This document shows positions 1 through 64,000 of a stretch of 64,000 nucleotides of DNA, piece after piece. This DNA comes from Pocillopora damicornis (Eukaryota). The number at the start of each line of letters is the position of its first letter. Within the stretch, counting starts at the first letter, position 1. The stretch covers positions 124,001 through 188,000 of the forward strand of contig NW_020844895.1 in NCBI RefSeq assembly GCF_003704095.1, written 5' to 3'. The position numbers were made by a program, and so were the translations under genes. The notes under the pieces are model-generated. The model made no database searches, had not been told where the DNA came from, and was given only the letters and a program-made list of their open reading frames with translations.

Positions 1-3000
1 CTAAATAGCTTTTAAAAGCTGACAGCCATTGCGCTCCAACAGCGCCATCAACAACTCGGTGATCGCAGCTCAAAGTGACAGACATCATTGTTCCGGTTGT
101 GTATCTGTTTTTAAAAGTGAAAGTAAAAAGAAAAAGAATTAAAGTGACTTAGCGTAGAATTCAAGGGCCAGGACTTGAGCTTTCGCTATTTGTCTTTCAG
201 CGGTTAACCCTTTAATCCCTAAGAGTTACTACCATCTAATTTCTCCTGACGAAAAACGGAAATGATCACCAGTTAAAGAAACTCTTGATTGTTAAACAAA
301 TTCTCCTTATGGCACCTTTGGAAATGGATAGAGAACAGTATGGAGAATATGCATAACGTAAAGGGTTAAGCTGTAAAATCAAATGGTAATGTCCGATTTT
401 CTTCATCATGAACAAAATGTTGTGATCGTTTGCGAGATGCGTTACACGATGACAACAAAATTAAATCTCTGGTGAATATTTGTTGTTCGCTTTCACGGTA
501 TAATTCTATCATATAAAATGCTCGCTATTTGCCTGAATACTTCAGTAAACTGATCAAAGTTTTAGATCTTCCAACCAGACGGCGAATAATTCTCGGAAGG
601 AAGACTGAGATAAGTAAGGAAAAGAAGACGGGGGGGCAGAATTTCGAGCAAAATTTGCTACTGTGAGCAACCGCTTTCTCAGAATTAGGTAATGAATTAC
701 GTATCGACAACATAACAACAACAAAAACAGCAACGACTGCCACAACATAATTTACCCCTTTTCGCTATTTTCGTCCACAACGACCTGTTTTTCTGCCTTT
801 CCAACAGCTAAAATGCAGGCCTGAGAAAATACAGAAAGTAAATGTTAAGAATCAGTGTGTGGGATAAAGTTAATATCACCTTCAACCCCTTCACTAAAAG
901 CTTAGGATATTCTGCTCCTGCGTAGATGTGTCAGCCTCGTCCATGAAAAATGGCCGATCACGTCTTCAAGCTGTAAGAGCCTAATTTCCCAAAAATAATC
1001 AAGAAAAACAAATTTGAAAATCGAAGAATATGACAACTACCGAACTTTTTTTATCGTAAATTATTGCACATTGTCAGATTGGACTACCTGCTGCTGACAA
1101 ATCACGATGTTTCGTTCAACCTCGTCCAATAGAGCAATTGGGTCCAAAGTAATCCGCGATAATCTGGAATTGCATGGATTTTTCTTTACTTCGCTTCGCG
1201 ATTGTTCCAGAAAATTCGTGCCACTCTCTAAACCAATCAGATGCAAAACCCAAACCAGTCATGACTTGGTCAACCGCGTTTTCCCGCGCTTTAGACAGTT
1301 TAATTGTTTATATTTCGAATTCTCATTGGCTCTTAAAGGTATTTTCCTTTTCTTTTGATTGGCCGTTTTAATTACTTTGGATTTGGTTTCACGACACTCA
1401 TTCGAAAGGCGCTTCGTGCTTGCAGACAATTCGAATTTAGATAGCAGCACCCATACGAAATAAAATCACTTACCTGAGGGGGGTTGATAATGGCGGAAAA
1501 GTTCTTAACACCGTACATCCCAAGATTAGATACTGTAATTGTGCCTCCCTGGAACTCGTGAGGTTGAAGTTTGTTATCTCTGGCTTTGTGGGCTAAAGTA
1601 GTTACATCAGCGTTTATCTCTTGTAAGCCCTGAAGAAAANNNNNNNNNNNNNNNNNNNNNNNNNNNNNNNNNNNNNNNNNNNNNNNNNNNNNNNNNNNNN
1701 NNNNNNNNNNNNNNNNNNNNNNNNNNNNNNNNNNNNNNNGGGGAGGAGCAGCAGCAGCTGCTGGTTCTGCAGGCTTCTCCTACAAGAAAAAAAAAGTAGG
1801 TAAACATAAGTCCAAATGAAATAAACTTCCTTGGAGTTTATTTATAGATGAGATGCTGGTTGAGGTTATCCTTTAGCATTTTGTCAGGTTTTCCTGACAG
1901 TTTTGTTTGACTCCTTTTTTGCCCAGGTTAGAGAGATCTAATGTGAGGGTTAATTAACTTACTTCAAGTTAAGAACACAACACAATTTCCTGGCCATGGT
2001 GTAAACTTGGATGTCTAAACTGCTAGGAATAGGGTTCATATGAACTTCTTAATACTTATGAACTTCATAATAGACCTTGCTTGCCATAGAGTCTCTGTGG
2101 CTCAGTGGTAGAGTATCGGAGTGTGGAATCCGAAGGTCTGAGGTTTGTTTCCTCATGAGGACTCAGAATTTTTTCTTTGTCCCACACTCGTGACAAGATG
2201 AAAAACATCTTTCTCTAAACTTATTCAGTGTTTTACTTAAAAGGAAGGGAAATCTTCAGTGCTTGTGAGACCCTTACAGAGCTGTATAGGGTTTCTACGA
2301 CTGGAAAAATTTTATTTCAATTTTTTGATTTCATCCTTTCAATCACTTTTAATACTTTTAGCCATCCTTGTTTCTTCTTGATGTAAGATTGATTCTTTTA
2401 TTTTCCTATTTCACATGTACCTCTGGCACAACACTTTGAAGTCTGCAGTCAGTTGAAGGCAGTTTTGAATGTCAACGGAAAAGACTCTACGGCAGGGGAC
2501 TGGAAGGAGGGAAAGGACGGGAAGCAAAGTGGAAATGGGAAGGAAAATGAAGGGAGAAATAGAGGAGTATCATGCAAACATTACATTCACTTACTGCAGG
2601 TGGTGCAGCTGTCTCTTCAGGCACAAAAGACTCAAATGCTGCAACATCTTCTTTCTTTTCAACAATAATACACAAAAGTTTACCAATAGGAACATCTTTG
2701 GAACCAGCAGGAATTAAAATCTTGGCAAGGAAGCCTTCCTCAGGGGTTTCAAATTCCATTGTGGCCTTGTCTGTTTCGATCTGTGCTAGCAGATCTCCTT
2801 CACCAAGTTCATCACCTTCCTGCTTGTCCCAGCTTACAATGGTTCCCATTTCCATTGTTGGTGACAAAGCTGGTAGTTTTACTTTTGTGTGAGGGGGTAG
2901 ACCTACAGAAGAAAGAGGAAGGAGGGTGTAAAACTGGAATCATAAGCATAGGAAGTGGGACAGAAGTGCAGAAATACAAATGTCTGTTACGCATAGTCAT

Positions 3001-4172
3001 AAACCTGGACTGTTTATGAGGGTCACTGAGATTTTTATCATAATTATTTTTTGTATATGAAGTGGAGGATTTTTGGGGATATGGAAGGTTTACCTTAGGA
3101 ATCATCTTTCAGAATCAAGAGTTGGAAGGTTAAGCCAAAAAAAAGATGTTTTTCTCAACATCTCCACCTCATCAAATTGGGATCAAGGGGGGTTCATTAT
3201 GGGAATCTTCTTTTACAATCAAGATTAGGAAAGTTTTTAGAAAACATTCCAAGATGTGTTTTTTCTCTACTTCTTATCATCACTAAAATTAGGATCAAGA
3301 GGAGTTCGCATATCAAACAAAGTTATCACAAGAACCAGTTTCCAATAACAGCCCTCCACTTATGATCTGATACAAGACCAACAGATGTTACATAATAGCT
3401 AGGCATGGGTAACGTAAACACATAAGGAACACTCAGACTCTAACAGACTCAAGAACTTTCAACTGCCGGCCAAAGTAAGAGTTTAACCGAATCCTCTCTC
3501 CTTGAGGCTGTTTCAGTTCTTTGAGAGAGAGGAAGGAAGTTGTTGAGTGTATGATCAAAACGAAATTGGGACTAGAACACATTCCCTTCCGTTTGTTTAT
3601 TGCACTAGTAATAAAATGCAAATTTGATGAAGTGCATGAATTTTATCAGGTAATTAATCTTTGCGAAAGCTTACCCTCTGAGCTGAACCAGCGAAAGCCA
3701 CATTTTGGTAGACTTGTGGAGAGCACGTGTCTGAAGCGTGGCACATCTCTGAAAATAAAATTGTAATATGAACTGTCTGAAACAGATGTAATGACCAATC
3801 CGGTGATCTCCGAAGAATATCGTCGGCTTGAAATCTTACTCTTAAAATGTGATATAGGTTAGATCAGACATTCTTTTCTTCTCCTTCTTTTTTTTTTCTT
3901 GCCCAAATGCTAGGGCAATAAAATCTCGGTAGCTAAATTCCATCACATTGAAGCAATAGAGATCATGTAATCAAAAACAAAGTACCATTTTACATTCTGT
4001 CCGTAGTGGGTCGAAATTGCTATACAATAGATCAAGACATTTCTCACCTCGTGGACCAAACTAACACTGTTCTTCGCTGTACCTGTGAATGTAACTCACA
4101 AATAGTTGATCGCAAAGCCACAGAACGCCCTCTGCGACCAAATATTCGAACAGCTCGCCTTGCACAAAACAT
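1..4172 (-). CDS. DLAT: Dihydrolipoamide acetyltransferase (pyruvate dehydrogenase E2), mitochondrial; multi-exon, internal exons lost in an N-gap, 3' end beyond the window
   Basis: GT-AG exons (minus): 4172-4048 ([17 protein letters not shown], Arg-rich presequence), 3748-3675 (...RWFSSE), 2902-2595 (lipoyl domain [11 protein letters not shown]...ETDKA), 1779-1740 (Pro/Ala linker, into gap), 1629-1474 ([33 protein letters not shown]), 820-756 (ACILAVG), 104-1 (catalytic motif [14 protein letters not shown]). Phases agree at every visible junction. Confidence 0.95.
204..369. mobile_element. piggyBac-like MITE (TTAA target duplication, CCCTTT...AAAGGG ends); representative of an abundant family
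   Basis: TTAA|CCCTTT...AAGGG|TTAA with internal AATTTCTCCT and GGAGAAT motifs shared with about a dozen other copies in the window. Confidence 0.7.
1175..1410. repeat. Dispersed repeat family with CCAATCA(GATGCAA) and TTTTCCCGCGCTT motifs (representative copy)
   Basis: Related copies at ~12920-13135, ~21990-22220, ~30230-30380, ~32730-32980, ~48480-48600 and ~52500-52665, in both orientations. Confidence 0.65.
1640..1739. other. Assembly gap (100 N)
   Basis: Run of N. Confidence 1.
2091..2217 (+). mobile_element. tRNA-derived SINE-like element (degenerate) in a DLAT intron
   Basis: A-box TGGCTCAGTGG (2098-2108), B-box-like GGTTTGTTTCC (2142-2152), then a non-tRNA tail. Confidence 0.6.
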
Positions 4173-4418
4173 CCCAAGTTCCTATCGCTCGGGGAGTCAC
4201 CCCACTCTTGCAGAATCTTCGAAGCAATTAGCCCATCATGTAATGGACATGAATAGTCTAAAAGACACCCACAACCTTTAGGGGCCATCGAAGAGTATGC
4301 GCAAAGACCCCTGGGAAGCGTTTCCTGGGAAATCGAAATGGCGGTAAACAACATTGATAACACATAGTTATTACGACAAATATTTGTGGTTAATGTGTTT
4401 GAGAAAGTGAACTTAAAT
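4173..4418. promoter_or_regulatory. Probable bidirectional promoter, DLAT / C8orf34-like
   Basis: Divergent start codons 246 bp apart; YY1-like GAAATGGCGG at 4335-4344. Confidence 0.6.
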
Positions 4419-7400
4419 ATGGCTGCGCAGCAAGTACAGGAGTACTTAGAAAGACACCGCATAGGAGCTTTATTTGAGGTAACGATGTACATTTTTACGC
4501 GCTTTATTCCGACCCCAATTTTTGATCAAAACTTCGAATTGAATAAATGAAAAACTGACCACAAGTGCTTACACACCTTCTAAGGGTTTGAAGAAAATAA
4601 ACTAATTAGACTCCCAGTTTGTTATTTCTACTAGTTACCGCTTGTACTTAAAATCGAGCATGTCTAGGGAAACATTCAGTCTCAACATTATTCCTTATCA
4701 TAATAAAAAAGCACATCGTGCATTATTTAGCTTATGCTAACTGTAGAATACAAAGATGAGAAATAGGAATGGTGTCTTGATATGTTTTTTTTCAGGTTTT
4801 TCCAAAAGAAATCGTTATTTATTATTCTTGATTTCTTTTCCGTCTTCTTGGCTAGCTTCGCATCAAAACGTACATAATTTCGCAAATTTACGTTACATCA
4901 GCTCAGCATATATTGTTCTCAAATAATTTTGGTGGAGCAGGGCGTTGAGGTCCATTTTTAAATTCAAAAGAGAGGGGGATCTGCTTGATGTGGATGAAAA
5001 GAGCGAGGCAGATTTATATTTATAATCTGTTAAGGGGTTTCCCTTGATCCCAAGCTCAACTTTTTTCTTAGTCACCATTTTTTTTTTACTTCAAATTGTG
5101 TGACATGAAACAGATGCCATAGGGTCAAAGTTGTCAACATATATATTGTAATGTTGTTTGAAAATTTTTTTACAACTTTTGTTTTAGGATCTTATGGCAA
5201 AAGTGATCAAGGATACACCTGACGATCCAGTTGGTTATCTGATTAAAGTTTTGAAAAAGTTGTATTCTGAAGGGTCTAAGGTGATAGTCATCTCAGTTTG
5301 TTCCAAAAATTTACCACATGTACCCCTTAGACATTATTCTTTAGCTGGGGAGGATTTGCACTGATGTTTTGTTAGTCTTGGTCCAGATCCCACCATGGGA
5401 TTTGCAATTAACTGCTTACAGATATTTTTATTCTCATCTGCAAAACCATCCAGGTGTGTCTTGCTGTAAGAAGAATTTTGCTCATCTCTAACACTGGAAT
5501 ATGTCCATGGAAGTTGGGCAGATTAATTCCCAAACCTGTCAGACTGTGATTCCTTCATGGGATTATGAAAATATCTTGGGTATTCAAATAATAAACAGTT
5601 ATTGAACTCTGAGGTGTGGCAAAAAATTCTTATTATACAACTTCTCAGAGATCAGTTATCATTCCCAGCCTTTGGTTTTATTGAATAATTTATCTACTTT
5701 TCACAAAAAGTCAGAATATTTTGTCAAACCTCATTCAATAATTGTTCATTTTAATGATAAAAATCTCATTTTTTCTCCAGAGACCTGGGAACACTGGACA
5801 AAAGCTAGTATTTCTAAGTCATAGGAACACAGATTGTTTGTTATCCCAGATACTTGTACATGTAAGTAATGAAATGTATCTTTGTAAACAGGGGCATGGA
5901 TCATCACTACCCCCTTCAGGGTCAAAGGTATCTTTTGCAAGATCTATGGGTGTCTCAGGATCACCAGCTACACAGCATTCACTTGATGATGGTAAGCCAA
6001 TTAATAATACTATGCTACGGGTTGGTAACCCTGCACATAATATACAGCTCTTCCTCTTTCTATTAATTTTTAAATTTTCCCTTGAAATTTATGAAATGTG
6101 TTCAAACAGTATGAGGTTATTTGATAGGTCAAAAAGAGGCACCTTCATTTACTCATAGATCGAAACCTGTTGGCCAAGTCTTGGGCTGGTCCAGACTCCC
6201 GCACAGATGGAACACGACCACGTCCAAGCAGTGCATCTAAAACAATGGGCAGAGATTATCCACGGCCTTGGCTGAGTGGTAGTAAGCCAATGAAGAGTGT
6301 AGGAGCAGGGGACAGAGACAACATGCGACCACCTGCTCGAACAGGTATGTACACTGAAACAAGGAAACAGTAGCTAACAGACAGCATTATGTTATGTACA
6401 CTGCTTCAGTACAAGCATTGCACAATTTCAAACTGACCTGAGTTCATGAGACCTCTTGATGCTAAAAGATTTATTTTTGTTTCAGGAAGAAAGATTTTTA
6501 ACTGAAAGTTTCTTTTTCACAGGCAGGGAATTGTTGCTGCCATTTGTAACTTAAACCTGCCCCACAGATAATTTTTTTTTTATTCTAAAAGTTGTCAAAA
6601 TAGTTGAATTATACAGATCACTGTTTAATTCAACTATTGCTTGCTCTCCAGTCACAGGTAAAAGACTCATAAATAGCTGCTCACACTAGTTATTCGAACT
6701 TAGCAGAACTTTATAAGTGAGATCAGTCTTGAATTCTTGTATTATTTTTGTTGCAATGAAAGATGAATTTAATTTTTCATTCTCTCTATTTGTCGTGTTA
6801 TTTATTTATTTTTAAATTTAGGACAAACCCAAAGTGATGGTGAGAGACCACCATGGAATCACAGGACTGCTGTACCATCGCAGGACTTTGATGAGTGGTT
6901 TAACATGCAGCATAGGCAACCCAGGACTGTTGATCAAGATGTCAGGGCATATCAAGAAAGTAGGTGACATGCAGCTTATTGCAAAGTTAGATACTTTTTA
7001 AACTCAGTTGCAGTGAAAGTGTGTAGGCCTGTTCTTTTTCTCAAATCTTGTACTGACTACAACATTTAAAACAAAGGTTCTTGGTAAAATGTTATAGATA
7101 TGCATTTTTATTTGACAACGGCAATTGTCATAAGGCATTTTCATTTATTTGAATGTAAATCTCTTTCTTTATAGCTTCATCATGGGGAAGAAATGGGGAA
7201 ATGGTATGTACTAGATGTAAATTATTCAATTTTACTGACTACATTAGTTTTAGTGTTGATTAAAGTAGTCTACAGTCCTGATTAGACAATTGCACCACTT
7301 TGTGTCTGTTACTCAAACGATGACTTGCCAGGTCCTATACTTGTACTTTGAATTCTCTTTTATTAAATACCCTGGCCTTGAGATGTCCAGGGTTAAATCA

Positions 7401-10400
7401 AAATTGTATAATTTAGTGTTAATTTTGATATTCAACATTTTCTACAAGGCCTTGATTGAGTGTAAGGTACTTTTAATGAGCAGTGTAAGTAATTCTCCCA
7501 TTACTTTCATTTAGCCTGCCCCTCAACTTCCTAACTTCAATAAGCATGTTCTCCATATGCCCTCAATTCATTTCTCATGACGTTGATAGGGAGAATTTGT
7601 TTGACAATCAACAGCATCTAAGGTTGGCAATCCTTACCTTGATCTCAATGTTTGAGTCAGCGGTGACACTTTGTGTGGAAATAAGTCACTTGGCATTAAG
7701 CAATAGAGGAGGACTGAGATGTTTCCTTTTCAAAGTATTGTTTCAATTGAGTGTAATTTAATAGAGAACAAATTACCTGGTTTTTGTATGCAGGGTGTTT
7801 GAAACCTTTTCATTTCCTTTGAATTCACAGGCAGTGCCAGCAGAAAGGAGAGTAATTTACAACCGCCGGACTGCTTCATCTGGTCCAGCAAACTATGTTG
7901 ATGATAATCTGGAAGATGAGCTCAATATGGGGAAGGATATAAAAACCAGAGAAGAAGAAAATGATTCATCATCTGTGGCATCATATGGGTGAGAATGAAA
8001 ATGTTCAATAAATTACTTGTACATGTAATGGCTTTTTTATGATGAACACTGAGGGCCATGCAACTGCACAGTACAACCGTATTTAGACTACTGAGTACAT
8101 TTTATGATATTTTTTCAGGTCTTCTAGGTCACGGAAAACAAAAGCAAGACATGCAGCTGAAGAACATCGCCGGCAGCTTCAAGCTCTTCTTGTGAACAAG
8201 AGTCAACAGGGTGGAGATGTTAATGGCATGAATGATGGTGAAGACCATCATGATGATGGCACAGAATTATTAGGTAGTTTAAAATAATGATGACATGATC
8301 AGATTGGGAAATTATTATGCATTGAAGATGTTCATTGTTGAATATTTTTTGTCTGAAGAAAATGTGGATGATCTGGAGTCTGAAGGGGTGTCAAACCTGG
8401 GCAGTAAGGGATCAAGACTATCCAAGGTAAAATTTAAGATGTAGAAAAAAAAAATTTGTAATGGGCTAAGAGAGCTTTTTAGCCAGAAGCAGCTGCAGTC
8501 ATTCAGGTTACTTGACTGAAATTAAGAGCCTGACGATTTGGTTTGTTTCTTGAAGCAACTTGACATTTTTTTTTTTACTGGTAGTCCATTAGACAAGGAA
8601 ATGGAACATCAGAGTCTATACGTGTTAGCATATGTGCCAGATGCGCCAAGTAAGTTAATTGATAATGAAAATTTGTTTCAACTATTTTTTACAATTATGC
8701 TGGTATGCAGTGCAAACTGGGTATGGAATTTGCCATGTTTGTGGCTATGCTTTGCACCTTGCAGTTTTTGGTTTGGTAGTTATTAGTCCAAACAGTTCTT
8801 TAAAATGCTCCTTAGCACATTGGCGAGATTAGTTCCTTTTTGTGGACCTTTTGCACATCAGCAAGATTAGATCCTGTTTTTGTAAACCTTTGTGTATGTT
8901 GGTGATGGCAATGCCTTTGGTGGCATGTTGTGAATCCTGTGAAATTAAATCAGCTGATGGCAGCCATAATGCTCATTGTTACCAGTGGTTGCAAACTCTA
9001 GGCAAACTTTGTTTATAAAATTTTATGGCAAGAAATTAGCTGACAAGTTTACACTAACTTGGCCCTTCTGGCCATATTGTTCTCTCATAGCAGTCAAAGA
9101 GCTGAACTTAGAATCAACAAGTATGGTTCAATTCATGAATTAGGTCATTGTTTTGTGTGATCTTCACTCTGGTTTTGGTTGTCCAAAGGTTGAATAACAC
9201 TATCCACTGGATAAATCTCCATCCAGTGAATAGTGCAGCACATTTTGTTAACACTTATCTGCTGGTCAGTGATTTATCCGTTGGATAGAATTTTCCACAC
9301 TTAGAACAGCAAGACACAGGTGTGCAACTGAATTACAAAGGCCAAGGCAATTATGATAATCACACAATAATTTATCTAAGCTACATGTATCAATAGCCTC
9401 TAACATTTGCTGAAAATAGGATATCTATTTTTGATACAGGGTTATTACTGGTCAAGCAAGTGATAAAAAGTCAGAAGGTGTGTTTGTAGATTGTGCATAT
9501 ATGTACCCTTTTTGTCCTAGGAAATTATTTTTGAGCAATATGTGTATTTTTACATTTCAGTTGGAAGTATTTATTCAGGAAGTGAAGGTAAACAGCTTTG
9601 GCTCTAAATTCTCTTTTCATGTGAGATGTGTTGTTTTTTATCTTGATGTGAGTGTATCATTGGTTAACAGTCAAGAACTTCTGTAGTTGGTGATCATTCC
9701 TATTATTCTCACAACCTTAATGTTTGATTCAAGGGTGATATTGTAAGGAGAAATTAGATGCTGGTCACTCTTAGGAGTCAAATGGTTATGGTTGACCTTT
9801 CATATTTTTTTTCCCTCTGATTTCATCTCAGTTGATGACAACTTTGAAAGTGTTTCTCAAGTTGGAAGTACGGTAAGTTTTTTTATTGGGTATATCTTCA
9901 TCATTGTTGTCATCATTTTCATCATTATCATTATTGTTATCATTGATTACTTTCAAATTGAAGCCTTAAACCCCATCACTTTTATCTTTTTAGACTGGAC
10001 AAAGAAGACCTCCTGTGTGGCCTTCAGGATTTGACTCAGAAAGTAAGACAACTCTTTTTTTACATAATTTGGGAAAAATTAAGATTTTTCTTTGCAATTT
10101 TCAAGAGAAATTGCATAGTCATTTATTTAGAAAAGCCATGTCTTTTTTTGTTCCTACCATTTATTCTTTGTTACTTATCCAGGATTTTGTGGGTTTTTCT
10201 CCTGTTGAGAGTAATTTGGGCTCCAACGGAAACCACTTCAAACTTAGCCAATGACTTAGTACATTTTACAACAGTTGTACGATAGGCATAACTTAACATT
10301 TCTTTCTTCGTCTGTCTTGCTTTGTGAAGGTGACTCGAGCCCACGGAAAGGTCAGCAGCACATGTGGCAAAGTCCAGGTAGATCTCCAGGCAGATCTCCA

Positions 10401-11257
10401 GTAAAGGGAAAACACATGTTTCGGTGAGTAGACTGATAAAACTCTGGCCGGTTTTACTTTCTCCTTCTCAACACCTCAGCTTTAACCTTATTTTGGCCTG
10501 TAGGTGAAATCTTAAGGTTATGACAAAGAAGAATAGTCGTGTAATTCTTTTCGGAGTGTCCAGCGTGTATTTTCACTGATGTGTTCTTTTTTAGGGGTGG
10601 TTCTTTTACCAATGAACGACCGGACAGTTCCAGGCCCCCTTCGGCTTCTTCAAGTCGTAGTGACCTGGTGTATTCGGGAAGACAACAAAAGTCTTGGAAC
10701 TTTGACGGATATTCCTCTGATAATGACGTAATGCAGCATTTTTCAAGCGGTTTTTTTTCTCTTTTTTTTTTCCCATGATTTGAGCAGTCTTCTTAACATG
10801 GTTACTCACAATTTCATTCCCTGTTTTTCTCTTCAAATTTAGACCGAAGTCAATTTTGACCGAGTTGGGTCCCCTCAATTACAAGGAAGTCGTCCATGGA
10901 ACCGCGCCCCACTGGAAAGCGGAAGTGAAACGGACTGGGACGCAAGACAAAGTAAGAAAGCCTTGCTTGACTTCAGACAACGATAATGTTACGTTGCGTG
11001 ACCTCCAAAACCACTGCACTGTGAACAACATGACACCAATATTGAGTGATTTAGAGCACAGCTCACGAATGAAAAGTCGCGTGACCCTTTTCTTTTTCCT
11101 TGCGGTACCTCCAATTGCATCGCCAAAAGAACATTTTCCAACAAAGAGTCATAACAAGAGATATGATGTCTTTTTGAAACATTTAATTGCAGGAAGACGA
11201 ACCCCAGAACGGAGATTTGCTCGGTTTAACAGCGGGGATGAGTCAGACTCAACGTAA
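4419..11257 (+). CDS. C8orf34: C8orf34/VEST1-like protein with N-terminal RIIa/Dpy-30-type dimerisation-docking domain; ~18 exons
   Basis: Exons 4419-4478 and 5188-5280 give MAAQQVQEYLERHRIGALFEDLMAKVIKDTPDDPVGYLIKVL. Further in-phase exons: 5892-5991, 6159-6344, 6822-6959, 7175-7203, 7831-7988, 8119-8273, 8358-8425, 8585-8649, 9440-9477, 9561-9587, ~9832-9872, ~9994-10042, ~10330-10423, ~10595-10727, ~10843-10951, 11193-11257 (TAA). Motifs ELLENVDDLESEGV, ICARCAK and DDNFESVSQV match what I recall of C8orf34. Confidence 0.75.
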
Positions 11258-12108
11258 CAAAAGGTCGCGAAATGACACATGGAGACTGTCGATTATCGCT
11301 ACTGGAAAGGTTCACGATATTTACCGAATCAATTTTATCCGATAGGAATTTTTTATCATATCAATATTTGCAATACTAACCAAGATACACGTATTTATTG
11401 TCTCTGTGGGTTTAGAAAAGTAAAATGTGCACTTTAGGAAGAGAATGATTTTTTTGCTGAAGGACTCACCCCTATTGTATGTTCCCCTTAAACTGGAATA
11501 TTAAAGTTTATTTTATGTACATTTGATTATACTTGGCACACAAATACTATCAAAAGACAATAATACGTCTGCCTTTTCAAGCTAGTTTTATATAATAGAC
11601 ATGCATTTATCAAAATCGAACAAAAGCTTTTAAAATAAAGTTAGATTACCAGCATGGAGATAAATAAAATATTTACGTATAGAGTGCTTATCAAACAGTC
11701 CAGATACTGTTATGATCCTTGATTTCAACGAGATTTTCCCTTCATCCTCCGCCCAAGACTTAAGAAACTTTTATAATGGTAACATTAGGTACAAAGAGAG
11801 ATTATTGAAGTGTGCACAATGTTTCGTGCGCTATTTCTTACAGCAATTGATTTTTTTCTTTTAAGCCAGGGTACAAGTAACTAACTCGTACTTGCAATTT
11901 AATTGCATGCAGCGTTGCTTTTTAAACTTGATCATTGCAATCCTCCAAAGTACCCGAAGTCTCTCGGATTGTTTTTGACCAAGTAAATGCGGCGTTACTT
12001 CGCATCAACGCGGGTTCTCAAATGTTTCGCTCCAGAACCCTTTTTTCGTTGGCTGTTCACGCGTTTGAAAACTTATTTTGCGCAGGATCAATGGTGTAAG
12101 TAACATAT

Positions 12109-14799
12109 TCAACAAATACTCTCAGCTTCTTCCAGATCTCTTAGATATTCTTCAATCCATTCCCACACCATTTTGGCCACTTTTTCCGACGTATCCAACA
12201 CGAAAGCGTGCCTGATGTCTTTATCCCGTGACAGTTTGATGTCACCATCCGGGAACCTTTCTTTCATAGCCTCATAATAATTCTGTGGAACCCAGGGATC
12301 GCCGAGCCCGTAGAAAAAAACTAGTTTGTCCAGATTGGCGCGTATGCAATCATTGTCTAATTCACGTATCGTAACGAGCTGGCGGCCAATCTCCAAAACG
12401 TTATCAACTGTACGATAATTAAGCATAGATTGCGCCGCTTCCATGATAGACTCTTTGTTTTCAACCTTGTTCAAGTACATCCACCAGTTAATGGACCACC
12501 TTTGAAGAAAGGAGGGTAAAAAAGACACCAAAACTGTTCCCATAAGGAAAGGCCAATGTAGATAGTGGCAGATAAATTTCCACATTTTCCCACTAGGTGC
12601 AGAATCCACTTGCTCAATTGTTGGAAATAGAAGGACGCATTTCAGGATTTTATCCTTGTTGTGATACCGCTTCAGCATTTCCAGAGCAATGTACGCCCCG
12701 ATCGAATGGCCAATCAGAATGACTCTGCAGTGTGCAGGGATGTAGTAAGCCAAGAAGGCCAGCTTGTGCTCGATTTGGTCTGTGAGTGAGAAAGACGATG
12801 GCAAATCAGGCTGATCCCATTGTTTGCTTTTCCATCTGCATGGTCCAGTCGGTTCATCCACTGGCGCATGGCCTGAAAAGAAATGTATACACAATGGACT
12901 CGTGTTTACTCTTAACGCTTTTCGAACGAGTGTCGTAAAACCAAAACTAAAGTAATCACGTACAACGGCCAATCAAAAGAATGGAAAGAACCCCAAAGAG
13001 CCAATGAGAACTCGATGTTAAAACAAAGAGATTGTGTTAAAGCGCGGGAAAACGCTAGCAATCAAGTCGTGATCGGTATTAGCTTGGCATCTGATTGGTT
13101 ACGAAAGTGGCGCAAGTGTTCTGGACCAATCATAACATTGCAATTTCCTCATTTGGTGATTGGTGCACTGACTGCTTTATTTTTCATTAATTATTTTAAA
13201 GAGTTATAATCGTGCAGTTGAAGCAGCCGATCATATTAAGTCCACCCAGCTAAATTCACCAATAACAGAATTGATCAAAATAACCATAGCGACAACCACT
13301 TATCCCAGGAAAAACTGGAGAATTTCCAAAATGGAGGAATATTTTAACTTTAGACATTGTCTCCATAGAAGACAGTTTTCTAGATGTATTTGTTTTTTCG
13401 AAAATTGTAATGGTAATTATTAATTGGTAGCAGGAATTCTTGTCGTTGAGTTCTGTGTTTACAATAATAATTCCTAGATCACCCATGAGTTCTACCGACG
13501 GATATCGACACGAAGATACTTACATGACAGTTTAATGTGTATACAAGAAATTCCTGTTTTGTCGGAATATGCATATACCTAAGCTTTCACAGTGTAATTA
13601 ATATGAAATCTGTGTATAGTTTGACATCATTTGATGAATTATCAAGCAATTCCGTCTGTTTCGAAGGACAATTCCATCTTTAAATTTACACTCTTCCGAA
13701 CTAATTTCTTAATACCGTCATCCAGTTTTTTTGCGGTGATAAAAAAAGTCGAATATCATCCTCACCATTTTCAGTGTCATCATACAACGATGAAATGGAC
13801 ATAAATTGTCGTCGAACGAGAAATCTTAAATCTTTCATTCGTTTTTGCGCCTCCACCAATTAAGAAATAACGAAATAAATCATAAACTGGTTCTAAATTT
13901 GAATCGTTCACTCACAATAGCAGCCTTTATGTTCAAGATATTATCCAGGCTCAAAATATACAACGAGAAACAAAACTGTAGAGATAATTCTGTTATTTAC
14001 CTATAATACAACATTGATGAGGTTGTCGTTTTCATGGCACTTATATCAGTTAAAATCAATTCGTGTAATTGCAAGTGACATCTGACGCAAAATATAAAAC
14101 AAATCCATTAAACTTCTTAACGATATATCGTGCGCTCTCAGAAAGTTTTCACGTTTCTATCACATATTTTTAAAGATGTATATCAATATTTCAGTTTTTT
14201 GTGAAGTAAATAATGAAAGTTTCATTCAGGAGGTGGTGACGGAAGTTGTTCGCATGTTGTGGCTTTTTATTTTTAAATGGATTTTTCCCTCAGATTTGAG
14301 TTTACAGCAGATGGCCGTATTTGACTCACATGTAAGTGTATATCGACGGTTACAAAGTGGACTACGCCGTCGCAGAAAGTGGATTGAAGTGAAATCTAAA
14401 AAGATTTTGCCAAGGAGGAACAGCTTTATCATTTTTGGTTGATGATTCGAAGGTTATAGAATAATTTGAGAAAAACTATTATAAACAAAACCATTGAGAT
14501 CGATCAAAACATTCTCGCTTATTCGATTTGCCCAAGGCCTTTCAAGCATCATTTTCGTTGTAGCATTGTTTGTAAATTGTTGTTTGACTCCTACCTGCAT
14601 GCGAAACACCGTAAACGGAATATTTTCCTTTTCCCGCTTGAAATATTGTTGAGATAAAAATATCGTAAAAACCAATACCACCTGGGTTACCAGGGATCAC
14701 AACGATGCAAATATTTTCTTCTGTAGACATTGCACTGGATATTCTCGTCGCCACTCCATTGATGAGAGCAATTTCATGCTTCACAGGATTGTTATTCAT
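12109..14799 (-). CDS. LDAH: Lipid droplet-associated serine hydrolase (alpha/beta hydrolase), 2 coding exons
   Basis: Exon 14799-14595 (VVIPGNPGGIGFY...VSHA; an upstream in-frame ATG at 14883 is possible) joins in phase 1 to exon 12872-12109 (GHAP...LTDQIEHK...LIGHSIGAY nucleophile elbow...LLFPTIE...FFYGLGDPWVP...IRHAFVL, TGA). Confidence 0.9.
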
Positions 14800-16202
14800 C
14801 TTTCCCCCAGCGAAATGTAATTCTTTTCCTTGCAGACAATTCCGTTTTGATGTTGACAAGTATGACAACTTTAGCACACGCATGCGCTAACCACACGAGC
14901 GTACCCCAAGTTGCAGGTTATAAAATTTTAAACGGTAAACTTTTTTTGTTTAAAACAAAGGGGCACTTTTCATGAGAACTAAGCTTTTTTTCTTACGAAG
15001 TGTCCTTCTTTCTATTGTGATAACCTCCCAGTGCATTTCTTTCGCAGAAAATGTGGCAAATTTTTGTTCTAAAACATAAAATATGATTTAAATTTTCGCT
15101 TGACAGATCGCCTTGTTTTTTCGATCACGGAAACGCTCGATTTAAATATTTATAACTTTCCATTGTACACGACTATCAAAGCAAACAAATCGATCTATAG
15201 CTTGACAAAGCTAAAAAATGAATCGTAGTTCTGTGTAGCCATCAATGGCATTCGATTAAAAATGAAATTACAACAATAATTCAAACATTAAAATATAGAT
15301 TTTAGACGCTTACCATGGCTGATCAATCTTTACTTACTTTCTACCCAATCGCACCACGGTGTTCTGTCGATGTAGGGAGAGTTCATAATTCTGATTCTTT
15401 TAAACAATTTCCTGGTGTTATTTCCTCTTACATTAAGCAAAAAAGAAAATATTTAAACGGAATGATTAAAACAAAATTATGGCAGTAGAACGTGCAATTT
15501 GGCTTTCTAGCTTTTCTTGACTTTTCAGCTGTTTTAGGAAGCCGAAAACCCATTTTGGATTTTATTTCATCGATAGAAATTCCTGTTGTTGTAGGAAATT
15601 GTTGTTATTCCTTATCTCTATTCAAATAGGGTCGAACAGTGTAATAAAAAATAAAGTCTTTGAAAAAATGGCACAAGCAGCACAATTTAAGGTTAATAGA
15701 CCTTAACAGGATTCTCCATTCCACGCTGATAGTGATCAATCAAAATAAGACAACGTAATGATAATCAAAGGCTCTGAAAAATTAAACAGTCTTTGATTGA
15801 TAAGCCTTGTCTTAAAAGCAAGCGCATCGATCATTTTCCTTCCCATCCCCTCACCCCCTGCAACTGTTTCACCTTTTTAATATAAATTGATCTTTTTTCT
15901 AGAAGTGCTGTTGAAACAAGCGTCCATTTTCGCGCGTGGAGCACGCGTAGGAGAAATATACCTTTCTTTTCCACGCGTGTCTCCTCGCTCCTCAATCTAA
16001 CGACCCTCGTGCCTCTCGCTTTGCAAAATTAAAAATTTCCTCAATTGTTTAGCCTGTGACTTTCTCTGTTTCACCTGCTCTTTCCCATGATCCTTAGCTA
16101 GTATCTTGTTACTGCGCCTACGGTATAGCTCAGCGGTGAATTTCTGTGGTTACGCGACGCCATCTTACATGTTGTTGTATCGAATGCGGCTCTATTACTT
16201 CC

Positions 16203-19200
16203 ATGGCGACGTTGTCGAGATCTAAAGGGGCGCGATCTGGTAAGTTTTTCATAGATATTTTACATGCAAGTAAAATAGAAGGCTTTTCTCATCAGAGTGT
16301 TGGGTGTTTTCTTTTGAATAGCGTCTCCACTTAGGAACAGCACGCCAGACAATCTACGTCGTTCTGGAAGCTTTGGTAAATCGAGTGGGAAAAACTTACA
16401 TTTAGCTGCTTCGTTTGATTCCAAATCGAGGTGGGTAGATTTTTTAATTGCCACTGTTGCAATTTATTGCTGTGATCAAATTGGGTTTTAATTTTAATTA
16501 CGTAGGCCCACTGTGGAGGAACACCGTAAGGGAATAGCGCATGCACCTTTACCAATATTCTGTGCATTCTTCAGTTGCTACAACTATCAGTAGATGTTTG
16601 CACATCTTCTTAGATCTTGAGCTATTTTCATGTGTGTGTCTAGGATTCACGCCAAAATGACTTTTTGTTTTTAGAAATATCATTATGTTGACTTGACTTG
16701 CGGCCAAAAAAAATTTAAAAAGTATTTAAATAACCTCATTACTGATATTCATGTCAGAGATATGGGAAATTCAGGCTGCCAAACTTGGCACGAAATGAAT
16801 TTTAAATTTTTTCAACAAATCACCATTGGATTAAAGAAATGTAAAGCACGTTTTACTGAAGGATCTGTTTTGTATGAATTTGTATGAAAAGTCATGTTTA
16901 TGTGTAATTTAAGCTACAGACAACTATCTTTAAAGTTACTCTATATTATTGTGTTTGGATTAATTAGTTAAATACTGGATCTACCATGCAAAGTAAATTA
17001 ACACCTTCGATTCGATTGGTGTAATCAGTAATCAGTAATTTTAACTAGCAAACATAATAATAATAATTTAATAATTTACCAATTTATATAGCGCGTATTT
17101 ACATGTGCTGATCAATAGCGCTTTACAATCATATGTTTAAAACATCTAGTGTTTATAAAAATATATAAAGTAGAAAGTGAAAAATTTCATTATGACTTTT
17201 CTTTTTTCTTTTATTAACTTATGGACCATATTTCTGTCATCTTTGATTAATCTTCTATGTTTTGAGAAAATAACTTTTTGCTAGGATTCATTGGCTTCTT
17301 TCATGTATTGTGTCCCTTAGAGAAAGCCTTTAATTCACATGACTGACCAAGACAGAATTTCTCCTTACAATATCAAAGTAATATCAAGAAGACAATTGAT
17401 AAGAATCAAAAAAATTATCAACTAGGAATAATTGATTGATCCAATACCAAATTCTTGGAAATAACATGATAAGAAACACCAGAGAGAAATTACTCATGAG
17501 ATCTTTGGGAGTGAAAGGGTTAACTTACTCTTGGAATTTTCTGCTCTGTTATAGCACCTAGATCTAAGTCTCATATGAGAGAAGCACAATATGTAACCTC
17601 TGAATATGAATTATGTTTTTGTTCTCTTATAGAAAACATGCAAGATCTTCCTCTTCCACAACGGAAATTGGAAACATTGAAAATGAGTACATTAGGAATC
17701 TTCAACAACAGATTTACTTCCTTGAATTGGAAGCTAACTATCTGTATCCTTTATATGACAGTGATTTAAACCTTTAGTGTGGTAATTTCACTGCTTGAAT
17801 GCAGCAGAAAGGTTTCTTTAGAGGATTTTTTTTTTAAGTCTAGATTTTCTATGCCACACAATATAGAAAAAAATTGGCTTTTTATTCTGTAAGAGACTTT
17901 TCCAGAGAGAATATTTAAAATTAAATGAAAGTCTATACCTATGCATAACTAATTATTTTCTGGTGATCAGTCACCAGTTTTTCTCAGTTTTGTAAGGAAA
18001 TTATTGCATAACTGAAGGGAAAAGCAGAACAAAAATCTATTTTATTCAAGTGAATTGAATTGCAATGTCTCTTTTGCTCTCTATTGTGCATAGGCTCTAC
18101 ATGTTAATTTGGAAGGAGAACAAAGCAGTTTTAAAAGCCACTTACAAAGGGCTTCATATCATTCATTCCTTCAATTGTTTGATTGCATCTGTTTCCTTTC
18201 CTTAACTTGTAAATACTTCTTAAGACGAGAACAAGCAAGGAAAGCTTCAGGTAATTACTGGGAATGAAGAACATTTTGTATGAGATATTTTCTTTCGTCA
18301 CATGTTTTGTTTTGACCTATGATCAGGAGAGTCAGACAAAAGTACACAATTGACTTACAGGTCAAGGATAATTTTTCTTCTCATGAACCCATATTATGTC
18401 ATTTTAGATGGTTCTTTAAACCTTTGTATAGGTAATGACATGATTTCATGTGCAAGTTGGTGTAAATAAGCACATTAAGTAAATTTTTCAAAGTGAAAAA
18501 AAATTGCATGAGCCCATACTGATCTCAGTAATCTCTTTTCCCCTCACTGTGTCTTAACAACATCTTCATTTGTTATTGTAAGGAGAACTTACAGGCTGGA
18601 CGGGTCCAGAGTCAAAAGGGTTTCAACCTTGGTATATTATGTATTTGTATTACAGCCATTCCACCTCGCGTCACTGAGGAAGCAGATCGTATGATGCGAA
18701 AGCTACGAGATCTTCAGACTCAAGTGGATGAACGATCCTCAGATGTTGCCAGGAAAGAATCTCAAATGCACATGTTGGAGGCAGAGAAAGAATCTGCCAT
18801 CAAACGCCTCAGGGATGCTGAAGGTGAGATCTACTGGTAGTATGAAATACAAGATTGTTACTTCTCCCATTTCTCTTCTGCTCCATCTTCTGAACACTTT
18901 AACTCCCAATATCTGGTTGTTCATTCTCCCCTCCAGCTGTTACACATTTCCTTGTAAATTAGTTATAAGAATTTGGTGTAAGATCAATACAACAAATTCT
19001 ACCTGATAAGTTTGAACATTCTCATAACGTATTTGCTGAAAAATGTACAGGTATTTTAGGGAGAAGTTGCATGTCAATCACTATTGGGATTTAAAAGGTT
19101 AATTCAATTCCAATGAGAAGACTATTGCTCACAGTAGATGACAAAGAAATAACCTCCTCCCCCCATGCCCACACGTACACAAACCCATATACACACTCAA

Positions 19201-22200
19201 AGCAGCAGCACAATGCTCTTTTATCTTTTTGGACATTGCTGGGCATATGAATTTTTTGACTCTGTCTATATTTTGGAAATACATACCCCCTTCCTACCAA
19301 TCAAACCAGAAACTCAGGCTGGCTTTTTTTACTAGCAGTCAGCTGAAGGCAATGTTTAACTAAATGCTTATTTTATCTCCAACTTGTGTCAACTTATCCC
19401 CAGAGTCTCACGCAGCAGAGAAGCGTCAGTTAGTGAATGAGATAGTCTCGCTGAAAAAGATGTCTGACCTACGTGAACGTGAAAGTGCAAGACGAGATGT
19501 GCAGGTACATCAGTACAAGAGTGAAGCTGATAAAGGACTGACTGCTTTACAAGAAGCAGAGAGAAAAGTGCAAAACTACAGAATAGAGGTAAGTAGAAGG
19601 TTTACCATCTCAATGGTTCTGTGTCTGTTAATCCTTTACATCCTAACATCAGTTTGCATCTTCTCCATACTGTTCTTCATACATTTCCTAAGGTGCTGAC
19701 AGGGAGAATTTGTGTAACAATCATGAGCTTCTTTAGTTAGTGATCATTTCTTATATTCTCATGACCTTAATGTGTGATTCAGGGGTGATATTGTAAGGAG
19801 AAATTAGATGTTAGTCACTCTTTTGGGGTCAAAGGGTTAAAAGAGCATTTTGAACAAGTTTTGTTGAGTTATCAAGCCATCACAATGACCAATCATAGGA
19901 AAGGAGAAAATATTAAGGTAGTGATAAGACATCAAAGCAAAAAGCAGCCATTTACATGCAAACCAAAAGCCAAATAATCAAAACAGCTGATCAGCAAGCA
20001 AACTAACTGAAACATGGGAATCGTCCCTCGTTGTGCATGACACTCACCTCTTGCATTCATGGATCACCAGTTGGGTGACAAGGTGGGCTTCTGAACCCGT
20101 TCACTCCCAAGATAATTCTCCTTACTATCTGCCATACAATTCTTATGATGTTAGTTCAGAGAATTTGGTACTGGATCAACTAATAATCCCATAATTGATA
20201 TTCTTCTCTATTCACATCACTTACCTGCTTGATATGGTATTAATATTGTAAGGAGAAATTTGGTTTTGGTCTCTTGTGGGAGTGAAAGAGTTAAGAAGAT
20301 CTGTAGAATGCATATTATTCCATAGTCCTTCCTTTTTCTTGGATTTTCCTTAAAAGATATCATTTACTTTAATTCCTTGTTATGACTTTTTCTGGATCCA
20401 CTCTATGCTGTTAATGTAAAATAATAAAAAAGAAATGGCATAGAAGGCCAAATCTTTGGGTTTTCTTTTCAGCTGAAGTTTTATAATTTGATTTTAGCTT
20501 GACCACAAGACTGAAGATTTGAACAATGTAAGAATTGAACTAGAAGAGAAGAGAGCAGAATGTTTAAAGCTTAAGACGCAGCTGCAAGAGATGGACGACA
20601 AGTTTTTTGACTCTCAAGCAAAAACAAAGGAGGAGTTAGGAAGGGCACTCAGGGTGAGGACAGACTACTGTTACTACATGAATTGCACTGTCAAGGATTG
20701 TGCAAATTGAGTTTACTCTGTTATTTTGCAGGAAGAGATACGCCAATTAAGACTACAATTAAAAGAAAAAGAAATAAATGCTGAACAGGACAGAAGCTTG
20801 AGAAACAAGGTAAAGATTTTTTAAAAATTACCTTTTGCAAGAGCCGGGCTCGATTTGTGAGCCTGAAAAGTTTTGCCTGTTGCAACCATCTTCGCTCACC
20901 TTTAGCTTGTTCAGTGGCCTCTGTAGTATTTGCTCACCCAAGTAAAGTAAAATTTTAAGGTGTTATTCATTATCACCCCGTTTCCATACCATGATAATAA
21001 TTATTTTGTTTATCCATAATTGTATCGCTATGGAATAGTTCTTTGACAATACGGTTTTTTTTAGATCCAGGATGATTGCACGGCGTTAATCAAAGAAAAT
21101 GCTGCTATATCTGCTCAGGTCGTAGAACTTAGAAAACAAATAGACATGGTAAGTCCCAGATTTTCAAATTTTTTTTTGAGTGATTGTGTTAAAAGCGTTG
21201 TCTGTATAGGGGATAACTTGATTTCGAGTGTAGTTTGGAGTTCATAAGCACGAGTAAATTTTTCAAAAACAACAAAACTGCACGAGCCCGTAGGGCAGGT
21301 GCAATTTGTACTCTTTGAAAAATTTACAAGTGCTTATTACACCAAATTGCAAGATAAATCATGTCGAAGTTTTGACAGCGTGCGCGCGCTATTTGTAATT
21401 TGAACTCGTGTTACAACTTTGCAATCGTGTTGCATGAGAATGCACTCGTTTTCAGCTAATGAGAAGCGCGTGATTTTTCATGTACATTATTAAGAGGTTA
21501 GGTGTATCAAAAGAACTTTCCCGCCAATACAAATAGTCACACCACATTCTATCCGCTTACTCACTATCTATCATGGAACAGATAGCGAGAGGCGTAGCCA
21601 ATCAGATTGTAGAATAAGTAAACGAATAAGTAGATTTATACTAATGGTTATTGCTTGCCTTTTGTTGTTTTCACCCGATCACGCGCGATTGTGTAGCTTT
21701 TCCGCGCTTTTAACCGGTTATGAGCAATACAGATAAATTCATTAACGATCGTGATCAGCAGAATTTTGGTTTAAAAAGGAAAACAATTGTAGTAATCTTA
21801 ATGTTTTTTTTTCTCTTTAGGATCGTGCTCATAAGGACGAGAAAGATTTTCGTCGACACGCAAACATCCAAGAGCTTGTGACTCTGAAAGAAAGCGAGAA
21901 ACACCTACAGCATGAGCTTGAACGAATCAAGGAACTGTTAAAAATCGAACAAAAAAATCACAGGGAGACCCTTGCCAAGGTATTTTGAATTATGGCGCGC
22001 TTCGATTGCTTTTCGCGGAATCAAAACGGAAGGAATCAACATGACCAATCAAAAGAGGGAAAACACTGCAACGAGCCAATGAGAAATCGTGTCATGCAGA
22101 CTTCATGAAGCGCGGGAAATGCGAGTGAAATCTTGCTCGTGATTGTTTGAGATGGTAGCGGGAGTTTTTTAAAGCAATCACAGAAAGCCAATAAAAAAAG

Positions 22201-23656
22201 ATCATAACCAATGGATTACTTGCGTCGAGCAACGAGGTTGCCCTATCAAAGGTTTTAGGTGACTCTGTGTCCAGTTTACCCTAATACTCTTAAAATATTT
22301 TCGTGGCGTAAACCAATTTCGTTGTATCGATTTTGACTAATATTGATTTGAGTCTTCGTTTCTTCATCTATCTTTTTGTTTATACAGTTGTCAAGAGAAG
22401 AGCAAGCTTCCCTAGAAGGTAAATATTTCAAGCAAACTCTCTAACACTGCTTAAAAAATCATGAATTTTAAACCCGCGGTTTTTGTTAAAGTCGATTTAA
22501 ATGAAAAATGTAAATGAAAGAAGAAATGAACAGATGACAAAAGGAATTTATTTAATAAAGCATACAGGTTTAACTCTCATGACATCTTTCCTTGCAGCGA
22601 ACTTGAAGCGAACTCAACTCCGTAACGAATTAAACGAAGTGGAGGGACACCAAGACTCAACTAACTCAGAGAACGTGGCTCTAAAGAGAGATAAACTGCT
22701 CCTCGCTGACGAAGTAGCGAACTTAAACGCAAAGGTACTATATAGCGACAAAACAAGTTAATGCATGAATCATGTATCCGCGTTGAAGTATCGATTCTTA
22801 CCTGCCTGCCATACCTGCGCGAAAGCTGCTGAAATTTTTCTTGGGGACCTAAACTCAGCCACTTTTTCCATATCTTTACCCACGAGTATGTCACCCTTCA
22901 CTTGTGGGTGTGCACCTTTTCACTCGCGGGTATGTCACCGTTCACTCGCGGGTATGCCACTTTTCACTCGCGGGTATGTCACCGTTCACTTGCGGGTATG
23001 CCACTTTTCACTCGCGGGTATGTCACCCTTCACTCGCTTGTAGACCACGTTTCACTCGCGAGTATGTCACCGTTCACCCGCGGGTACGCCACCTTTCACT
23101 GGCGGGTATGTCACCTTTCTTTTGCGGGTATGCCACTTTTCACCCGCAGGTGTGTCCCCTTTTACTCATGGGTATGTCACTTTTCACTCTTGAGTTTATC
23201 ACCTTTCACTCGTGGGTTCGTCACCTTTCACTCGCGCGTATTATATCTTCCTCTCGCGGCTGTGTCACCTTTCGCTCGCGGATTTGCCACCACTCACTTG
23301 TGGGCATGTCACCTTTCAGCAGTTCAACCGCGGATCTGCCCAAACATACCCGTAATCACTTCTTTTGCAATAAAGCATTCATTCTTGTGTCTCGTAGTCT
23401 ACTGTTTTCATTTACTCATGTCAATAATGTTTTTTTTCTCACATGCTAGCTTGACGAACGTGACGAAGAAGTGGAGCGCCTCAAACTGCGACTTGAAGAC
23501 TCCGAGTCGCGCTGCTCGCATATGGAATCCAAAGTTCGAATGCAACGAAGCTTGGAATCCATCAAATGGGAAGAGTTTGAGAAGCTGGCCACAACCATGA
23601 GAGAATTCTCCCGCTCGATGAGTCCATCAAAAAGTGGTAGCTTGGTGGATTACTAG
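16203..23656 (+). CDS. Uncharacterised ~495-aa coiled-coil protein, 13 exons, one U12-type intron
   Basis: In-phase exons 16203-16239, 16322-16430, 17633-17743, 18225-18250, 18656-18823, 19404-19588, 20498-20653, 20732-20809, 21065-21148, 21821-21979, 22388-22418, 22598-22734, 23450-23656 total 1488 nt and end in TAG. Ser/Arg-rich N-terminus, then ENEYIRNLQQQIYFLELEANYL, then E/K/R/L heptad-rich sequence. Confidence 0.85.
17744..18224 (+). other. U12-type (minor spliceosome) intron, GT-AG subtype
   Basis: 5' site GTATCCTTT at 17744-17752; branch site TTCCTTAAC at 18198-18206; AG at 18223-18224. Removal restores ...ANYL-REQARKAS. Confidence 0.9.
19628..19840. mobile_element. piggyBac-like MITE copy
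   Basis: TTAA|TCCTTT...GTAAGGAGAAATTAGATG...AAAGGG|TTAA. Confidence 0.7.
22875..23320 (+). repeat. 22-bp CpG-rich minisatellite (~20 units)
   Basis: Unit CACTCGCGGGTATG(T/C)CAC(C/T)(G/T)TT; two variants alternate in the best-conserved part. Lies in the last intron of the coiled-coil gene. Confidence 0.9.
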
Positions 23657-25452
23657 ACGTGTTTCCTTTTTTAACTTTTCAGTTCTTCTCGAATGCAAAA
23701 CTAACCTCATTATTTGGTCTGACAGAGATTCCCTTGGTTAGGAGCTGTTATAAATTCGTCTTGGTTTTATATTCTGATAAGTTCATTCTGTAATTCCAGA
23801 GCGCTGTGGTATCTTTGCTTATTTGCAACGTTACACGGCGAGTTGCAGCAACCTTTACAGTGCCATGGACACCAAAGGCCTTAAAAGGCATCATATGCCC
23901 ATCGTAAAAGGCCTTTTGCAGTTAGTGGCCTATGTGCAAGTACAAAACTCATGTTACTTGAGAGAAAATGAGGAGGAAAATTTCAGTCCGTTTGCCTTTT
24001 TGGCGTCTAAGGCGAATTTGCTTGAGAGAGAATTGCGCATTAGAGTATTCAGTTCGATAGAAAAGGAATTTAAATTCGTTTGCCGTTTTGGATACCTGGG
24101 CGCAAATTCGCCCTCCAGGAAGGTCTTTGATATCTAAGATTACTGACTGAAATGGGCCTGTTTAAACTGTAAACATTTTCATATTAGTGTATCAGCTTTG
24201 ATCTGTTCTGGAGTTTTGTCAGTGAATGAGCTGACAAAGACTTTGGAAGCTCCGTTTACTGACTCAACGATCTGGTCTTCACAACGAGAAAAACGTAAGC
24301 ACAAGCCAGCATATGAGCTGTGCGGTGGTGCTTTTCGTTAGAATCCTTCAGAGCAAGTGACGTTTTGATAAACACGCCTGCTCGACTCGTTTTTGAAAAC
24401 CAGCCTCATGGGTTTGACTTCCGCTAGAATCTACTTCCGCTTTCGCGTAGGTTTGTCTTCCGATTCTGTTTAAGCCGACATCCGCTGGCTGTTACAAGGA
24501 AACTTCATAAGACTATCCTTAATCAGGAAATCATTAAAGAATTATATGTAGTGATAATTTTGCATTTTCCCCATTTTTTTTTTTCAAGATTTTAACTTTT
24601 TTACCTCTCTTACATTTTGGTGGATATTTCTTTTTCCTCAATACCTGTACGTTTAACAATGTCTTGACAATGTAAAGAGAAATTAATAAGGGATGAACAG
24701 AGTGTTTAGGTGTGAAAATGGTTTTAAAAAAGAACTGCATGGAACTATGAAAAAAATTATTAAGAAAACCATTTTTAATTTATTGTGATATTAATTATAA
24801 CTTTCTGTTGTTTGAAAGAATCAAAAGCCAAATAAAATCATATACAGGTAAATCATTACCAAACGGGCTGTGAATTCTTGATAAACTGGCTTAATACACT
24901 TTCCAGTTTCCATGGCAGCTTTCTTGGGAAAAATAGACTCATCCATTTAAGAAATCCTTCAAAAATTTAGAATTACGAAAGTGACGGGGAAAAATTTCCG
25001 CTCATGGATGCAATCCTGTCGAGAAAGGAGCGCTTTTCTTTCTTTTTTTCTTTTTTCTTTTTTTCCCCTCGTCCGCTCCGCTGTCGCTAGCACGTTCCGG
25101 AATCGTTTTCTGCGTGTTTGTTCCTCCCTTCGCTCAACTAAGCAATAAAAGACAAGAATAAGAAAAACGAAAAAAACAAAATAAAACGGCTGTTGAAAGA
25201 CTTTAATTTCCAAGGATAGACTATTTAAAGGGCTTAAAGTTTTACCGCCAATTGGGATGGACACCTAAACCAATGAAGCGAAATTAAACCATAATTTCTG
25301 CATCCTCGCATCTTTTTCGAGCTCTCAGGTCTCCGTAAATTAAGTTTGAGTTTTAAGCAAGAAAAGTCCGTTTATAAACTATCTTTCTGACTTCTTATAT
25401 TAAAGACAGAAACGTGGAGAGTTCGCTCTGCTTCCCAAGTACCGCAGGATCC

Positions 25453-26511
25453 TCAATCCTGACCGTCAGAGAAGTCTGAAACAGGAATATTTCTTGAACT
25501 GAAAGCTATTGCTCGTACACTGAAGCTTGAAAACGGATTTACGTTCTCGTCTAAGATACTTGAATTTTTTTGAAGTGTCATACGGCGCACCACTTCGTTG
25601 AATCCTTTATGAAATTCTCTTTTACGAAGGGAATAGATAATTGGGTTACACACCGAGCTGAAGAAGTAAACGCCCGTTGTTGTTAGAATGACCTCTGCTG
25701 TAACTTTGATGTCTTTCACGAACTGACGGAAAATTCCTGTAATCCAGCCTGGAAGATAGCATAAGAGAAATGCAATGATGATTATATTGACATCGGCAGC
25801 GGCTTTCTGTTCCCTCTTCTTCCTTAATATGATCTTATTTCGTTGGTTTTGTTGTTGTCGCTTGCAATCAGAATCGTCGAAGCAACCAAGGTTGTTGGCC
25901 ACAGGGTTTATCTGAAGAGTTTTTGCTGTTCGAAAGACTCTCCAGTTAAGAAAAACAATAACGAGAAAAGGTAAAAGAAAGCTGAAAATCGCGTACGAAA
26001 TTATGTTTCTTTTCATGGAATCACCATGAACTGACCATCCTTGCTCGCAAAAGAACACTTCGGGGTTGTAAACGTAATTACCAAAACCAAGGAACGGACC
26101 GATGGAAAACGGAATTGGGACTATCCAGATGAGAGCCACCAACATCGTTTTGCATTTTGTCATCGTACCATCGTAAGTCAAAGGGGATTTCACAATAGCG
26201 TTGTATCGCTCATAAGAAACAGCCATTAGATGCAGAACAGAGTTGAAGTAGAAATAACGCACAAATGAAGGATTAAGGTAACACATTGTTCCTCCATACA
26301 ACCATCTCTGTTGCGCTATGCTTCCGATGCGGAAAGAGTTTGCCAGAGTCAAACAGAGAATATCTGAAACTGCAAGACTTGCAAGCAAAATATACCGCAT
26401 CACATGAAATCTCCTTTCCAGGACGGTCGTCACGATTACCAAAAAATTGCCTGGAATTCCGATGACGTCGAAAAGGGCGTGAAATGTTGCAACGATTTGG
26501 TGAAGAACCAT
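25453..26511 (-). CDS. Rhodopsin-like (class A) orphan GPCR 1, intronless CDS
   Basis: 352-aa ORF with 7 hydrophobic segments: TM1 GN, TM2 LASLAVSD, TM3 SYERY, TM6 CYLP, TM7 NPIIY, helix 8 KREF. Confidence 0.93.
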   Translation of the reverse strand: MVLHQIVATFHALFDVIGIPGNFLVIVTTVLERRFHVMRYILLASLAVSDILCLTLANSFRIGSIAQQRWLYGGTMCYLNPSFVRYFYFNSVLHLMAVSYERYNAIVKSPLTYDGTMTKCKTMLVALIWIVPIPFSIGPFLGFGNYVYNPEVFFCEQGWSVHGDSMKRNIISYAIFSFLLPFLVIVFLNWRVFRTAKTLQINPVANNLGCFDDSDCKRQQQNQRNKIILRKKREQKAAADVNIIIIAFLLCYLPGWITGIFRQFVKDIKVTAEVILTTTGVYFFSSVCNPIIYSLRKREFHKGFNEVVRRMTLQKNSSILDENVNPFSSFSVRAIAFSSRNIPVSDFSDGQD

Positions 26512-27463
26512 GTTTGACTCCAGCGAGTTATTTCTTCAAATGAACCATCCTTAGAAGCTTCTTCCAACAACATCTTGGAGGACCTGAAATAACAACAGAC
26601 ACCACACAATAAGGGCAAATGAAGTACTTGACATGTTTTAGAGAGACAAATGAAACGGAAACTGAGTTACACTTTCTTAAACTCCCACATGTTAGTAGCA
26701 CGTAGAATGTGAATCGTCCGGCGAAAAAGTGAAGAGAAAAAACAAACCTAACTTTTTTTTGTCCAATTTATAAGGAAAGTATAATGACTAAAAGAGGAGA
26801 TGACAAGCGAAGATTTGAGGATAAATCTTTAGGATTTACCTGTAATATAATTTGAAAAGCAAAGTATCCTGCTAAATGTCTTAAAGAATCTAAACGAGTT
26901 CTCGAGATTCACATGGCTTTGAGGAGGTTCCTTTCTTTTTCTTTATCATCATTACTCTTATTCTTCTTATTATTACTATTTATTTTTTGGAAAGTTTAAG
27001 ATAAACTAGAGGCAGCGACCCCAAAAACGAATCGCGAGCCCTTTTTGTTTTGCGTTTCACAAATCTTTTCTGCACGCGTTATCCACGTCGGAAAGAAGAT
27101 TTGGTCTACATGCATTTGGAACAAAATTTAATCTATTCCTCACGTCAATACGTGGGTAGAAGCTGCCAGGGCCTCGAAAACTTCCCTTCATATAAAAACG
27201 TGTTAAAGATAATTTATAGTCGACGTGGCCAATGAGTCCTCAGTCCTTAGTTCAATATATCAAAGCTTTTATTTTTCTTTTCTTCGTCGATCAAGCTCCA
27301 TTTAATTAAAGTTATCCATGTAAGGTGTTTATCAACAAAGAAATCAGGATTATCTTGGGAAAGAGTTTTTACCGACATGTGTTTCCTCTCTTCCTTATTC
27401 AACAACAGCAACATGCAGATGTTATTTTCTGAACTGAAAAACGACAAATGAATAAAGGGGGCA

Positions 27464-27498
<35 letters not shown>

Positions 27499-27510
27499 GA
27501 AGTATAAAAA

Positions 27511-27735
27511 GATAATTTGGTTTTAACAACTGAGTTGATAAAAGTAAATTGGCCACCGTAAATAGTTAAAAATAAATAGTAGATAATTTGGAAAGCTGAC
27601 ATTCAGAGCGTTAGCCATTCGTCAGGGCAAATATCGAAGGGCTCTGACCAAGAGCTAACGCTCAAAAAGTGAGCTTTAGAAACTTTTTACGGTGGTTTAT
27701 TACATTATCTACTCAGTTTATTAGACCAAATTATC
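27511..27735. mobile_element. Palindromic repeat carrying two inverted, degenerate hammerhead-ribozyme motifs (probable Penelope-like pLTR derivative)
   Basis: Arms GATAATTTGG...CTGAGTTGATA...CCACCGTAAA and TTTACGGTGG...TATCTACTCAG...CCAAATTATC. Hammerhead-like 34-mers at 27595-27628 (-) and 27641-27674 (+). Confidence 0.6.
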
Positions 27736-29468
27736 ATATTAAATTTATGCTTAAAATCGCATCTTTTTCTCAGCCAATAAGACCACTTCACTAAAACACA
27801 AAAACCAATTAAATTTTAAGACTTCTTCAAAAAAAAAATCAATCAAATTGCAGGAAAAACTGTTTTTTTACAAACCAGCTCTAAGTATTTGTACAGATTA
27901 CAAAAACTTGTATTTGGCAACTGGATTTCAAAATAGATGTAATAAAATGGTAATTAAACTCCGTTTTGTACAATTTGGTCTGAAATCATACCGGCTTGTC
28001 ACTTAAATATTAAACATTTGTCAAAAAACTGAAGCCACTAAGTTTTCAAAAATCGATGAATTGGGGGAGATATCTCTGGAATCCCTGTCACTGATTTTTT
28101 TTGGTCATTAAATCAAATCACGTACGAGATACGAAGAGCGATGTCCTAATTGGCCAACAACCTACCGTTTGTTTGAATTTTACAAAAGCAATAAATTGCA
28201 CTTTCTATTGGTTTATCGGCGTAATAACATACTTGGTACGTTGGGGGAACACGAAAAAAGTTTGAAAATTAGTCATCATGCCGGTAAAGCCTGTTATACA
28301 ATAGCAAGTTTTCCAAGATAAGTTTTACGTGCTCCTGAGTGTGAACGACAAGGTATTTTGACAAGTGTTGCTTTTTTATCATTATTCGTTGTATCCAGCG
28401 TTACAATAGTACAGCCGAGTCAGAACCGAGATCACTCAGCGCCCACAACTTCTTGTCAAGTTTTCTGTGTTGACACATACATACCATCAAGTTTTGCAAA
28501 ATTATAAATGAACTTTCCTTTAATTTAATATGTAATTCTCTCAGATTCTTAAGATGCATCCTTCATTTTCCGGTTCCAGGCGTTCAGTTGGTAAAACAGC
28601 GGCGCGATAGAAGTGGAGGAGTGAAAAAACGAGAGAGGCCTGAGTCGGGTTTTCACAGTTACCCCGTTGTCCAAGTAAGGATGAATTTCTAATTTCTTAC
28701 TTTAGGACTTTCAGATTTCTTTCACCTAATTCATCCTTCTGATTTTATCATTCTCGTTCGAGTGCCGATTCTATGGCGTGAGCGAAATCACGAACGTGTA
28801 CGCAAAATGATTATTCTTTCGTATTCTTTCTGCACAAACAAATAACAACTGTGGACAGCCTGGATAAGAGAAGAAACTGGGTCGTCGGTGGTCCTTCAAA
28901 GGTGAGAATATGACAGCATCCTCTCAATTTCAATATCAAAGCGCCATGGAGAACACCTAACAAGACCTTCGGCAAAAACTTGTGGACCGCGCATTCACGC
29001 ATCCTTAGCATCCACGCCTGATTTCCAGATTTTGTGTCTGGACAGGTACCCAGTCATAAACGGTTAACTGTTCTCCGGTATATTAATTCAAGACCCCGAA
29101 AAACTGTGTTCTGTTTGGCGTCACGTTACGGTAATCCTTTCACCCCTAAGAGTGACTTGCATCTAACTTCTGCTTACCGAATAACAGGATTCTACGATTG
29201 ACTAGAATTCGAAAAACGTTCTCTGAGAAAAGAGGTGTATTGTAACTAAAAAACGATAAAATTTGACGCTGGCGCGTTAAAATTTTCTGCACCCTTGAAT
29301 AGAAAATTACTCTGAGTCAGTCACAATGAGAAAATTTCAGTCACCTCGAAACTCAAAAGGATGTCCCCTCCCCTCCCCCCTCCAATTGCCATTCCGTGAA
29401 GTCAAACTCCAGAAAGAATTTCATGTTATCCTTAACCTTCAAAATGCTTTTATTCTACACCCACCTTC

Positions 29469-29474
<6 letters not shown>

Positions 29475-29512
<38 letters not shown>
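29475..29512. repeat. (TA)19 microsatellite
   Basis: Perfect TA run directly adjoining the MITE left TIR. Confidence 0.95.
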
Positions 29513-29513
<1 letters not shown>

Positions 29514-29826
29514 TGCATTTCCTCGAATAAGCGCCCACGTTATAATAAGCGCCCACCCCTCCATAAGCCATAATGTCAAACAAACGCCCCCCTCGAATGA
29601 GCGCCTCTCCCCACCCCCCTCCTTCACTTTCTTAAATAATAGGGATACAAAGAAAACCTGCTTAATTCTTTTTATAAATTTTTAAGCTTCAGGTAAAAAG
29701 GAATTAGTACTGGAAAATAATAAGCGTCTCCCTCGATTAAATGCCCTCCCTCCAATAAGCGCCCCCGCAACCACTTTTGGCCGAAATTTTAAACAGGCGC
29801 CCGGGCGCTTGTTCGAGGAAATACGA
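29513..29826. mobile_element. Tc1/mariner-type MITE (~24-bp imperfect TIRs, TA flanks)
   Basis: Left end CTGCATTTCCTCGAATAAGCGCCC; right end GGGCGCTTGTTCGAGGAAATACGA; TA on both sides; internal ATAAGCGCCC-like repeats. Confidence 0.75.
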
Positions 29827-31184
29827 TATACATGACATTGACCTAATGGAGGTTGAAAATGAATTTCCGTGCGTTCTCTACAATTCATACGTAGCTTTGT
29901 TGTTGTACGGAGTAGCTTTGATTTAAAATGATGAAAATGAACATCTTGCACTTGAGGCTTCCTGTGTCACAACAAGTTTTGTTTGAAGGCGTGAAGCAAA
30001 ATTTGTCAACACTCCCCTGACCGCAAGTTTTAAAAACTATTTCAGTGGTCTTTGTGTTACTTTTTTTGCAGTTTTCGTATCGTCAATTACTTTTTCAAGG
30101 ATAAAATCTCGTTTACGAGAGAGGCATTTCTAAACGAAATCTGAAATAATTACAAACGCACATCAAAACACGGGGGTTCCTCACAAGAAGCCACAGAGAA
30201 TTCAATAAAAAAACAAGGAAACTTTCATAAGCGTGGGAGAAAGACAATTGACCAATCGTGATTATGTTTAGCTTTGATTCCGATTGGCTGCTGGCGCGGC
30301 GCGAATTTTATGAACCAATCACGAGCTAAGTAAAGCAAAATACTCCACAGTTTCATTTTACTTTCGACACTCAATGGCAAATTGATTTGTTTGGCACAGG
30401 TTTTCATGGCACCCACTAATTCAGGGTTTTTATCTACGTTTCCTCCGAGTCCGGAATTAAACTGATGCTTGCATCTTAAACCAAAAGTTCGATTTAAAGT
30501 CTTTGATTCTTAAGTCGATTCTTAGGTCTTTGATTCTTAAGTCGATTCCAAGTCTTGACCAGAAACCAACGAAGGAGTTTTTTGTGGGTCTTCTTAAACT
30601 TCATCAAACCGAGAAGTCCATTTAGTCTAGTGATCTATAATACAATAGGAAAACCAAAACAATAAAAACAAAATTGATGCAAACAAAATCTTGTCACTAA
30701 GCATTGGGGTTCATTTTCCAGTTAGACAACACTTTTACGTTTATTTTACCGTTTATTTTATGCTGCATGACGCAAGAAAATGGGAATGAAGTATAGAAAC
30801 GCAATTTGGCGACTCTCAGTTTAAAGTACAAGTTGTTTTTATTCTTAAAATCTTGATCAATCTCGCGTTGCAGCGGAAGATGATCAACACTTCAGATGAA
30901 CAATCCACTGCTTCTGAAAATTTGAATTGTTCAAAAACAATTTATTATTTTCTTTTGTAAAGTTATTTGATGATTCTGCACAGATATGACAAGCATTGAG
31001 GCAAAGATAATATAATTTTTCACCTCACTTGTTTTCGAAACGTTCCGCGTAGATCCTGCTACCAGGATGTAGTTTACTGACGTATTTTTTGGAGTTACAT
31101 AAGTTACACATCATAGCGCTCGTGCCCCAAAACGTCATTGACTCTTGCAAAGTATACTTCAAGCGTTTGATTCTAAGATCAGGC

Positions 31185-32459
31185 ATGTCTTTTCATCAAA
31201 TAATCGCAGTTCTCCACGCTATTTTCAATATCGTCGGACTCCCCGGAAACGTGTTGGTGTTCATGACGATCGCGTTTGAGAGGAGATTCAATGTAATGCG
31301 ATATATTTTACTCGCCAGTCTTGCAGCGTCCGATATTCTCTGTTTGATTCTTACAAACTCGTTCCGCATCGCCAGCATAGCAGAAGAAAAATGGCGCTAC
31401 GGACAAACGATGTGTTACCTTAATCCGTTTTTTGTGCGATATTTCTACTTCAACACCGTTCTGCATCTGATAGCTGTTTCTTACGAAAGATACAAAGCTA
31501 TAGTGAGATCCCCTTTGACCCACGATGGCACGATGACAAAATGCAAATCAGTGTTTATCGCCCTCATCTGGATAGTTCCGATTCTAGTTTCCATCGGTCC
31601 GTTCCTTGGTTTTGGCAATTACGTATACAACCCCGAAGTGTTCTTCTGCGAGCAAGGATGGTCAGTTCATGATGATTCCATAGCAAGAAACATTGCGTTG
31701 TATGTGATTGGCATGTTTCTTGTGCCTTTTCTGGTAATAGTTTTCCTAAACTGGCGAGTCTTAAAGACGGCAAACATTCTTAAAAGAAACGCTGCCGCGC
31801 CGATCCTCAACGAACGCACCGTTGGAGCGGAGATCCATCGCAAAGAAACGCTGAGGCGCATGAACGAACGGAAAGCAGCCGTCGATGTCAGCATTATTAT
31901 TGCGGCGTTTCTGTTGTGCTTTTTACCCGGTTGGATTGTAGGACTTTGCCGTCAGTTCGTAAAAAATGTCAAGATTCCAGCAGAAGTTACTCTATCTACA
32001 ACTTGTATCTTCTTCGTCAGCTCAGTATGCAATCCTATAATATACTCCATCCGGAAGCGAGAGTTTCGAACCAGAGTAAAGAATTTGTTTAGGCGGGTTG
32101 GGGTCGCGCCTCATGTTAGCCCTAACGAAATCAGTTGCCAAGTTGAAAGCGCAAGTCTTCCACTTCGTCGACAATCGAACGCTTTCTTCTTGAAAACAAG
32201 AAGAGGACCACTCCTAAGTTTCTCAGGTTGCCAACAGGGCTCTGATCAATTTCTTTCAATCGAGGCTGGTGTAATGTCACAGAGACCTTGCCTCAGTCCC
32301 ATTCCAGAGATGGATACTGATAGCGAACTTCACTTCAGTGAGATTCCGATAGACTATCAGTTAAGAAATTGTGAGTCAGAGGTTCTGCCAAGTCAAATTC
32401 ACAGTTTACACTTGGGAAGAGTGGGCTTTACAAAAGAGAATACCCTAACCTTTCTGTAG
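31185..32459 (+). CDS. Rhodopsin-like (class A) orphan GPCR 2, intronless CDS
   Basis: ORF track 31089-32459 starts at TTG; the first ATG aligned with the paralog starts is 31185 (MSFHQIIAVLH). Motifs LASLAASD, SYERY, CFLP, NPIIY. Long Ser-rich C-tail. Confidence 0.93.
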   Translation: MSFHQIIAVLHAIFNIVGLPGNVLVFMTIAFERRFNVMRYILLASLAASDILCLILTNSFRIASIAEEKWRYGQTMCYLNPFFVRYFYFNTVLHLIAVSYERYKAIVRSPLTHDGTMTKCKSVFIALIWIVPILVSIGPFLGFGNYVYNPEVFFCEQGWSVHDDSIARNIALYVIGMFLVPFLVIVFLNWRVLKTANILKRNAAAPILNERTVGAEIHRKETLRRMNERKAAVDVSIIIAAFLLCFLPGWIVGLCRQFVKNVKIPAEVTLSTTCIFFVSSVCNPIIYSIRKREFRTRVKNLFRRVGVAPHVSPNEISCQVESASLPLRRQSNAFFLKTRRGPLLSFSGCQQGSDQFLSIEAGVMSQRPCLSPIPEMDTDSELHFSEIPIDYQLRNCESEVLPSQIHSLHLGRVGFTKENTLTFL

Positions 32460-34582
32460 TTGTAAAATAGATCTATATTCTTGAACAAAGAGAAGTAAAC
32501 TATCGAAAAACGCGTTGCATGCACTCTTAAAAGAAACTGCCTTACCTAATTTAACCTCCGCTATAACAAGATATTTTCGGAAACGTTGAAACTGAAAATC
32601 TTCCCCAGAACAAGTAAAGTAAGCAATTTGCATGACGAAAACATTTTGTATCACTTCTCTTCGCTATTAATGATAAAACAATTTCAAGGTAATTTTATAC
32701 ATTTCGCCTTTTGCTTGTTTTGAGTGTATTAGTGTAGAGAAACCAAAACAAAAGTACAGATTAGGGACTAGCATCACAAGGAGCCAATAGAAGTTCTAGT
32801 TAAAGACACGTGACTTGCAGAAAACGCGGCGGAAAAAAAAAACTAGTGACCAGGCCGCGATTGATGTCGAGTTTGCATCCGATTGATTGAGCTTGAGAAT
32901 TTAGCGTCAATAACAGAGTAGTAGAACAAAGCTATCATTGCAATCTCCGATTACTTTCCATATTAATATTTAAAAACCACTCTCATGAGCAAGCCTCGAC
33001 TGGTTTTCGTCACTGCTGCGGTATTTATTAATACATAATTCATCTTTCTCCGCCAATTTTGTGTAGCCTGGGGCCCCAAAGGATTAAGTCTGATAATCCT
33101 TAGTTTTCATAAAGGAATGAGAAACAGAGAAAGTAAGATTTCCACGTCGTGTTTTGAAATTAGGTTTCTTCCTACTCACTAACTCTTATTATGAATGTTA
33201 TTCCAAGAAAAAACTCCAAAGCTTCAAATATAAGGAAGGAGTGAAACAAAGAATAGAAACACATATTTAACAATTCAGGACGCATGAGAAGGAAGAATGA
33301 ATTCATTCAGTTTCTCTCAGAAACTCGCCGATATGCCCATATTCCATGTCTGTTCTTCGGACACTAACTTAGGATAGGGTGAGGGGAAGTTAAGTAGGAT
33401 AATGTTTGGTAGGCAGCATGAAACAAGGATTCAGGTGAGGGCATATCGTCAACTGGCAAAATTTCACTAATTATTACTCAACACCTACGATCCTTTCCCG
33501 TCAATATCACAGTTGTTGATGATTTCACCCAAAATTGCATTTTTCTCCTTTTAGGCCGTCACCACTAATTAGCACCTCTTAATACCGCCTAAATTCACTG
33601 AGAATTCTTGAAAATACAACAGGTTATAAAATTGCTCTAACATCTTTTAGCCCGTCATGCATTAAATAAGGAAGCAAACTAAAACGAGATAATGTGCAAA
33701 GAAAACACCATTAAAGGTATTTTACCCAAGGTAATTTATAAAAATTGTAGCTATTGTCCAAGTGCTATGCACCTCCTCCTATGAAAAAACCTTTCATTTC
33801 TCACCACACTTTTGCAAGAACTCTAGACCCAGGACTTGGATATTCTACGTTTCTTACAAGAGTATCATGTTATGAATTGTGCATTGTCACCCTTTCATGA
33901 CGTTCTAAATATCAATTCTCAACACTGTTTGGGATACATTTCTTACACTTTCAGAACTGAGAGTTTGGTATTTGATCAAACATTTTCCTCATCAATATTT
34001 ATACCCTACATCAGCACTCTGCTAGAAAATGAATAATTATTGTTGAGAGAAATTCTTTAGGTCATCCCTGGGAATGAAATGCATAAAATTTTTAAGTGAA
34101 ACAAATGTAAACATACAGAAGGAGGTGAGAATTTTAGTGACATCAGATTGTACCATTCAATCAAAGAATCAAAACCAATATCACACGATTGTGGTTTATT
34201 GTGAAAGGACCCCCAGCTTAATAGCAGCTATGCATAACAGTCTTAAGCCAACAGCACCACCTTGGCTCCAACCTACAGTACTCAAGGAATAAAAAACAAT
34301 GATCCTACTAAATGTACTTGGGGAGCTTTTGAGCTCATACCTACCTAAAGACATAAGCTTCCTCCCAGCACGAGTCAGTGTATATTTTTTTTAAAGTTTA
34401 TACTGGTGATTTGTTATTTTGAAGTTGAGACTATACAGAATTTCAAATCACCATTGGAATAATTGAAATTCTCCAAAAGCAAATCATTAGAGGGTTCCTT
34501 TGCCCAACTAGAAAAGAATTATTGGAATAATAGTTTATTCAGACTCTCTGGCTAGTGAAGGCAGACTTATGCATGCCCTTCT

Positions 34583-37500
34583 TTATGGTGCTTTGACTCC
34601 AACAACTTTCTTTCCTCCCTGAAAAACAAATAGAAATAATTTTTTTATTCAGTAGATGTTAACTTCATATCTTTTCTCTCATAATGCTTATTTTAATAAG
34701 CAATTTGAGAATTCCCCAATTATGGGATCTAAGTGCTACTGATTATCTCTTGGAAGAGGAACCTTTTCCAACCCCTTTGCTGAGGTATAGAACTTGCTAT
34801 CTATAAATACAGTAAAGCACTATGTAAATCTCTTCCCACTTTAACCCTTAAACAGAATTTCTCCCTACAATATCAACCAGATAAGTGATGAGAATAAAGA
34901 AAAATATCCTTTTGAGGACAATTAGTTGATCCAATACTAAATTCTCTGAAATAATGATATAAAAACTGTATGGTTGACAGTAAGGAGAATTACAAATTTG
35001 ATCTAGGAGTTAAAGGGTTAAAAGCGTATCAATATAATTTGTGATTTCATCTTCAAGAGACAATTTCAATATTCACCTGCTGTGTCATTGCACCACAATT
35101 CCTATTAAAATTTTAAGCATGATAGAATTATAGAAGTGTTACTAAGTATTGTGGCAGAACTGTAACAGCAGAGAAACAGAAACCAGGAGACAAAACAATT
35201 ATTCCATTCTTGATAATTTCTTAAATAATATGCCAGTGACAGTTTAGAAAATAAATGCAAACAGCTAAAAGTACATGTGCACCAATGCATTAGCACAATC
35301 ATGTCACCTTAAATAGCCAGAGTTGCATCATTTTAAATGGTTCTACTTTCTCTTGTCTTTTTTTTTTTTTTTTTTTAATTTTTAAAATCAAGTCTTACTG
35401 CCAAAAATTAAGTGTGAATTCCTTGTTCATGAAGGTAGAATGCTACAGATTTCCAATCTTTATTTTCCAATTACTACTTTCCAATCATTACAAGGGGCAA
35501 GAATGGTGGATTTAAAATTTTAAACAAGGATGTTTTTTGACCTAACTAATGCCTAAAAGTAAAAAGAAGATGCACCTCTCAGGAAGACCTTTGGCTTGCA
35601 CTTCCAAACCTTGGCTTTACACATGAGGAAGTATAATTACTTCAAAAGTGATGATTTAATGTCACAGTGTTTCAAATAAGCTCCATCTTACCTTTTTAAA
35701 TTCCTCGTCCTGTCGTTTCTCGTAATGGCCAAAGTCATCAAAGATTGATGTCTGGTGCTTGTAAGAATGAATGATCTTCAGTACCTGTTTTCCTTTCTCC
35801 AGTGGGACTTCCTGGGTATCCCGGGAATTGGTAACAGGCTTGTTGTCATTGTTCTCCAAGCGAATATGACGTAATGCATTGTTTGGCACATCCTTCACAT
35901 AGAACCATTTCACATCAAACTTGCCTTTCCACTTGTCCTGAGTCCAAATTCCAGTTTCAATCTCCATATCGACCTCCGATGTCATCATTGCAATTCCACA
36001 GAAATGGCCACTTCCATTCACACTGAAAAGCAGATAAATTGGAGATTTACTGCCCTGCTGCTCTTTAAAAGCATCGTTCAAACGCCTGTTTCCATGCTCT
36101 GTGCTTGTCCACACGGAGTATTTGATTGAACGATGAATATCGTCCTCGCTGTAACTTTTGATAATGAAAAACCGGGCATTTTTCTGAAGCAGGCCAAATT
36201 CCTTTGGATTGTAACAATTCTTGGATCTCAATTTATCAAGAATTGGAACAGATTCAGACGAATTAACTGGTGGATTCACAGGTCCTGGATTTCCGGACAT
36301 TCCTCCTGTATTGGGTCGCGGCCTTGTGCCGCGGCCAATCGCAGGCTTGTTGGGACCAGATTTTACTGCATTTCCCCATGCTCCAGATTCAACTTTAGAA
36401 GGCCCAACAGTTTGTTGTGAGGTTATTGGAGGAGGCAGTTTTGGTTTTGGTGGAGGTAACTTTGCCTTTGGCTTAGCTGGTTGGCTTGCAATAGCAGCCC
36501 AAGACTTTGGTTTAGTCTCAGAAGGAGTAACAGTTGATGAACTAGTTGCCTGAGATGACAACTTGGTTTGATCGTTCAACCCTTCATTTCCTTTGTCATC
36601 TACTCCTAGAGCCAAACTAGAAAGGGCATTTTCCACATTTCCAGCAGAACCAAACTCCTTTCCTTTCAAAGAGTCCAAATCAACTCCAATAGGATTCAAA
36701 GCTCCGTGTTCAGATGTCGGAGGTGGTGGTGGTTGGTAAAAATTTGGCAACATTGCTGCCCCCTGAGACTGTTCCCCCCATGAAATATCAGTAGATGTTC
36801 CAGGAAAATAGAGTGCTTGGGGGCCCTGAGAGTTATGGGTTAAACTGCTTAGATAAGCGTTTGTAGAAACGGCGACTCCTGCATTGTGATTGAACATCTG
36901 GTCTTGTAATAGTTGTTCTCCGTTCCCAACTGCTCCGAAACCCGATGAAGGAAACAGCGTGTTAGGATTGAGCGAAGGCACTCCAGTGGACCAAGTGCCG
37001 TCGCTGATTCCAGCAGCATTCAGATAAGGGAATGGCATCGGAGGTAATCCTGTATTGGAACCCGTTGTTGTCGTAGGATAAAATGGTGGCAGATAAGTGT
37101 CCGTTAATTGGCTCGGCAAGCTCGTGTTGACTTGTTGAGAGTTCAACTGTTTCTCGGTGCCCTAAACACGAATTTATGATTATCGTCGTAAGCCGATCCA
37201 TCGGGAATGCCATGACGTTATCGAAGGGATAGAAAAAAGACATGGCAACAGTTAGTGTAGGCCCTTGAAGGAATCAAATCGTGGTTAAAGCGGAGTGGTG
37301 CGAAGAAAATACGCCTGCAAAGTAAACATCTGACAAATCTCACCTGTTTCGCTCCCGGATGGAGGTAACGATCGATATCTTCACCCGCCACATTCTGTAA
37401 TTCGCCATTTTTGTTCACGTACCCTGTAAAATATTCGAAACAGCGTTAATCGATTAACTATCACGCAAACGGCTCTTTGCCGCTTAAAGCACGCAGTAAA

Positions 37501-37684
37501 AAGACAGTGACGTACCTTTTCCGCTGTGATCCTTGGGTCGCTGCGCACACACGAGGGAACACGCATTCAGGAATGCAGAGGAAATTAGAATCAAATTAGT
37601 CGTTGTTGCCGTTGGTCGCCAAGAAATCGACGAAAAACGAAATGATTTAAACTGAAAACATACCTGGTCGATAGTAGCTGACAT
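34583..37684 (-). CDS. YTHDF: YTH domain family m6A reader (YTHDF), 5 exons, ~543 aa
   Basis: Exons 37684-37664 (MSATIDQ), 37540-37516 (RPKDHSGK), 37423-37344, 37161-35692, 34618-34583 ([11 protein letters not shown]). N-terminus resembles YTHDF1/3 MSATSVDQRPK. P/S/Q/N/G low-complexity region, [13 protein letters not shown] motif, YTH domain [23 protein letters not shown]...WTQDKWKG...[13 protein letters not shown] with three cage Trp residues. Confidence 0.96.
34841..35021. mobile_element. piggyBac-like MITE copy in the last YTHDF intron
   Basis: TTAA|CCCTT...AAAGGG|TTAA; internal sequence shared with copies at ~17322-17523 and ~55307-55511. Confidence 0.7.
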
Positions 37685-37972
37685 TCCCTAAAAGAGTACA
37701 ATAGTCTCCGATACTAAAATCTCCAAATGATGGTCACTTCGTTCCACGTCGTTTAGATTATGAGGAAAGAGAACAAAAGAAAATGGCCGCTCCTTCTGTG
37801 GTTCGTCTGCGCGTGCTTTGCGTGACTTCACCAAATTTACGCAACTTGTCAATCAAGTATTCCAAATATGGTATTTCCCATAGGCCTTTTCGGGTAGGAT
37901 TCTAAACAAGATGGTGGACTAGGGTACGAGGAACCAGGAATTGAAATATTTTGTTGACAATACTTCAGCGCG
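37685..37972. promoter_or_regulatory. Probable bidirectional promoter, YTHDF / VPS11
   Basis: Divergent start codons 288 bp apart; YY1-like AAAATGGCCGC at ~37780, CArG-type CCAAATATGG at 37862-37871, AAGATGG at ~37908. Confidence 0.65.
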
Positions 37973-40900
37973 ATGGCATTATTACAGGTTTGTTTTGGCC
38001 ATTTTTATGTTTTCAGAATCATAAACCAGGGCTCAAAAATGAAAGTTTTCGTCTTGCAGTGGCGCCGGTTCAATTTTTTCGACAAGGAGGTTCTGAAAGA
38101 CCCCGGAACGACTCAGCCATTTACGGGTCTGAAGGTTGGTTCTTACAAACATAACTAGGATTTAGATGACGTTCATAAGAGTATGATTTTATTCAAATGA
38201 AACTTTTGCTCCCCATCTCTTTTTAAATCGATTCATAGCTTATGTCATCGATGAAAAAACTTCAAAATGGTTTGCAACCAGATCTTCTCCCATGCTGGGG
38301 GGTGGTGTGGGATGGGGGAGGGGGTGCCTTGCTCCATCTCACAAAAATTTGTTTAAGTTAAGTTTTTACTCTACAAATTACAGCAAATAACCAAATACTG
38401 CAAGGACATTGATTGGATGATCCCTATAAGTAGTCAAAATATTGCAGACTGACATAGATTTCATTGCAAAAGTGATTTTCTTAGTAATTTATTTTGTCCA
38501 ACATGGTGCTCAGTTTTAACAGGTTTTGAAAATATGTCTGTGTTTAATTTGGAATGAGAAAGTGAAAGTCTAATGAAAAATGAAATAAGAAACTGAAAAA
38601 AGTATTTTTGGCAATTTGCACAATTTCTAAACTAGGACAAATCTTCCAGCACTTGAGTGCTACAAGACATGTTTATAATCCTGACCTACATTACAGTCAA
38701 GTGTATACCTTTCAAAGCATGTTGTATATAGAAACAAGTTTTTGATGGCCTATCCTAAAAGAGACAATTTTTACTTCTACGTTGGCAACTGTTGAAAAAC
38801 AATTTCTTTTTTGTCCCATTTTTGGCCTATATTTTGTGGTCAATTCTTTTGTGAGTGTGGAAGCTGACAAGAGATTTTAATACCCATTAAGTTCAACTCT
38901 TTTATTTGGAATTTATCCCTGATACTTATAAAATCAAACCATCAATCTTGATACTATGGGTATATTAATTTTTGATGGGGGTGATGTGTTAGGGTGAGGT
39001 CATACAGCCTGTGGGGTGGGGGATGTGTGACTGTTTGGACACTGACTTGTGTTGATTTCATGGAGATCCATGAAAATGTCAATATTTGAATAGAATTCAT
39101 GTTTGTGTCATATAGGATACTAGTATCACAGCATGCACAAGTGGAAGAGGCCAGCTAGTTATTGGAGGCAAGTGATCTTTATTACAGATTGAGCTCAAAT
39201 TTTGCCATTATAGTTTATTTTAAAGATGCAAAAAGCATTTTAAAACATGACTTTCAAACAGAAAGTAGCTGGGGCTGTGAATAAGTTTAGAAGTAGAAGA
39301 CAGTCAACGCTTTAACACCTGAGATCTTATTAGTAATCTCTTTACTGTCTGCCATACAGTTCTTTTGATGTTAGTTTGGAGAATTTGGTAATGGATCAAC
39401 TAATAATTCCCTAAGTGATGTTTTCCCTTTTTCTTGTCACTTGTCTGCTTGATATTGTATTGATATTGTAAGGAGAAATTCTGTCTTGGTCACTCATGGG
39501 AGTTAAAAGGGTTAAAAAAACATAGGCTGTTAAGTACTGTGGATGCCATGTAGTTTTGTTTAATTATGCTCAAGACTGGCTAATTTAAGATTTAGGAAAA
39601 GTGATTATGTTTTTTTTTGTTTTTTTTATATAGTGCAGTGATTAAAGTATTTGGTTTTGGTATTTTGACAGATTCAGCTGGTTTTGTTCACTTCCTGGGC
39701 CGTGATTTAACCATCACATCTTTCCAGGCCTACGAAATGCGTGTGTCACATTTTTACCAACTGAAACAGCAAAATATTTTATTTACAGTTGGAGTAAGTG
39801 CTTCATACTCAGTAAAACAAATTAATTGTGTGAAATACTTCCCTTTACACCTTAACATCATTGTGTATATTCTCCTTACTCTTCTCTACACATAATTTGA
39901 TAGATAGTTTATTATCAAATAAAATACATTGCAGCCATAGGCTGAATTGCGTGCTTTTCACAATCATTGATTATATAAGACTATGTAAGACTACCTATTA
40001 CAAAAATGCTAAAACCTAAATAAAATTACTAATATAACTAATATAGCTAATATACAGCAGTGGAATGGCTAAAAATCTAGGTTAGCACACGCGCCCATAG
40101 CCGGTATAAATGAAAATTTGAAATGGTCAGTGCGAAAGCGCGGCATGTTAAAAACGCGCCGGTGTCTAGTATTGTAAGCTGAAAAAAGCCTATCTGGCAG
40201 CAAATTATATAATTTGTGAGATGGATTTGAGACAGACAAAAACAGATCCGTATATAATTTCATGCGTCTGTCATAGAGCGAAGCTAAACCGTGCCTGTCT
40301 AAAGAGTCATGGCATTCTAACAAGGAGAATTTATAAAACCATCAAGAGCTTCATTAGTTGCTGATCATTTCCTTTATTCTCGTGACTTAAACCTTTTATT
40401 CAGGGCTGATATTGTAAGGAGAAATTAGAATCTTGTCACTCTTAGGGATCAAAGGGTTAAGGAACCATTAAGATGTCACTGGACTACAGCTCTCTTTACA
40501 AATACAGGACAATTATTTTAAGCTTTTATCATTTCCAAGTATACTATGTATTCCTAAGACAAGCAGTGTGGTGATGGCAGTTTTGTACATCATGTCTTAA
40601 TGATATTGTTGAAAGTGTCCTCATGAATTGTAATCTTTTATCTCTAAAGGAAGATGAAGTAGGAGGAATTGATCCAATTATGAGAGTTTGGAATCTAGAC
40701 AAGGTTTGTTTTCTTATATTTTTAAATTACACCTTATTACTTATACTGTAGATAATTAGAGCACATGTGCACACACTTAGGTTTCTGCTTTTAACAGTTT
40801 CTCTATTAAGTTGTTTGCAAGCTCCTTTAAGAGTTTAGCAAACTCATTAAATTTTAGAGCAAGTTTTTCTAGGTAGTAAGGAAACTCCTCTAGGTTTTTC

Positions 40901-43900
40901 AGCAAAGATTGCTTACTTGATGGTGAACCCACCTAAATTATTGGAAAACTTGCTTCTGTTGTTAGTGAGCTCATCTTAGTTGTGAGGAGATTCATCTTAG
41001 TTGAGCTCACTTTTAGCTGTTAGCAAACTCATCCTTAGTAAGTTGTTAACAAACTGCTTGAAGTTATTAGGAAACTTATCAAAGTTGTTAGCAAACTCAT
41101 CTAAGTTGTTTGAAAGTGATGATATTCCATGTTAGTGTGTGTCTTTCACTGAATCGATGTTATCAATTTATGAGAATTGTTTTTCTCTAGATTGACAAGT
41201 ATGGAAATCCCGTTTGCTGTTGCATGCAGCGGCTTATTCCAGGAAACAAACCAGTTGCGGTACAATTAATTTTGTTTATGATTATTTTACATCATCTAAT
41301 TTCACAAAAATTTTCATTTTCTCTACTCAGTGCTTATAATTAAAGAAGTTATAGAAATTGGTCAATTTATCCTGAACTAAATATCTTAAAACCTGGCCTG
41401 GAGTGGTATATTGAGGACTTAAGAAAGGACTTTTATTCTGAATGGCAGGTGTCTTGTTTGGCATTGATGGAAAACTTGACACAGATGGCTGTAGGATTTG
41501 CCGATGGTACTGTTCTTGTATACAAAGGAGATATCACCCGTGATAGGTGAGAAAGGAAATGTCCTTGACTTAAAAATGCACTGCAAACAATGTATGCAGT
41601 AACTCTTTTTTAGAATACTGTCCCTCTTTCATTCTGAAGGAGATTATTGTTTGTGAAAGTTAATTATTTTTTGACAGTCCCAACAGAAGTCATTATGAAA
41701 ATTATTCATTACCAGTATCACACAAGTGGCCTATTTATTGCTAAAGAATTTTACTAGGTAACTTACTTTTCATTCAGAATGACAATACTTTTTTGTTTGA
41801 TAAACCTGGATAGATATAAAATTTGTGATGAAGACTACTTGAGTCTTAAAGCCGATAGCATTATGATGAATAGTAATTTACAGAACTGTGCAGTAGCTGT
41901 ATCTTCAACTGTAATCAACTATGCTGCTTTTATCTTTCAGCTTTCAGCCAAATTTGTCAGATCACTTACAATTCATTATCATTTTTGCTATCTCCAGCCT
42001 TGACTATTAATTTTTCTTCCTAATTAGCTGAGTGACTTACTTTGTGATTCGCTTTTATGAAGGGCAAAACATTTGAAACTTCAGCTTAAGAAACTCTTTA
42101 CCCCTGTCAGTGCGGTACCGCAGTTTTGTTAGAAATTTACCTTTATTCACTAGTGATTTACTACCAATACAATATTTTGTGGTTTATTTTTTGGTTATTT
42201 TTCCGCATCAACAATAACAGCTCGAAATATCATTGCCTATTACATTCTTTATTGTTTTAAGGCACACAAAGCAGAGAATTGTTCATCATGACAAGCATCC
42301 TGTAACAGGTACAGTTAGGTTTAGTTTTCTCCTTGAAAGGGTAAAAAAAAGGTGACATTGTTACAATTAAAATGGTACAACAATCAGTAATCAAAACAAG
42401 GCTCTATCTAGAAGAATAGATACTATGTGTTTGAGGGTGGGACTAGAATTTTAATTTTAATCAGTCTTTCTTTCATTTCTTCAGTATACATGGAGTTTTT
42501 GGAATAAATATTGATGTAATTGGTATTTCAATAATCATTAAATTTTTGGTAACAAAGTTAGAAGAGAGTGTATAGCTATAATTATAGGAATTATGTCTTC
42601 TTTGTCCTGAATGAGGGTATGATGATATTTTGCTATTTTTTGTCACCCACTGTAGGGCTTGCCTTCAAACAGACAAGTGATAGTGTAATTCTGTTCGTTG
42701 TGACAACTGAAACAGTTCTGTCATACAACACTTCAGCCAAAGATCGTCGAGTGAGTATTGATTTACGTTAGAAATCTTGTGGTTGTATGACAATATGATT
42801 TCAAACTTGAGGAGTTGTCATAGAGTTTCTAACCTTGTGATGCAGATTCTTTGCATATGTTCAAACTGAGTACAGTGTACCGTCCAAGTTGACATAAAAT
42901 TGAATTTTTTAAATCTCTGTTGTGGAGCTAAATCTCAGCATCCTTACAGTGATTACACGTCCTGTCTAGTATTCTTTTATCTTACAGTTGTTAAGACTTT
43001 CTCATGCATGGAGGTATTTTTGTAGCATTTTGCACATGTACTTTAAGCTCTCAAAAGTCAAGGTTTTGAACACAAGAAGGGTTGAACTTGTTTGTGCAAA
43101 GGAACTAATTTTTAGGTATGTTGCTAAGCCACAGCTGAGAAAAAGAGATTTTCTGGCCAAATTTGTCCTTGAAAATGCTGCTGTATTAGAGAGTATGCTA
43201 CAGCTCACAGTTATTTGTTTTTAAAAAATAGATTTTCATCAGTAGGATTCAGTATTTTATTTCTAAACTTTATCCTCAGGAAGTACTTGATGCTCATGGT
43301 TGTGAACTCCGTTGTTCAGTTATGAGTGATGCTTCACAAGAAAACCAATTTATTGTGGCTCGAAAAGAGGTCAGCCTTGTATACTCTAACTCAGTGTACC
43401 TGCCTTTAAATAATTCTCAATGTCTATTTTGGTACCTAAATGCACTCTTGAAAATTGACTATGAAATTGGCACTGATTTTTTTTCTCAGGCTTTGTATTT
43501 TTATCAAGTTGATGGCAGAGGTCCTTGCTTAGCATTTGAAGGTATTTCTGATATGTAAACAAATTTAAAATGTACTGTTATGCACTGTTATGATCAGGAG
43601 ATTCAATAAAAGCCAGTTACTGACTGTCTTTGGCCTTGTGTAAGACCTCTGACAGCAAGCAGGCTCATGATTGGGTTTTGCCTTATGGCCTCTTAAATGG
43701 ACAATGCTGCCCATTATACCATCAGCATCTGCCTTTGGAAAAATTTATTGAATCCGGCTTGATATCTTCTTTATATTACAAGTAAGAATAATGTTTTCTG
43801 CCTGTATTGGATGGTTAATTGATTGGAGTAATGGCAGGTTTATGAAATTTTCATAACTTAATGGCAATCCTAATTGATATGTATGTAAAGGAAATGGAGG

Positions 43901-46900
43901 GTTAGGATGTAGAACTTAATGTCTGGTCTACTGGTACAGCACATGAACCTAGAAAAATCTACAGCAGAATCTGAAAATTGCAAGAGGGCTGAATTTGACT
44001 CATCGATAGAGATAGTAGTCATGCTGTGCTTGGTTTGAGAACCTCTCCTTTTTTGCAGTGGTAATAACTTCAGTCTGTCAGAAGACATTATTTTCCTAGT
44101 CAGTAGCAAAGATTTGCCTGAGAAAAGAAATCCAAGTTAGAGCTTTCTAAGCTTTCTATGGAAGTGAAGCCTATAACTTTCATTCCAAGTTCCAACTTGT
44201 GGCATAAAAATTCTGACATATCTTTATTTTTTGTGACAAAATTTTCTCACAGGGCACATTGATTTTGAATTAACTATATTCCCTTAAAGTGATAAGCATC
44301 TAATTTCTCCAAAAAGTATTACCCCTGAATCAAATGTAACGGTCATGAGAATGAAGGCAATTATCCTGAACTTGATTGTTAGACAAATTCTCCTTGTAAG
44401 TACAATAGGAAATGTATAGGGAATGGTTAGGAGAACTTGCACATTGATGAAGGGATGTAAAGGGTTAGTAAGATATAAATCTGTTTTGATGCTGTGGCAG
44501 GTGAGAAACAGATGGTAACATGGTGGCGAGGGTATCTTGTTGTGGTCAGTAAGGATAACAAACAGATTCAAAGACCAGCAGTAGGGTAAGTTAAGAAATT
44601 CATAGAAGACTGTTAAATGGCGACTTTGAATAAACTTCAGCTAGGAGACTTCGAGGATAAATGCAACTCATTACTAAAGGCAGTAATGCTAAATAGATTT
44701 TTTTAAAAAAAGTGCTGTTCATGTTTTTTGTTGATATTTTGTTTTAAATATATAATATTGGCTATGCTATTCTTTTTGGTTTGCAGAGGAAGCTCTCAAC
44801 CAAGGAATGTCAATGTTGTCACTGTTTATGACATTCAAAACAAGTTTATAGGTAAGGGTTAGTGGATGCAGAGAAGAATGGAACCTTCTGATATTTGTCA
44901 AATAGTAGGAACATTGTGTGTGATTTATCACATCTTCTGTAAAGAAGAGGAGGTGATTTGTGATTTTCCTTTTTGCAGCTTTTACTGGGACATTCCAGGG
45001 TGTAATTGATGTGGTATGTGAATGGGGCAGCTTGTTTGTGATCACAATGGAAAATAAGGTAATTTCAAGTAATCTTCTCTTTTTGTATTAAATATGCCAA
45101 TAATTTATGTTGATTTTGCTATGATTTATTTTTATTTCAGGCCTGATAAAAATCTGATTTATGAAAAACAATTATTGCACCCTGCAAAACACATTACTTG
45201 AAATATCTCTTGCTGGAAAATGTTAATGTATTAGAAGGTGAATTGAGAGAACCTGCTCTGATTCCAAAAGCTTTTAAAGAACTTTAGGTGCATACATGTA
45301 GTAATTCTGTAAGGTATTTCCCTTTTTTGTGGACAGATTTTTCAGTTAGAGGAGAAGGATACGCAAACAAAGCTGGAAATTCTTTTTAAGAAAAATCTTT
45401 ATGCTATGGCAATCAGGTATTGTATACTTGAAAAATAAACATTGAGGTGTTTTTTAAGTATGGAAATTTTGATATGCATTGTAATGTTTTAGAAAATAAT
45501 TTTTATTTTCATTTTTCTTTTGTTATTCCTTTTTTCTTTTTGTTTTCCGTTTTGTTCATTTGTCTTTTGTTTGTTTCCTTAAAGCTTGGCAAAAAGTCAG
45601 CATTATTCTGATGGACTGATTGACATCTTTACACAATATGGAGATCACTTGTACAGGTAGTGACTGCAATAGAAAATTAAACTTGTGCAATTGGGTTTTT
45701 TTTTCTCAACTGTTCAAAGATGCATTCTCTGAGAATGTTGATCCTATTAGAGTCAGTCTTAGCATTGGGCCTATATGCTAGGGTTTCCTTGTTAGTCTGT
45801 GGAATGTGGAAGGACTTCTAGTTCATTCTTTTGAGGGATTTTGTCCATTCTTTGTTCATGCAGGGAATCTAGATACAACTTGAAGTTTCTCCTTCCAATA
45901 TAAATTATTCTTTATCCAGTATAAAGTTGATGTCAGTAGACAACCCTTTAAAGGGTGCTAAGTGATCATGTTGACCCTTTTGACACTCAGAGTGACCAGT
46001 AATTAGTTCCTCCTCACTTCATCACCTGTAAATCAAACACTAAGGTAGTGAGATTAAGGAAGTGATCCCCAACTAAAGGGGCCTTGTCAGCACCTTAGGA
46101 AATGTATAGAGAGCAGTGTAGAGACTATGTATAGTGATGTCAGGTTTGAAGTGTTAAGGCAAAAATCTTTAATCTAGCTGTCTGGATAATTATCAAATGT
46201 GGCTGATTATATTATAAGCATTTACTAAGTAAATACCTTTAATTAACTTACCATTAACTTAAATACCTGTATACTAAATACATGACTATCATTAAGAGAA
46301 CAATTATCTCTTTTCCCTCTCTTCCAGCAAAGGGGATCATGATGGAGCAATAAAACAGTACATTAAAACCATTGGTCATCTGGAGCCTTCTTATGTCATT
46401 CGTAAGGTATTGAACATTTTACAATGTGTATAATGTTATGTTTTGAAGAAATAGTTGCTCTGAACCAGATTGTGGTGCTCTCATCTAGGCCACTGTGTTC
46501 TAACATTCAGAACCATTTGAAATTTTTAAATAGTAAAGGAAAAAGATGAGGCATAGGGTGGAAATCAGGGCAAAACTAAGTTTTAGTTCAGTTTTAATCT
46601 CACATAAAATAAAATTTAGTTTTTCAATGATTTTCATTGTTGGCTTTGCCTTTATTATGCTTCACAATGCATAGCAAATCTCTTAAAGTTAAAATTGTCT
46701 CAAGCAGGTTTCCAAACGTTCCTTGTCAATGTTAAAAGAGAAATTTATTTGAGTTGTGGAATTAAGCTCAATATTTAAATTATAAGTTTTTCATTTTTAG
46801 TTTTTGGATGCTCAGAGAATTCACAACCTTACAGCGTATCTTCAGGTTAGTGGAAGAGTCAACTGCGCGCTGGTGATGTAATCATTCTGGTGTGGGCCTT

Positions 46901-49900
46901 TGTGCTACTATCCTCAGTCTCAATGACAACCAGCTGGTCACAATTTCGAACCTTGAACTATTGTTACTCAAAAATGTCATATAAAAAATATTGTTGTTTT
47001 ATTCATCCTTGGCTAGGCTCTCCACAAACAAGGTCTGGCCAACACAGACCATACCACCCTTCTTTTGAACTGTTACACCAAGCTGAAGGATGTCTCAATG
47101 TTGGATGAGTTTATCATGGTATGACTTAGGATCAGCAAATGAATTCTCCCATTCATACAAGTCTTATTATTGTTCTTTTGAGAATTTCTTGTCCAATCTG
47201 GATGACTCTGTATTTCCATCACATTAAGCTTGACACTACAGTGTAAGAATTTACATTCATTTCTCCTTTTTTTCCTATCAGACTGACAGGGAATTAAACT
47301 TTGATGTTGAAACTGCCATCAAGGTAAATGCTTGCACTTCTGAGCTAAAAAAATTGTGTGAGAATGGTACATTTTAAATCTTCTCAGGATCTTCATTTTT
47401 TTTCCTGCAATATTTGTTCCTAATTTTAGGTGTGTCGTCAGGCAGGATATTTCAAGCATGCGGTGTATCTAGCGGAGAAATACGAACAACACGACTTGTA
47501 AGTTTAAGGAAAAAGGATCGAATGTTTGTAACATCAGTACGCACATTCTCTGTACTGTTCTCATTTTATATCCTAAGGTACTGACAGGGAGAATTTGCTA
47601 ACAATCGAGAGCCTCTTAAATAAGTCATCACTTTTAATATTCTCGTGACCTCATTGTTTGATCTCCCTCCCCACCCCTCCCTCACTGGTGGTAAATTGAG
47701 AGTTAATTTTCTATAATCCCTCCTTTAGAGTCCCTTGGCGACAACTGGTACCCCTCCCTGCCGTTCCCACTAAAAACCAAATCCAAAATCCTTCGAGCCC
47801 NNNNNNNNNNNNNNNNNNNNNNNNNNNNNNNNNNNNNNNNNNNNNNNNNNNNNNNNNNNNNNNNNNNNNNNNNNNNNNNNNNNNNNNNNNNNNNNNNNNN
47901 NNNNNNNNNNNNNNNNNNNNNNNNNNNNNNNNNNNNNNNNNNNNNNNNNNNNNNNNNNNNNNNNNNNNNNNNNNNNNNNNNNNNNNNNNNNNNNNNNNNN
48001 NNNNNNNNNTATGCTCGGGAAAGTGGTTTAATCTCTTGCATTATTGTTGACTCGAATTTCCCTCTAATAGATATTTAAAGATTCAACTGGAAGACTTGAA
48101 GGATTACCAGAGAGCGCTGTCCTACATTGGAAAACTAGGATTTTATGAGGTACATTAAATTTGTGTTTCGACTTTTAAGTGGTAGATACTGAAAGAATGA
48201 AGAAGTAAAGCTTTTCTGTCTTCATTTCAAGGCTGAAGGAAACATGAAAAAATATGGAAAGAGTTTGGTGAATGCTGTCCCTGATGAATCAACAAAGCTG
48301 CTAAAAGTTTTATGTACGGATTACAAGCCGCAGCGACTTCATGAACGTGAGTTTTGTTCGAGCATTTCGATTTTGTGTGGTCAACTCAAAATCAAAGGAA
48401 TGACGTCAGGCAATTGGAACCGGGACTATCGTCTTAAAGGGTCAGTGAGAAATAACTGAACGCAAAAACTTGCAAACTTCCTAAAGCGCGGGAAAACACA
48501 AATTACCAAGTCGCTGTTGATTTTAGCTTGCATCTGATTGGCTGGGTAGGCGACGTGAGTTTCGTAGACCATTCACATAGCGAAACAATGCAGTCCTGGT
48601 TGACTCCCAAAACGAGAAAAAAATCATATAATTTCAAGCTGACGAATCGATTTTTGCGTTTTGAATGAGTGAAATTTTGAATGACTTCACTTCTCCTTGC
48701 AATCTGGTGATGTTATGGATCTTGTAGATTTTAAATCGTTATTCTCCGAAGGTAAATTGAGTTGGACAGATTTTAGAGAGTCGGGAAGGATAATATTACT
48801 GTTAACGTTGTTGTAGGAACAGTTTCCGGTTCTGTCACACCTGTCAGTGCTGGGGTTTATCAGTCCTTCACAACCGCTCTCGGTAAGCTGCTGTTGCTAT
48901 TCAGTCACCATCCATGGCTCGTTACTCGTCGCAAACCACGTCATACTCACGTCAAAGTCACAGTCAGCGTCACATCTCGTCCTCTGACATTTCTTGCATT
49001 GTTTACGTCAAATTTTACCTCACTGTATACTTCAGACATATGTTTTGCCTTGGTATACATCATGTTATTTTTTGCGTCAATGCATAACCTCCATCTCCCC
49101 CATGGAACACAGCATTACTTCTTTCAAGCCTCACTCGCCTCGAAGGACTGTTCTCCATGAAATTTTACCTTCGTGGTAGACTTTCAAATGGTTCTAAGTC
49201 ATGTCTTACTCGTCACGTTCACTCTCCAATCTGTGTTAGCATTGGTTCTTTTGAAAGACCGTTAGCGATGGTTTGTGTCTCTGGAAAAATTTGGCTCAAA
49301 TTTGTCAATTTTATCCCATTCACTACGTGTCGATCTTATCAATTTTTTTTCTCTTCTTTTTGGTTTATTTCCTTCAGTTTGGTATTTTTGCTGTCTTACC
49401 AAACAGATATTTTAGATTTATTTTAATATTTTTCTTGTCATAGTTAATCCGCCTCGTTGGAATATTATTGTGACACTTAGAAAACAATGAATAGGAAAAA
49501 TACTGATCTGTATGAATCGAACCAAACGATACACTGTTTTTCTGGGTTCTCACAATAACACACTGGAAAGTGTCAAGTAAAACTTGAAAATGAACTCTCC
49601 GCAGAATATCAGTTATTTCTTTGTTGCCATTTCACTCCTGTAATTCAGCCATTTACAGAAACACAAGCAGTGATCCTTTAACCTCAAAGAGTGATTAGAA
49701 TCTAATTTCTCCTTTCAGTAGCACTCATGAATCAAACATTTGGGTCACGAGAATAAAGGGAATGATTACCTCTTGATTGTCAAACAAATTCTCCTTGCCA
49801 TTGCCATTGGAAACGTGAAGAGAACAGTACGGAGAATATACATGTAATGTTAGGGTGTAAAGGGTTAATGTTGTCTGAAGGTTCCGCCAAGTCTGACCAA

Positions 49901-52900
49901 AAGAACCTTCACAAATTATGATTTGTTTATGGTGATTTTGCTGCTGTCGTGTATGTGTGATATTTAGATCCTGCATCAGATATGGAGAGGAAGATTTACA
50001 AGGCTCGCGCCGAAGAGTTTATTCACATCTTTGTTCATCAAAAAGCCAAACTGATTGAGTTTCTGGAACATATGGTGCAGGTACGGAGTCACTTTCAAAT
50101 CATTACTGTGTCTGGGTTCTTTCAAAATTTGTATAGGAGATACGAGATTCTAGTCAGCGGAAAGGGCTTCATGTAAGAGGCTAAAGTTCGAACACGAACA
50201 ACGTCATCGTGTTGTGTTCTTGAGCAATCAATTGAGTTGATAATGTTTATTGGCTACCGTAGACAGTTTCAAAGCTGACGTTTCGGGCGTTAGCCCTTTG
50301 TCAGAACGAATGTAGGATATCATGTCAGCCGAGATACTTCCGATAGCAAACAAAAATTGTCGAGGGTGGTCGAGCACAGCTTTTCACAGCCCGCGCCGAT
50401 CCTTTTTGCCCTGTGGTTTTGTTTGATGGAAAAGTCTTACACAGGAAGCCTGAGATTTTGTGATAGATCAGTTATTAAACTTCAAGGAAAATGATTACAT
50501 TTTTCTCAAAGTATTTTTACATTTGTTCGAGTGTGTTTTTTTTTCTTTTTTGAAGGTTCAGCCTAATTCGTCTAACTTGGTGTATAACACTCTCCTTGAG
50601 CTGTATCTGAATGATGCTGCTCGTCAGAAGAATGTGGAAGCGCAAGTCGAACATGAACGTAAAGCTCTTGATTTGCTGAAAAATGTGGAGGTATGATCAT
50701 GAAAATTGAATGCGTATTCATGGACAAATCAATCGTACAACTCACAATTTACTGCCGTACATTTCCTTGTAATTTAGAGTAGAGATACGATTTTCTATTC
50801 ATAAAACACTCTATGGTCGTTAAGGTTATCTGTTGTGTTATATTCCTGCCCACCGAATGATTTATCATCACTTTTTTAGGGAGTGTTTTCTTGGTTGAGA
50901 TTATGGCCGATATATTTTTACCTCTTCTGATTGAATGAGCATGCTGTCTTCGTACCTTGTCTTTCAGCGGTCTTCGATGCGCAGGCATCGATTGACGAAG
51001 CTTCTAGATCAATGTCAGTATCTGAGTAACTGCGCCCTACCCCTCCCCCTACCCAACGACAGTCAACTGATGACAAGTTAAAGTTAATGATGAGCTAGGG
51101 TAGGTGCGAAGTTGCTCAGATACAGACATTAACCCAGGCTTCCTATGAAGTGTATCCACAGACAGACGCTGAAATGCTCACTTTGCAGCATCATTGATTT
51201 GCGAGTGTTCTGAGGGGTTTTTCTTTTTGCATTAATCTTTTCAAAGGCACGTTACGACATTGACCACGCCCTGGTACTAGCACAGATGCACCACTTCAAG
51301 GCTGGTATCCTGTATCTGTACGAAAAAGCCAAACTGTAAGTTCAAATCGAAGAAATTTTTAAGTTTAGACTTATTTGAAATACGCCTCAAGCTGTATTTA
51401 TGCCAGAAAGTTTTCCTTCCTCGCACTCTCTCAGTTTTATTACTTTTATCTTTAATTTGGATAGATACCAACAAATCCTTCATTACCATATGGAGCAGAA
51501 CGAATATAGTCACGTGATAGACACGTGCAAAAAATATGGGTAAGTTTCGGGAACTTTTGAGAATGTTGGGGAGAATCTGTGCTATGTTACCGATTATGTT
51601 ATAGTGGGAACAAGCGAAAAAGCGGCGGTGGTCATTAGTGTTTGCACTTAGGGCGGGAAAATTGTGTAACCGGCCTTATATGGCGGGAAATTTTGTGACT
51701 GGCGCCAAGAGCGGTAAAGCATGCCAGCAGCAAGGGCGGGAAAACATACGTGCACTTGGGGCGGGAAGATGTGTTATCGGTTTTGCGCTTGCGCTAGAGA
51801 CAGAGTCAATGGCACGAAGAGCTCAAGACCAAGTCGCGATGTAAGTTTTTGCTATGCTTCTTATAACTCAAATACTTAAATTTGCCTTAAAATTTTATTT
51901 TTAGGACGTCAGATCCAAGTTTGTGGGTGCAAGCTCTCTCTTACTTTGCCCGACGTGAAACAGACTGCAAGTCCCAAATCAAGGAAGTGCTTGATCATAT
52001 CCTTTTATAGAGTTTCTTAGGTTCCATGTAGTGCTATGAAGCATTTATGTTTTATTGTGCATGATCGTGAGCTTAGACCGTGAAAGCGTTTTTCTCATCG
52101 CTTTTTATTGCGATTATCACTTTGCGTTATAGTATTGTCAGTTATAGATTGTGGTTCTTGTGCGCGTGTTGGCATGCTCTGTATGTAAGAAGACCTCGTA
52201 ACTAGGTGTATTGTTAGGTAAGACTGATATTTCCTTGACCGTGAGTCAAATATCGACCGTGGAAACCTCATGTCTCCTCTACTCGTGTTGCAAAACTTGG
52301 CGCACAATTCAACAGCCACATTGGCAGTGGTGAAGGTAATAAACAATTACCACTATGAGGGAAGCGAAATTTATCGTCATGAATTAGCGCCAATACTCCT
52401 CCCGGTGACGTTGTCAGCCTTAGTGAAAGTCGGTAAGGGGGGGCGAGTAAAGAAAGGCGAGGAGGCTTTGTGTACTCAAAGTTGAAAAAAAAAATGCAAC
52501 ATGTTTTAATCGCGGGAAAACGCAAGTGACCAAGTTAGGATTGGTTTTACTATTGCATCTGATTGGTCGAGATAGTGGCGCGAGTGTTTTAGACCAATCA
52601 TGGAGCGAAGTAAAGCGAAACCAAAACAATCAGAATCAATTTCAACGCTAAATTTAAAATCGCTCAATCTGAGGGAAAGTAGCTTTAAAATCTGAATTTT
52701 TTAGCTCAGTATTGGAAATGAATGAAATTCTAGAAATTTGCCTTATTTCTAGTTTGAAGTGAAATAATCTGGGCCTTATCACAATGTTCTTGTCAACTTT
52801 ACGTGAACTACGAGCATGTTTCTTTTAAACCTCTTGTTAATCAATTTATGCGACTTTGACTACCTACTGAGAACTTCTCTTTTACAGGACTACATCATAC

Positions 52901-62269: not shown

Positions 62270-64000
62270 TCAATTTTTTTTTGGTTTCCTACTAAAGAAC
62301 GTTAAGGGCCTGCAGTTCGTAAGTGATTTAACTTTCTCTATGAGAATGAATTTTAACATGACCATGTTGAATTTGCTATCAAGTTCGTGCTGGTGTAGTT
62401 TGAAAGGATGGATGAACCACAACTTGTTTTTCGGAAAGTACACAAACCAGAAAAACCTGCTATCAGTGACTCGCGGGTCACCTTTGCGTACATCTCCTGG
62501 AATGTAGTAGCCCGGGAGTCGACCGATATTGTCATTTTTTTCCAGGAAACGAATCATAGTTGGAATGGCAATTTCCAGAAAAACTTTTCTTTCGTAGAAA
62601 ATCTCTGAAAGTATTGAAAATGCTTTGGCGTGTTTGTAAGGAATGTACAGAATATCAGAGCGGCCACTGAAACATCGTAACGTCCCGTTACTGTTTTTAA
62701 AGAGAGCGCTTATATGATATTTTACGTTGAGTTTTTTCGGCCCCGAGTTCATGTTCGCCACGTCTTCGCAAGCTCTTCGGCAATTGTTCAAGCCGTACGG
62801 AGATATCCACCAGTACCACTTACTGTTCGCGGGCTCATAAATAGGCGTAGAACCAAACGAGAACGAAGATTCCCAAATTTTTCCTCTGTCAAAATCCAGG
62901 AAATTCCAATAATTAAGTATGACGTCATCGTTTATATAAAAATACCCCTTGTATCCCGGATGTTCCCTTATTGCCCTACCAAGACACTCATATCCTAAAA
63001 TACCTCTGTGAACATCGACAATTAAAATTCCAGAACGTGTTGTATTATGAGGTGGACCGCAGAATAACAAATGAGGAAAAGCTGGTCTGTAAAGAGCCGC
63101 TAGATGAGGAATACTGTCATAAAGTGGATAGTTGTAAGCAATAACGAGTAAAATTTCTTTAAAGGCATCCTTTAAGCAAGGGCTGTCGTTCTCCATATTC
63201 ATTCGAGGGCTTTCATTTGATAGTACTTTGCTAAAAGATCGTTGACTGCTCGATTGTTCCATGTTACGACTTCTTGTGCAACTGTAACCTGACATATAAG
63301 AAGGAAAAAATAAATGAGACAAGTCTTTTTCTCAGATCTGCAACTCGATGTACGGGAACTTTATGATGGTGCACTGTCGTTTCAAATGAAATCAACGCGG
63401 AGCTTTCGCACGTTAACCCCCTAACTCCCAGAAGGGATTAACATGTAACTTCTCCCTGTAAAATTCATACATTCTCCAGCAAACAGGTAAAGAGAATATT
63501 CAAACATTAACGTCTTGTAACTAATTGAAAGGGAAATGTACAACAGCTAGAGGAGAGAATTAATGATCAAATCGTGGGAGCCAAAAGGTTAGGATAACTT
63601 TCACACACTGGTGCAAATTATTCACTTAAAAATCTACTAGGATTATATTTGAGATGATACGTTTTACACAGTCCGATAAGAAACCTGAACTCGAAAGAAT
63701 GGGAAAAGGGAAGCTGATTCGGATATTTTTTTTTAGGGACATGATTTGAAGTTTCTAGGCATTTTCTAATACTAATTATGTAAGGCTGTAGACAGTTCGA
63801 AAATTGCTAGATCTTTTACATCATTTACACCACAGCATTTCTCTATGTCTAATGTCTTAACCATGGAATGAAGTTTGTGCACTACCGTTGACTTTGTGGT
63901 GGCTAAATGCCTCTGCATGACAATTCCCTTACCTGAGTAAATTGCCAAAATAACCATAGCAACAGTGCATGCAAGACATAACGGCAATCGTCTCAGGAGA
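62270..64000 (-). CDS. Type II membrane glycosyltransferase-like protein resembling the STELLO/DUF288 C-terminal domain; start beyond the window
   Basis: Exon >64000-63933 (LLRRLPLCLACTVAMVILAIYS, basic residues then a TM anchor; donor G|GTAAG) splices in phase 1 to exon 63288-62270 (ILLVIAYN...LYRPAFPHLLFCGP...YECLGRAIREHPGYKGYFYINDDVILNYWN...SDILYIP...VFLEIAIPT...FIHPFKL). Confidence 0.75.

What the first reader, a model, noticed from the sequence alone, without database searches (positions are those of the whole stretch)
51997..52249. Minor-spliceosome intron with rare AT-AA ends in VPS11
Seen: no in-frame GT donor at the end of the exon (...GTG CTT GAT C). Instead there is a perfect U12 5' site ATATCCTTTT, a U12 branch box TTCCTTGAC 10 nt from the 3' end, and a terminal CAA. 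Joining C to AT ATC GAC CGT gives EVLDHIDRGNLMSPLLV, collinear with human VLKHIENKNLMPPLLV as I recall it. The nearby AG at 52244-52245 would frameshift. Known: U12 introns are usually GT-AG or AT-AC, and AT-AA is a rare tolerated variant. Inference: this could be a slow, rate-limiting splicing step in a HOPS/CORVET core gene, and standard gene predictors will probably mis-model it.
Basis: partly seen in the sequence, partly recalled or inferred. Interest (0 to 1): 0.75.

Follow-up and report, generated by a model that had tools for sequence, protein, structure and literature searches.

The report
AT-AA minor-spliceosome intron in coral VPS11
A coral's VPS11 gene has one intron with the signals of the rare second (minor) spliceosome and unusual AT...AA ends; RNA reads show it is removed, but it belongs to an already described intron class.

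Summary
Window 51997-52249 (253 nt, + strand, phase 1) starts ATATCCTTTT, carries TTCCTTGAC ending 10 nt before its 3' end, and ends CAA.

- **RNA:** reads join 51996 to 52250: 7 raw reads from 4 start places in X21 and one contig in X16. All other introns laid are GT..AG.
- **DNA:** a contig from X2 keeps A at 52249.
- **Gene:** VPS11. The exon peptides are exact substrings of the NCBI Pocillopora damicornis VPS11 protein, which already reads ...EVLDHIDRGN....
- **Machinery:** the genome has U11, U12 and U6atac genes, a near-threshold U4atac match and a CENATAC-family gene.
- **Orthologous intron**: AT..AA in 9 of 9 coral-like contigs with the 3' end visible. A second coral has a spliced transcript. 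One spiralian group is AT..AC (24 of 24). Bivalve-like and alvinellid-like contigs are U12-type GT..AG.

This is an old U12-type intron that has switched subtype between lineages. AT-AA is the commonest non-canonical minor-intron type (PMC10639083), so it is a new member of a known kind. Rate-limiting splicing is not shown. Mis-modelling by predictors is partly borne out: an older Stylophora model skips the upstream exon.

The parts
39116..58004 (+). VPS11 gene, as far as exon-wise matches reach. The first exon may lie further upstream.
   Evidence: tblastn of NCBI proteins P0001 and P0029 against the window, one HSP per exon. Pfam matches exon by exon to PEP5_VPS11_N, TPR_PEP5_VPS11, RING and VPS11_C, in order.
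51905..51996 (+). Upstream exon (92 nt), ...TSDPSLWVQALSYFARRETDCKSQIKEVLD plus C, the first base of the split His codon.
   Evidence: RNA joints 51538->51904 (cut +1) and 51996->52250. Pfam TPR_PEP5_VPS11 profile positions 311-338. The peptide is an exact substring of P0043.
51997..52249 (+). U12-type intron, 253 nt, phase 1, AT..AA ends.
   Evidence: sequence. 'skips 253, AT..AA' in X16 (1 contig, depth 109.7) and X21 (7 reads, 4 starts, longest shorter side 59 nt).
51997..52006 (+). U12-type 5' splice site ATATCCTTTT.
   Evidence: By my reading of the printed letters it is complementary to the 5' end of this genome's U11 (UAAAAGGG...).
52231..52239 (+). Branch-site box TTCCTTGAC. The inferred branch A is 52238, 11 nt before the last intron base.
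   Evidence: This genome's U12 has the GAGUAAGGAAAAU stretch. The branch A itself is inferred, not mapped.
52248..52249 (+). Terminal AA of the intron.
   Evidence: X2 DNA contig record 20 covers 51660-52339 with only 2 other letters, and X2's two listed differences in that span, 51675 and 51718, match that count. The same terminal AA is seen in 9 of 9 coral-like loci.
52250..52335 (+). Downstream exon (86 nt), AT + IDRGNLMSPLLVLQNLAHNSTATLAVVK.
   Evidence: RNA joints 51996->52250 and 52333->52886 (cut +2). The peptide is an exact substring of P0043.
52218..52223 (+). Cryptic U2-type donor AG|GTAAGA inside the intron. One X16 contig uses it and then skips exon 52250-52335.
   Evidence: joint 52215->52886 (cut +2), GT..AG, depth 37.8, record 13 with 11 other letters. 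The retained stretch reads H-I-L-L-stop in frame.
52244..52245 (+). Unused AG, 6-7 nt after the inferred branch A.
   Evidence: No joint ending here is listed. The equivalent AG is the acceptor taken by the old Stylophora model P0129.

Best explanation
Window 51997-52249 is a genuine U12-dependent (minor-spliceosome) intron of the AT-AA subtype in the VPS11 gene of a pocilloporid coral.

Proposed mechanism, which is inferred rather than shown:
- U11 pairs with ATATCCTTTT at the 5' end. U6atac replaces it later.
- U12 pairs with TTCCTTGAC and bulges A52238 as the branch point.
- As in other U12-type introns, the 3' cut is set mainly by distance from the branch point, here 11-12 nt, and not by an AG. 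The too-close AG at 52244-52245 is therefore passed over and cleavage falls after CAA.

The exons join C|AT into a His codon and give the conserved ...EVLDHIDRGNLMSPLLV.

The intron position is old. It holds U12-type introns in corals (AT-AA), a spiralian group (AT-AC), and bivalve-like and alvinellid-like animals (GT-AG). The coral AT-AA state is one more case of subtype switching, and it is kept across distant coral lineages.
For: SHOWN
- Sequence features as described.
- RNA joint 51996->52250 in 2 of 3 RNA runs laid. X21 has 7 raw reads from 4 starts, all with the first mate on the - strand, as expected for a + strand RNA. X16 has 1 contig. The third run, X15, has no depth there. The joint is absent from the DNA run X2.
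- The other joints listed in the laid stretch are all GT..AG, apart from one GT..GG row with one letter between that duplicates 51538->51904. None of the other constitutive introns has a TCCTTRAY box.
- A at 52249 in the X2 DNA contig.
- Retention gives a stop after 4 codons.
- NCBI protein P0043 (Pocillopora damicornis VPS11) contains both exon peptides with H between them.
- 19 of 19 orthologues have no gap at the junction. The junction residue is H in 13, Y in 2, Q in 2 and N in 2.
- The genome has U12 (100 bits), U6atac (104.6), U11 (92.7) and U4atac (52.2, cut-off 53), plus a CCDC84/CENATAC-family gene.
- Coral-like loci: 6 of 6 visible 5' ends start AT. 9 of 9 visible 3' ends end AA, with the branch box at the same distance as in the window.
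- In a second coral, the exon 40-mers of locus L037 lie directly adjacent in the spliced contig L006.
- Loci L036, L043 and L075 have GTATCC/GTATCT...CCTTAAC...AG introns at the same codon position with no repeat at the ends. That fixes the cut register.

INFERRED: dependence on U11/U12/U4atac/U6atac, the branch adenosine, and 3' site choice by distance.
Against: - No experiment here shows that the minor spliceosome removes the intron.
- The exact cut register cannot be read from the mRNA, because ATATC stands at both ends.
- U4atac scores just under Rfam's cut-off.
- The genome's only U6atac gene has GCCGA where most species have the 5'-splice-site-pairing AAGGA. This is the known cnidarian 'CC variant', whose pairing with the 5' site is unexplained (PMC2396436, passages read).
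- The X16 joint has only 25 nt on its shorter side.
- X2 is kept as contigs, not raw reads.
Confidence: 0.93

Rival explanations
1. It is an ordinary AT-AC minor intron, and the A at 52249 is an assembly error.
For: AT-AC is the usual A-type ending. The spiralian group has AC at the same intron end in 24 of 24 loci.
Against: The X2 DNA contig record 20 spans 51660-52339 with only 2 other letters, and X2's two listed differences in that span, 51675 and 51718, match that count. 9 of 9 coral-like loci with the end visible, 6 distinct flanks among them, also end AA.
Confidence: 0.01
2. The intron is removed by the major (U2-type) spliceosome despite its odd ends, as is known for a few U2-type AT-AC introns.
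For: No functional test was run here. The lone U6atac gene lacks the AAGGA box.
Against: - The 5' site is a full ATATCCTTT match and the branch box TTCCTTGAC sits 10 nt from the end.
- The sequence shows no pyrimidine tract there.
- The same position holds introns with the same two boxes in at least four other animal groups.
- The U11 and U12 genes carry the matching stretches.
Confidence: 0.03
3. The joint is a reverse-transcription or assembly artefact at the 5-nt direct repeat ATATC, and there is no real intron.
For: Non-canonical joints flanked by short direct repeats are a classic template-switch pattern. 'Both = 5' fits that.
Against: - The unspliced form stops after 4 codons.
- The joined form is the conserved protein in 19 of 19 orthologues.
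- The joint is seen in two runs of different studies and in a second coral.
- The bivalve-like and alvinellid-like introns at this position have no end repeat.
- The repeat is explained by the U12 consensus ATATC meeting the codons for His-Ile.
Confidence: 0.01
4. The true cut lies in another register, for instance +2, which would make the ends AT..AT.
For: The mRNA is the same for registers 0 to +5. AT-AT minor introns exist in human and mouse (PMC1557818, Table 2, read as passages).
Against: - Only register 0 puts the intron's first base at the A of ATATCC, as the U12 5'-site consensus requires.
- Register 0 is the position of the unambiguous GT..AG introns in L036, L043 and L075.
- Register 0 gives the same branch-to-end spacing as the coral-like loci (12 by the count); the AT..AC group is mostly at 13.
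Confidence: 0.03

Closest known systems
U12-type introns with AT-AA ends (A-type, AT-AN class). Examples are human and mouse RASGRP4 and human MSH3 in Sheth et al. 2006, PMC1557818, Tables 2 and 3.
   Same: ATATCCTT 5' site, TCCTTRAY branch box close to the 3' end, A as the last base, and a non-zero phase. Subtype differs between lineages at one orthologous position, as in Table 3 of that paper (for example MSH3, AT-AA in human and AT-AC in mouse).
   Different: The host gene (VPS11) and the lineage (stony corals). Here the AA ending is shared by distant coral lineages, Pocillopora-like and Acropora-like.
Canonical AT-AC U12-type introns
   Same: Everything except the last base. The spiralian contigs have exactly this form at the same codon position.
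   Different: The last intron base is A, not C. The first-to-last base contact would therefore be A-A rather than A-C. That contact comes from my general knowledge and was not tested.
CENATAC-dependent A-type minor introns of human cells (de Wolf et al. 2021, PMC8280824)
   Same: AT-AN ends. A CCDC84/CENATAC-family gene is present in this genome. One contig shows cryptic major-type splice-site use inside the intron, an outcome that paper describes for such introns.
   Different: No data here on dependence on CENATAC or on retention level. In X21 the bins wholly inside the intron are empty.

Membership tests
U12-type (minor spliceosome) intron | 5' splice site matching [A/G]TATCCTT from the first intron base | tested here: met
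   ATATCCTTTT at 51997-52006, directly after the RNA-defined exon end.
U12-type (minor spliceosome) intron | Branch box TCCTTRAY close to the 3' end (about 10-15 nt from the branch A), with no pyrimidine tract | tested here: met
   TTCCTTGAC at 52231-52239. The inferred branch A, 52238, is 11 nt before the last intron base. The stretch between is CGTGAGTCAA. The distance range is from my own knowledge of the family.
U12-type (minor spliceosome) intron | The intron is removed in vivo at the predicted borders | tested here: met
   Joint 51996->52250 in X21 (7 reads, 4 starts) and X16 (1 contig). The register is fixed only by motif and comparison.
U12-type (minor spliceosome) intron | The organism has U11, U12, U4atac and U6atac | tested here: met
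   92.7, 100 and 104.6 bits are over the cut-offs. U4atac scores 52.2 against a cut-off of 53.
U12-type (minor spliceosome) intron | Splicing depends on the minor snRNPs | not testable with these tools
   Needs knock-down or blocking oligonucleotides.
U12-type (minor spliceosome) intron | The orthologous position holds U12-type introns in other lineages | tested here: met
   Coral-like AT..AA, spiralian AT..AC (14 of 14 visible 5' ends ATATCCTT, 24 of 24 visible 3' ends AC), and bivalve-like and alvinellid-like GT..AG with U12 boxes.
AT-AA subtype | First two bases AT and last two AA in genomic DNA | tested here: met
   Window sequence. The X2 DNA contig shows no change at 52248-52249. 9 of 9 coral-like loci end AA.
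VPS11 (HOPS/CORVET core subunit) | N-terminal propeller, VPS11 clathrin-type repeat region, C-terminal RING and the VPS11_C motif, in that order | tested here: met
   Pfam scan piece by piece: 9 of 10 pieces hit these families in collinear order. The 5 exon peptides I translated in the right frame are all exact substrings of NCBI's Pocillopora damicornis VPS11. The function of the protein was not tested.

The most novel reading that the evidence does not exclude
The terminal A is kept on purpose. Stony corals would have held the weaker AT-AA form of this old minor intron across their deepest split because inefficient, CENATAC-type-dependent removal sets the dose of the HOPS/CORVET core subunit VPS11. 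Failure would lead to a stop codon or to cryptic-donor exon skipping. That would link minor-spliceosome activity to endolysosomal traffic, and so perhaps to symbiont handling.
Probability: 0.07. Interest if true: 0.5.

Novelty: new member of a known kind. Interest (0 to 1): 0.25.

Why it matters
It is a clean, RNA-backed example of a non-canonical minor-intron ending outside vertebrates and plants.

- It carries a built-in comparative series at one codon position: AT-AA, AT-AC, GT-AG, and loss of the intron. That is useful for training and testing intron classifiers and gene predictors.
- One published coral gene model is wrong at exactly this spot.
- It does not change what is known about minor splicing. 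AT-AA endings, subtype switching and high minor-intron density in Acropora corals are all in print (PMC1557818, PMC10639083).

Tried and rejected
- **PDB search.** One VPS11 exon piece against solved structures gave 0 matches at E up to 10. Dropped.
- **Representatives search.** A two-exon open stretch gave mostly fragments: 41 hits, of which P0001 was the useful one.
- **Short exon queries.** I then aligned 78-aa stretches of 13 natural orthologues and searched with that alignment.
- **Second U12 site at 54160.** I wondered whether ATATCCTTT there marks a second minor intron of VPS11. It lies inside the last intron, which is GT..AG (54122-57908). Rejected.
- **Odd U6atac box.** I wondered whether GCCGA means a broken gene or a missed second copy. 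A DNA search found one copy only. An 18-nt canonical motif with up to 2 mismatches gave 24 hits against 25 for the reversed control, so nothing real. The variant is the published cnidarian 'CC variant' (PMC2396436). Explained.
- **Literature.** 'VPS11' with 'minor intron' gave 0 papers. 'VPS11' with 'U12' gave 2 papers, both irrelevant by title and abstract.
- In one search two exon pieces were translated in the wrong frame and say nothing. In one search the anchors for L042 and L045 were spurious, L069 starts at the contig end, and L071, L079 and L080 have short U2-type introns nearby. These six of the 46 printed loci are left out of the group counts.
- **Not done.**
  - intronIC scoring.
  - Raw DNA reads at 52249; only contigs were laid.
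  - A vertebrate or human comparison of the intron.
  - The joined window exons were never searched or folded; all protein searches were exon by exon or with natural database proteins.
  - Supplements that may already list this intron were closed: Table S1 of PMC10639083, the datasets of PMC8280824, and the U12DB and IAOD lists.
Full report
**What is in the sequence**

- The upstream exon ends ...GAA GTG CTT GAT C at 51996.
- The next bases are ATATCCTTTT (51997-52006).
- TTCCTTGAC lies at 52231-52239, followed by CGTGAGTCAA up to 52249.
- The next exon starts ATATCGACCGTGGAAAC at 52250.

Joining C to AT gives a His codon, so the intron is phase 1. ATATC stands at both ends, so the same mRNA results from six cut registers (0 to +5).

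However, a GT nine bases upstream (51987) joined to the AG at 52244-52245 would be in frame. It would remove V-L-D-H, add S-N, and lose a Leu that is invariant in the 13 orthologue segments. One search lists no such joint.

The motifs by themselves are not rare in 64 kb.
- RTATCCTTT: 4 hits against 1.52 expected, and 8 of 100 shuffles reach 4.
- TCCTTRAY: 14 hits against 11.6 expected.

The signal is their placement at an RNA-defined junction.

**The gene**

Ten open pieces of the + strand were scanned against Pfam one by one. Nine hit PEP5_VPS11_N, TPR_PEP5_VPS11 (profile positions 44-76, 140-173, 200-254, 250-284, 282-309, 311-338, in genomic order), RING-type fingers and VPS11_C. The 28-aa downstream exon alone hit nothing.

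A search of protein representatives with a two-exon open stretch gave P0001. A word-index search with the C-terminal part of P0001 gave 281 proteins at E up to 1e-10 among 1077 candidates. The source names call P0001 VPS11 of Stylophora pistillata and P0043 VPS11 isoform X2 of Pocillopora damicornis.

Five window exon peptides translated in the right frame are exact substrings of P0043. P0043 reads ...KSQIKEVLDHIDRGNLMSPLLV... across the junction. The window therefore comes from Pocillopora or something very near it, and the public model already holds this splice product.

tblastn of P0001 on the window maps residues 387-420 to 51900-52001 and 418-447 to 52246-52335, with no residue missing. 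In an alignment of 19 named orthologues from corals to Physarum and Balamuthia, none has a gap at the junction. The junction residue is H in 13, Y in 2, Q in 2 and N in 2.

In a rough motif count over 120 fetched homologues, the spacing from the W..AL motif to the LxPPL/LxSPL motif was:

| Spacing (residues) | Proteins |
|---|---|
| 30, as in P0043 | 87 |
| 29 | 11 |
| 31 | 1 |
| 230 | 1 |
| motif not found | 20 |

**RNA and DNA evidence**

The look-up of sequencing runs listed 24 runs, 20 of which hold the stretch or a part of it; 6 of those 20, plus one raw-read run added by sample, are RNA. I laid three RNA runs of three studies (X15, X16, X21) and one DNA run (X2) on 51100-53500.

The joint 51996->52250 ('skips 253, AT..AA, both 5') is seen as follows.
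- X21: 7 raw reads from 4 start places, with up to 59 nt on the shorter side. All have the first mate on the - strand, as expected for a + strand RNA in a stranded library.
- X16: one contig, depth 109.7, shorter side 25 nt.
- X15: no depth between 51829 and 52395, so it says nothing.
- X2, the DNA run: no such joint.

Of the nine joint rows, seven are GT..AG. One is a GT..GG row with one letter between, which duplicates the 51538->51904 junction and probably reflects a variant at 51905. One is this AT..AA joint.

A script check of the introns shows that only 51997-52249 has a U12 5' site, and none of the other constitutive introns has a TCCTTRAY box.

For the DNA base, X2 contig record 20 covers 51660-52339 with only 2 other letters. 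X2's two listed differences in that span are at 51675 and 51718, which matches that count. So 52249 is A there. X2 is kept as contigs, not raw reads, so this is strong but not final.

**Is splicing slow?**

In X21 the three bins that lie wholly inside the intron (52072-52314 overlaps the exon, so 52072-52233) have depth 0, and the two edge bins share exon bases. The joint count of 7 is in the range of the neighbours (2 to 11). So steady-state polyA RNA shows no retention.

Two observations point the other way.
- One X16 contig (record 13, depth 37.8, 11 other letters in 244 nt) keeps 51972-52217. It then uses a GTAAGA donor at 52218 to reach the acceptor at 52888, skipping exon 52250-52335. 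The retained part reads H-I-L-L-stop, so this form is non-productive.
- In another coral, contig L021 keeps the U12 intron and the intron before it, while the intron after it is already gone.

These are anecdotes. The rate-limiting idea remains untested.

**The machinery**

The window's own genome (234.35 Mb in 4393 contigs) has the following:

| snRNA | Score (bits) | Rfam cut-off |
|---|---|---|
| U12 | 100 | 53 |
| U6atac | 104.6 | 33 |
| U11 | 92.7 | 39 |
| U4atac | 52.2 | 53 |

- U12 carries GAGUAAGGAAAAU. By my reading of the letters it can pair with UUCCUUGAC using one G-U pair and a bulged A.
- U11 starts UAAAAGGG, complementary to UCCUUUUA of the 5' site (the pairing is my reading, not a computed result).
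- The single U6atac gene has GCCGA in place of AAGGA. This is the 'CC variant' reported for cnidarians, Trichoplax and others, whose pairing with the 5' site the authors call difficult to explain (PMC2396436, passages).
- A CCDC84/CENATAC-family gene is present: 4 collinear exon matches, best 61.2 bits. In human cells this factor favours AT-AN minor introns (PMC8280824, passages).

**The same intron elsewhere**

A metagenome-contig scan used an alignment of 13 natural orthologue segments. 152 stretches matched a pattern, and 75 loci were confirmed. One locus, L011, looked mammalian and possibly human, so I left it out.

I anchored the junction on the aligned codons. Group labels rest on exon-wise BLAST against named proteins. 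Termini were then counted.

| Group | Loci | 5' ends visible | 3' ends visible | Note |
|---|---|---|---|---|
| Coral-like | 12 | 6 of 6 start AT (ATATCCTT 3, ATATCCTA 2, ATATTCTT 1) | 9 of 9 end AA (6 distinct flanks) | Box TTCCTTAA[T/C] at the same distance as in the window. L039 carries an exon peptide found only in the Acropora protein among the seven named proteins tested. |
| Spiralian, not resolved | 24 | 14 of 14 ATATCCTT | 24 of 24 AC | Best named hits are Paralvinella (downstream exon) and Mytilus (upstream exon). |
| Bivalve-like | 2 (L036, L043) | GTATCCTT, GTATCTTT | AG | CCTTAAC box. No repeat at the ends. |
| Alvinellid-like | 1 (L075) | GTATCCTA | AG | CCTTAAC box. No repeat at the ends. 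|
| Anemone-like | 1 (L054) | not on the contig | AG | |

Cephalochordate-like (L012-L014) and sponge-like (L023, L029) contigs read straight through the position, so they have no intron there.

For a second coral, the last 40 nt of the upstream exon of L037 and the first 40 nt of its downstream exon lie directly adjacent in the spliced contig L006, at 1613-1652 and 1653 onward. The 839-nt AT..AA intron is therefore removed there too.

**What is known**

- Sheth et al. 2006 count AT-AA U12-type introns as 3 in human, 4 in mouse and 1 in Arabidopsis. They also list subtype switches between human and mouse (PMC1557818, Tables 2 and 3, read as passages).
- Larue and Roy 2023 find AT-AA to be the most common non-canonical minor-intron ending in animals and plants. 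Non-canonical endings make up about 3.8% of conserved animal minor introns. They note that Acropora has a minor-intron density above that of most vertebrates (PMC10639083, passages).
- U12DB (PMC1635337) I saw only as a search listing with the start of its abstract.
- No paper in the library pairs VPS11 with 'minor intron' (0 papers). For VPS11 with U12, 2 papers came up, both irrelevant by title and abstract. Supplementary lists could not be opened and may hold it.

**Gene models**

The NCBI models P0043 and P0001 cross the junction correctly. An older Stylophora model, P0129, reads ...DTCKKYG|ESNIDRGN.... It skips the whole upstream exon, takes the AG four bases before the true 3' end, and runs on into the receptor-like gene nested in the last intron.

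**Verdict**

- Real, well supported, and correctly read by the first stage.
- A new member of a known kind, not a new mechanism.
- Interest is modest. The best part is the comparative series at one codon position and the conservation of the AA ending across corals.
- The joined window exons were never submitted to any search.

Noticed in passing
window 54122-57908, with an ORF at 56083-57429 (+): The last VPS11 intron (GT..AG, about 3.8 kb) holds a 449-codon open frame on the same strand. It looks like a seven-helix receptor by eye; I did not test this. The old Stylophora model P0129 fuses VPS11 to the equivalent gene. It was also noted earlier in the scan (s1-775495).
   Followed up: partly
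L003:1501-1625 (-), which is G000:C1986:362277-362401: The only U6atac gene of the genome has GCCGA where most species have the 5'-splice-site-pairing AAGGA. It matches the published 'CC variant' of cnidarians (PMC2396436). How it pairs with ATATCCTT sites is still open in that paper.
   Followed up: yes
window 17744-18224 (+): GTATCCTTT at 17744 and TCCTTAAC at 18199, followed by ...CTTAAG. This is a second, GT..AG, U12-type candidate in another gene. It was noted earlier in the scan (s1-775533). I laid no RNA on it.
   Followed up: partly
window 52553-52625 (inside the intron 52336-52887): Reads and contigs of three runs (X15, X21, X2) break off here with loose ends, and X2 DNA depth rises to 271 against about 80 beside it. 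This is probably a dispersed repeat that is also transcribed elsewhere.
   Followed up: no
L021:1-2035: A contig of another coral keeps the U12 intron (914 nt) and the intron before it, while the intron after it is already removed. It looks like a partly spliced transcript and is a hint on the order of intron removal.
   Followed up: partly
window 51905: In X21, 11 reads cross the 51539/51906 junction with an A in place of the G at 51905, beside 9 reads with the reference form. This is probably an allele at the first base of the exon.
   Followed up: no
G000:C2502:800950-809166 (-): A CCDC84/CENATAC-family gene: four collinear exon matches, best 61.2 bits. In human cells this factor favours AT-AN minor introns.
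   Followed up: partly
L012-L014, L023, L029: Cephalochordate-like and sponge-like contigs have no intron at this VPS11 position. That suggests loss of the old minor intron in those lines.
   Followed up: partly
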